Shown piece after piece: positions 1-43,560 of a stretch of DNA of 43,560 nt. Positions within the stretch are counted from its first letter, which is position 1; each line of letters opens with the position of its first letter. The position numbers were made by a program, and so were the translations under genes. This DNA is from an uncultured Eubacteriales bacterium (GTDB taxonomy: Bacteria; Bacillota; Clostridia; Peptostreptococcales; Anaerovoracaceae). The stretch lies in the NCBI GenBank assembly GCA_902788795.1, contig CADALS010000009.1, forward strand, positions 1 through 43,560, given 5' to 3'. Under the pieces are notes generated by a model. The model had not been told where the DNA came from. It ran no database searches and was given only the letters and a program-made list of their open reading frames with translations.

Positions 1-783
1 AAACAGCACACCAAGACCTATGTAGAGAAGAGAGCACACCAGTCCAGCGCGTCTTCTGCGCTGCTGCGCAAGGAGTTCCGCCACCTGCTTGGAAGCGCAA
101 CTTACATGCTCAACTGCGCCCTTGGCTGCGTAATGATGCCCGCGCTTGCGGTGTTCGTGCTTATAAAGTCGGGTACCGTAAGAGACTTCATCGGTCTTAT
201 GAGCGCGGATCCCGCAATGGGCGGCATTATGAAATACCTGCCGCTCCTGCTGGCTGCCGCCGGATGCTTCTCGGCATCATTAAACGACCTCACAGCGCCC
301 TCCATAACCCTGGAATCCAAGACCCTGTGGCTGCTCAAGTCCCTCCCGGTGGACACCATGGAGATATTCGAGTCCAAGAAGCGCCTGCACGAGATCCTTA
401 CCATCATCCCGGTGGTGATCCTCCACGCGGCCCTCTGCTACGCCTGCGGCCTGAGCCTTAAGGACTCCGTGATGAGCGGCCTGATGCCGGTGGTGTTCGT
501 GATGTTTATCAGCGTTCTGGGCCTGGTGGTCAACCTGAAGCTGCCCAACCTTGGCTGGACCAACGAAGCCGCGGCTGTAAAGCGCAGCGGCAGCGTCTTC
601 CTGACCATGTTCGGAAGCTGGGCAGTCCTGATAGTGCTTGCCGCCGTGTACGCGCTCCTGCTCTACAAAACGATAGCGCCGGAGCTCTTCCTGCAGATTC
701 TGATCGGTATATTCCTTGTTTTGACCATTATACTGAACATGTGGCTCCGCAAACGCGGCACCCGCGTCTTCGCCGACCTCTAA
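1..783 (+). CDS. Multi-pass membrane protein, C-terminal part (ABC-2-type exporter permease-like); the 5' end lies outside the window
   Basis: Frame 1 is open from nt 1 (KQHTKTYVEKRAHQSSASSALLRKEFRHLLGSATY...) into the 106..783 track ORF. It has several long hydrophobic helices and a TAA at 781-783, followed by a repeat block and a hairpin. The family call rests on general resemblance only. Confidence 0.55.
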   Translation, partial: KQHTKTYVEKRAHQSSASSALLRKEFRHLLGSATYMLNCALGCVMMPALAVFVLIKSGTVRDFIGLMSADPAMGGIMKYLPLLLAAAGCFSASLNDLTAPSITLESKTLWLLKSLPVDTMEIFESKKRLHEILTIIPVVILHAALCYACGLSLKDSVMSGLMPVVFVMFISVLGLVVNLKLPNLGWTNEAAAVKRSGSVFLTMFGSWAVLIVLAAVYALLLYKTIAPELFLQILIGIFLVLTIILNMWLRKRGTRVFADL

Positions 784-786
784 ACT

Positions 787-874
787 AAGCACTCGGGGAC
801 GGTTCTCAGGTGCCGACTTCACAATAAGCACTCGGGTAAGCACTCGGGGACGGTTCTTAGGTGCCAACTTCACA
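787..874 (+). repeat. Two direct copies (787-823, 838-874) plus an 11-nt partial copy (826-836) of a ~37-bp intergenic repeat, AAGCACTCGGGGACGGTTCTCAGGTGCCGACTTCACA
   Basis: Read directly. The two full copies differ at 2 positions. The same unit occurs inverted at 1036-1116. Confidence 0.9.
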
Positions 875-880
875 AAAGAA

Positions 881-913
881 AAACAGAGGCGGTTTCGGCT
901 GCCTCTGTTTTGT
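881..913. terminator. Bidirectional rho-independent terminator between convergent genes
   Basis: The hairpin is aaacagaggc-ggtttcggct-gcctctgttt. T-runs follow on the plus strand (ttttgttgtt) and A-runs precede it, which read as T-runs on the minus strand. Confidence 0.7.
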
Positions 914-1027
914 TGTTATTAAATGTTTGAAGCGGGTGTCTGCATCTCTGGGACACGCTCTCGCTACCAGGGAACCCGGTCCAAACCCTTTGAGCACAGC
1001 TAAACGGCGCAACGTCGATCCGCTCAC

Positions 1028-1116
1028 TGGCCATTTGTGAAGTTGGCACCTGAGAACCGTCCCTAAGTGCTTGGCCATTTGTGAAGCTGGCACCTGAGAA
1101 CCGTCCCCAAGTGCTT
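1028..1116 (-). repeat. Two tandem inverted copies (1036-1072, 1080-1116) of the 787-874 repeat unit, each preceded by GGCCATT
   Basis: The reverse complement of tgtgaagttggcacctgagaaccgtccctaagtgctt matches the 787-823 unit with a few mismatches. The last copy abuts the stop codon of the 1119..1964 gene. Confidence 0.9.
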
Positions 1117-1118
1117 AC

Positions 1119-1964
1119 TTAGTTTTTTGGGGTGTCGTCCCCACTTGGCGCGGGCGTCACCTTGGGAATGGACTTTGTCTGGGTCTCACCGCAGACCGGG
1201 CAGGTGCGCTGCTGAAGCCCCTCCTGCTCAGTGGTCGGCTCGTACATAGTCTGCCAATTGCCCCAGTTGTGGCCCCTGGCAGCGATGGTCTCCGAGTACG
1301 AAGTACCGCACTCCCTGCAGGTAAACGTCAGCTCACCGGCCGCCGTGCAGCTGGCCTCCTTGGTTATCTTGCTCTCATACAGATGCTTCCCCGTGGCCGG
1401 CAGCAGCTCCGTGTACTCCAGGCCGCAGTTCTTGCAGGTGTAGGTAATCTCGCCTATCTCCACGCAGGTAGCCCTGCGGCTCACCCTGGATTCGAACTCG
1501 TGCCTGCCCGTGGCCGGGATAGCGTCTATCTGCTCCCTGTCGCAGGTCTTGCACTTGTAGACGATACCGCCATCCGCCACGCAGGTCGGCTGGCGAGTCT
1601 CAAGATACTCAAACATGTGATTGCCCGTGGCCGGAATATTCTCCTTGTAAGTCTTGCCGCACACGCTGCACGTGAATTCGCGCTCCCCGGTCTCCGCACA
1701 GGTAGCCTCCTTCACCACAGTTGACGAATACTTGTGGTCCTCCGTGGGCGGAATAGCCTCCGTGTAGGTGTCACCGCAGCCGTAGCACCGGAAGCTCTTC
1801 TCTCCGGCCTCCTTGCAGGTAGCCTCTTTCACCACCGTGGCTATGTATTCGTGCTTATGCGCCACATTGTTCTTCTTACCCCCCTTGCTGCCGCAGCCGC
1901 CAAGCGCGATCAGTGCCGCAGCCGCCAGCGTCAGAACAAGCAGCAGTCTCCCCTTTTTACTCAT
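1119..1964 (-). CDS. Secreted lipoprotein with 5-6 tandem ~38-aa Cys/His-rich repeats
   Basis: The N-terminus MSKKGRLLLVLTLAAAALIALGGCGS has a signal peptide plus lipobox (LGGC). The repeats follow the pattern H-x-(Y/F)-x5-8-(A/P)TC-x3-G-x5-C-x2-CG-x9-12-(A/P)TG-x-H. Confidence 0.85.
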   Translation of the reverse strand: MSKKGRLLLVLTLAAAALIALGGCGSKGGKKNNVAHKHEYIATVVKEATCKEAGEKSFRCYGCGDTYTEAIPPTEDHKYSSTVVKEATCAETGEREFTCSVCGKTYKENIPATGNHMFEYLETRQPTCVADGGIVYKCKTCDREQIDAIPATGRHEFESRVSRRATCVEIGEITYTCKNCGLEYTELLPATGKHLYESKITKEASCTAAGELTFTCRECGTSYSETIAARGHNWGNWQTMYEPTTEQEGLQQRTCPVCGETQTKSIPKVTPAPSGDDTPKN

Positions 1965-3210
1965 CTGCCTTCTCTGCCTCCTTTTTACCCTTGAATATTG
2001 CCTCCGAAAGCGTAGACACGAGTCCTTTTGTAATGTCTATCACTGTGGCCGGCATATCTGTGATCTTCTTCTTTGCAGCATCCACCGCCGCAACCTGAAG
2101 CTCCGCCAGGCTGCGCTTGGTCTCATCGCTGAAGCCTTTGACCTTGGAGAGTATAGCCTCCAGGCCAGCAATGCCGCCGGCTGCCATATCCTCCAAGTTC
2201 TCCGCGCCGCTTGCCGCAGCCGCCTCGTAGAGCTCGTCTATAAGCACCGCGCGGTCGTCGAACGGAATGCTCTCTATCCAGTTGCGCAGCGTAGCGTCCA
2301 TAACGTTCTCCTTGGGCTCCTGCACCTCCGAAAGCCCCAGCCTTCCGTGGTCCACGCACCAGGACGCGATGTTATGCTCCAGGATGCCCATGTTGTTCGA
2401 AACGATGACCTTAGTATCAGTTATCTTGACCTCCATGATGCGCCCAATAACATCGTATTCGGGTATCACCTTGGTGGTCTTTGGATCGATCTTCTCTATA
2501 AGATCCAGGCTCATGACCTCAGGCGCGAAGCCGGGGCCGTCAAGATCCCAAACATGCTCCACGCGGTCCATCAGCTCCTCCGGAAGCAGCGCCGCCGCGT
2601 ACAGCGCCAGATTGCCGCCCTTGGAGTGGCCGCCTATGTACCAGGTCCGCAGAGCCTCCTGGCGGGCTTTTTCTATAGTAGAGCGCCTGCGCAGGAAGGT
2701 AGTGCTTGGAATGCCGTCCAGGTCTGCCTCGTCCCCCTTGGTGATTACGCGCCTTGCGTACTCCAAAGCCTTACGCTGCGCCACGGTCTGGGTGTAGCCT
2801 ATCATAAAGTCCTCTTTCCAGCCAATCAGGGAGCTGTCCGTGCCCCTGAAGGCTATAAAGGACCACTCATCCTCAAAGCTGAACGTTACCGCCGAGAACT
2901 GCAGGTTCTGGTCCAGGTCCATCTCCTCCACATAATCGCTTATGTAGAGCTGGCCAAACCTCTTGCTTGCTGCCGCCGCGCGGAAAACGTCCACGTTGCC
3001 AAGGTCTCCCCCGGTTATCTTCAGCTTAAGCTTGCCCTCCGGGATGAAAGGCATGCATTCTGCCACCGTGGCCTCGCCGTCCTTGTCCAGGACCGGAGCC
3101 AGATCGAAATACGAGATGAGGCAGAGTATCACCGCATCGACATCGTTAAAGGGCTTGCCGTTAAAGTCCACATCCCCCAGCCATTCGATATAATCTCTGA
3201 GATCATCCAT
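1957..3210 (-). CDS. DUF2974 (Mbeg1-like) alpha/beta-hydrolase or lipase-like protein
   Basis: Supporting motifs are the N-terminal YIEWLGDVDF...ILCLISY, FIAFRGTDSSLIGWKEDF, and the nucleophile elbow GGHSKGGNLALYAA. Its stop overlaps the start of the downstream lipoprotein gene by 8 nt. Confidence 0.8.
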   Translation of the reverse strand: MDDLRDYIEWLGDVDFNGKPFNDVDAVILCLISYFDLAPVLDKDGEATVAECMPFIPEGKLKLKITGGDLGNVDVFRAAAASKRFGQLYISDYVEEMDLDQNLQFSAVTFSFEDEWSFIAFRGTDSSLIGWKEDFMIGYTQTVAQRKALEYARRVITKGDEADLDGIPSTTFLRRRSTIEKARQEALRTWYIGGHSKGGNLALYAAALLPEELMDRVEHVWDLDGPGFAPEVMSLDLIEKIDPKTTKVIPEYDVIGRIMEVKITDTKVIVSNNMGILEHNIASWCVDHGRLGLSEVQEPKENVMDATLRNWIESIPFDDRAVLIDELYEAAAASGAENLEDMAAGGIAGLEAILSKVKGFSDETKRSLAELQVAAVDAAKKKITDMPATVIDITKGLVSTLSEAIFKGKKEAEKADE

Positions 3211-3224
3211 TGCTATCCCTCCTA

Positions 3225-4079
3225 TTATTTCGGCTGCACCGGCAGGTACATTTTGCGCAGAATAAACTGCTTCAGCCTGTCCGGCAGGAACCTGAGCAAA
3301 AACATCAATGCTTTATATTCGAAGCCAACGGCGACGCGCAACGGCGGGTTTTTCTTTCCGATGAGCTTCATGACGACCGCCGCCACGCTGGACGGATCCC
3401 GGCCGTTCTGCTCGTCGTGCTCCATGCGCGCCACGCTCTTTTTTACCGCCTCCGCGTAGGGCGACGCTTCATCTATATAGGTCTTGCGCGCTCCGGTGAA
3501 CCCGGTCTTTGTGTCCCCGGGCTCCACTATAACTGCATGCACCCCAAAGCCGCGCATCTCCATATTGACAGCCTCCACGTAGGCCTCCAGCGCGTACTTG
3601 CTGGACGAATAGTGGCTCTGCATGGGTATGGGCACCTTGCCTGCAATGGAGCCGATAACTATGAACAGCCCCTTGCCCTGCTTGCGCATCTTTGGAAGCA
3701 CCAGGTTTCCCACCTGAAGCACACCAAAGTAGTTGGTCTCCATCTGCGCCCTGGCGAGCTCCATAGGAAGCTCCTCCGCGCTGCCCGCCACACCCATTCC
3801 TGCGCACAGAACGGCTATATCTATCCGCTCCATGGAGTCCACGACTTTTGCAACTGAATTGTAGTTTGTGACGTCCATGGGCTTGAAGCTGATAGCCCCA
3901 GAGACGCCAGAACCGTTGATATTCTGCGGATTTGCGGCATATTCAACGACCCGCTCCGCGCAGCTTCTGGACACCGCCGTGACCTGGCACCCGGCCTTAG
4001 CCAGCGCCTCTGCCACAGCAAGGCCGATGCCTCTGGACGCGCCGGTCACCAAAACGTTTTTTCCGTATAAATTGTTCAA
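3225..4079 (-). CDS. Short-chain dehydrogenase/reductase (SDR) family oxidoreductase
   Basis: It has the Rossmann motif VLVTGASRGIG and the catalytic YSSSKYALEAY (YxxxK). Confidence 0.9.
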   Translation of the reverse strand: MNNLYGKNVLVTGASRGIGLAVAEALAKAGCQVTAVSRSCAERVVEYAANPQNINGSGVSGAISFKPMDVTNYNSVAKVVDSMERIDIAVLCAGMGVAGSAEELPMELARAQMETNYFGVLQVGNLVLPKMRKQGKGLFIVIGSIAGKVPIPMQSHYSSSKYALEAYVEAVNMEMRGFGVHAVIVEPGDTKTGFTGARKTYIDEASPYAEAVKKSVARMEHDEQNGRDPSSVAAVVMKLIGKKNPPLRVAVGFEYKALMFLLRFLPDRLKQFILRKMYLPVQPK

Positions 4080-4110
4080 AACAGACCTCCAAACCTTGCC
4101 TGGCCGCCCT

Positions 4111-4998
4111 CTACTCCGTGTAGTACTTCACCCCGTACTGGTCCAGGAACGCCTTTATTATATCCACGTGTATGCACTGGCCGACGTGCAGGAAGGGCTG
4201 GTTGTTCACCACCTGCTCCCTGCCGCCCAGCTTCATCTTTTCGCCTATCATGTCGAAGCCAAGGTGCAGATGCTTGGTTGCGGACTGCATGCCCCAGATA
4301 ACTCCGCAGCTGTCGAACAGCGGGCCGCCGCTCTGGCCGCGCAGCCCCGGCGTGCTGATCTCCAGCCCGTACACCTTGCCGTCCTTGCCCGCCAGATGCC
4401 TTGTAAACATGCCCTCTATCGGAAAGCGCGGCGTGTTGCTGCTCCCCGCCGAAGCATCCCAGACTATATCGTCCGTGGCTGCGTCGTAGCGGAAATCCGC
4501 GTACTCCGGGAACGGAAAGCCCAGCCTGCAGAGGAAGTCTCCCGGCCTTACCGCCTTGCCGTCCCTGGCGAACACCGCGTGCCCCGTGTAGAGCAGCTTG
4601 TCGTACTGCTTAAAGTGGATCAGCGCCAGGTCGTAGTCCGGGTGACGGTTGATATCGAACTCCCGGATGCCGCTTACGCTGCCCGCAAAAGCCACCTTTA
4701 TCTGCGCGGTCTGCCCCGCCTTAAAGCCATGCACCAGCTCCAGCTTTTTCAGCGACGCCGCCGCGTTCTTGCCGGAAAGGGCTGCGCGCTCTTTGCGGAA
4801 CTGGTCGTACTTCTTGTTCAGCTGATCCGCGTGTATTATCTCGTCCGCAACGTGCTTGCAGGTTACCGCCCAGCCCTCGTCGTTGACGAAAAACAGCGTG
4901 GCAAGCCCCGGCAGCACCGCGGTCTCCTTGTATTTTCTGCTTATTATCTTGACCGGCCTTGTAAAGCCGCCCACTTTTTCTATCGCGTCTGCAAACAT
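4111..4998 (-). CDS. Trypsin-like (S1/chymotrypsin fold) serine peptidase with no signal peptide
   Basis: The triad contexts are VTCKHVADE (His), PDYDLALIHF (Asp) and RGQSGGPLFD (Ser). The N-terminus MFADAIEKVGGFTRP is not hydrophobic. Confidence 0.75.
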   Translation of the reverse strand: MFADAIEKVGGFTRPVKIISRKYKETAVLPGLATLFFVNDEGWAVTCKHVADEIIHADQLNKKYDQFRKERAALSGKNAAASLKKLELVHGFKAGQTAQIKVAFAGSVSGIREFDINRHPDYDLALIHFKQYDKLLYTGHAVFARDGKAVRPGDFLCRLGFPFPEYADFRYDAATDDIVWDASAGSSNTPRFPIEGMFTRHLAGKDGKVYGLEISTPGLRGQSGGPLFDSCGVIWGMQSATKHLHLGFDMIGEKMKLGGREQVVNNQPFLHVGQCIHVDIIKAFLDQYGVKYYTE

Positions 4999-5067
4999 AG
5001 TCTGCTCCTTTTTCTGCGCTCCGCAGCCGGCCGTTGCTGTGTTCTTCGTTCCGGCCTGGGCAAAGCG

Positions 5068-6672
5068 TTATCCCCAAAGTCCGGAAAGCATTGGAATTAT
5101 CTGCTTTTTGCGGCTCATCACGCCGGGCAGGAACACAGCGTTTTCCTTTGGCTCCGCGCCGAATGCCAGCTGAATGGTCTCGTCATTGCCCACATAGAGC
5201 AGCGTAGAGCCCTCTTTGAGTATATCGGTGACCATCAGTATCACCAGGTCGAAGCCCTCCCTGGCCTTGAGCGCCGCCATTACATCCAGCAGCTCCGCCT
5301 TTCTCGCCAGCAGGCCGCTTGGATCCACGCTGCTGATCTGACTGACCCCGATGTTCTTCTCCGCAATATGGAATGCCTTGTAATCCGCGCCGAACAGCTC
5401 CTCCGCGCTCTTGCTGGCCTCGTCTCCGGCGGCAAACAGCACCTTGCCGAGCTCCTCCACCGTAACTCCCGCGATCTTGCAGAGCTTTTCCGCCGCCGCT
5501 ACATCGCGCGCCGTGCAGGTTGGGCTCTTGAAGACTACCGTGTCGGACAAAATGGCGCCTGCCATCAACCCTGCTATCTTTGGCGACGGCTCTATGCCCC
5601 TCTCCTGGTACATGGCCGTAAGTATGGTTGCGGTGCAGCCCACCGGCTCATTGCGCATAAGTATAGGCTGGCCGGTCTGTATGTCCGCAAGCCTGTGGTG
5701 GTCTATGATCTCCCGGATCTCAACCTGCTCCAGCCCGGGTACGGACTGCGATGCCTCGTTGTGGTCCACAAGCACTACATGCTTGCGCCTCGGACGCAGC
5801 AAGTGGAAGCGGCTCACGGTGCCCAGCACCTTGCCCTCCGCGTCCAGCACCGGGTAGCTGCGGAAGCGGCTCTTTAGCATAACCTCGCGGACATCGTCCG
5901 CGTAATCTTCTATATGGAAAGCCACGATCTTCTCCGCGTTGCATATGCGCTCCACTGGCAGTGCCTGGCCTATGAGCCTGGATACATGCCTTGCGCAAAG
6001 CGGCGTGGAAATGATGATGGTATCTGCAACTGATTTCCAGTGCGGGTCTATATCCGCCCTGCAGAGCACCAGGCAGCGCACACCGGCCGCCAGAGCCTGC
6101 TCCACCACATCAGGCTGGTCCCCGCAGATCAGGACGCTCTCCGGATCCGTGAGCCTTTCGGACTCGTAGTTCTGCGGGAGGTATATGGACACGTTGCCGC
6201 TCAGGAACTCCGCCGCGGCCGCCGGGTTCACCAGCTCGCCCTCAAGGACGCTCACCAGGTTGGCCAGCGGCACATCCTCTATGCGGTTTTCCGCCATGGA
6301 CTCCAGCTCGTACCTTGCAAGGTCCCCAAAGGACAGCATCCCAAACAGCTTGCCGCCGTCCACCACAGGCACCGCCCGCAGCTCCTGCTCCAGCATGGTC
6401 CTCATGGCAAAGTCCACCGTAACGCTGCGCTCCAGCACCGGCGTCTTATCGAAATCCAGGTCCTTCACCTGGGTGCGCAGGTTGCCCACCAGCTCCGGAG
6501 CCTCCGCCCCAAAGTAATCCAGCAGCCTCTGCGTCTCGTCGTTCACCGAGCCAAGGCGCACCGCCTTGTACTCGTCCTCTCCTGCCGCGTTCTTGAGCGC
6601 CGCGTACGCCAGCGCCGAACTGATCGAATCTGTATCCGGGTTCCTGTGACCCGTCACGAATATCTTGCTCAT
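5068..6672 (-). CDS. ppaC: CBS-domain-containing family II (DHH/DHHA2) inorganic pyrophosphatase
   Basis: I chose the start at the ATG at 6672 (MSKIFVTGHRNPDTDSISS), which has GGAAGAGGG upstream. Motifs present are VLVDHNE, IIDHHR and a DHHA2-type C-terminus (LPGVMSRKKQIIP). A CBS pair is inserted after the first DHH motifs. Confidence 0.85.
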   Translation of the reverse strand: MSKIFVTGHRNPDTDSISSALAYAALKNAAGEDEYKAVRLGSVNDETQRLLDYFGAEAPELVGNLRTQVKDLDFDKTPVLERSVTVDFAMRTMLEQELRAVPVVDGGKLFGMLSFGDLARYELESMAENRIEDVPLANLVSVLEGELVNPAAAAEFLSGNVSIYLPQNYESERLTDPESVLICGDQPDVVEQALAAGVRCLVLCRADIDPHWKSVADTIIISTPLCARHVSRLIGQALPVERICNAEKIVAFHIEDYADDVREVMLKSRFRSYPVLDAEGKVLGTVSRFHLLRPRRKHVVLVDHNEASQSVPGLEQVEIREIIDHHRLADIQTGQPILMRNEPVGCTATILTAMYQERGIEPSPKIAGLMAGAILSDTVVFKSPTCTARDVAAAEKLCKIAGVTVEELGKVLFAAGDEASKSAEELFGADYKAFHIAEKNIGVSQISSVDPSGLLARKAELLDVMAALKAREGFDLVILMVTDILKEGSTLLYVGNDETIQLAFGAEPKENAVFLPGVMSRKKQIIPMLSGLWG

Positions 6673-6685
6673 TACTACCCTCTTC

Positions 6686-6895
6686 CTACAGCCCTTCTCT
6701 GTCCCTTTCCACGTTGAGCCCCGGGGCATCAGTTATGCGCCCTTCCGGCTCCTGCCCCGCCTTGTACGGCGTGTTGGAAAGCACGCAGTCGTAGAGGATG
6801 TTGATAACATCTATCTCCCTGGACTCCGTAAAATTCTTTAAGGGGAAATCCACCCCGAACATGTCCTTGTACTGCATCAAAAGCATCTCAAGCAT
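6686..6895 (-). CDS. Small hypothetical protein (69 aa)
   Basis: A GGAGG lies 8 nt upstream of the ATG, embedded in the end of the upstream MscS gene. The ORF is packed between two same-strand genes. I recognise no motif. Confidence 0.5.
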   Translation of the reverse strand: MLEMLLMQYKDMFGVDFPLKNFTESREIDVINILYDCVLSNTPYKAGQEPEGRITDAPGLNVERDREGL

Positions 6896-6898
6896 ATA

Positions 6899-7726
6899 TT
6901 ATTCCTCCTGTCCGTCGCTTTCTTCCTCCACCAGGCGCACCGCGATCCTCTCTTCCGGATCGTCTATGCCGTGCTCGCGCAGCGCCTTGGCGCAGCTCTC
7001 AATAAGATCCCAGTAAACATCCCAGTACTGCCTGGTATCGCACCATGCCCTCACGCTGAAGATGTAAGTATCATCATCCACAGCCGTGAGCCTTGCAAAC
7101 GGCGCCGGGTCGCTCAGAACGCCCGGAGTGTTTTCGGCCGCCTCGTACAGCACGCGCTTTACAAAGTCCGCGTCTATATCGTTGGTTATCTTGTGATCCT
7201 GATCTATCCTGCGTATCGGCTCCGCCGTAAAGTTCGTAACATTGGCGCTCATCAGGTCCCCGTTAGGCACCAGGATCTTCTTGTTGTCCAGGGTTATGAT
7301 GGTGGTGTAGAAGATGCTGATATCCCTTACATGGCCCTCCGCGCCGGTGGATTCGATGTAATCCCCTATCTTAAAGGGCTTGAATATCAGTATCATCAGG
7401 CCGCCTGCAAAGTTGGACAGCGCACCCTGCAGCGCAAGGCCCACAGCCAGTCCGCAGGACGCCAGCACCGCGACCACGCTGGACATAGGCACGCCCAGGA
7501 TCTCTATGACCCCGATAAACAGCAGAGCGTAGAGCAGCGTCTTTATCAACCTCTTGCCTATGACCTTTATAGTCTCATCAATATTGGCCTTGTCTATGCC
7601 CTTATCGATGATCCTGCAGAGGAGCCGGATCACGAAATACCCGATGATAAGCACCAGCAGGCCTATCACTATCTTGCCGCCGTAAGTGCTCAGAAAATCG
7701 ATACCGTTCTTTACGAATTGGTCCAT
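6899..7726 (-). CDS. mscS: Small-conductance mechanosensitive channel (MscS family)
   Basis: It has three N-terminal TM helices followed by FKPFKIGDYIE...GHVRDISIFYTTIITLDNKKILVPNG, which is typical of the MscS beta domain. Confidence 0.85.
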   Translation of the reverse strand: MDQFVKNGIDFLSTYGGKIVIGLLVLIIGYFVIRLLCRIIDKGIDKANIDETIKVIGKRLIKTLLYALLFIGVIEILGVPMSSVVAVLASCGLAVGLALQGALSNFAGGLMILIFKPFKIGDYIESTGAEGHVRDISIFYTTIITLDNKKILVPNGDLMSANVTNFTAEPIRRIDQDHKITNDIDADFVKRVLYEAAENTPGVLSDPAPFARLTAVDDDTYIFSVRAWCDTRQYWDVYWDLIESCAKALREHGIDDPEERIAVRLVEEESDGQEE

Positions 7727-7834
7727 TTCCGCCCTCCTGTTGATTTTAGTTACTTCTGCTTATTATAATATTATACCAAATGCGGGCTCAAGATGCTATA
7801 ATTATAGCCACCGGCAGACCTGAAAGGACTTAAA

Positions 7835-8719
7835 ATGGCGCAATCCCGTATCAATATAAAACGCTTCGTACCTGCGGTGATCATACTGCTGGCTGTGATC
7901 GCTGCAGCCGTGCTGTTTATCTTGCGGCCGGGTGCTGATAAAACGCCCACCCCCGCAAACAACGTCGCGCCGCAGGAGTCTTTCTCTCCCTCAAAGCCGT
8001 CCGACGACGGCAAGGACGATTCCGCAGAGCTGCCCCCGGATCCGGACGAGGCCGCAAGAGCCAGAGCCGCATCCATGCAGGACTACGCCATAGACCCAAA
8101 CACCGGCAGAGCAGCAGACATCACCACCATGGACGACAACTTCCTGCTGCTTGTAAACCGCACCCACGCCCTGGCATCCTCTTACGCGCCCTCGGACCTT
8201 GTTAAAGTTGAGCACTCCGTAAGCGGCGTAGGCATACCCGGCGAAACAGACCAGCTCCGCAAAGTGGCGGCCGACGCCTTCGAGGCCATGGTCGCAGCCG
8301 CAGAAAGCGGCGGCATCATTATAAAGCTGCGCACCGGCTACCGCTCCTACGCCTACCAGAGGGACCGCCTCTACAACGCTTACGTGGCGCAGTACGGGCG
8401 CGCCTACGCAGACACCATAAGCGCCCGTCCCGGCCAGTCGGAGCACCAGACCGGCCTTGCACTTGACGTAGGCGGAGCCTCCGAAGGCTTCGCGCTCTCA
8501 AGAAATTTCGGAAACACCAAGGAAGGCCAGTGGGTCGCGGAGCACTGCTGCGAATACGGCTTCATAATCCGCTACACAGACGGCACAAAGAACTCCCCCG
8601 GCCCCATAACCGGCTTCATATCCGAGCCCTGGCACCTGCGCTACGTAGGTGTCCAGCCGGCCACATCCATGAAAAACTCCGGCAAGCTCCTGGAGCAGTA
8701 CCTGGATGTAATGTACTAA
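7835..8719 (+). CDS. Membrane-anchored D-alanyl-D-alanine carboxypeptidase (peptidase M15B, VanY-like)
   Basis: It has an N-terminal TM anchor (FVPAVIILLAVIAAAVLFIL) and the zinc-ligand contexts SGYRSYAYQ, GQSEHQTGLALDV and EPWHLRYVG. Confidence 0.85.
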   Translation: MAQSRINIKRFVPAVIILLAVIAAAVLFILRPGADKTPTPANNVAPQESFSPSKPSDDGKDDSAELPPDPDEAARARAASMQDYAIDPNTGRAADITTMDDNFLLLVNRTHALASSYAPSDLVKVEHSVSGVGIPGETDQLRKVAADAFEAMVAAAESGGIIIKLRTGYRSYAYQRDRLYNAYVAQYGRAYADTISARPGQSEHQTGLALDVGGASEGFALSRNFGNTKEGQWVAEHCCEYGFIIRYTDGTKNSPGPITGFISEPWHLRYVGVQPATSMKNSGKLLEQYLDVMY

Positions 8720-8755
8720 GGCAAAACACATAGAATACAGCAAAGGAAGGGTATC

Positions 8756-9724
8756 ATGAAAATTCTCAACACCATCAAAGAACTCTACGGCATGGAGGGC
8801 ACCATCCAGGCTACTGCGGACAAGTACGGCTGCCAGCTGGAATACAGGCGCCCCAAAGAGCTCACCCACGACTACCTTCTGGACTTCGACATCATCCTGG
8901 GCAACCCGCCGGAGGACATTCTTTACGACCTGCCCAAACTCAAGCTGCTGCAGCTCCAGTCCGCCGGCAGCGATAACTACGCCAAGCTCCCCATATTCCA
9001 CGGAGAAAACGCCCCCGCCCTCTGCAACGCCACCGGCTGCTACGGCGTTACCATTGCGGAGCACATGGTAGGCTTCATCCTTGCTATCATCAGGGATTTC
9101 CTGCCCTACCGCGATGCCATGCACACTCACACATGGAGCCACATCCGCACCCCCGAGACCATAAACGGCAAAAAGGCCCTCATAATAGGCCTCGGAGATA
9201 TTGGCAGCCACTTTGCCAAGCTCATGGACGCCTTCGGCTGCGAAGTCTACGCCATCAAGCGCACCATGACCGCTCCTCCCGAATACATAAAGGAGATCCA
9301 CCCGCTTACAGACCTGGACAGCCTGCTGCCGGAAATGGACTTTGTTGCCCTTTCGCTGCCACAAAGCCCCCAGACCACGCACGTTATAAACGCTCACACG
9401 CTCAGCCTCATGAAGCCGGAAGCCGTGGTTATCAACGTGGGGCGCGGCTCCGCCGTAGATAACCTGGCCCTGGCCGATGCACTGAAAAACGGCACCATCA
9501 AGGGCGCCGCTCTGGACGTTACTGAGCCCGAACCGCTTCCGGAAGACCACCCGCTCTGGGACTGCGAGAACTGCCTCATAACCCCGCATTCCTCCGGCAA
9601 GTACTTCCAGAGGGACCCGCACCTGCGCATCCTGAGGCTCTGGCAGGACAACCTGGAGGCCTTAATGGACGGCCGCCCCCTGCAGAACATTGTGGACCTT
9701 GCCACCGGCTACAAGAAAAGATAG
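8756..9724 (+). CDS. D-isomer-specific 2-hydroxyacid dehydrogenase family protein
   Basis: It has the NAD-binding motif GLGDIGSHFAKL and the catalytic region NVGRGSAVD...LDVTEPEPLP...ITPHSSG. Confidence 0.85.
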   Translation: MKILNTIKELYGMEGTIQATADKYGCQLEYRRPKELTHDYLLDFDIILGNPPEDILYDLPKLKLLQLQSAGSDNYAKLPIFHGENAPALCNATGCYGVTIAEHMVGFILAIIRDFLPYRDAMHTHTWSHIRTPETINGKKALIIGLGDIGSHFAKLMDAFGCEVYAIKRTMTAPPEYIKEIHPLTDLDSLLPEMDFVALSLPQSPQTTHVINAHTLSLMKPEAVVINVGRGSAVDNLALADALKNGTIKGAALDVTEPEPLPEDHPLWDCENCLITPHSSGKYFQRDPHLRILRLWQDNLEALMDGRPLQNIVDLATGYKKR

Positions 9725-9743
9725 CCTCCCTCTGTAATAAAAG

Positions 9744-9774
9744 AACAGACTGGCAAAAGCCAGTCTGTTTTTTG
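9744..9774 (+). terminator. Rho-independent terminator
   Basis: The hairpin is aacagactgg-caaaag-ccagtctgtt, followed by TTTTT. Confidence 0.8.
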
Positions 9775-10150
9775 GTACGATTTTAAATAACGGATTTAGT
9801 GAAGTTGCAGCCAGGTAAGTGTTCATTCTCGTATCCAAAAGCTATATACATCCTTCATTAAAGCGTGAAAAGACATTGGCGATACATCGATTATTAATGG
9901 TGCCGTCTGTGCTTTACCCATGCCCATGTCAACAAAGAACCTATTAATAATTGCTGTAGCAACAGTACATATTGCGGATGGAATAAGGATAGATAAATAA
10001 AATGCTATTAAAGCATGCTTGGTTATTCATTAGAAAATATAATCAAAGCCTCTTAGATTTTCTTTAGAAAGGGCTCAGTAAGTTTTTTAGAAATTTTTTT
10101 AGAAATAGGCCGTTTTGGGTGGAAATTGGAGGCTTTTCAAAAATGTGCAA

Positions 10151-10179
10151 GGGCCTGAAATCGTTGAGATTTCAAGCCC
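10151..10179 (-). terminator. Probable terminator downstream of tRNA-Pro
   Basis: The hairpin gggcctgaaatc-gttga-gatttcaagccc has 12 bp with 1 mismatch. On the minus strand it is followed by ttgcacattttt. Confidence 0.5.
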
Positions 10180-10187
10180 TCGTGGGT

Positions 10188-10263
10188 TGGTCGGAGTGCC
10201 GGGATTTGAACCCGGGGCCTCTTGGTCCCGAACCAAGCACGCTACCATCTGCGCTACACCCCG
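10188..10263 (-). tRNA. tRNA-Pro (anticodon CGG), CCA encoded
   Basis: The reverse complement folds as a cloverleaf: CGGGGTG-TA-GCGC-AGATGGTA-GCGT-G-CTTGG-TTCGGGA-CCAAG-AGGCC-CCGGG-TTCAAAT-CCCGG-CACTCCG-A-CCA. It has C1:G72 and A73, as in bacterial tRNA-Pro. Confidence 0.95.
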
Positions 10264-10320
10264 ATACCAGCTGCCTATCCGGCGGACCGGACAAGGCTAT
10301 ATAATATGCTCCGAAAAATC
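10222..10320. repeat. attL: left copy of a perfect 99-bp direct repeat (tRNA-Pro positions 1-42 plus 57 bp upstream of the tRNA)
   Basis: It is identical base for base to 22511-22609. The two track ORFs that start MVPNQARYHLRYTPIPAAYPADRTRLYNMLRKI arise from this repeat. Confidence 0.95.
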
Positions 10321-10350
10321 AATCAAAGAAAGGAATTAAGAGTACTTACT

Positions 10351-11313
10351 ATGAGACAACTTTCAATTAACAATCAAACAAGAAACAAAGAACTCCTTAT
10401 CAAGAATGAAACAACTTTTAATGATCTTTTTAGTCTGTTTTTGACTGCCAAGAAAGCCATTGGAGTACAAGACAAAACACTTGATACATATCGCTTTCAT
10501 TTTAGTGCAATCAGACATTATTTGAACACTGAGAAAGCAATATCGGAACTATCAAAACAAGATTTTGACTTAATGATAATTAAGATGCGTAATTCCAATC
10601 TGGCTCCTAGAAGCATAAAAAGTTATTTAACTACACTGAGAGCATACTTAAACTGGTGCAAATCCGAAGGATACTGTGACATTACTATTGGTAAGTTCAA
10701 ATGTCCTGAAACATATAAAGATCCATATACTGACGAAGAATTGAAAGTGCTTCTTCAAAAACCATGTGTCAATACTTGTTCATTTTCTGAATACAGGAAT
10801 TGGGTAATGATCAATTTCCTTTTAGATACTGGTTGCCGTTCTGCCACATTGCGATTAATCCAGATTCAAGACTTGGATTTAGATCGAGGTATTTGTTACT
10901 ACAGACACACGAAGAATGCACGAGTTCAGTCAATTCCCTTGAGTTCCAAAATGATAAATATATTGAAAGAGTATCTATTGTTCAGAAAAGGATCACTAGA
11001 AGATGTTTTGTTCTGCTCTATTTATGGTCAACCCCTTAACGAAACAGCATTAAGAAAAGCTATATATAGCTATAACAAATCTAGAGGAGTAAATAAAACT
11101 AGTGTCCATTTGTTTCGACATACTTTTGCAAAAAAGTTTCTACTAGACTGTAATGGAAGCGCGCTCATACTACAACAACTATTGGGTCATACCACACTTG
11201 ATATGACAAAGCATTACTGTAACCTATACAGTTCTGATATAATCCATTCTTATGATCGACTCTCTCCGCTTTCGCAAATCCAGAAAAAGAATGAGAGAAT
11301 AAAAATGCGTTAA
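10351..11313 (+). CDS. int: Tyrosine-type site-specific integrase (XerC/D-like, phage integrase family)
   Basis: I chose the start at the ATG at 10351 (MRQLSINNQ). The track ORF start at 10222 is a TTG inside the tRNA repeat. Catalytic-region motifs are LLDTGCRSATL, VHLFRHTFAKKFL and LLGHTTLDMTKHY. Confidence 0.9.
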   Translation: MRQLSINNQTRNKELLIKNETTFNDLFSLFLTAKKAIGVQDKTLDTYRFHFSAIRHYLNTEKAISELSKQDFDLMIIKMRNSNLAPRSIKSYLTTLRAYLNWCKSEGYCDITIGKFKCPETYKDPYTDEELKVLLQKPCVNTCSFSEYRNWVMINFLLDTGCRSATLRLIQIQDLDLDRGICYYRHTKNARVQSIPLSSKMINILKEYLLFRKGSLEDVLFCSIYGQPLNETALRKAIYSYNKSRGVNKTSVHLFRHTFAKKFLLDCNGSALILQQLLGHTTLDMTKHYCNLYSSDIIHSYDRLSPLSQIQKKNERIKMR

Positions 11314-11385
11314 TTAATATTGCGTCAACTCAAATGGCCTTACAAGCCTTAAAATCGCCCCTTACAAAGACGAAGATGTCGTTAA

Positions 11386-11440
11386 GGATCTTATGCTTCG
11401 CCGCTTTCGCAAATCCAGAAAAAGGCGAAAGAATAAAAAT
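11386..11440 (+). pseudogene. Relic of a second integrase 3' end
   Basis: Nucleotides 11401-11424 are identical to 11266-11289, and 11430-11440 are identical to 11296-11306. The in-frame translation GSYASPLSQIQKKAKE* parallels the integrase C-terminus HSYDRLSPLSQIQKKNERIKMR*. A stop lies immediately upstream. Confidence 0.7.
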
Positions 11441-11472
11441 ATATCACAAGTGTAAATGAGGAGGAAGAATCG

Positions 11473-11724
11473 ATGTGTAAGAAACTATCATTTGACAACC
11501 AAAGGCAAAGAGAATTTGAAGCACTTCGCAGTAAAGCACTGCAAGAGGATGCAACTCAAGAGGATCTGGCTAGACTTGCATACTGGCTCGATACAAATGA
11601 TCCAAGCAATTATGACGGAGAAGAAGTATGTTTTGATTTAGGTGGAGGTAAAAAACTGTGCATAATCCTTGAACCCACTGGCGCGGAGGATGAGTATGTA
11701 GATGACGGGTACTATATTATCTAA
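11473..11724 (+). CDS. Hypothetical protein (83 aa, acidic C-terminus)
   Basis: An AGGAGG lies 9 nt upstream of the ATG. I recognise no motif. Confidence 0.55.
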   Translation: MCKKLSFDNQRQREFEALRSKALQEDATQEDLARLAYWLDTNDPSNYDGEEVCFDLGGGKKLCIILEPTGAEDEYVDDGYYII

Positions 11725-11730
11725 AGTTAA

Positions 11731-11754
11731 AGAGTAGGAGGTTTCTCCTACTCT
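11731..11754. terminator. Hairpin between convergent genes
   Basis: The hairpin is agagtaggag-gttt-ctcctactct. It overlaps the stop codon of the minus-strand RHH gene. Confidence 0.55.
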
Positions 11755-11939
11755 ATTTCAATATTATCAACACCATATTCTAGTATAATGTTGATCAATT
11801 CATTTCTCGAATAATTGATTTCTGATGCCAACTTATCAAGTTTCTCCAAAGTGTCCACTTGAATGCGAACAGTTATTATCTTGTTTCCATCGTCTCCGCG
11901 ACGCTTAATCTTTAATGTGTCGGTTTTCATGCCAGTCAC
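11748..11939 (-). CDS. Ribbon-helix-helix (CopG/Arc-like) DNA-binding protein
   Basis: KIITVRIQVDTLEKLDKLASEINYSRNELINIILEYGV fits a beta-strand followed by helix-turn-helix, as in RHH proteins. Confidence 0.6.
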   Translation of the reverse strand: MTGMKTDTLKIKRRGDDGNKIITVRIQVDTLEKLDKLASEINYSRNELINIILEYGVDNIEIE

Positions 11940-12060
11940 CTTTCACTAATGTAATAATTTTAACTTGTACTAGTGAAATATAATATGTTACAATTATCAT
12001 GCTAATATAGTATCTATGTGTAATACTACACGAATGTTTTTAATGTATCGGAGGGAAAAA

Positions 12061-12495
12061 ATGAAAAAGACACTATGCCTCATACTTGCAATTATCTTAG
12101 CGTTATCATTGGTTGCTTGTGGTAATTCTTCTTCAAACACCACGAATAATACAAACTCACAATCAAGCGAAGAATCCATTGAACAACTTGCCGTATTGCA
12201 ATTATATCTTGCACTAAAAGAACGAAAACTAATAATGGATGGACAAAAGATGACAGGGCTTCTAAATGAAAATGTAGACGCAGGGCATTGTTCATATAAG
12301 ATTACAAGTAAGACTAATTCAGGTTTTTATTACGTTAAAGGTTTGGTTTACTTAAAAAATGAATACGACCGTAGTGTAGGCTGCAATTATGGGGATAAAG
12401 GAAGTTCAACACTTTATTTTGTTATTCAAATTAATAAAGCTACATTTGATGCAAAGTGTGTCCATCTCTATGATAAACAACCCAGTATTTACTAG
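12061..12495 (+). CDS. Island-encoded lipoprotein of unknown function
   Basis: I chose the start at the ATG at 12061, which follows GGAGGG. MKKTLCLILAIILALSLVACGNSSS is a signal peptide with lipobox LVAC, followed by an S/N/T-rich linker. Confidence 0.8.
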   Translation: MKKTLCLILAIILALSLVACGNSSSNTTNNTNSQSSEESIEQLAVLQLYLALKERKLIMDGQKMTGLLNENVDAGHCSYKITSKTNSGFYYVKGLVYLKNEYDRSVGCNYGDKGSSTLYFVIQINKATFDAKCVHLYDKQPSIY

Positions 12496-12514
12496 AATCA
12501 TTTGAGTACAATGT

Positions 12515-12545
12515 AAAAAGGAGGGAGAATATATCCCTCCTTTTT
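12515..12545. terminator. Bidirectional terminator
   Basis: The hairpin is aaaaaggaggga-gaatata-tccctccttttt, placed between the lipoprotein gene (+) and the WYL gene (-). Confidence 0.75.
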
Positions 12546-12571
12546 AAATGTTTGTGATTTCTAGAAAGTGA

Positions 12572-13699
12572 TTAATAGTTATTAAGAATAGTTTTTAAAT
12601 GAATCTGATACTCTTCTCGAACTTGTTTAGGCGCGACAATTTCAACATTTGATCCAAATCCGCAAAGCCAACCGAAAAACTGTGGACTAACCTCTACATC
12701 ACAATTAACTTGAAAGTGTTCATCATCTATTCGTGAATATAAGGCGGTTTTCGTTCCGAAGCGATCAAGCACAGTATCTAATAGTGAGTTGTCGAACCGC
12801 AAACTAACACTTGTTTTCTCCCCTCCATACATAGAAAACACTCGTTGCGTATAGTTTTTCACATCAAGTGCTTTTATGGCATCCAAACCACCTCTTGGTT
12901 GGCCAGTGAGTTTAATGTTCTTCATGCGGTCAACTCTATATGTCCGTACATCTCGTTTTCCATCATCATATGCAAGTAAATAGTAGTTCCCATCACTGAT
13001 TATGAGATAATATGGACTGACTGTATACTGCTTGCTCCGGACGACTGGTTTTTCAACATTTGTGATTTCATATCTGGCATATTTAAAACTAATCTTCTCT
13101 GGAATGTGTTTTTTCCTGTTTTGTTCTGTTGCCATTGCATCACGAATCAAATCAATGTTTGTCAACACGGTTTTATTTAGCGTCTTGACTCGATCTACAA
13201 CGACTGCATCCGTTTTTATTTTACGTGCCTGATATTCACTTACATTTTCCAGAAGTATATTAGCCAGTCTTTCTGCAGAATCTGATGGAATAAACTTTGT
13301 TGAATATACACATTCAGTAATTAACCGGATATCATTTAACTGGAATTCTCTCGCTTCTGGGTTTATATAGAATCCCTTTTTCGCCCTCTTGATCATTAGT
13401 TTTTTGTTATCATCTGCTTCGGCAATTATCTTTTCGGCCTCATCAATAGTGCAGTTTTCCTTCATCATCACATAGACTTTATTTAGATCCTCTATATCTT
13501 TATAAATAGATCTGCGTTCTGCATCAATTCCAAAAGCATCTAAATCCGCAGCAATATCATCGGCGGCAATTGGATTGTATTCATCAGATCGTTTCTGTAG
13601 AATTTGCAGAACAAGATAAAGCTTTGCACGCTGATTTGATTTTCTTCCACTATTCGGTTTGTTATTGACCTGGCGCGATTCGTTTTTTTCGAATTCCAT
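12572..13699 (-). CDS. HTH-WYL-WCX transcriptional regulator (BrxR/CapW/PafBC-like architecture)
   Basis: The N-terminal wHTH is KLYLVLQILQKRSDEYNPIAADDIAADLDAFGIDAERRSIYKDIEDL. The WYL core is YTVSPYYLIISDGNYYLLAYDDGKRDVRTYRVDRMKNIKL. The C-terminal extension is FFGWLCGFGSNVEIVAPKQVREEY. Confidence 0.85.
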   Translation of the reverse strand: MEFEKNESRQVNNKPNSGRKSNQRAKLYLVLQILQKRSDEYNPIAADDIAADLDAFGIDAERRSIYKDIEDLNKVYVMMKENCTIDEAEKIIAEADDNKKLMIKRAKKGFYINPEAREFQLNDIRLITECVYSTKFIPSDSAERLANILLENVSEYQARKIKTDAVVVDRVKTLNKTVLTNIDLIRDAMATEQNRKKHIPEKISFKYARYEITNVEKPVVRSKQYTVSPYYLIISDGNYYLLAYDDGKRDVRTYRVDRMKNIKLTGQPRGGLDAIKALDVKNYTQRVFSMYGGEKTSVSLRFDNSLLDTVLDRFGTKTALYSRIDDEHFQVNCDVEVSPQFFGWLCGFGSNVEIVAPKQVREEYQIHLKTILNNY

Positions 13700-13724
13700 A
13701 TAAGACTCCGGGAAAGAATTCAGT

Positions 13725-13762
13725 TATGTATGAATGTGCACTTTCAGTTACCATTATACATA
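13725..13762. promoter_or_regulatory. Imperfect inverted repeat in the divergent WYL/phosphoesterase intergenic region (candidate operator)
   Basis: TATGTATGAATG (13725-13736) and CATTATACATA (13752-13762) are inverted apart from one extra G. A GTGCAC palindrome lies between them. Confidence 0.4.
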
Positions 13763-13846
13763 GATATAGTGCAAAAAGCCAAAGGATCTTCGTTTACAAA
13801 ACTGGCTGTTCAGTGATATATTTTATATTAATAGATTTACGCATAC

Positions 13847-15961
13847 TTGCTTGATGAAATAGGGAAAACAAATCAAACCAAAGAAATGTTAATTAAAACA
13901 TTGGAATTTGACAAGGATCCCAACGGTATCATGAAGTATTTTGCTGTTCAATTACTAACGCCTGAAATATGTTTAATGGGGATTAAGCAAAGCTGGGCTA
14001 ACCTTCAGTACATTCCAGTCAAATACAGAACTGAAGAAATATGCAATATAGCACTTGAAGAATCTATTAACGCTTTCAGATACGTGCCTGATCAATACAA
14101 AACAAAAGATCTATGCTATAAGGCGGTTAGCGCGAATTGTGACCTATTTAGATATGTCCCAAAAGAGAAAAAAACTGAGGAGTTATATCGCTTATCACTC
14201 AGGAGTGTAGCACCATGTCTTGAGAATAATCAGAAACTGTTGTCATATGATAAACCAAAAGAACAAAACAGCAACATACTATTGAAGAGCGCTGTAAAAA
14301 CAGTCAGTTTACCAAGCCTGGCGGAATTGGCGATAACTGTCAAGGAGCAGTCACAGAATGGCATTAACCAGTATACTTTATTACCGCATGATGAACCCTT
14401 ATATGTTTTCGATTTACATCTGGAGCACCAACTTAATATCATAGGAAAGACTGTAGATCAAATTGAAAAACAAATACGTAATATGCTAGATGAAACCCAC
14501 ATTCAACAATTATTTTATATGCATGATCCATTAATAGTTGGCGGGGACGTTGCTAGTTCAATTAGTTTAGAGTCCTTATTCTATAAGACATTACGTGATT
14601 ATTGGAGAGGTCCCATTATTGGCATATTGGGAAATCATGAGTTATGGGATTGCAAAACAGAAGACAATAGTAAAAAAAACATAGAACAAATAATAGCCGA
14701 ATATAGAGAAGTGTTCAGTCAGAATGGATGCATTTTATTACATAACGATTTGTTAGTCTGCAAAGGTATAAATAATTGGTCTCTTATTAGCGAAGAGACG
14801 ATCTTGAGAATTAGTGATGAAGAACTCAAGGGATTTATAGAGAAATCCTATTATGCCATTCTTGGGGGCCTTGGTTTTTCTGGATATGATCAAAAGTACA
14901 ATTCGGAATTGGGTTTATATGCAGACTCAATTACTACAATAGCCGATGACAAGAAGAATAGTGACAGATTTCATGCTGTCTATGATAAAGTTATGCGTTG
15001 TTCTGGGAAAAAACAGATAGTAGTAGTTACACATATGCCATTGCATAGTATAGGCATATCACAACTCGCTGCAAATTGTATATATCTTAATGGACATACA
15101 CATCAAAATTCCATTCAGAAGCATAAAAACGGCGCGATTATTCTATCTGATAACCAGATTGGATATGAACCATGTAAATGGCGCTTTAAGTCCTTTTCTA
15201 TTCTACATCAGCAGTATAACCCATTTGAGGATCTTCCTAGTGGTATCTTTAAAGTAGATAGAAGAGACTATCTTGCTGTTAATGCTGCATACGGGATAAG
15301 CTTGGAAAGTTTTAAGAAGAAAGGGGATGTAATACTAGTAAAGAACGCAGGAGTTTCAATGTTCTTTTTAATGACGACTAATGTCAAAGGTAAGGTTAAA
15401 ACATACATTCTGGAAGGTGCTAGAATCCATGAAACAGATAAGGATTTAGAATACTATTATAACAATATCCCTCGATACACTGAAATCGTAAAAAATGCAT
15501 ATGCGCCATACTATGAGTCATTATGTAAAATATCGGATGAGGTAAAATCATTCGGTGGCAGCGGGCGCATACATGGGTGCATTGTTGATATAGATTTCTA
15601 TAATCATATTTATCTGAACCCAATAGATGGTAAGGTGTCATATTATTATGCATTAGATATGTCAAGTAGAACAGTAATGCCAAATATGGAACGACTATTA
15701 AAAGGTTCTAATTTGCTCAAATCCTATAAAAAACAGCAGAAGAAAGGCAATCTAGTAACGCTTAATTCGTCATCCATTAATCAAGCTATAGTACCAAAGG
15801 AAATGTATGGGACTGAAATGTATAGACCTTCAAATTCACTGCTCAAATTACAATACCTTGTTGAAGACAACATAATTAGAGTTTGGAAAGATGAGGTTCT
15901 AACTGAAACGCGCAAGCGGATTTCAGATGGTACAAAGCAGGGAAAACTAAGAAAAAAATAG
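13847..15961 (+). CDS. DUF4116-repeat / calcineurin-like metallophosphoesterase fusion protein with an unassigned ~280-aa C-terminal domain
   Basis: The repeats are LQYIPVKYRTEEICNIAL, FRYVPDQYKTKDLCYKAV and FRYVPKEKKTEELYRLSL. The metallophosphoesterase motifs appear in canonical order: VFDLH, VGGDVA, LGNHE, VVTHMP and NGHTHQ. The start is uncertain: either the TTG at 13847 or the first ATG at 13886. Neither has a strong RBS. Confidence 0.8.
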   Translation: MLDEIGKTNQTKEMLIKTLEFDKDPNGIMKYFAVQLLTPEICLMGIKQSWANLQYIPVKYRTEEICNIALEESINAFRYVPDQYKTKDLCYKAVSANCDLFRYVPKEKKTEELYRLSLRSVAPCLENNQKLLSYDKPKEQNSNILLKSAVKTVSLPSLAELAITVKEQSQNGINQYTLLPHDEPLYVFDLHLEHQLNIIGKTVDQIEKQIRNMLDETHIQQLFYMHDPLIVGGDVASSISLESLFYKTLRDYWRGPIIGILGNHELWDCKTEDNSKKNIEQIIAEYREVFSQNGCILLHNDLLVCKGINNWSLISEETILRISDEELKGFIEKSYYAILGGLGFSGYDQKYNSELGLYADSITTIADDKKNSDRFHAVYDKVMRCSGKKQIVVVTHMPLHSIGISQLAANCIYLNGHTHQNSIQKHKNGAIILSDNQIGYEPCKWRFKSFSILHQQYNPFEDLPSGIFKVDRRDYLAVNAAYGISLESFKKKGDVILVKNAGVSMFFLMTTNVKGKVKTYILEGARIHETDKDLEYYYNNIPRYTEIVKNAYAPYYESLCKISDEVKSFGGSGRIHGCIVDIDFYNHIYLNPIDGKVSYYYALDMSSRTVMPNMERLLKGSNLLKSYKKQQKKGNLVTLNSSSINQAIVPKEMYGTEMYRPSNSLLKLQYLVEDNIIRVWKDEVLTETRKRISDGTKQGKLRKK

Positions 15962-16024
15962 AGTGTATCAGAGGGTATTATAGAATAGGCATAAGAGACA
16001 GATAAATAACAATAGTCTAAATAT

Positions 16025-16606
16025 CTAAAGGGAGCTGTTATCGGCCCCTTTTCTATTACGAATAAGCGTGCTTTTGCTAATTCCTGTAATTGCCTCTACC
16101 TGTTTGTATGTCATGCCTTGTAATAGTAAATCCAGTGCATGTGCAATTTGTTGAGGCTTATATTTCTTTGGTCTTCCTTCTCGGAAGTTGGGATCCTGCC
16201 TGGCTACAGTCTTCCCTTCCTGAGTTCGCTCTACGATCATATCTCTCTCAAACTGTGCAAACGCTAATAATACATTGCGCAGCAGTGTGCTCATGCTGTC
16301 ATTAGAAAGAATTCCAAGATTTAAAACATTGACTGTTATTCCTCTATCTATAAGCTTAGTGATCAAATCGCTAGCTTGCGAAACTGAACGCGCAAACCTG
16401 TCAAGCTTTGTCACAATCAAGGTGTCTCCATCTTCTATTTTTTCTAGCAATCTCTGGAGGTTTGGTCTATCCATCTTAGTGCCAGTAAAAGAGTCCTTAT
16501 AGATCTTTTGCGCGCCGTTCTGTATTAGCGAATTAACTTGTGCTTCTAAACTGTTACCATCTTTAGCTTGTCCCCTTGTTGATACTCTAGCATATCCATA
16601 AACCAT
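16025..16606 (-). CDS. Small serine recombinase (resolvase/invertase family)
   Basis: It has [13 protein letters not shown] (catalytic Ser), [12 protein letters not shown] and [16 protein letters not shown], plus a C-terminal HTH ([20 protein letters not shown]). Confidence 0.9.
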
Positions 16607-16621
16607 TGTTTGCCTCCTTAT

Positions 16622-16705
16622 TTATGACCCTAAGTTTTGACACCGCGCAAATCGCCATTTCAGAAGGCGCGCGCCATAGTATCAAAACTTAAAAGTTATG
16701 ACCCT
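16622..16705. promoter_or_regulatory. Repeat-structured region upstream of the serine recombinase gene (candidate res or autoregulatory site plus promoter)
   Basis: A perfect 10-bp inverted repeat, TAAGTTTTGA (16631-16640) and TCAAAACTTA (16682-16691), is present. A 10-bp direct repeat TTATGACCCT lies at 16622-16631 and 16696-16705. A GGCGCGCGCC palindrome lies at 16667-16676. On the minus strand there is TTGATA-17 nt-TGAAAT. Confidence 0.4.
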
Positions 16706-16710
16706 TTGAG

Positions 16711-16737
16711 GAGATGGGCAGGATCTCTGCCCATCTC
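16711..16737 (-). terminator. Hairpin downstream of the SprT-like gene
   Basis: The hairpin gagatgggcag-gatct-ctgcccatctc has an 11-bp perfect stem. Confidence 0.55.
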
Positions 16738-16746
16738 AAACCTTTA

Positions 16747-17394
16747 TTATCTGACTTGTTGTAGTTGCTCTCCGCAGTCCATGCACATGACCCTTACTTC
16801 TTTTGTGGCTCTTACGCTCATTCCGCAGCAGGGACACATATATTTTCTTGTGCTAGAAGGCTTTGTGATTTGAATGCCATTTGCTCCTGAATGAGTTCCA
16901 GTCCCTCCAACTCTTAAGCCGCTAGACTCATTTCTGAAGATTAGAATATCTGTTAGTCCATTGTCTATTACAAAGTCTAGCAGGCCTTCACCTGGCGTTG
17001 TTATTGTCCATCCATATTTTTCATCGTGCTCAACTACTAGGTCTCTGCTTTCTGCTGCTTCTTTAAAGCGTCTGTTGTGGTATGTTCCACCTCTGCTGCA
17101 GTCTTGAATTCCCATTTCGTAGTTGTAGTAATGCACCATTTCATGTAGCAGCGTTGCGGTAATGCTCTCTATAGGCATATTTAACGTTCCGGCGCCTATG
17201 TTGATCTCATGCGTTCCACCAAGTTTTGATATCCATGTATCATTTCTCAGCGAGAAGTGGCCGTAGGCTTTTGGCGTTGACTGAATTGTTATTGTTGGCC
17301 TTGAAAGTGCACCTTCAAAGTATTCATTGTTTAGCAAGTCAAAGATTTTGTTGAGGTATCCTGCGACTCTGTTATAACTTGTCATTTCTTTCAT
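16747..17394 (-). CDS. SprT-like zinc metalloprotease domain protein with a C-terminal zinc ribbon
   Basis: It has the N-terminal LNNEYFEGAL...TIQSTPKAYGHFS, the HExxH site LLHEMVHYYN followed by TYHNRRFKEAAE, and a C-terminal CPCCG...x14...CMDCG. Confidence 0.75.
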   Translation of the reverse strand: MKEMTSYNRVAGYLNKIFDLLNNEYFEGALSRPTITIQSTPKAYGHFSLRNDTWISKLGGTHEINIGAGTLNMPIESITATLLHEMVHYYNYEMGIQDCSRGGTYHNRRFKEAAESRDLVVEHDEKYGWTITTPGEGLLDFVIDNGLTDILIFRNESSGLRVGGTGTHSGANGIQITKPSSTRKYMCPCCGMSVRATKEVRVMCMDCGEQLQQVR

Positions 17395-17511
17395 GTTAGC
17401 TTCTCCTTGTTTTTACTTAAGGGGCAAGCTATAATTGTCTTGCCCCTTTGCTTAGCTCTTGGGGTTGCCCTTTACTCTTTGCTGTGGTAGGTATTTTGTA
17501 AGGGGCATTTA

Positions 17512-17790
17512 TTATGCTATTGTGAACCTGCGGCTTGCCACTTCTTTGCAGTAGGCTTTGTAAAGGCTTTCGCCAAGTTCTTCTTTGAAGCGTTTTGTAT
17601 CAAACCTGCTAGAAAGAACACTTGTGTACCTTACGATATGAGAGCCGATCTCCAGTTCTTCAGTATCGCGGCTTGCCATTTCGGCTTTAACTTCATTTCT
17701 GATTTCTTCGGCTTCTGCCTTGAGTTCTTCTATCATTGCTTCATATTCAATGAGAGATTCGATTTTCTTAAGAAGATCATTATTTGCCAT
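17512..17790 (-). CDS. Hypothetical coiled-coil protein (92 aa)
   Basis: It is the first gene of the leftward unit that is divergent from the XRE gene. It has an E/K-rich helical N-terminus. I recognise no motif. Confidence 0.6.
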   Translation of the reverse strand: MANNDLLKKIESLIEYEAMIEELKAEAEEIRNEVKAEMASRDTEELEIGSHIVRYTSVLSSRFDTKRFKEELGESLYKAYCKEVASRRFTIA

Positions 17791-17841
17791 GTCTTTTCTC
17801 CTTTTCTTTGATCTGGCCTTGATTTATCTTACACTTATATT

Positions 17842-17927
17842 ATACACTATTTTTCGTGTATGTCAACACCAAATTTCGTGTATATACATTTTTTTTAGTG
17901 TACATTTTAAAGTTGGTGTGTTATACT
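17842..17927. promoter_or_regulatory. Divergent promoter/operator region with phased repeats
   Basis: TTTCGTGTAT occurs at 17852-17861 and 17874-17883. TTTAGTGTAC occurs at 17894-17903. An inverted ATACAC lies at 17842-17847. An extended -10, TGTTATACT, ends at 17927, upstream of the XRE gene. Confidence 0.5.
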
Positions 17928-17954
17928 GTTACCAGATCTAAGGAGGCTTTAAAA

Positions 17955-18173
17955 ATGGGTTTAAAATGGAAAATTGACATACTTCAAGCCTTAAAAGAAA
18001 AAGGGATTACATCTTATACTTTGCGAAAAACCACAGACAAAAGTATAAGTTTGAGTGAATCTACAATTCAGAAATTAAGGCAAGGCGAAGGCGTATCATG
18101 GGATAATATCGAACGTATTTGTAAACTTTTAAAGTGCCAACCATCTGATATCATGGAATATATTGACGACTAG
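17955..18173 (+). CDS. XRE/Cro-CI family helix-turn-helix regulator (72 aa)
   Basis: The ATG at 17955 is preceded by AGGAGG (17941-17946). The sequence GITSYTLRKTTDKSISLSESTIQKLRQGEGVSWDNIERICKLLKCQPSDIMEY is a typical HTH_26/XRE type. Confidence 0.8.
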   Translation: MGLKWKIDILQALKEKGITSYTLRKTTDKSISLSESTIQKLRQGEGVSWDNIERICKLLKCQPSDIMEYIDD

Positions 18174-18250
18174 GGGATGTAATTGGGATTTCTCCTTTTA
18201 CCTTAGTTCTGATATCGTATTCCCTAGGACATACGTAGTTTGAAATAAAA

Positions 18251-18280
18251 AAACGAAGCCATAAACATGGCTTCGTTTCT
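18251..18280 (+). terminator. Rho-independent terminator
   Basis: The hairpin is aaacgaagccat-aaac-atggcttcgttt, followed by a T-rich tail. Confidence 0.75.
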
Positions 18281-18397
18281 GAAAAGTAGATCCGCGCAAA
18301 CAAAAGTTTACTTAATAATGTAAATTCAAGGGTATCTATTATATAAAGATTATATATTGTTCTTATAAGTAGAAAGGACTAATTTCTAATTTCCTAT

Positions 18398-18709
18398 ATG
18401 CTGCGCGCATGGCAGTCTAATAAAAAAGATATGACAAAAGTTACTGTACACAAAATAGATGATAAGCACATTATTACTGATTTTCAATTTGGTAAAGATA
18501 CATCACCTGAACAATCCTATAGAGAAGTTTTAAGTGCGATTATCGAGTTTGCAAAACTTAATGCTGCAGCATGTAATAAGATAGCACCTGATTCTATTAC
18601 GTGGCCAGAAGTTATAGATAAGATGGTGTCTGACCTTCAATTTGCTAGAAATACTATAGCGCGGAGGCTAGAAGAGGGGACTTTATCAGATAAGTATTGG
18701 AAAGACTAA
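18398..18709 (+). CDS. Hypothetical protein (103 aa)
   Basis: The support is the ORF alone. The RBS is weak and an alternative start exists at MTKVTV. Confidence 0.4.
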   Translation: MLRAWQSNKKDMTKVTVHKIDDKHIITDFQFGKDTSPEQSYREVLSAIIEFAKLNAAACNKIAPDSITWPEVIDKMVSDLQFARNTIARRLEEGTLSDKYWKD

Positions 18710-19077
18710 AACTTGATAGTTTTTTTGATCTCTTTCGTGATGTGTTCTGCAAGTACCTTTTGCGTTCTTTTATCAGTTAAGATTGAACCTACATTTTCAA
18801 TTGCAACATCAACACAAGTTTCTACATCAAAAGCTAAATCATTGATAAAAGCGGCATAGGCTTCGGCATACGCTGCCTTTTGTATATCACCAATTAGTTT
18901 CTCTATTTTTCTATCACATACTTCATTGGCAACTTGTTCTGCAATCTCTTTCATCTCTTCATGGTGTTCACGTGCAAATCCTCCATGATAGTCTGCAGTT
19001 CCTGGACTACTCGCGTTTTCCGAAATAGGAAAGCGAGACTCAATATAAGACCCATTACTTAGTTTGTACATAAACAT
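18706..19077 (-). CDS. Hypothetical protein (last gene of the leftward small-gene operon)
   Basis: The track ORF is 18706..19128. I prefer the ATG at 19077 (MFMYKLSNG), which has AAGGAG upstream. I recognise no motif. Confidence 0.5.
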   Translation of the reverse strand: MFMYKLSNGSYIESRFPISENASSPGTADYHGGFAREHHEEMKEIAEQVANEVCDRKIEKLIGDIQKAAYAEAYAAFINDLAFDVETCVDVAIENVGSILTDKRTQKVLAEHITKEIKKTIKF

Positions 19078-19339
19078 TGGAAATCTGCTCCTTAACATTT
19101 TCTGAAATAGCGACTGCCGCGGAGTCAATAGTACTCATTTCATTCGGATATGCCTCTCTTAGTTTGTACATGATGTACACGAGTGTTTTTTCACTAGGTT
19201 GATTGTTTCCTCTGACATAGTACAAAGCATCCTTTTTCAAAGAAGTATCTGAACTGATTTTATTCATAGAGTATTGATAGATTGTTTGTAGAGATTTTAA
19301 ATAAAACTCTACTGTTTCTTTCGTAATTGCGTTACTCAT
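19055..19339 (-). CDS. Hypothetical protein (94 aa)
   Basis: I prefer the ATG at 19339 (MSNAITKETVEFYLK). It overlaps the upstream stop as ATGAGTAA, which suggests translational coupling. Confidence 0.5.
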   Translation of the reverse strand: MSNAITKETVEFYLKSLQTIYQYSMNKISSDTSLKKDALYYVRGNNQPSEKTLVYIMYKLREAYPNEMSTIDSAAVAISENVKEQISNVYVQTK

Positions 19340-19628
19340 AGTCGAAATCGTATTCATAGGCATCAATATAATCCTCCACATTAGGTAATGCATCCATTAT
19401 TTCTTTAAGTCTGGGTGCTAGTGAGTAATAGTCCACATCATGCATCAATGCATCTATCAGATCCTCTTCACTAATACCTGCTTGATAAAGAAGGCGCTTA
19501 ATAGCATCGGCGCAATCACATTCATCACACAAAGCTGGACCATAGTCCTCTAGCATTGCTATAAGTGCTTTTTTTACACTGTCATCCTTACACAGTGCCG
19601 TTATAGTGGGGTTAGTATCATAATTCAT
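19332..19628 (-). CDS. Highly acidic small protein (98 aa)
   Basis: I prefer the ATG at 19628 (MNYDTNP), which has GGAGGAG 8 nt upstream. By hand count it has 24 Asp/Glu against 7 Lys/Arg, and it ends DYIDAYEYDFDYE. Confidence 0.6.
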   Translation of the reverse strand: MNYDTNPTITALCKDDSVKKALIAMLEDYGPALCDECDCADAIKRLLYQAGISEEDLIDALMHDVDYYSLAPRLKEIMDALPNVEDYIDAYEYDFDYE

Positions 19629-20457
19629 AATCTTCTCCTCCATTTGTGTTTATTTTCATCACGCTAGTTACTGCATCATGTGCAGTTAAGTGTTCTATTG
19701 TTATTAATCTTACAATCTCTTTGTACTGACCGTCATCATACCTATATGCAAAATTAAGAATATCTTCTGCATCGTGAATTCTTTGTACAATAAGCTCTTC
19801 TGAAACTGGCGCACCACTTATTTGATTGTCTATTAGTCGTTTACCTGCCCTAAAAATATGTGGAGTATTTAAATCGTCTTTCAATGTATTATTACTTGTA
19901 TTATTACTTGTGTTATTTGTATTATTTCTCTCTGGTTCTACAGAAGTTTTTTTCGTGAAATCCGAATCTGGATTCTTGATTTCAGAATTCGATTTCGGTT
20001 TTTCAGTTTTCTTATTTTCAGAATTCTCCCAATCATTAATTGGCGGTTTTTCAGAAATCTTGCCACTTAACATGTCTTGAACTGTTTGTTCATCAAGTGT
20101 TTTTTCTGCTGCGCCTTGGTTTTCAAAATTCATAGACCTAAACTGTTCAGGTAATTCATGAAAGATATAATAGTTGCTACCGTCTCTAACAGGGACAAGA
20201 TATTTATTGTTAATAAGGGATTCGACAGCCTTGTAATATGCATCCTTCTTGATTCCCCATGCTTCACATGCCTTTTGAGACAAATCAAAACCATATTTGT
20301 TTTGATTCTTTGTCATATAACACCACAGTTTAAAATCGTTATTTCGAAGAACCACCATTGCCGTTTGTAAGGCTTTCAGATTAATAATTGAGTAAAAGTT
20401 CTGCTTGTTACTTGTTTCTTTTAGTATCGTGATATGTAATTGATTTGGTACACTCAC
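19618..20457 (-). CDS. Putative winged-helix DNA-binding protein, possibly a replication or initiator-type factor
   Basis: The N-terminal ~100 aa (FKLWCYMTKNQNKYGFDLSQKACEAWGIKKDAYYKAVESLINNKYLV) look like wHTH. A central N/T-rich low-complexity tract (NNTNNTSNNTSNNT) follows. The functional call is weak. Confidence 0.4.
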   Translation of the reverse strand: MSVPNQLHITILKETSNKQNFYSIINLKALQTAMVVLRNNDFKLWCYMTKNQNKYGFDLSQKACEAWGIKKDAYYKAVESLINNKYLVPVRDGSNYYIFHELPEQFRSMNFENQGAAEKTLDEQTVQDMLSGKISEKPPINDWENSENKKTEKPKSNSEIKNPDSDFTKKTSVEPERNNTNNTSNNTSNNTLKDDLNTPHIFRAGKRLIDNQISGAPVSEELIVQRIHDAEDILNFAYRYDDGQYKEIVRLITIEHLTAHDAVTSVMKINTNGGEDYEL

Positions 20458-20628
20458 ACTCTTTTCTCCTTTCTTTATCTATAGGCGCTAAGATCAACAA
20501 TTTGCGTTTTGTCTTTCTGCAATCGCCGTAGGATAAATATACTAAGCTTTTCTCATCTACATTATTAAGTAGGATTTTTAATAAACTACTCTACAAATTT
20601 GGAAAATTAGAGTTTTTAAAATTTGCAG

Positions 20629-21075
20629 TTATGCTGCATCAGTAGTTTTACTTTTGTTTAGCATTTCCATAAGTGCCAGTTTGTTATTGATGTCCTCCTG
20701 TACATAGTCTTCTATATCTTCTGCCTCTGGATAGTTTAAAAAGAACCAATCTTCAAGCGTGTGAAATCTGTTGATATTATTCATACCCTTTGTTAGTACC
20801 TTAAGTTGATTGAACTGCATCAGTTCATCTTTGCTTCCAAATAGGGTAATGTACGTTTCCATGAAACCAACTGTCAGACCTTTATAAGTTCTCTTATTTT
20901 TTTTCTTGGCTATGCTTCGCACTACGACATCAAAGTTTGGGTACATCTCAATTGCTTCCTTAAGCTTAAGAACTTCCTGACGATTCTGGGGGTCTCTCGA
21001 CCGCTTTGCAAACTGTGCAGTAAGAATTATCTGTTTGTTACAGTAGTCCACTCTGTAATCATTCATTCTATTCAC
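20629..21075 (-). CDS. Hypothetical protein, paralog of the 21084..21563 product
   Basis: The two share blocks: FMETYITLFG against FMEAYIIAKK, and EDWFFLNYPE against RNWFLETYTE. Confidence 0.6.
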   Translation of the reverse strand: MNRMNDYRVDYCNKQIILTAQFAKRSRDPQNRQEVLKLKEAIEMYPNFDVVVRSIAKKKNKRTYKGLTVGFMETYITLFGSKDELMQFNQLKVLTKGMNNINRFHTLEDWFFLNYPEAEDIEDYVQEDINNKLALMEMLNKSKTTDAA

Positions 21076-21083
21076 CTCCCGGG

Positions 21084-21563
21084 TTAGGCTGCCTTATTAT
21101 CTAAGACAGCCTTGACCTCAATAAGCCGCTCCATTTCTTCTACTCTCTTGGACATCTTGGTAGCTTCGCGCTTAGTCTTGCGCTGTGCCTTCATTTCGTT
21201 AATTTGGTTTACATAGTCGTTGATTTCGGTATAGGTTTCGAGGAACCAATTTCTAATGCTAAAGAAGTCATCCGCGACAAGTCCAATTACTTTTTTTCCA
21301 TCGCTGTCGCAACCCTTTTTAGTGTAGAAAGCTTCGAGGTTTTTGGTGTCCTTCTTTGCAATAATGTAGGCTTCCATAAATTCAAGGTTGATTCTGTCAA
21401 TGTAGTCCTTGTTTTTCTTCTCTTTTTCGACAACCAATTTGTAGGAAGGGAACCTCTCCATCTGGGCTGCAAGCTCATCGTACTTTATGGAACCAATTAT
21501 GCCTGCTGCCTTGCTCTCGGACTTAGTGATAACGATTGTACTGTTTTCGTGATTAATGAACAT
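21084..21563 (-). CDS. Hypothetical protein, paralog of the 20629..21075 product
   Basis: See the paired blocks above. It has a basic coiled-coil C-terminus. Confidence 0.6.
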   Translation of the reverse strand: MFINHENSTIVITKSESKAAGIIGSIKYDELAAQMERFPSYKLVVEKEKKNKDYIDRINLEFMEAYIIAKKDTKNLEAFYTKKGCDSDGKKVIGLVADDFFSIRNWFLETYTEINDYVNQINEMKAQRKTKREATKMSKRVEEMERLIEVKAVLDNKAA

Positions 21564-21662
21564 ATTTAAGCCTTTCTGCGGTTGGTGGGTTTTCCGCGCC
21601 CTTTCGTTTGTGTGTTTTTGATCAATTATGCATTGATCTTCTACTATGTTTGTTTTACAGTT

Positions 21663-21923
21663 TTAAGCTACAATTGCATATCTTACAGAAACAGTTTTGC
21701 GCATAAATGTGTTTCTGAAATAGTTGTCAAATATCATGAAGTCTGTAAACTCATGCATTTCATTTTCATTGAAGTCTTCGAAGCATACTATGAAACGTTT
21801 CTTCCCCATGGAGTTTTCCTGGATAGCTACCATTTCTTCATAGTCTTCTTTAGCAGAGTCTTTTCTTATGATGACTTTATATACCTCACGATTATTCTGC
21901 TTTTCAGATTTCTTGACACTCAT
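21663..21923 (-). CDS. Hypothetical protein (86 aa)
   Basis: A GGAG lies 8 nt upstream of the ATG at 21923. I recognise no motif. Confidence 0.55.
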   Translation of the reverse strand: MSVKKSEKQNNREVYKVIIRKDSAKEDYEEMVAIQENSMGKKRFIVCFEDFNENEMHEFTDFMIFDNYFRNTFMRKTVSVRYAIVA

Positions 21924-21945
21924 TTCTTTTTCTCCTTTCTTGGTT

Positions 21946-22134
21946 TTATACTCTCATGCTCGAGGCTTTTCTATTCAAATCCTTGAATATGGCCCCATAT
22001 AACTCATCGTGATAACTAGTTCTTTCATCTTCTGCCATCCAATCCCCAGATTCAGTGGTGTAACCAAATCTACAGTAGGTATCACGATTACCATAGGCTG
22101 TTTTGTAGTACATATTGTTTGTTTTTCTTTTCAT
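21946..22134 (-). CDS. Hypothetical protein (62 aa from the preferred start)
   Basis: The track ORF runs to 22167, where the start is TTG. I prefer the ATG at 22134 (MKRKTNNMYY), which has GGAG 7 nt upstream. Confidence 0.5.
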   Translation of the reverse strand: MKRKTNNMYYKTAYGNRDTYCRFGYTTESGDWMAEDERTSYHDELYGAIFKDLNRKASSMRV

Positions 22135-22510
22135 TGTTATTCTCCTTTTCATTGGTTTTTGTTTCAAAGTTGTTTAAGTTTTGTTCGTTTTTCTTTTGTT
22201 TTTTACATGCTAATTATAGCAATTTGACGCGATCAAAATGTCATTATAATAGTACATTTGCGATGGGGGAATTAGACGTGCAGAAACGCTGAAAACCGTT
22301 GAAATTTCAAGAAAAAACAACATAGGAATTTGATATAAAGTTGTAGTAAAGTTGTTCAAATCATGTTATAGTATAGATAGTAAGTTTATATAAAACTGAT
22401 AGAACCAAGAGCCTTAACTGATTAAAAACCAAGAGGATTAAGAAACAAAAACCCAAAAGACATTGATTTTTCAATAAGCGTAAAGTATACAAAAAATAAA
22501 AAAACGCGCT

Positions 22511-22609
22511 TTGGTCCCGAACCAAGCACGCTACCATCTGCGCTACACCCCGATACCAGCTGCCTATCCGGCGGACCGGACAAGGCTATATAATATGCTC
22601 CGAAAAATC
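22511..22609. repeat. attR: right copy of the 99-bp direct repeat (truncated 5' half of tRNA-Pro plus its native upstream DNA)
   Basis: It is identical to 10222-10320. It lacks tRNA positions 43-76, so it is not a functional tRNA. Confidence 0.95.
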
Positions 22610-22673
22610 GTGCCCGAAATGTCAACCAAATATTTGCGCAAATATAGAAAACATGGCCTAAAACGGCGGTTTT

Positions 22674-23408
22674 CTACTTGTTGCAGAGCGCGCCGACTAT
22701 TTCCTCGCAAAGAGCCTTATAGGCCTGGTAGTCCTCGTTGCCCTCTGTGTCCGGCGTGTACTTGTCCACGTATTCGTTTGCGGCGTGTGTGGGCGGCTTG
22801 ATGCCGTAGCCGTAGACGCTCTGGTGGTGGGTGGCCCTGATCGCGGCCTCTTTAGCCTCGCCCTCTGCGTACGGGTCTATGCTTACGTAGCCGCTGTTGA
22901 CCTTGAACCTTACAGTGTCGAAATACGGGTTCTTAACGTAGACCGTAATGTAGAAATCGTACCTGTAGGTGTAGCGCTTGGGGTCGTAGCTGGTAAAGGC
23001 GCTCTTTTCTGTCTTGTAGGTTATCTCGGACTTGCTTTCGGAAACATCCCAGCGCGCGGATGTAACATCGTCAAAGTCGAAAACGTCCGGGTTGGCCTTG
23101 GTAAGATCAGAAGAGGAAGTGATCATGATCTTTCTGGCGTCGTCGTCAAACAGGACTTTGCAGGAGTCCCCAAGGCTTCTTGTTACGCGGAAGGCTTCTA
23201 CTTTTGGCAGGTTCTCCTTGCGGTACATAAGGTGTTCGTGGATGTCCGCAACGGAGGTCGTTTTGCCTATGGACCACCAGTGAGATATCTGCGAGGCGCA
23301 CTTTTTGCAGATGTAGCCGTCCTTTAGCGTGGTGTGGCCGAATACACCGAGCTTTTCTCCGCAGAAATCGCAGAATTTCTTTTCAAAAAGGCCGCTTAAA
23401 ATTCCCAT
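22674..23408 (-). CDS. DUF4428-type zinc-ribbon protein (244 aa)
   Basis: The ATG at 23408 follows AGGAGG. The N-terminus MGILSGLFEKKFCDFCGEKLG...YICKKCASQ is the typical CxxC...CxxC opening of this family. Confidence 0.7.
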   Translation of the reverse strand: MGILSGLFEKKFCDFCGEKLGVFGHTTLKDGYICKKCASQISHWWSIGKTTSVADIHEHLMYRKENLPKVEAFRVTRSLGDSCKVLFDDDARKIMITSSSDLTKANPDVFDFDDVTSARWDVSESKSEITYKTEKSAFTSYDPKRYTYRYDFYITVYVKNPYFDTVRFKVNSGYVSIDPYAEGEAKEAAIRATHHQSVYGYGIKPPTHAANEYVDKYTPDTEGNEDYQAYKALCEEIVGALCNK

Positions 23409-23543
23409 GTTCCATCCTCCTTGTTTCTTGATATTTATATTATAGCACAGCATAAAAACTTCTCAAAACACATAAATTATTATGATATAATTAATCGTAA
23501 CGATTTTTATGCACTGGCATATCGGTTAATGAAAGGAGTTTTT

Positions 23544-25226
23544 ATGCAAGAAAAATTCAAAAAGGGCACGTTCTCCACGGACGAGATGCTCTCCTGCCGC
23601 ACGCTCTACAAGGCTAACGGCTACAGCGATGAAGATTTCAGAAGGCCGGTTATAGGCATCTGCGATTCCTTTGCGGACGTAGTGCCCGGCCACAAGAACC
23701 TGCGCCTGCTTTCGGACGAGGTCAAGCACGGCATCTACCGCGCAGGCGGCACTCCCGTTGAATTTGGCTGCATTGCGGTCTGCGACGGTGTCTGCACCAC
23801 CCACGATGGATCGCGCTATTCCCTGCCCTCCAGAGAGATAGTGGCGGACGGCATAGAGATAATGGCCAAGGCTCACCGCATGGACGGCCTAGTGCTTGTA
23901 GGCTCCTGCGATAAGACCGTTCCGGGCATGCTTATGGCTGCCGCCAGGCTGGATATTCCTTGCATATTCCTTGCAGGCGGATGCATGCTGGGCGGCCCTG
24001 CCTTTGGCTCCAAGAAGAAGGCAGACTCCACCTGCGCCCAGGAGGCTCAGGGCATGCAGCAGGCTGGAAAGCTCAGCTACCAGGAGCTTCTGGACATCTC
24101 CGATGCCTGCGCACCTACGATAGGATCCTGCCAGCACATGGCTACGGCTAACTCCATGTGCTGCATGGCAGAGGCTCTTGGCATGTCCGTGCCTGGCTCC
24201 GCTGCCATCCCCGCGGTCTACAACGACCGCACCCGCGCTGCCTTCAAGACCGGCGAGATGATAGTGGACATGGTCCTTAACGGCCGCACTGCCTGCGATA
24301 TCATAACCCCGGAATCCATAAAAAACGCTATTATGGTGCTTATGGCTACCGGAGGCTCCACCAACTGCGTTATCCACACCTGCGCCATTGCCAACGAGAT
24401 AGGCATACCGGCCAGCCAGGTAATGGAGTGGTTCGAGGAATACGGCCAGACCATTCCGCTGATCTGCCGCATAAACCCGGCCTCCCACGAATTCGACGCC
24501 GAGGACTTCTACCGCGCCGGCGGCATTCCGGAGGTCATCAAGAACATGAAGGATGTCCTCTACACAGACTGCACCACCGTTACCGGCAAGACCATACTGG
24601 AAGACGCCGAGGGCTACCGCAACCTCTACGGCAGCAACCCGGAGGTCATAACCACCATGGACAAGCCCTTCTCCACCCTTGCAGGCCTTGCTATTATGCA
24701 CGGCAACCTGGCGCCTAACACCGCTGTTGCCAAGCCGGCTGCTATTGCGGAGGAGGTGCGCCACTTCGAGGGCACCGCAATATGCTTTAAGGGCGAGGAC
24801 GAGGCCAACGCAGCCATTGCAAAGCAGCTCGTAAAGCCGGGACACGTTGTAGTTATACGCTACGCAGGCCCCAAGGGCGCTCCCGGAATGCCAGAGATGT
24901 TCAAGCCCATGAAGCTGCTCTACGGCCAGGGCCTCAACAAGTGCACGGCTCTTATTACCGACGGGCGCTTCTCCGGCACCAACAACGGCTGCTTCGTTGG
25001 GCACATTTCCCCGGAAGCTGCTGCAGGCGGCCCGCTGGCCCTCGTGGAAGACGGCGACAAGATAGTTATAGACGTTGTAGAGCACAAGCTGGAGCTTTGC
25101 GTCTCCGACGAGGAGCTTGCAAGGCGCCGCGCAAAGTGGAGCTACACACCGGAGCCCATCAAGGGCTACCTTAAGCGCTACGCCCGCGAGGCCCGCAGCG
25201 CAGACCAGGGCGGAATACTGGACTAG
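23544..25226 (+). CDS. ilvD: Dihydroxy-acid dehydratase (IlvD/Edd family)
   Basis: The ATG at 23544 lies 5 nt after AAAGGAG. Motifs present are VIGICDSF, GSCDKTVPGMLMAAARL, TDGRFSG and GHISPEAAAGGP. Confidence 0.9.
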   Translation: MQEKFKKGTFSTDEMLSCRTLYKANGYSDEDFRRPVIGICDSFADVVPGHKNLRLLSDEVKHGIYRAGGTPVEFGCIAVCDGVCTTHDGSRYSLPSREIVADGIEIMAKAHRMDGLVLVGSCDKTVPGMLMAAARLDIPCIFLAGGCMLGGPAFGSKKKADSTCAQEAQGMQQAGKLSYQELLDISDACAPTIGSCQHMATANSMCCMAEALGMSVPGSAAIPAVYNDRTRAAFKTGEMIVDMVLNGRTACDIITPESIKNAIMVLMATGGSTNCVIHTCAIANEIGIPASQVMEWFEEYGQTIPLICRINPASHEFDAEDFYRAGGIPEVIKNMKDVLYTDCTTVTGKTILEDAEGYRNLYGSNPEVITTMDKPFSTLAGLAIMHGNLAPNTAVAKPAAIAEEVRHFEGTAICFKGEDEANAAIAKQLVKPGHVVVIRYAGPKGAPGMPEMFKPMKLLYGQGLNKCTALITDGRFSGTNNGCFVGHISPEAAAGGPLALVEDGDKIVIDVVEHKLELCVSDEELARRRAKWSYTPEPIKGYLKRYAREARSADQGGILD

Positions 25227-25272
25227 CGGCCAGAGCCCAAACGGTTTCACCCTTCTGGATCACAGCAATACT

Positions 25273-25306
25273 AAAACCCCTTCCCGGCTCTTCGGAAAGG
25301 GGTTTT
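25273..25306. terminator. Bidirectional terminator between ilvD and gyrA
   Basis: The hairpin is aaaaccccttcc-cggctcttcg-gaaaggggtttt. Confidence 0.8.
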
Positions 25307-25356
25307 CTTGTAACTGTAATTTAGTTGCGCGGCTCAACTACCGCCGCAGGGCAGCT

Positions 25357-27873
25357 TTACATGCTTACCTGGTCCCCGTCATCGGCCTTTTTAGCGGCCT
25401 TCCTGGCGGGCTTTTTTTCGGCTGCCGGGTCCTCTTCAGGAACGGTGTCCCTCGGAGCCCTTGCCAGTGTAACGATCTCGGCGCCTTCGCTTACCTTCAT
25501 GATCCTTACGCCCTGGGTGGATCTGCCAAGCTCGCTTACCTCGCCGGCGCTGATCCTGATGATTATGCCATCCGAGTTGATCAGGAAGACCTCGTCGTCC
25601 GGAACCACGGAGATGGCGCCGATAAGCTCTCCTGTCTTATCGAACTTGGTCTTGTCGTAGGTCAGAAGGCCCTTGCCGCCTCTGGACTGCATCTTGTATT
25701 CCTTTACCGGTGTGCGCTTTCCGTAGCCGTTCTTGGAAACTACCAGCAGAGTCTCGCCCTTAACAGCAAGCTCCATGGATACGACTTCGTCTCCCTTGCC
25801 AAGGTCTATAGCCCTTACACCGCTTGCGTTGCGGCCCATCGGACGTACTTCCTCTTCGGAGAAGCATATGCACTTGCCCTGCTTGGTTATCAGGATGATG
25901 TTGCTGTTGCCTGTGGTTTCGGCAATACCTACCAGCTCGTCTCCCTCCTTAAGCTTTATAGCTATAAGGCCAGTCTTGCGGTTGGTTATGTACTCGGAGA
26001 CCGGTGTCTTCTTGATTATACCGTTCTTTGTAACTGCAACTAAGAATCGGTTCTCGTCTATATCGCTTACAGCCATTATGGACGCTATGCGCTCGTGCTG
26101 CATAGTGTTCAGGAAGTTTACGATAGGAATGCCCTTGCCTGTCCTTGCGCCTTCCGGGATCTCGTAGGCCTTTATCATAAAGGCTCTGCCAAGGGAGGTG
26201 AAGAATATCAGGTGGTCGTGAGTCGAGCAGCTTACCAGGTGGCGTACAAAGTCGTTCTCCCTTGTTGCAAGGCCTGTAACGCCCTTGCCTCCGCGCCTCT
26301 GAGTGCGGTAGGTGTCCGCTGTTACCCTCTTGATGTATCCAAGGTGAGTAACTGTAACGACTATATCCTCCTCCTGGATCAGCTCGGACTCGTCTATTTC
26401 TTCCTCGTCCGCAACGATCTGGGTGCGGCGGTCATCTCCCCACTTGTTCTTTATCTCTGTAAGCTCGTCCTTTACAACGCCCATCAGCAGCTTTTCGTCT
26501 GCAAGCAGGCTCTTGTAGTAAGCGATCTTCTTCTTGAGGTCTGCATATTCGGCTTCGATCTTATCGCGCTCCAGACCCTGCAGCCTCTTGAGCTGCATGT
26601 CCAGTATAGCCTGCGCCTGGCGGTCCGAAAGACCGAACTTGCGCATCAGCTGTTCCTTGGCATCGTCGTAAGCCTCGCGTATAGTCTTGATTATAGCGTC
26701 TATGTTGTCCAGAGCTATAATGTAACCTTCCAGTATGTGGGCCCTTGCCTCTGCCTTGGCAAGATCGAACCTGGTCCTTCTGGTAAGCACTTCCTTCTGG
26801 TGCTTGATGTACTCTTCCAGTATCTCTTTAAGGTTCAGGAGCTTAGGACGTCCGTCCACCAGAGCTATCATTATGATGCTGAAGTTAGTCTCGAGCTCTG
26901 TGTGCTTGTAGAGCCTGTTCAGCATTACCTGCGGATTTACATCCTTTTTAAGGTCTATAACTACGCGGACCTCGCCCTTGGAGGACTCGTCCCTTATATC
27001 CCTGATGCCTTCCAGCTTCTTATCCCTTACGAGCTCTGCTATCTTGGAGATCATAACGGCCTTGTTTACGCCGTACGGGACCTCTGTAACAACTATGGAC
27101 ATAGTGCCTCTGGCGCCCTCTTCTATGGTTGCCTTTGAGCGTATGCGCACCTTGCCCTGGCCTGTCTTGTAGGCCTCCCTGATGGCTGTCTTTCCAACGA
27201 TTATAGCGCCTGTCGGGAAATCCGGGCCCTTGATGTACTTCATCAGGTGGTCTATATCGGTTTCAGGATCGTCTATGAGCTTGCAGGTGGCATTTATAAC
27301 TTCCCTGAGGTTGTGGGTAGGAATAGAAGTAGCCATACCTACAGCAATACCGTTGGATCCGTTTACCAGAAGGTTCGGGAACCTTGCAGGCAGAACCACA
27401 GGCTCAACTTCCTCGCCGTCGTAGTTGGGGATGAAGTCTACTGTGTCCTTGTCTATATCCCTTACCATCTCCAGGGCAAACGGAGCCATGCGGGCCTCTG
27501 TATAACGCGAGGCAGCAGCGCCGTCTCCGTCCATGGAGCCGAAGTTTCCGTGGCCATCCACCAGCGGGTTCCTCATGTTCCAGGGCTGAGCCAGCCTTAC
27601 CATTGCATCGTAGATGGAGGAATCTCCGTGGGGGTGGTACTTACCCATTACCTCACCGACTATCCTTGCGGACTTCTTGTGAGGCTTATCCGGGGTTATG
27701 CCAAGAGCATCCATTCCGTAGAGTATCCTTCTGTGGACAGGCTTAAGGCCATCTCTTACATCAGGAAGAGCTCTTGCTACTATTACCGACATCGAGTAAT
27801 CGATGTAGGATTTTTTCATTTCGTCGTATATCTCGTGCTGAACGAGCTTGTTATCGTGTATAAGATCCGGCAT
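25357..27873 (-). CDS. gyrA: DNA gyrase subunit A
   Basis: It has SYIDYSMSVIVARALPDVRDGLKPVHRRILY, YHPHGDSSIYDAMVRLAQ and C-terminal beta-pinwheel repeats. Confidence 0.97.
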   Translation of the reverse strand: MPDLIHDNKLVQHEIYDEMKKSYIDYSMSVIVARALPDVRDGLKPVHRRILYGMDALGITPDKPHKKSARIVGEVMGKYHPHGDSSIYDAMVRLAQPWNMRNPLVDGHGNFGSMDGDGAAASRYTEARMAPFALEMVRDIDKDTVDFIPNYDGEEVEPVVLPARFPNLLVNGSNGIAVGMATSIPTHNLREVINATCKLIDDPETDIDHLMKYIKGPDFPTGAIIVGKTAIREAYKTGQGKVRIRSKATIEEGARGTMSIVVTEVPYGVNKAVMISKIAELVRDKKLEGIRDIRDESSKGEVRVVIDLKKDVNPQVMLNRLYKHTELETNFSIIMIALVDGRPKLLNLKEILEEYIKHQKEVLTRRTRFDLAKAEARAHILEGYIIALDNIDAIIKTIREAYDDAKEQLMRKFGLSDRQAQAILDMQLKRLQGLERDKIEAEYADLKKKIAYYKSLLADEKLLMGVVKDELTEIKNKWGDDRRTQIVADEEEIDESELIQEEDIVVTVTHLGYIKRVTADTYRTQRRGGKGVTGLATRENDFVRHLVSCSTHDHLIFFTSLGRAFMIKAYEIPEGARTGKGIPIVNFLNTMQHERIASIMAVSDIDENRFLVAVTKNGIIKKTPVSEYITNRKTGLIAIKLKEGDELVGIAETTGNSNIILITKQGKCICFSEEEVRPMGRNASGVRAIDLGKGDEVVSMELAVKGETLLVVSKNGYGKRTPVKEYKMQSRGGKGLLTYDKTKFDKTGELIGAISVVPDDEVFLINSDGIIIRISAGEVSELGRSTQGVRIMKVSEGAEIVTLARAPRDTVPEEDPAAEKKPARKAAKKADDGDQVSM

Positions 27874-27885
27874 ATCTTGCTCCCC

Positions 27886-29817
<1,932 letters not shown>

Positions 29818-29859
29818 CTAGCTCCTCCGCCCCAATATATTGGGCTTTTTACGTAATTT

Positions 29860-30113
29860 TTGAACTGTAAGATTATAACATTTTGTGTGTCTAAAATCAA
29901 CGATTTGAGCCATTTTTTTAAGCCTAATGCAGAAATATGCCACAAATATTTTTTATCGCGTTATTTGGTCGATTTTTTTATAAAAACACAACATATATTG
30001 CATGTTGAAATTGTGGAATACTTTATCCACAAGCTGTGGAAAACTTGTGGATTCCTTAATTTTTTCGCTTTTATGCTTGGGATATTCCTGTGGAAAACTT
30101 TTTTTGGTATAAT
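29860..30113. other. oriC part 1: an AT-rich tract followed by a DnaA-box cluster and the dnaA promoter
   Basis: The boxes are TGTGGAATA (30012-30020), TTATCCACA (30023-30031, perfect), TGTGGAAAA (30035-30043), TGTGGATTC (30046-30054) and TGTGGAAAA (30089-30097). An extended -10, TGGTATAAT, ends at 30113. The 29860-30000 segment is strongly AT-rich. Confidence 0.8.
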
Positions 30114-30246
30114 ATCCGCAGACACAATATATATCAAATCAAAAGCTCGCGTTTTTTACTTTTCTGACGTGAGCTTCCCATATTTTAGACTAGATTTGAT
30201 ATAATATAATAGACTAAAAGAATACTACCAAAAGGAATCATCATAG

Positions 30247-31581
30247 ATGACTAAAACGGAACTAAAAGCATGCTGGGACAGTGTGCTTGATCTTATGCGC
30301 AAAAAAGTGGATCCGCTGGCTGTAGATACCTTCTTCAAGCCTCTTTCTCCCATAAAGATAAGCGAAAGGGAACAGAAGCTCTTTTTGCTTGCTCCGAAGG
30401 AATCCAACTACGCTTTCTACCAGAGCAGAGTAAACAACCACATGAACAGCCTCTCCGAATGCATGAACTCTGTATTCGGTAAAGTTTACACTATAGAAGT
30501 CACGGAAAAAGAAAGTCTCCAGGACACAGAAGATCCTTTCTCCGCAGAAGACAGCCTCAACCCTAAGTATACCTTCGAAAGCTTCGTAGACGGCCCCAAT
30601 AACCGCCTTGCATACGCAGCTTCTGTTTCTGTTGCCGAGGGTTATTCCAGGCAGTACAATCCTCTGTTCCTTTACGGCGGCAGCGGCCTTGGCAAGACCC
30701 ATCTTATGCATGCAATAGGCCACTATGTAAGCCAGAAGAGGGCAAGGAAAAAGTATATCTACGTTTCCGCTGAAACTTTTACAACAGAGCTTATAGAGGC
30801 AATAAGAAACAAGACCCAGCAGGCATTCAAGGATAAGTACCGCAAGGTAGATTATCTGCTTTTCGATGATGTCCAGTTCATTGCAGGAAACAAAGCTGTA
30901 GAAGAGGAGCTTTTCAATACTTTCGAGGCTCTTTACAATTCCAACAAGCAGCTCGTTTTCACATCGGACCGTCCTCCAAAGGAACTTAACGGTATTCCAG
31001 ACAGGCTCATAAGCCGCTTCAACTGGGGACTTCCTGTAGATATCCAGCCTCCTGAATACGAAACAAGGATGGCTATACTTAAAAATAAAGCTATTCTTGA
31101 AGGCCTGGATATTAGCGATCCCAACCTTATAGCAGTAATGGATGTCATAGCCCAGGGCGTAAACAGCAATATCAGAGAGCTGGAAGGTTCCTTTACCAGA
31201 GTTCTTGCTCATGCAGCTCTTACCGGAGAAAAGATTAGCCTTTCCCTTGCAAAGAGGGTGCTTACAGATGTATTTAAGACCAAGGAATCCGATATTTCTC
31301 CTTCGGATATTAAGAAGGCTGTAGCAAATTACTACAAGATAAAGGTCTCAGAGATGGAATCATCAAAGAGGTCCAGAAATATAGCTTATCCAAGGCAGAT
31401 AGCTATATACATGATAAGAGAACTTTGTCCAAACTATTCTTTCCCAAAGCTCGGAGAGATATTCGGAGGAAGGGATCATACAACTATTCTGCACAGCTAC
31501 GAAAAGATCTGCGACGAACTTAAATATTCTCCGGACCTTCAGAATATAATAAACAACATAAAAGCTAATCTTGAGCTTTAA
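30247..31581 (+). CDS. dnaA: Chromosomal replication initiator protein DnaA
   Basis: It has the AAA+ motif GGSGLGKTHLMHAIGHY, DVQFIAGNKAVEEELFNTF, and the domain IV sequence RPRQIAIYMIRELCPNYSFPKLGEIFGGRDHTTILHSYEKI. Confidence 0.97.
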   Translation: MTKTELKACWDSVLDLMRKKVDPLAVDTFFKPLSPIKISEREQKLFLLAPKESNYAFYQSRVNNHMNSLSECMNSVFGKVYTIEVTEKESLQDTEDPFSAEDSLNPKYTFESFVDGPNNRLAYAASVSVAEGYSRQYNPLFLYGGSGLGKTHLMHAIGHYVSQKRARKKYIYVSAETFTTELIEAIRNKTQQAFKDKYRKVDYLLFDDVQFIAGNKAVEEELFNTFEALYNSNKQLVFTSDRPPKELNGIPDRLISRFNWGLPVDIQPPEYETRMAILKNKAILEGLDISDPNLIAVMDVIAQGVNSNIRELEGSFTRVLAHAALTGEKISLSLAKRVLTDVFKTKESDISPSDIKKAVANYYKIKVSEMESSKRSRNIAYPRQIAIYMIRELCPNYSFPKLGEIFGGRDHTTILHSYEKICDELKYSPDLQNIINNIKANLEL

Positions 31582-31582
31582 A

Positions 31583-31623
31583 TAATCCACAGGCTGTGGA
31601 AAAGATGTTTTTTGTTTTCCACA
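31583..31623. other. oriC part 2: a DnaA-box cluster between dnaA and dnaN
   Basis: The boxes are TAATCCACA (31583-31591), TGTGGAAAA (31595-31603) and TTTTCCACA (31615-31623). Confidence 0.75.
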
Positions 31624-31736
31624 GGTTTTTAAAGCTTAAAACAGTTGAAAGATCAAGCTTTCCGGAGCTTATCAACTTTTCAACAGACCAACAACATCAC
31701 CAACAGCAAATAAAATTATAAAGAAAGGCGCCTGCA

Positions 31737-32843
31737 ATGAAATTCACTTGTACTCAGATAGCTTTAGCCAAGGCTATAAACACTGTTTCAAGAGCTGTTT
31801 CTGTAAGAACAACTATTCCTATCCTTAAAGGAATTCTTATGACAGTAAAAGACGGAAGGCTCACTATGTCTGCTTCCGATCTTGATCTCAGCATAGAAAC
31901 CAGCATAGATGTTCAGGCAAGCGGAGAGGGCAGCACAGTTGTTTCCGCAAAGCTTTTCGGAGAAATAATAAGAAAACTTCCTAACTCTCTTGTAACAATA
32001 GAGCAGGAAGAAGGAAAGCTAAACATCAAGTGCATAGGTTCCGATTTCAGCATAGTTTCTCTTCCTGCAGAGGAATTCCCTGTTATCGGAGGCGTGGATT
32101 CCAAGAATTTCATAGATATAAAGAAGGAAGACCTTTCCGATCTTATTAAAAAGACTGTCTTTGCAGCAAGCATAGACGAAAAGAAGGGAATTCTTACAGG
32201 CTGCCTTATAAACTTCAAGCCGGAAAATATAGAAATGGTTGCTCTTGACGGCTTCCGCATGGCTGTTGCAAACAAGGATGCAAGCACAGGAACAGACAGA
32301 AGGATAATAGTTCCTGCCAGGATACTTTCCGAGATCAACAAGATAATAGCAGACGACGAGGGTTCCGATTCTGTTTCCCTTGTAATAGAAGACAAGAAGC
32401 TGGAGATACTCACAGAAGACACAAGAGTTGTTGCAAGGCTTCTTGAAGGCGAATTCATAAAGTACACAGACATTATTCCTCAGAACTGGAAAACAAGAGT
32501 AGTTACAGGCAGAGAAGACGTGCTTTCCAGCATAGAAAGAGCATCTCTTCTTGCAAAAGAAGGAAAGAACAACCTTGTTAAGCTCAGCATTTCGGAAGGA
32601 AGCATAGATATAAGCTCCAGATCCGAAGAAGGTAATGTTAACGAACACGTTGGCGCAGACGTTCAGGGTCCGGACCTTGTTATAGGATTCAACTCCAAGT
32701 ACCTGCTTGATGTTCTTAAGTCTATTTCTGACGAAGAGATAGCATTTGAGCTTGGAACAAGTGTAAGCTCCTGCCTTATAAAGCCTGTAGACGGAAAAGA
32801 TTACACCTACCTGGTGCTTCCTGTTAGGATCACAGTAGCTTAA
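31737..32843 (+). CDS. dnaN: DNA polymerase III beta sliding clamp
   Basis: It is 368 aa, opens MKFTCTQIALAKAINTVSRAV and ends ...LVLPVRI, in the conserved position after dnaA. Confidence 0.95.
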   Translation: MKFTCTQIALAKAINTVSRAVSVRTTIPILKGILMTVKDGRLTMSASDLDLSIETSIDVQASGEGSTVVSAKLFGEIIRKLPNSLVTIEQEEGKLNIKCIGSDFSIVSLPAEEFPVIGGVDSKNFIDIKKEDLSDLIKKTVFAASIDEKKGILTGCLINFKPENIEMVALDGFRMAVANKDASTGTDRRIIVPARILSEINKIIADDEGSDSVSLVIEDKKLEILTEDTRVVARLLEGEFIKYTDIIPQNWKTRVVTGREDVLSSIERASLLAKEGKNNLVKLSISEGSIDISSRSEEGNVNEHVGADVQGPDLVIGFNSKYLLDVLKSISDEEIAFELGTSVSSCLIKPVDGKDYTYLVLPVRITVA

Positions 32844-33926
32844 ATGTATTTCAAGCAGATAGAACTTAAAAACTTCAGGAATTATAAAGATCAGAAAGTA
32901 GAGTTCGATCCAAAGCTCAACCTTATCTTAGGAGATAACGCTCAGGGTAAGACCAATCTTCTTGAAAGCCTCTTTATAATGGGTCTTGGAAAGTCCTTTA
33001 AGACCAACAACGACAAAGAAATGATAGCCTTTGGAGAAAATATAGCAAGGGCTAAGTGCGTTGTTGGAGAAAAAGGGGAGCCGGATACCGAAATAGAGAT
33101 AGCCTACAGCACAGAAGGCAAGCTAATAAAGGTAAACGGTGTAAAACTTTTAAGAAACGTGGACCTTTTGGAGAATATTTACGTTGTTATATTTTCTCCT
33201 GAAGATCTTAAGATAGTAAAAGACGGTCCTGATCTTAGAAGAAGGTTCCTGGACAGAGAGCTTTGCCAGATAAAACCTGTATATTACAGCGATCTTGGAA
33301 ACTATAAAAAGGTCCTTAAGCAGAGAAATACACTTTTAAGAGATCAGAATGACGATATCTACCTCTTTGATGTTTTCGATGAAGCTCTTTCTGATTACGG
33401 CGTAAGGATAGTAGAGGAAAGAAAAAAGTTCATCGAAAGGCTGCATGGGATCTGCAAACAGATACACAGCGATATATCGAGCGGAAAAGAAGAGCTGGAG
33501 ATCAGGTATGAGACTGCAACTGAAGATAAGTTACAGTTCAAAACCAAGCTCAGAGAAAGCTTTAAGAACGATATTTTAAGAGGATATACCGGTTTTGGCC
33601 CTCATAAGGACTTCCTTTCCATAAAAGTTAACGGAAAGGATATAAGGGTCTACGGTTCCCAGGGCCAGCAGAGGACTGCAGCGCTTTCTTTAAAGCTTGC
33701 GGAAATAGAGCTCATAAAGCAGGAAACAGGGCACAACGCAGTGCTTTTGCTTGACGATGTCCTTTCGGAACTGGATACCAACAGGCAAAGATACCTTATA
33801 GAAACTATGAAGGACGTACAGATATTCGTATCTGCCACCGGAATAGAGGAAGAACTGCAAAAAATGCTTCCTAAAGGCAATGTATATATTGTTGACAACG
33901 GAAAAGTCAACTTATATAATAGATAA
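32844..33926 (+). CDS. recF: DNA replication and repair protein RecF
   Basis: The ATG directly follows the dnaN stop. It has the Walker A motif GDNAQGKTNLLES, the signature GSQGQQRTAALSLKLAE and the Walker B motif VLLLDDVLSELD. Confidence 0.95.
   Translation: MYFKQIELKNFRNYKDQKVEFDPKLNLILGDNAQGKTNLLESLFIMGLGKSFKTNNDKEMIAFGENIARAKCVVGEKGEPDTEIEIAYSTEGKLIKVNGVKLLRNVDLLENIYVVIFSPEDLKIVKDGPDLRRRFLDRELCQIKPVYYSDLGNYKKVLKQRNTLLRDQNDDIYLFDVFDEALSDYGVRIVEERKKFIERLHGICKQIHSDISSGKEELEIRYETATEDKLQFKTKLRESFKNDILRGYTGFGPHKDFLSIKVNGKDIRVYGSQGQQRTAALSLKLAEIELIKQETGHNAVLLLDDVLSELDTNRQRYLIETMKDVQIFVSATGIEEELQKMLPKGNVYIVDNGKVNLYNR
33892..33920 (+). promoter_or_regulatory. Consensus sigma-A-type promoter inside the recF 3' end, facing rpmH
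   Basis: The elements are TTGACA (33892-33897), an exact 17-nt spacer, and TATAAT (33915-33920). It lies 59 nt upstream of the rpmH ATG. Confidence 0.65.
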
Positions 33927-33978
33927 GCTACTCTATTTTAAGATGGAGCAGTATTTTTAAGAGAAAGGAGGAACAACC

Positions 33979-34122
33979 ATGGCAAGCGGAAAGATGACAT
34001 ACCAGCCCAAGAAGGCTCAGAGGTCCAAGGAGCACGGCTTCCGTAAGAGAATGTCCACAAAGAACGGCAGAAACGTTCTCAAGAGAAGAAGACTCAGAGG
34101 CAGAAAGCGTATCAGCGCATAA
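33979..34122 (+). CDS. rpmH: 50S ribosomal protein L34
   Basis: This ORF is not in the track because it is under 60 aa. An AAGGAGG RBS precedes it. The translation is [47 protein letters not shown]. Its stop overlaps the rnpA start (TAATG). Confidence 0.9.
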
Positions 34123-34460
34123 TGAAGGATCTGCTAACTCTAAGGAACAAGGAAGATTTTACACGTCTCCATAAGCACGGAAGATCTGTAGGAAGCAGAT
34201 TTGTTGTTATGGTAAGTTTAAAGAACGATCTTCCCTACAACAGAAGGGCCTTTTTAGCAAGTAAAAAGGTCGGAAACAGCGTACAACGACACAGAGCTGT
34301 ACGTCTGATGAGAGAATCCTTCAGGCAGATAGAAAAAGACAACCAGATGCCTGTCGGGTACGATTTTTTATTTATAGCCAGAAGTACGATCATTGATTCG
34401 AAATGCGCGGATGTGAAAAAATCTATTGAAGCCGCATTAAAACGAGCGAGTCTTACTTAG
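34122..34460 (+). CDS. rnpA: Ribonuclease P protein component
   Basis: It sits directly after rpmH and is a basic 112-aa protein ([24 protein letters not shown]). Confidence 0.9.
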
Positions 34461-34465
34461 AAACC

Positions 34466-34675
34466 ATGAAATTTATACTAATCTTCCTTATAAATGTATA
34501 TCGTGGTTACATTTCGCCCAGGTTTCCTGGAGTGTGCAGGTTTACACCTACATGTTCTCAGTATGCCCTGGAAGCTATACAAAAGTACGGCGCGTTAAAA
34601 GGAACTTGGCTAGCAATCAAACGTATATTAAGGTGCCACCCCGGTAATCCGGGAGGATACGATCCGGTACCTTGA
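34466..34675 (+). CDS. yidD: Membrane protein insertion efficiency factor YidD
   Basis: It contains [44 protein letters not shown]. Confidence 0.9.
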
Positions 34676-34687
34676 TCTGGAGGAAAA

Positions 34688-35413
34688 ATGCAAGCGATCA
34701 CAGGATTTTTTGCAACAATAATCGGATATCCTATCCAGTGGGTGTATTCACTGGTCAATAATTATGGTATCACGATCATAATCATTACTTTAATAGTAAG
34801 ATTATGCCTTCTTCCGCTTTACGCTAAGCAGATAAAGAGCACTGCACAGCAAGCAGGACTCCAGGCTCAGATAAAGGATATACAGACCAGATACGCAAAC
34901 AACAGGGAAAAAATGAACGAAGAGATGAGCAATCTCTACGCTAAGTCAGGTATCAGCCCCATGAGCGGATGCCTTCCGCTTATCATCCAGCTCCCGATAA
35001 TCTACGGACTGTTTGCCGTACTCAGGAACCCGCTCACCTACATGACATCCAACAACATGATAGCAGCGGTCCACGAGTCTTTCCTTTGGATAACAGACCT
35101 TTCTCAGCCTGATTCCTGGATACTTCCAATACTTGCAGGTGTTACAACATACCTTACCTCTGCAACAACAATGTCTGCGCAGAGCGCTGCAGGAGCAGCT
35201 AACGGTATGATGAACAGCATGAAATATTTCATGCCTGTAATGATTTTCCTCATGGGAAGATCTTTCCCATCCGGACTTACACTTTATTGGACTATAGGTA
35301 ACTGCTTCATGATAGTTCAGACCTGGCTCTTCAACAGGAAGAACAAGAAGAAAAAGGCTCAGGAAGAAGCAGAGGCGGAAGTTCTCAGAAGAATGAAGAA
35401 AGACAACAAGTAA
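34688..35413 (+). CDS. yidC: YidC/Oxa1-family membrane protein insertase (short Gram-positive type)
   Basis: It has multiple TM helices, the sequences LLPLYAKQIKST and MSGCLPLIIQLPI, a basic C-terminal tail, and the conserved position. Confidence 0.9.
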   Translation: MQAITGFFATIIGYPIQWVYSLVNNYGITIIIITLIVRLCLLPLYAKQIKSTAQQAGLQAQIKDIQTRYANNREKMNEEMSNLYAKSGISPMSGCLPLIIQLPIIYGLFAVLRNPLTYMTSNNMIAAVHESFLWITDLSQPDSWILPILAGVTTYLTSATTMSAQSAAGAANGMMNSMKYFMPVMIFLMGRSFPSGLTLYWTIGNCFMIVQTWLFNRKNKKKKAQEEAEAEVLRRMKKDNK

Positions 35414-35431
35414 TCATCTTTGGAGGCATAG

Positions 35432-36325
35432 ATGAAGTATTCGGAAAAGTGGGGCGACAGCATCGAATCAGCGGTGCAGCTTGCTCTTCAGGACCTTAAG
35501 CTTACCAGAGATCAAGTTACGGTTACTGTTTTGGAGCAGCCTTCCAAAGGTTTCTTTGGAATTGGATCCAAGCTCGCAAAAGTAAGAGTAGAAGAGATCG
35601 TTAAAGAAGAGCCTAAGGCCGAAAAAGTATTTACAGAAAACAAAGCTGTCAAAGAAAAAGCTGAACCTAAGAAGGCAGAAGCTAAGCCTGTAAAGGAAGA
35701 AAAGAAGGAAAAGCCGGAAGAAAAGCCTGCAAAAGCAGAGGAAAAGCCGGAAAGAAATCAGGCTGACAGAAAAAAGCGCAATAATAACAGAAAAAAGAGA
35801 AACGACAAAGTAAGGGAGTTCAAGATCGAGGGCGAGGCAGAGCAGATCTCCACACGTCCTGCAGACCTGGTAGATGCAACAGAGCATCCTTCCAAGGAAT
35901 TCCTTGAAAAGCTCATGAAGGAAATGGGCCTTGACGTAGAAGTAAAGGTTGCCACAAACGCAGAAAGCGTTTACGTAGACCTGGACGGCAAGGACACAGG
36001 AACAGTTATAGGAAAGCGCGGACAGACTCTGGATGCAGTCCAGTACCTTACAAGCCTGGTGGTAAATAAGGGAGAGGATGAATATATCAGAGTAATAGTG
36101 GACGCAGAAGGTTACAGGGCAAAGAGAGAGGCTACTCTCGAAAAGCTTGCTTACAGACTTGCAGAAAAGTCCGTTAAGACAGGCCGCAGCGTAAGGCTGG
36201 AGCCCATGAACCCCTACGAGAGAAAGGTTATCCACACCACTCTGCAGACAGTTCCTTCCGTTACTACAAGGAGCGAGGGCAATGAGCCCTACAGAAGGGT
36301 CGTAATCGAGCCCGCAAAGAAATAA
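35432..36325 (+). CDS. jag: Jag/KhpB RNA-binding protein (Jag_N, KH, R3H) with a K/E-rich linker
   Basis: The N-terminal Jag domain and the C-terminal R3H (LEPMNPYERKVIHTTLQ) are present. It sits in the conserved position after yidC. Confidence 0.9.
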   Translation: MKYSEKWGDSIESAVQLALQDLKLTRDQVTVTVLEQPSKGFFGIGSKLAKVRVEEIVKEEPKAEKVFTENKAVKEKAEPKKAEAKPVKEEKKEKPEEKPAKAEEKPERNQADRKKRNNNRKKRNDKVREFKIEGEAEQISTRPADLVDATEHPSKEFLEKLMKEMGLDVEVKVATNAESVYVDLDGKDTGTVIGKRGQTLDAVQYLTSLVVNKGEDEYIRVIVDAEGYRAKREATLEKLAYRLAEKSVKTGRSVRLEPMNPYERKVIHTTLQTVPSVTTRSEGNEPYRRVVIEPAKK

Positions 36326-36326
36326 T

Positions 36327-36355
36327 AAAAAGGAGCGGGAAACCGCTCCTTTTTA
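36327..36355 (+). terminator. Rho-independent terminator
   Basis: The hairpin is aaaaaggagcgg-gaaa-ccgctccttttt. Confidence 0.85.
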
Positions 36356-36368
36356 TCATAGTATCATA

Positions 36369-36397
36369 GGGGACGGTTCTCTATGCTAATTTCAGCA
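36369..36397 (+). repeat. Degenerate copy of the 787-1116 repeat family
   Basis: GGGGACGGTTCTC (36369-36381) is identical to the repeat core. The remainder (tatgctaatttcagca) matches aggtgccgacttcaca only loosely. Confidence 0.45.
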
Positions 36398-36426
36398 GGG
36401 GGGGACGCTCCTTGGTTTTAAAAAAT

Positions 36427-37845
36427 ATGAAAGAAACTACTATCGCTGCGATCTCAACTGCATACGGGGAGGCCGGAATAGGCATAGTCAGGATGAGTGG
36501 TCCTGACAGCCTTGCTGTGCTCAGAAAGGTGTTCGTTCCGCATGTGTGCAGAAAGAGCAGGGACGCGGCGGCTGGTTTTGATTACATGCCAAGGCACATG
36601 TATTACGGGCAGGCGGTGGCTGCGGATGGCAGCGCTATAGACGAGTGCCTGGCTGTTTATATGCCCGGTCCGTACAGCTACACCGGAGAGGATGTAGTGG
36701 AGCTGCAGTGCCACGGCAGTGTTATTTCCTATAAGAAAATTTTATCCGCTTTCCTTGATGCCGGCGCTGTTCCGGCTGAAAGAGGCGAGTTTACCAAGAG
36801 GGCCTTTATGAAAGGCAAGCTGGACCTTGCCCAGGCGGAGGCCGTTATAGATCTTATCAAGGCCAGGGGCACCAAAGGCTTTGAGTGCGCCCTGGATCAG
36901 TACTCCGGTTCTTTATCTGAGAAGGTAAAAAGCATCAGGTCCGGTCTTATGGACGTGCTTGTGCAGCTTACCGTAAACATGGATTATCCTGACGAAGATA
37001 TAGAGCAGGTAGTTTACACTGATCTATTAAATCGTATATCGTTAATAGACGATGAAATATTGAAATTAAAAGATTCTTCCAACGAAGGCCGCATACTTAA
37101 AGAGGGTCTTAAGGTAGCTATAGTAGGAAAACCTAACGTCGGAAAGTCCTCTGTTTTAAACATGCTGCTTGGAGCAGACAGGAGCATAGTAACTGATGTT
37201 CCTGGAACGACCAGGGATACAATAGAGGAACAGATAGCCCTGCGCGGCATTACTGTTTGCTTTGTGGATACCGCAGGAATCCACGAATCAGACGACAAAG
37301 TAGAAAGCATAGGAATAGAAAGAAGCAAGGACGCTTTCAATAAAGCGGACCTTGTGCTGCTGGTCCTGGATGCTTCAAGGGAGCTCGAAGCAGAAGACAG
37401 GCAGCTACTGGAGCTTTCTAAGGGCAGGCCGGTCATAATAATTTCTAATAAGCAGGACCTTATAGATAAGCCTGCAGAAAAGGAAGAAAAGCTTGCCGCG
37501 GCCGTGGAAACTCTGCTTGGAAGCAAGGCGGACATAGTCCGCATAGCAGCCATCAGGGGAGAGGGCCTGGAGCTTCTTGAGGACAAAATAGAAGAATTCG
37601 TTACCGGCGGCAAGGTCCGCAGGGAAGACGATGTTATAGTAACGAATGTAAGGCACGCAAGGCTTCTGGAGCAGGCTCACGCGGAGCTGGCTCAGGCGGC
37701 CGGAATGGTAAAAGCCGGGGAGGCCATGGACTTTGTGGAGGTCAATATAAGGTCTGCATTCGATTTTCTTGGAGAGATAATAGGAGAGACTGCCGGGGAC
37801 GAGGTTCTGACCGAGGTCTTCAGCAGGTTCTGCCTTGGAAAATAG
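36427..37845 (+). CDS. mnmE: tRNA modification GTPase MnmE
   Basis: I prefer the ATG at 36427. It has the G1 motif GKPNVGKSS and DTAGI, the sequence NKQDL, and the C-terminal CLGK. Confidence 0.93.
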
Positions 37846-39736
37846 CTTGGGAGCAGATTTGGAAACTTATAAGCTTGGAAAATTTGATGTTGTAGTTATA
37901 GGCGCGGGCCACGCTGGCTGCGAGGCCGGTCTTGCTGCTGCCAGAATGGGTAAAAAGACCCTGCTGCTGTCAATAAATCTTGAGGCAGTGGCCAATATGT
38001 TCTGCAATCCTGCCATCGGGGGCACCGGAAAGGGCCACCTGGTAAGGGAGATCGACGCTCTTGGCGGCGAAATGGGTGTAAATATAGATAAAACTTACAT
38101 CCAGTCCAGGATGCTGAACGTTTCCAAGGGGCCGGCGGTGCATTCTTTAAGGGCTCAGGCGGACAAGAGGCGCTACCACGAGGAAATGAAGAAGACCCTC
38201 GAGACCTGCGATAACCTTCTGATGAAGCAGGGCGAGGCCATAGATATAGATTTTGATGAAAACGGCAGGGTAAAGGGCGTGCTGCTGCGCACCGGCGCGT
38301 ACTACGAATGCAGCGCTGTGGTTATCGCTACCGGAACTTTCCTTGGCGGAAAGATATTTATCGGAGAGAGCGTAGTGGAGAGCGGTCCAAACGGACTGGC
38401 TCCATCCACTATTCTTACTGAAAATCTTAAGAAAAAGGGCCTTCTTTTAAGGCGTTTCAAGACCGGCACTCCCGCAAGATGCCTGGCTGCATCCCTTGAT
38501 TTTTCAAAGATGCAGGTCCAGGAGGGGGATCCTGTGCCTGTTCCGTTCTCATTTATGAACGAGGACATCACAAAAGAGCAGGCAAAGTGCTGGCTGACAT
38601 ATACAAATGAGGAAACTCACAAGATAATAAGGGCGAATTTCGGCAGATCTGCGCTGTTCGGCGGCCAGATAGAGGGCGTCGGCCCCAGGTATTGTCCTTC
38701 TATAGAGTCCAAGCTGGACCGTTTCCCGGATAAGGAGAGGCATCAGCTCTTTGTGGAGCCGGAAGGGCTCTCAACTTCCGAGATGTACCTTCAGGGCATG
38801 AGCACTTCTCTGCCGGAGGACGTCCAGGAGGCTTTCTACAAGACCATCCCTGGCCTTGAAAATATAAGGATAGTAAGGGCTGCGTACGCTATCGAGTACG
38901 ACTGTATAGATCCGCTTGAGCTGAAGCTTTCTCTGGAGCACAAGCGCTACTCGGGACTGTTCTGCGCAGGCCAGTTCAACGGGTCTTCTGGATATGAAGA
39001 GGCTGCGGCCCAGGGCCTGATGGCTGGTATTAATGCCGCGCTGTGGCTGGACGGCAAGGATCCATTTGTTCTGGACAGGTCCGAGGGCTACATTGGCGTG
39101 CTTATAGACGATCTTGTTACCAAGGGCACCAACGAGCCCTACAGGATGATGACTTCCCGCGCGGAGTACAGGCTTATTTTAAGGCAGGATAACGCGGACC
39201 TGAGGCTTACAGAGAAGGGCAGAGCTATAGGCCTGGTGTCAGATGAGCGCTGGGAGAAGTTCTGCGTGGATAAGGCTGCTTACGAGGCGGAGCTTGAAAG
39301 GCTTGAAAATTCAACGATTTCGCCGTCCGAGGCCAACGAGTGGCTGACTGGGCTTGGCAGTGCGCCGCTGGATAACAGGGCCAGCCTGGCGGAGCTTTTA
39401 AGAAGGCCGGAGGTAACTTATGACAACCTTGCGGCAGTAGATAAGAACAGGCCGGAGCTCCATTACCATGTGAGGACCAAGGTGGAAGTCGCGCTGAAAT
39501 ACTCCGGTTACATAGAAAAGCAGCTGGAACAGGTGGAGAAGTTCAAGAAGCTGGAGACCAGGCTGATACCGGAAGGCATAGATTACGAGGCGATAACGGG
39601 TCTTAGGAACGAGGCCAAGGAGAAGCTTTCGGAGCTGAGGCCGGTGTCTATAGGCCAGGCGTCCAGGATCTCTGGTGTTTCTCCGGCGGATATAAACGTT
39701 CTGCTGGTGTACCTGGAGAAGATAAGAAGGCAGTAG
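37835..39736 (+). CDS. mnmG: tRNA uridine 5-carboxymethylaminomethyl modification enzyme MnmG (GidA)
   Basis: It has the FAD motif [16 protein letters not shown]. No ATG precedes this motif. Candidate TTG starts are at 37835, 37847 and 37859, and the last has GGGAG 5 nt upstream. Confidence 0.93.
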
Positions 39737-39766
39737 GCAGAGAAAGTTTTTGCGCGGCGGTTAGAA

Positions 39767-40450
39767 ATGGAAAATAATACCAATTATATAGAATTGTATA
39801 AGGGAGACGACAGGTTTTCCAGGCTTGCGGATCTGATCCTGGAGTGGAACGAAAAGATAAACGTTACCGCTATCAGGGATAAGTCCGAGTTTATGAAAAA
39901 GAACGTGGAGGACTCACTTGCGATCCTCGGAAGGCCTGAATTTTCAACGGCCTTGAGGATTTTGGATCTCGGTACGGGAGGAGGGTTTCCCGGACTTCCG
40001 CTAGCTTTGGCAGCGCCGGAAAAGAGCTTTGTTCTTATGGACAGCGTGGGAAAGAAGCTTAAGGTCGTGGCAGATGTTGCTGAGCAGCTGGGGCTTACTA
40101 ACGTGGAAGTGATCCACGCCAGGGCAGAGGACCTTGCGCAGAAGAAGGAGTACAGGGAGAGCTTCGATCTTGTTGTTTCCAGGGCTGTGGCTAACATGAG
40201 CACACTTTCCGAGTACTGCCTGCCTTTTGTTAAGAAGGGCGGATACTTTGTGGCTTACAAGACTGCCGGTGCTGCAGAGGAGATAAAGGCTGCGGAGAAG
40301 GCAATAAGTCTGCTGGGAGGCGCTCCTGCTGTTACAGAGGCCGGAGGAAGCAAGGAGGATGAGCATCTTTTCGTAATAGTAAAGAAGGAGAAGCAGACTC
40401 CTGCCAAGTATCCCAGGAAAGCCGGACTTCCTTCCAAGCAGCCGCTTTAG
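39767..40450 (+). CDS. rsmG: 16S rRNA (guanine527-N7)-methyltransferase RsmG (GidB)
   Basis: It has the SAM motif ILDLGTGGGFPGLPLA and sits in the conserved position after mnmG. Confidence 0.92.
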   Translation: MENNTNYIELYKGDDRFSRLADLILEWNEKINVTAIRDKSEFMKKNVEDSLAILGRPEFSTALRILDLGTGGGFPGLPLALAAPEKSFVLMDSVGKKLKVVADVAEQLGLTNVEVIHARAEDLAQKKEYRESFDLVVSRAVANMSTLSEYCLPFVKKGGYFVAYKTAGAAEEIKAAEKAISLLGGAPAVTEAGGSKEDEHLFVIVKKEKQTPAKYPRKAGLPSKQPL

Positions 40451-40517
40451 AGGTATTTGGACTTCGGGGAGAGCTTTTGAGAGTAGGTTCTTCCTTATAT
40501 AGTATTATGACCAATAT

Positions 40518-40552
40518 AGACCACAAGATAGAGTATATTCTGTGGTCTTTTA
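40518..40552 (+). terminator. Possible terminator after rsmG
   Basis: The stem agaccaca/tgtggtct has a 15-nt loop and is followed by TTTATATT. The loop is large, so this is tentative. Confidence 0.35.
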
Positions 40553-40590
40553 TATTATGGAGGAAATGTAGAGCATCTGAGGGTGTATTA

Positions 40591-40606
40591 TGTTTCACGT
40601 GAAACA
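40591..40606. other. parS: parS site 1
   Basis: TGTTTCACGTGAAACA is a perfect 16-bp palindrome that matches the Firmicute parS consensus TGTTNCACGTGAAACA. Confidence 0.9.
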
Positions 40607-40631
40607 GTATTGGAAGTAGAGCGGCTCCAGC

Positions 40632-40647
40632 TGTTTCACGTGAAACA
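40632..40647. other. parS: parS site 2
   Basis: The sequence TGTTTCACGTGAAACA is identical to site 1. Confidence 0.9.
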
Positions 40648-40670
40648 TGTTGAGTGGCACCTGGCTTTGG

Positions 40671-40686
40671 TGTTTCACGTGAAACA
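40671..40686. other. parS: parS site 3
   Basis: The sequence TGTTTCACGTGAAACA is identical to site 1. Confidence 0.9.
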
Positions 40687-40783
40687 TTCTAAACGTAGAA
40701 GAAAAGCAAGTCTTGGTTGTGGGCTGAAAGACTGGCGTGCTTGTCCGGTAACAGCCTAAATATTAGCGCAAAACGCCATTTTC

Positions 40784-40792
40784 TTATCCACA
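40784..40792 (+). promoter_or_regulatory. Isolated perfect DnaA box inside the parS cluster
   Basis: The box is TTATCCACA. The extended string TCCACAGGTTTT also occurs at 31618-31629 in the dnaA-dnaN box cluster. Confidence 0.5.
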
Positions 40793-40924
40793 GGTTTTAC
40801 ACAGGCTGTCTGGGCGCCACAATAGATGCAGAGAAATACAGTAATTTCAAGCACTTTCAGGCTCACAGCCAGGAACCGGGTGTTAAGAGAAATCTCGTAC
40901 GAAACACAAATCCGTGAAAATCAC

Positions 40925-40940
40925 TGTTTCACGTGAAACA
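40925..40940. other. parS: parS site 4
   Basis: The sequence is TGTTTCACGTGAAACA. It lies 12 bp upstream of the -35 of the putative parA promoter. Confidence 0.9.
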
Positions 40941-40952
40941 CTCATTATTCAT

Positions 40953-40981
40953 TTGTATTAAAAACCACCGCGTAGTATAAT
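40953..40981 (+). promoter_or_regulatory. Putative parA-parB promoter
   Basis: The elements are TTGTAT (40953-40958), a 17-nt spacer, and TATAAT (40976-40981). Confidence 0.55.
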
Positions 40982-41049
40982 AAATGTAATCAAAAGAGTG
41001 TATTGCGCAGCGCCGCGCTGCGGGAAAACGGAGAGTAAAGGAAGAGACT

Positions 41050-41829
41050 ATGGGAAAAGCAATAGCAATATTCAATCAGAAGGGTGGAGTTGGCAAAACC
41101 ACCACGAATATCAACCTGGCTGCGTGCCTCGCGCTCAAGGGTAAGAAGATCCTGGTTCTGGACATAGATCCTCAGGGAAATACCACCAGCGGTCTTGGAA
41201 TCTCCAAGAAAAACCTAGGCGCAACAAGCTATGACCTTATAATCGAGGAAGGGATCGATCCCTACACCACGATCTACAACACAAAAGTCAAGAACATGGA
41301 CATAATCCCGGCAAGCGTTGATCTCTCAGGCGCCGAGATAGAGCTTGTTCAGCTGGAAGGCAGGGAAAAACGCCTTAAAAGGGCTCTGGACATAGTTCGC
41401 GGAGGCTATGATTACATATTCGTAGACTGCCCGCCGAGCTTAAGCCTTCTTACCATCAACGCTCTTACCGCTGTGGACTCCGTTCTTGTACCTATACAGT
41501 GCGAATTCTACGCTCTGGAAGGCGTAAGCCAGCTGGTAAGCACCATAGACCTTGTCAGAAGGAGCTTCAATCCCAAGCTTGGCCTGCAGGGCGTTATCCT
41601 TTCCATGTTCGACGGAAGAGCAAACCTTTCAATACAGGTGGCAGACGAGGTCAAGAAGTTCTTCGGCAGCAAGATGTATTCCACAGTAATTCCAAGGAAT
41701 GTAAGGCTTGCCGAGGCTCCAGGCTACGGTCTTCCTATCACAAGCTACGACCCCAGATCCAAGGGCGCCAGGGCTTACATGGCGTTTGCGGACGAGTTCC
41801 TTAAGATGGAGGCAGCTAATGGCCAGTAA
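41050..41829 (+). CDS. soj: Chromosome partitioning ATPase ParA/Soj
   Basis: It has the deviant Walker A motif NQKGGVGKTTT and the sequences VLDIDPQGN and IFVDCPPSL. Confidence 0.95.
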   Translation: MGKAIAIFNQKGGVGKTTTNINLAACLALKGKKILVLDIDPQGNTTSGLGISKKNLGATSYDLIIEEGIDPYTTIYNTKVKNMDIIPASVDLSGAEIELVQLEGREKRLKRALDIVRGGYDYIFVDCPPSLSLLTINALTAVDSVLVPIQCEFYALEGVSQLVSTIDLVRRSFNPKLGLQGVILSMFDGRANLSIQVADEVKKFFGSKMYSTVIPRNVRLAEAPGYGLPITSYDPRSKGARAYMAFADEFLKMEAANGQ

Positions 41830-42832
41830 GAAAAAGGGCGGTCTGGGAAGAGGTCTCGAGTACCTCTTTGCTGATGGCATACTGACCCAACCGGCTTCTG
41901 TTATCGATCCCGGCAGCGCAGACGCAGCGGAAGAACCTGTTCTCCAGCCTGTTGCAAGGTCTGCTGCAGATCCCGCAAAGCCCAGTGATATCAACGCTTC
42001 CCGGCCTCAGACCAGGCGCGCTTCACAAGAAGATGCATCGGCTGAGAGGGTCGTTTATATCAATCTGAACGATATAAAACCGAACTCCGCGCAGCCCAGA
42101 AAGGTCTTCGATCAGGAGGCTCTGCAGGAGCTTGCGGACTCCATAAAGACCTACGGAGTCATTCAGCCGGTACTTTTAAGGCCGGCTGCAAAGGGCTACG
42201 AGCTGGTGGCAGGAGAGCGTCGCTGGAGAGCCGCAAGGCTTGCGGAGCTCAAGACCATCCCTGCTATCGTAAGGGAACTGGACGAGCGCCAGAACGCCTT
42301 CTACGCGCTGATAGAAAACATGCAGCGTGAGGACCTGGACCCAATAGAGGAAGCCGAAGGTATACAGGAAATAATTGGTAATTATGGCCTCACCCAGGAA
42401 GAAGCCTCCAAAGTAGTAGGGAAATCCAGGGCATACGTGACAAATGCGCTGCGCATACTCAAGCTCCCGCAGGAAGTTCGGGACCTTGTGCAGGGCAAGC
42501 AGCTGTCTGCAGGGCACGCAAGGGCTATAGCCGGCCTGGAGACGGAAGAGCTCCAGCTTGCAGCCGCTCTTAAGGCCGCAAAGGAGGGCTGGTCCGTAAG
42601 GCAGATCGAGTCCTACACTCAGGTGCAGGCAAAGCCTAAAAAGCGCAAAAAGACTGCAAGATCAAGGCTTAAGAGCCCCGATGTCCGCGCGGTGGAAGAA
42701 GACCTGAGCCAGACCCTGGGGACCAGAGTCGCCATCAACGGCTCCGAAAAGAAGGGCAAAATAGAGATCGAATACTTCTCCAGAGACGAGCTGGACAGGC
42801 TCATAGACCTGCTCTCCGAAAAGGCGGTGTAG
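41819..42832 (+). CDS. spo0J: Chromosome partitioning protein ParB/Spo0J
   Basis: I prefer the ATG at 41819 (MASKKKGGLGRGLEYLF), which overlaps the parA end by 11 nt. It has the ParB box GERRWRAA and the HTH GLTQEEASKVVGKSRAYVTNALRILKL. The track ORF start at 41708 lies inside parA. Confidence 0.93.
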   Translation: MASKKKGGLGRGLEYLFADGILTQPASVIDPGSADAAEEPVLQPVARSAADPAKPSDINASRPQTRRASQEDASAERVVYINLNDIKPNSAQPRKVFDQEALQELADSIKTYGVIQPVLLRPAAKGYELVAGERRWRAARLAELKTIPAIVRELDERQNAFYALIENMQREDLDPIEEAEGIQEIIGNYGLTQEEASKVVGKSRAYVTNALRILKLPQEVRDLVQGKQLSAGHARAIAGLETEELQLAAALKAAKEGWSVRQIESYTQVQAKPKKRKKTARSRLKSPDVRAVEEDLSQTLGTRVAINGSEKKGKIEIEYFSRDELDRLIDLLSEKAV

Positions 42833-42849
42833 GAAAAATAGCCTAAAAC

Positions 42850-42881
42850 AAAGACAGCACCTTTACGGGTGCTGTCTTTTC
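42850..42881. terminator. Terminator after parB
   Basis: The hairpin is gacagcacc-tttac-gggtgctgtc, followed by TTTTCT. Confidence 0.8.
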
Positions 42882-42943
42882 TATGGGCGTTTCTTACTCC
42901 AGTATGGAAGTGAGAACTGATTTGGGCGGCTGAGGCGCTTGCC

Positions 42944-43384
42944 TTAGCCTTCGATCATGATGACCTTCTTTTCAGGAACCTTAGCGTAGTCCTTCTTGGC
43001 CACTGTCAGGTTCAGGACGCCGTGCTCGAACTTGGCCTTGATATCTTCATCGGTAAGATTCTTGCCAACGTAGAAGCTCCTCTGCATTGCGCCAGAGTAA
43101 CGCTCCTGACGGATCAGCTTGCCAGCCTTGTCTTTTTCGTCCTTGTCCAGACCCTTGGCTGCGCTTACGGTAAGGTAACCGTCCTTCAGCTCCAGGCTGA
43201 TCTCTTCTTTCTTGAAGCCCGGCAGGTCTATGTCAAGCTCGTAGTGATCATCGTGCTCGCGCACATCGGTCTTCATAACGTGGTCTGCACGTCTGCCGTA
43301 CAGCTCCTTGTCGATGTTCCCGAACTCCGGGAAGTTGAACCAACCGTCAAACAGGTTTTCTCCGAAAATACTAGGCATTAACAT
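42944..43384 (-). CDS. Small heat-shock protein (Hsp20/alpha-crystallin family)
   Basis: I prefer the ATG at 43384 (MLMPSIFGENLF), which has AAAGGAGG upstream. The alpha-crystallin core is MKTDVREHDDHYELDIDLPGFKKEEISLELKDGYLTVSA...FEHGVLNLTV. Confidence 0.9.
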   Translation of the reverse strand: MLMPSIFGENLFDGWFNFPEFGNIDKELYGRRADHVMKTDVREHDDHYELDIDLPGFKKEEISLELKDGYLTVSAAKGLDKDEKDKAGKLIRQERYSGAMQRSFYVGKNLTDEDIKAKFEHGVLNLTVAKKDYAKVPEKKVIMIEG

Positions 43385-43523
43385 TTTATGTTCCTCCTTT
43401 TGCAAAGATATTTGTGAATTGATTGCGGAGATCAAAGCTCCGACACTTGCTATTGAGGCAGCCGCTTTATTGCGGGCTGTCATCCTGAGGACCTCTTGCG
43501 GCCCTTTTCCTTTGGACAACTAT

Positions 43524-43552
43524 GTTATAGCACTTTTGTTAGCACTCGTCAA
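43524..43552 (-). promoter_or_regulatory. Sigma-A-type promoter for hsp20
   Basis: The minus strand reads TTGACG (43552-43547), a 17-nt spacer, and TATAAC (43529-43524). Confidence 0.6.
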
Positions 43553-43560
43553 TAGTGAGT
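43539..43560. promoter_or_regulatory. CIRCE (HrcA operator), truncated by the window end
   Basis: The sequence is TTAGCACTC-GTCAATAGT-GAGT..., against the consensus TTAGCACTC-N9-GAGTGCTAA. It overlaps the -35 of the hsp20 promoter. Confidence 0.75.

Follow-up and report, generated by a model that had tools for sequence, protein, structure and literature searches.

Introduction

Small integrative elements and phage satellites reportedly have hotspots for defence cargo, which Rousset et al. 2022 and Fillol-Salom et al. 2022 are said to have described (P2/P4 hotspots, PICI cargo).

In the PUA-Cal-HAD / Metis system a PUA-like sensor is fused to a Calcineurin-CE metallophosphoesterase, accompanied by a HAD phosphatase (PMC12871103; bioRxiv 10.1101/2025.11.05.686725), and its calcineurin-like domain has a proven effector role in defence (PMC12871103). 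Gp48 of mycobacteriophage A10ZJ24 is a phage-encoded metallophosphoesterase with a counter-defence role that is reported to damage DNA (PMC12287305). WYL regulators have been reported to occur together with defence systems of various kinds (PMC9122601), and ssDNA has been reported as the signal sensed by CapW (PMC11662680).

We analysed a window of 43,560 nucleotides from an uncultured Eubacteriales bacterium (contig CADALS010000009.1), for which an initial annotation had proposed an undescribed defence module of a WYL regulator and a DUF4116-repeat metallophosphoesterase. From the sequence, we see an even chance that the 704-aa phosphoesterase gene encodes a WYL-controlled, single-gene defence effector that has not been described before.

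Results

The two genes were found to lie within a mobile element bounded by 99-nt repeats, in agreement with the island location that had been assigned to them. The features of the element and its cargo slot are as follows.

10188..10263, minus strand: tRNA-Pro(CGG), overlapping the left repeat (ARAGORN)
10222..10320, no strand: attL, left copy of a perfect 99-nt direct repeat (repeat search, 100% identity, spacing 12,289 bp)
10306..11313, plus strand: tyrosine integrase of the element (Pfam Phage_integrase E 3.3e-24; phrog_1 integrase E 2e-45)
12572..13699, minus strand: WYL-WCX transcription-regulator-like protein, 375 aa, element backbone, divergent from the cargo gene (Pfam, PADLOC)
13700..13846, no strand: divergent intergenic region of 147 bp, candidate operator/promoter (pattern matches)
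13847..15961, plus strand: cargo gene, 704-codon ORF with DUF4116 repeats, metallophosphoesterase (MPE) and C-terminal domain (CTD) (ORF, Pfam, alignment, AF2)
16025..16606, minus strand: small serine recombinase (resolvase/invertase), backbone, right-hand flank of the cargo slot (Pfam Resolvase E 1e-35)
22511..22609, no strand: attR, right copy of the 99-nt direct repeat (repeat search)

Based on the repeat search and the GC profile, the island is a 12,289-bp integrative element with 35% GC, compared to 58% in the host, and the GC content drops from about 58% to about 35% at the left repeat (10222..10320). The 5' 42 nt of tRNA-Pro(CGG) fall within this repeat. The integrase coordinates are given from the first ATG, and its ORF opens at 10222. 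When the whole island was searched with PADLOC-DB v2.0.0, only generic WYL and Cas3c-region models matched, both to the WYL protein.

A related circular element of 9.5 kb (L113) was found to have a common backbone with the window element, with identities of 49% for the integrase, 30% for WYL, 56% for the resolvase and 52% for o92, and other backbone genes were also kept. Between its WYL and resolvase genes L113 carries an MjaI-family restriction endonuclease (PF09568) and a DNA methyltransferase (PDB 2zie, E 1e-21), and this restriction-modification (R-M) slot is the slot of the MPE gene in the window element. The WYL homolog of L113 adjoins these defence genes, and the endonuclease gene is divergent from it, like the MPE gene in the window. 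A homologous WYL gene occupies the matching position in L113 and in L114, and in related elements WYL adjoins the integrase regardless of the cargo. As L113 keeps the backbone including WYL and has an R-M system in the slot, WYL is considered part of the element backbone that flanks a swappable cargo slot, an argument drawn from one sister element with a complete slot (L113). The R-M system in the slot of the sister island makes the MPE gene a credible candidate for anti-phage defence.

The element resembles the P2/P4 hotspots and PICI cargo in its conserved backbone (integrase, regulator, recombinase, replication/regulation genes) with one slot that exchanges unrelated cargo, here R-M versus MPE-CTD. 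It differs from them in belonging to a family of 9.5-12.3-kb elements with 34-35% GC that sit at tRNA-Pro of a host with 58% GC. It also differs in that no capsid, packaging or relaxase genes were recognised among its proteins with family and profile searches, and no DNA-level relationship to phages was detected among 50,697 phage genomes.

The two ORFs are divergent, with the coordinates and strands annotated initially, and both peptide strings quoted from the WYL protein were present in it. The 375-aa protein matched the Pfam families WYL (E 7.4e-13, 48.7 bits, cut-off 21.8) and WCX (E 2.3e-8, 34.7 bits, cut-off 23.9) and the PADLOC WYL model (E 2.5e-29), with the WYL domain followed by the WCX domain as in wHTH-WYL-WCX regulators. 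The WYL and WCX parts of the claimed HTH-WYL-WCX architecture were thereby confirmed. The HTH part is plausible; no HTH family was found in the protein with Pfam at E<=0.1, and the WYL homolog of locus L009 matched HTH_11 alone, weakly (E 0.011). Like the BrxR/CapW-type wHTH-WYL-WCX repressors (PMC9122601, PMC9122589, PMC9122588, PMC11662680), the protein has WYL and WCX domains and is encoded divergently beside an island cargo gene, and an R-M system is likewise flanked by its homolog in L113. Unlike them, it shows marginal sequence similarity to solved WYL structures (E 0.02-0.1), has no wHTH match in Pfam, and travels with a mobile-element backbone, not with one defence system.

From pattern matches we infer that the region 13700..13846 may act as the operator/promoter. 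It contains back-to-back promoter-like sites (plus strand 13793-13822, minus strand 13782-13753), a palindrome TGAATGTGCACTTTCA at 13731-13746 between the WYL and MPE genes, and three copies of TTCAGT[TG]A (13719, 13743, 13809). The plus-strand site has an extended -10 and is located 25 nt upstream of the 704-codon ORF. Since the count of promoter-like sites across the scanned region was no higher than in shuffled sequence, those in the intergenic region are leads only.

Three domains were delineated in the 704-aa cargo protein.

13931..14227, plus strand: N-terminal helical-hairpin repeats, residues ~29-127 (Pfam, pattern scan, AF2)
14393..15151, plus strand: calcineurin-like metallophosphoesterase domain, residues ~183-435 (Pfam, alignment, Foldseek)
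15209..15931, plus strand: conserved C-terminal alpha/beta domain (CTD), residues ~455-695, ~240 aa (invariant columns, AF2)

The three DUF4116-type repeats reported earlier were recovered with Pfam (PF13475; E 9.2e-8, 32 bits, cut-off 24.9), and a pattern scan placed the units, 24 residues each, at residues 53, 77 and 101. In the AF2 model (pLDDT 86 overall, 89 for the CTD) the repeat helix pairs have a pLDDT >90 and the linker residues 127-180 a pLDDT <50. Pfam Metallophos (PF00149) matched residues 189-420 (E 1.5e-5, 25.9 bits, cut-off 21.5). As the scores for WYL, WCX, DUF4116 and Metallophos are all above the curated cut-offs, these matches are not due to chance. The complete set of MPE metal motifs (DxH, GD, GNH(E/D), H, GHxH) was present in canonical order, as had been noted, and D189, H191, G233-D234, G262-N263-H264-E265, H396, G416-H417 and H419 were invariant in an alignment of 102 homologs. 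With these residues retained, the active site of the MPE domain is intact.

With Foldseek, the MPE model matched purple acid phosphatase 5uq6 and UshA 1ush with a probability of 1.0, and its structural neighbours were generic phosphatases and nucleotidases (purple acid phosphatase, UshA, sphingomyelinase-type enzymes). Mre11 (6x1z, E 6.3e-3) was ninth in the structural ranking, after phosphatases and nucleotidases. A profile search of PDB sequences with the phosphoesterase gave 6unc as the sole match (E 1.3e-3). No gene for a Rad50/SbcC-type ATPase partner, as expected beside Mre11/SbcD nucleases, was found in the island or among the conserved neighbours at 82 loci. The CTD has the signature HGCI-D-D--NH-Y-NP-DG with H576, C578, D581 and H587. 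The initial annotation had recognised no motif in this region, and no significant Pfam match, no PDB structural match and no BFVD viral-structure match was obtained for it.

Homology to the nearest relatives starts at about nt 13853, right after in-frame stops at 13832-13837, and the window ORF has no counterpart of the N-terminal ~35-47 residues of these relatives, which leaves the start uncertain. Possible starts are TTG 13847, ATG 13886 and ATG 13931 (the 676-aa database call). The window copy could be impaired, given the missing N-terminal residues and the lack of a Shine-Dalgarno-like sequence or clear ribosome-binding site before TTG 13847, the longest start. These observations would also fit an inactive remnant, with its 5' end clipped in cargo exchange and proper expression lost. 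We regard such a remnant as quite improbable, because the 704-codon frame is open with all invariant family residues kept, the promoter-like site with an extended -10 lies just upstream, the internal ATGs could act as starts, and a short or absent N-terminal region is natural in many family members.

The CTD was carried by ~988 clusters at 50% identity. Among the top CTD matches (127 newly returned) the DUF4116 repeats were present in 78 and absent in 43, and their number differs widely among homologs. MPE-CTD is thus the obligatory family core, with the N-terminal repeats as an optional, variable add-on. Either the repeats or the CTD had been suggested as a sensor or targeting module; the sensor role is weakened for the repeats, which many members lack, whereas the CTD is always present. 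The same CTD was also found in a second protein family (hhalign probability 99.9, E 1e-31), joined to a nuclease-like domain with an invariant D..DxK..QxxxY. One member of this second family is located between type III R-M and Mrr genes, and the family was also seen alone among housekeeping genes.

The MPE family occurs patchily in Bacillota, Coriobacteriia and others, and a single genome can hold as many as three copies. No homologs of the MPE-CTD protein were found in 50,697 phage genomes, and only 9 in the 2.9 million contigs of IMG/VR. The composition had been called undescribed, and this was borne out: no PADLOC-DB v2.0.0 model matched the 704-aa protein at E<=0.1, and no literature description of the protein or its family was found. 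Judged by homology, the protein is a member of a large uncharacterised family, which was missed by earlier guilt-by-association screens, as PADLOC-DB v2 has no model for it.

No conserved neighbour gene, operon or pathway context for the MPE was found across 82 loci. A WYL gene was present in the flanks of only 2 of 100 other MPE loci, even with a profile of four WYL proteins. At P0002, with a 57%-identical MPE homolog, the WYL gene overlaps the MPE start by 4 bp, and at L009 it lies 3.3 kb upstream. These two loci, together with the divergent arrangement and shared 147-bp control region in the window, would be expected if WYL and phosphoesterase formed an obligate, co-evolving two-gene defence system. 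Such a system is very improbable, given the rarity of WYL in the flanks, the 26-30% identity of the WYLs at these loci to the window WYL while the MPEs are 31-57% identical, and the homologous WYL of L113 that flanks an R-M system instead; the neighbourhood survey largely refuted it. The defence context of the proposed module (R-M in the sister slot, divergence from WYL) is retained, and its dedicated WYL and MPE pairing is given up, WYL being part of the backbone.

Homologs were solitary and often near recombinases, IMEs, AbiE or NERD genes, and a site-specific recombinase was located within 3 kb at 15 of 79 species loci. The contexts included a position beside NERD, a cargo site in an ~11-kb IME next to the serine recombinase of that IME, a position beside two AbiE modules and an IS, and one beside DUF1156/DUF499-HEPN genes. 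Among the immediate neighbours were type IIG R-M, type IV REase, PDC-S06, PDC-M33C, MzaE and DrmMI, and ~5% of immediate neighbours were recognised defence genes (raw share). Several MPE copies stand alone amid housekeeping genes with no element around them.

The gene might instead benefit the mobile element, by countering host defence or in competition between elements. It could, for instance, encode a phosphodiesterase that breaks down the signalling nucleotides of host immunity, or a nuclease that causes damage to the DNA of the host or of a rival. This would fit the gene's location on an integrative element here and as IME cargo beside a serine recombinase elsewhere, the recombinases at 15 of 79 loci, and the counter-defence function reported for the phage metallophosphoesterase Gp48 (PMC12287305). 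We consider it rather unlikely: homologs are missing from the phage genomes and very rare in IMG/VR, copies persist between housekeeping genes without a surrounding element, the sister element has defence cargo, an R-M system, in the equivalent slot, and a member of the sister CTD family lies inside an R-M/Mrr island. The counter-defence alternative raised initially is likewise disfavoured by the absence from 50,697 phage genomes and the lone copies amid housekeeping genes.

The structural similarity to generic phosphatases and nucleotidases, the several loci amid housekeeping genes and the lack of a PADLOC model are also compatible with an accessory metabolic or signalling phosphoesterase for nucleotide or phosphoester turnover, which would have no role in genetic conflict and would have reached the island by ordinary horizontal transfer. 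This explanation is unlikely in our view, as no operon or pathway context was conserved across the 82 loci, the distribution is patchy with up to three copies per genome and a widely varying repeat number, the CTD is joined to alternative enzymatic domains, and recombinases, R-M, AbiE and NERD genes recur nearby.

Discussion

As in PUA-Cal-HAD / Metis, a calcineurin-like MPE is the catalytic part and is fused to a non-catalytic module in one polypeptide. Elsewhere this module is joined to alternative effectors, following the mix-and-match logic of conflict systems, and both kinds of gene are carried in variable genomic regions. Unlike PUA-Cal-HAD / Metis, the window protein has no PUA-like domain; its N terminus consists of DUF4116 helical repeats, and it has the CTD in addition. 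No HAD family was found among the island proteins, nor did one rank in the top 25 Pfam families by frequency across the 119 immediate neighbours of homologs, and no PUA-Cal-HAD-type protein was matched in the profile search of PDB sequences. Gp48, a stand-alone protein with the MPE fold and a role in phage-host conflict, is comparable, but it is phage-encoded and serves counter-defence, whereas the MPE-CTD family is absent from sequenced phages and has an extra CTD and repeats.

We propose that the 704-aa protein is a defence effector encoded by a single gene and directed against phages or mobile elements. Its divergent promoter region would be repressed by the WYL protein, which would let go of the promoter on a signal of DNA damage or ssDNA, as described for BrxR/CapW-type regulators. 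The CTD may have the regulatory or sensing function and may bind a metal or ligand at a His/Cys/Asp/His site, and the phosphoesterase domain would be the effector, which hydrolyses nucleic acid or nucleotide pools so that invader replication stops. The DUF4116 repeats could serve as a variable protein-binding adaptor.

In a broader form, to which we give a little less than an even chance, the MPE-CTD family and its sister family (CTD with a PD-(D/E)xK-like domain) would together be a new, widespread single-gene immune family of ~1000 clusters at 50% identity, spread over Bacillota, Coriobacteriia and others. The CTD would then have a sensor or regulatory fold not seen before and would gate a set of interchangeable effectors that cleave phosphodiester bonds, and in one tRNA-Pro element family the gene would occupy a WYL-controlled cargo slot.

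Several observations were counted against a defence role, namely the ~5% of defence neighbours, the lone copies amid housekeeping genes and the lack of a PADLOC model. The single sister element, the possibly impaired window copy, the distant WYL similarity and the promoter patterns at the level of shuffled sequence were also counted against it.

Should the family prove defensive, current annotation tools would be missing a single-gene effector that is common and associated with gut and rumen, and the CTD would be a new domain with an invariant His/Cys/Asp/His signature that is paired with at least two different catalytic domains. The ligand or trigger of such a CTD-like module would reveal how cells sense infection. 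If the family is not defensive, the analysis still yields a clear-cut definition of a large family whose only present annotation is 'DUF4116 domain-containing protein'. The window is also a record of a family of compact integrative elements in which a WYL regulator lies beside a swappable cargo slot. Such elements offer a simple, natural setting in which to ask whether WYL regulators are generic, portable switches for adjoining defence genes.

Domain composition of the gene pair

The two divergent genes singled out by the initial annotation were both found as open reading frames, separated by a gap of 147 bp:

12572-13699, minus strand, WYL gene, encoding a WYL-WCX transcription-regulator-like protein of 375 aa
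13847-15961, plus strand, MPE gene, encoding a protein of 704 aa with DUF4116 repeats, a metallophosphoesterase (MPE) domain and a C-terminal domain (CTD)

All four domain calls made for this pair scored above the Pfam curated cut-offs. The 375-aa protein matched WYL (E 7.4e-13) and WCX (E 2.3e-8), and no HTH model was detected in it with Pfam. The 704-aa protein matched DUF4116 with 32 bits (cut-off 24.9) and Metallophos with 25.9 bits (cut-off 21.5), the latter over residues 189-420, counted from the TTG at 13847. Three DUF4116-type repeats of 24 residues each start at residues 53, 77 and 101. The MPE motifs that had been read from the sequence also held, as the metal-binding residues D189, H191, D234, N263, H264, H396, H417 and H419 were in place and invariant across 102 aligned homologs. 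The last ~270 residues gave no Pfam match, in line with the motif-free end of ~280 aa noted earlier. The AlphaFold2 model of the MPE protein, made with the family alignment as input, was confident (mean pLDDT 86) and had the following parts:

Residues 1-130, helical hairpins
Residues 127-180, disordered linker
Residues ~183-435, alpha/beta MPE domain
Residues ~455-695, separate alpha/beta domain, the CTD

A large family with a conserved C-terminal domain

More than 700 homologs of the MPE protein were returned; most have 850-1000 aa and are 33-37% identical to the query across more than 90% of its length. Those that bore a name were called 'DUF4116 domain-containing protein'. Searching with the CTD only, among 1.84 billion representatives, gave 988 clusters with an E cut-off of 1e-3, of which 890 remained at 1e-10. 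Among 127 newly returned top CTD matches, 78 had repeats, MPE domain and CTD, and 43 had MPE domain and CTD without detectable repeats. Judged from sequence, the MPE domain joined to the CTD is the core of the family, and the lengths of homologs span 485-1096 aa because the number of repeats varies. The CTD carries the signature HGCI-D-D--NH-Y-NP-DG, in which H576, D581 and H587 were invariant and C578 nearly so. The MPE fusion protein represents a large family that had not been described before and that has a new domain.

Within IMG/VR the MPE gene was found on only 9 contigs, three of which had serine recombinase genes within ~4 kb. No full-length MPE protein was found on plasmids, where the matches were to a family that shares the CTD, in Limosilactobacillus reuteri plasmids, and to unrelated DUF4116 proteins. 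One uncultured Clostridiales genome, UMGS785, had three MPE-CTD copies on separate contigs (L020, L028 and L033).

The CTD had only a sub-threshold match to YfjS_YafY in Pfam, and nothing was found among PDB sequences with either the single protein or the family profile. Its AlphaFold2 model (pLDDT 89) was used for the structure search that had been proposed for the C-terminal region, and Foldseek gave no significant match in the PDB (best E 0.3, TM <=0.16) or in BFVD, a set of predicted viral structures (best E 0.014, TM <=0.21). PUR-alpha, the top-ranked Foldseek match, was not significant. The H..NH..N pattern of the CTD could be read as an HNH/His-Me nuclease. This reading was rejected, since the model has strands where the beta-beta-alpha finger requires a helix, and Foldseek gave no match of this type. 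Foldseek matched the MPE domain to purple acid phosphatase, UshA, acid sphingomyelinase and Mre11, all of them generic for the fold; no specific subfamily was identified and NCBIfam TIGR03729 scored far under its cut-off. The literature found with 'DUF4116' did not address function, and none was found that joins metallophosphoesterase, WYL and anti-phage. No characterised relative of either the MPE domain or the CTD was found in the databases and literature covered.

The same C-terminal domain with another catalytic head

A 569-aa hypothetical protein from L. reuteri plasmids aligned to the CTD (hhalign probability 99.9, E 1e-31), while its N-terminal ~260 residues form a domain unlike that of the MPE protein, here called domain X. 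The family headed by this protein comprises at least 120 clusters; proteins P0121-P0227 belong to it, and it is represented by:

L083:4203-5912, sister-family gene on L. reuteri plasmid pAN417A

Five residues of domain X, D172, D181, K183, Q197 and Y201, were invariant (D..DxK..QxxxY), and we read this as a PD-(D/E)xK signature of RecB/Cas4-like nucleases. As domain X had no match in Pfam or among PDB sequences, the assignment is made from this pattern alone. Elsewhere, domain X was found by itself or fused to a DUF4391 or RNase_T exonuclease domain. One sister-family member had type III restriction-modification (R-M) genes on one side and two genes for Mrr-type restriction on the other. Conflict systems characteristically exchange the catalytic heads attached to a module that stays the same, as has been discussed for PUA-fused effectors (PMC12871103); the occurrence of the CTD with different enzymatic heads can be likened to this.

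Genomic neighbourhoods of MPE homologs

According to the initial annotation, the WYL regulator and the fusion protein were a candidate defence module. We surveyed 100 MPE loci (80 from different species, 2 metagenomic loci of the nearest relatives and 18 further loci) and searched all their ORFs by jackhmmer from the window WYL protein and with a four-sequence WYL profile. A WYL gene was found at only two loci, L002 and L009, and a conserved partnership was therefore rejected. In L009 it is found upstream of the MPE gene at a distance of 3.3 kb, and its product is 26% identical to the window WYL protein. In L002, the locus of the closest homolog, it lies directly upstream of the MPE gene, co-directional and with a 4-bp overlap, and its product is 30% identical. 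Downstream of the MPE gene of L002, 32 bp further on and in the same orientation, comes a gene for a 470-aa NYN-domain protein, a predicted RNase (L002:4096-5508), and the three genes may form an operon.

All-against-all clustering of genes within four positions at 82 loci gave no conserved MPE neighbour. The largest cluster was that of serine recombinases, present at 10 of the 82 loci. Among 119 immediate neighbours there were six XRE-type HTH proteins and ~13 serine and tyrosine recombinases, as well as isolated defence genes (type IIG R-M, type IV REase, PDC-S06, PDC-M33C, MzaE, DrmMI) and plain housekeeping genes. In 15 of the 79 species loci examined for this, the MPE gene had a site-specific recombinase no more than 3 kb away.

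Individual copies had varied surroundings. One was cargo of an ~11-kb element that is inserted at smpB or in a prophage and encodes a D5-type primase, MobC, ParA and a large serine recombinase. Another adjoined two AbiE modules and an IS, and a third lay between an IS and a serine recombinase, by DUF1156/DUF499-HEPN genes. One copy adjoined a NERD gene between ribosomal-protein and YchF genes; other copies were solitary among core genes, and several homologs were in ordinary chromosomal contexts. At the chromosomal site of homolog P0034 (L151, L152, L153), a small element carrying HTH_17, a Mob_Pre relaxase and a large serine recombinase was either present or absent just upstream of the MPE gene. 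Some of the recombinase proximity may thus reflect insertion beside the MPE gene and not carriage of it.

The integrative element and its cargo slot

The GC content of the window drops from ~58% to ~35% over ~10-23 kb. A perfect 99-nt direct repeat at 10222-10320 and 22511-22609, made up of nucleotides 1-42 of tRNA-Pro(CGG) and the 57 nt upstream of the tRNA, defines an integrative element of 12,289 bp. Its genes encode:

Tyrosine integrase
RHH protein
159-aa protein without database placement
WYL protein (12572-13699, minus strand)
MPE protein (13847-15961, plus strand)
Small serine recombinase
SprT-like protein (16747-17394)
Cro/CI-type HTH protein
Several further uncharacterised proteins, some with PHROG matches

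The element is inserted in the 5' half of tRNA-Pro(CGG) (10188-10320, 22511-22609) and not at the 3' end of the tRNA gene, which is the more usual integration site. The SprT-like protein of the backbone has the metalloprotease motif HEMVH and cysteine pairs at the C-terminus, and its homolog in the relative L115 has 216 aa (phmmer E 2e-96). A 27-nt direct repeat (96% identical) has its two copies, 11263-11289 and 11398-11424, on either side of the integrase 3' end.

Neither structural phage genes nor a relaxase were recognised in the element. The MPE protein and the backbone DNA had no match in 50,697 phage genomes, which argues against a phage origin of the gene or the island, and the ORF at 19618-20457 also had no phage match. 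When the island proteins were compared with PADLOC-DB v2, only generic WYL models matched, on the WYL protein. The 704-aa protein had no match there and was not assigned to a known defence system.

An integrase search of metagenomes recovered a sister element, L113 (contig Ga0247611_10012572; 9,593 bp, 34% GC). Its 127-bp terminal overlap indicates a circular unit of 9,466 bp. The gene order is that of the window element, namely integrase, WYL on the opposite strand, cargo, resolvase, o92, HTH and homologs of o140, o148 and o159, with identities to the window of 49% (integrase), 30% (WYL), 56% (resolvase) and 52% (o92). Between WYL and resolvase, L113 has a gene for a 214-aa member of the MjaI restriction-endonuclease family (PF09568) that, like the MPE gene of the window, is divergent from WYL. 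The same interval includes a gene for a 350-aa DNA methyltransferase, which has an SPPY motif and matched modification methylase 2zie with E 1e-21. Since an R-M system occupies this interval, the comparison shows WYL as a predicted part of the element backbone and the MPE gene as exchangeable cargo, in a slot inferred from one complete sister element. In L114, another relative, the integrase is likewise followed by a WYL gene, and the contig ends at that point.

The 5' end of the MPE gene

The three nearest relatives, P0002-P0004, are 56-59% identical to the window MPE protein. Homology with them begins at about nucleotide 13853, corresponding to residues 34-48 of the relatives, and in-frame stop codons are found directly upstream, at 13832-13837. 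The window protein therefore lacks the ~35-47 residues with which the relatives begin. The candidate start codons are TTG 13847, ATG 13886 and ATG 13931, and the database call is a 676-aa product. The remainder of the frame is intact with every family-invariant residue kept. The 35-47 N-terminal codons were probably lost at a recombination junction, and the allele may be impaired by the truncation. Such clipping at the WYL-proximal junction would fit recombinational exchange of cargo at that boundary. Pattern matches in the 147-bp region between the two genes comprise promoter-like sites placed back to back, a palindrome of 16 bp and three copies of TTCAGT[TG]A; in the scan, promoter-like sites were no commoner than in shuffled sequence.

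Predicted role of the MPE-CTD family

Of the initial annotation, the observations held and the interpretation did so in part; the dedicated pair with WYL did not. The best-supported reading of the sequence comparisons places MPE-CTD among the stand-alone accessory genes of genetic conflict, with that of a defence effector as its likeliest role, and there is good contextual evidence for such a role of the family. WYL-WCX regulators have been documented beside many unrelated defence systems (PMC9122601) and were reported to respond to ssDNA (PMC11662680). The WYL gene would mark a portable cargo slot, predicted to be regulated and known from one complete sister element. We propose that the MPE gene was installed in this slot of a small integrative element, where it would come under the backbone WYL regulator. 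The phosphoesterase domain would act as the effector, with the constant CTD as the likeliest regulatory or sensing module and the DUF4116 repeats as an optional adaptor.

Nucleic-acid cutting and nucleotide depletion are both candidate modes of action. A nucleic-acid substrate is slightly favoured by the nuclease-like head in the sister family, and a nucleotide or phosphoester, also slightly, by the structural neighbours of the MPE domain. Calcineurin-CE in PUA-Cal-HAD is known to deplete nucleotides (PMC12871103).

Outside the element, positions 30000-36000 of the window had a lower GC content (40-43%, compared to ~55% around it) and several plus-strand ORFs of 240-440 aa, and this stretch may be another acquired region.
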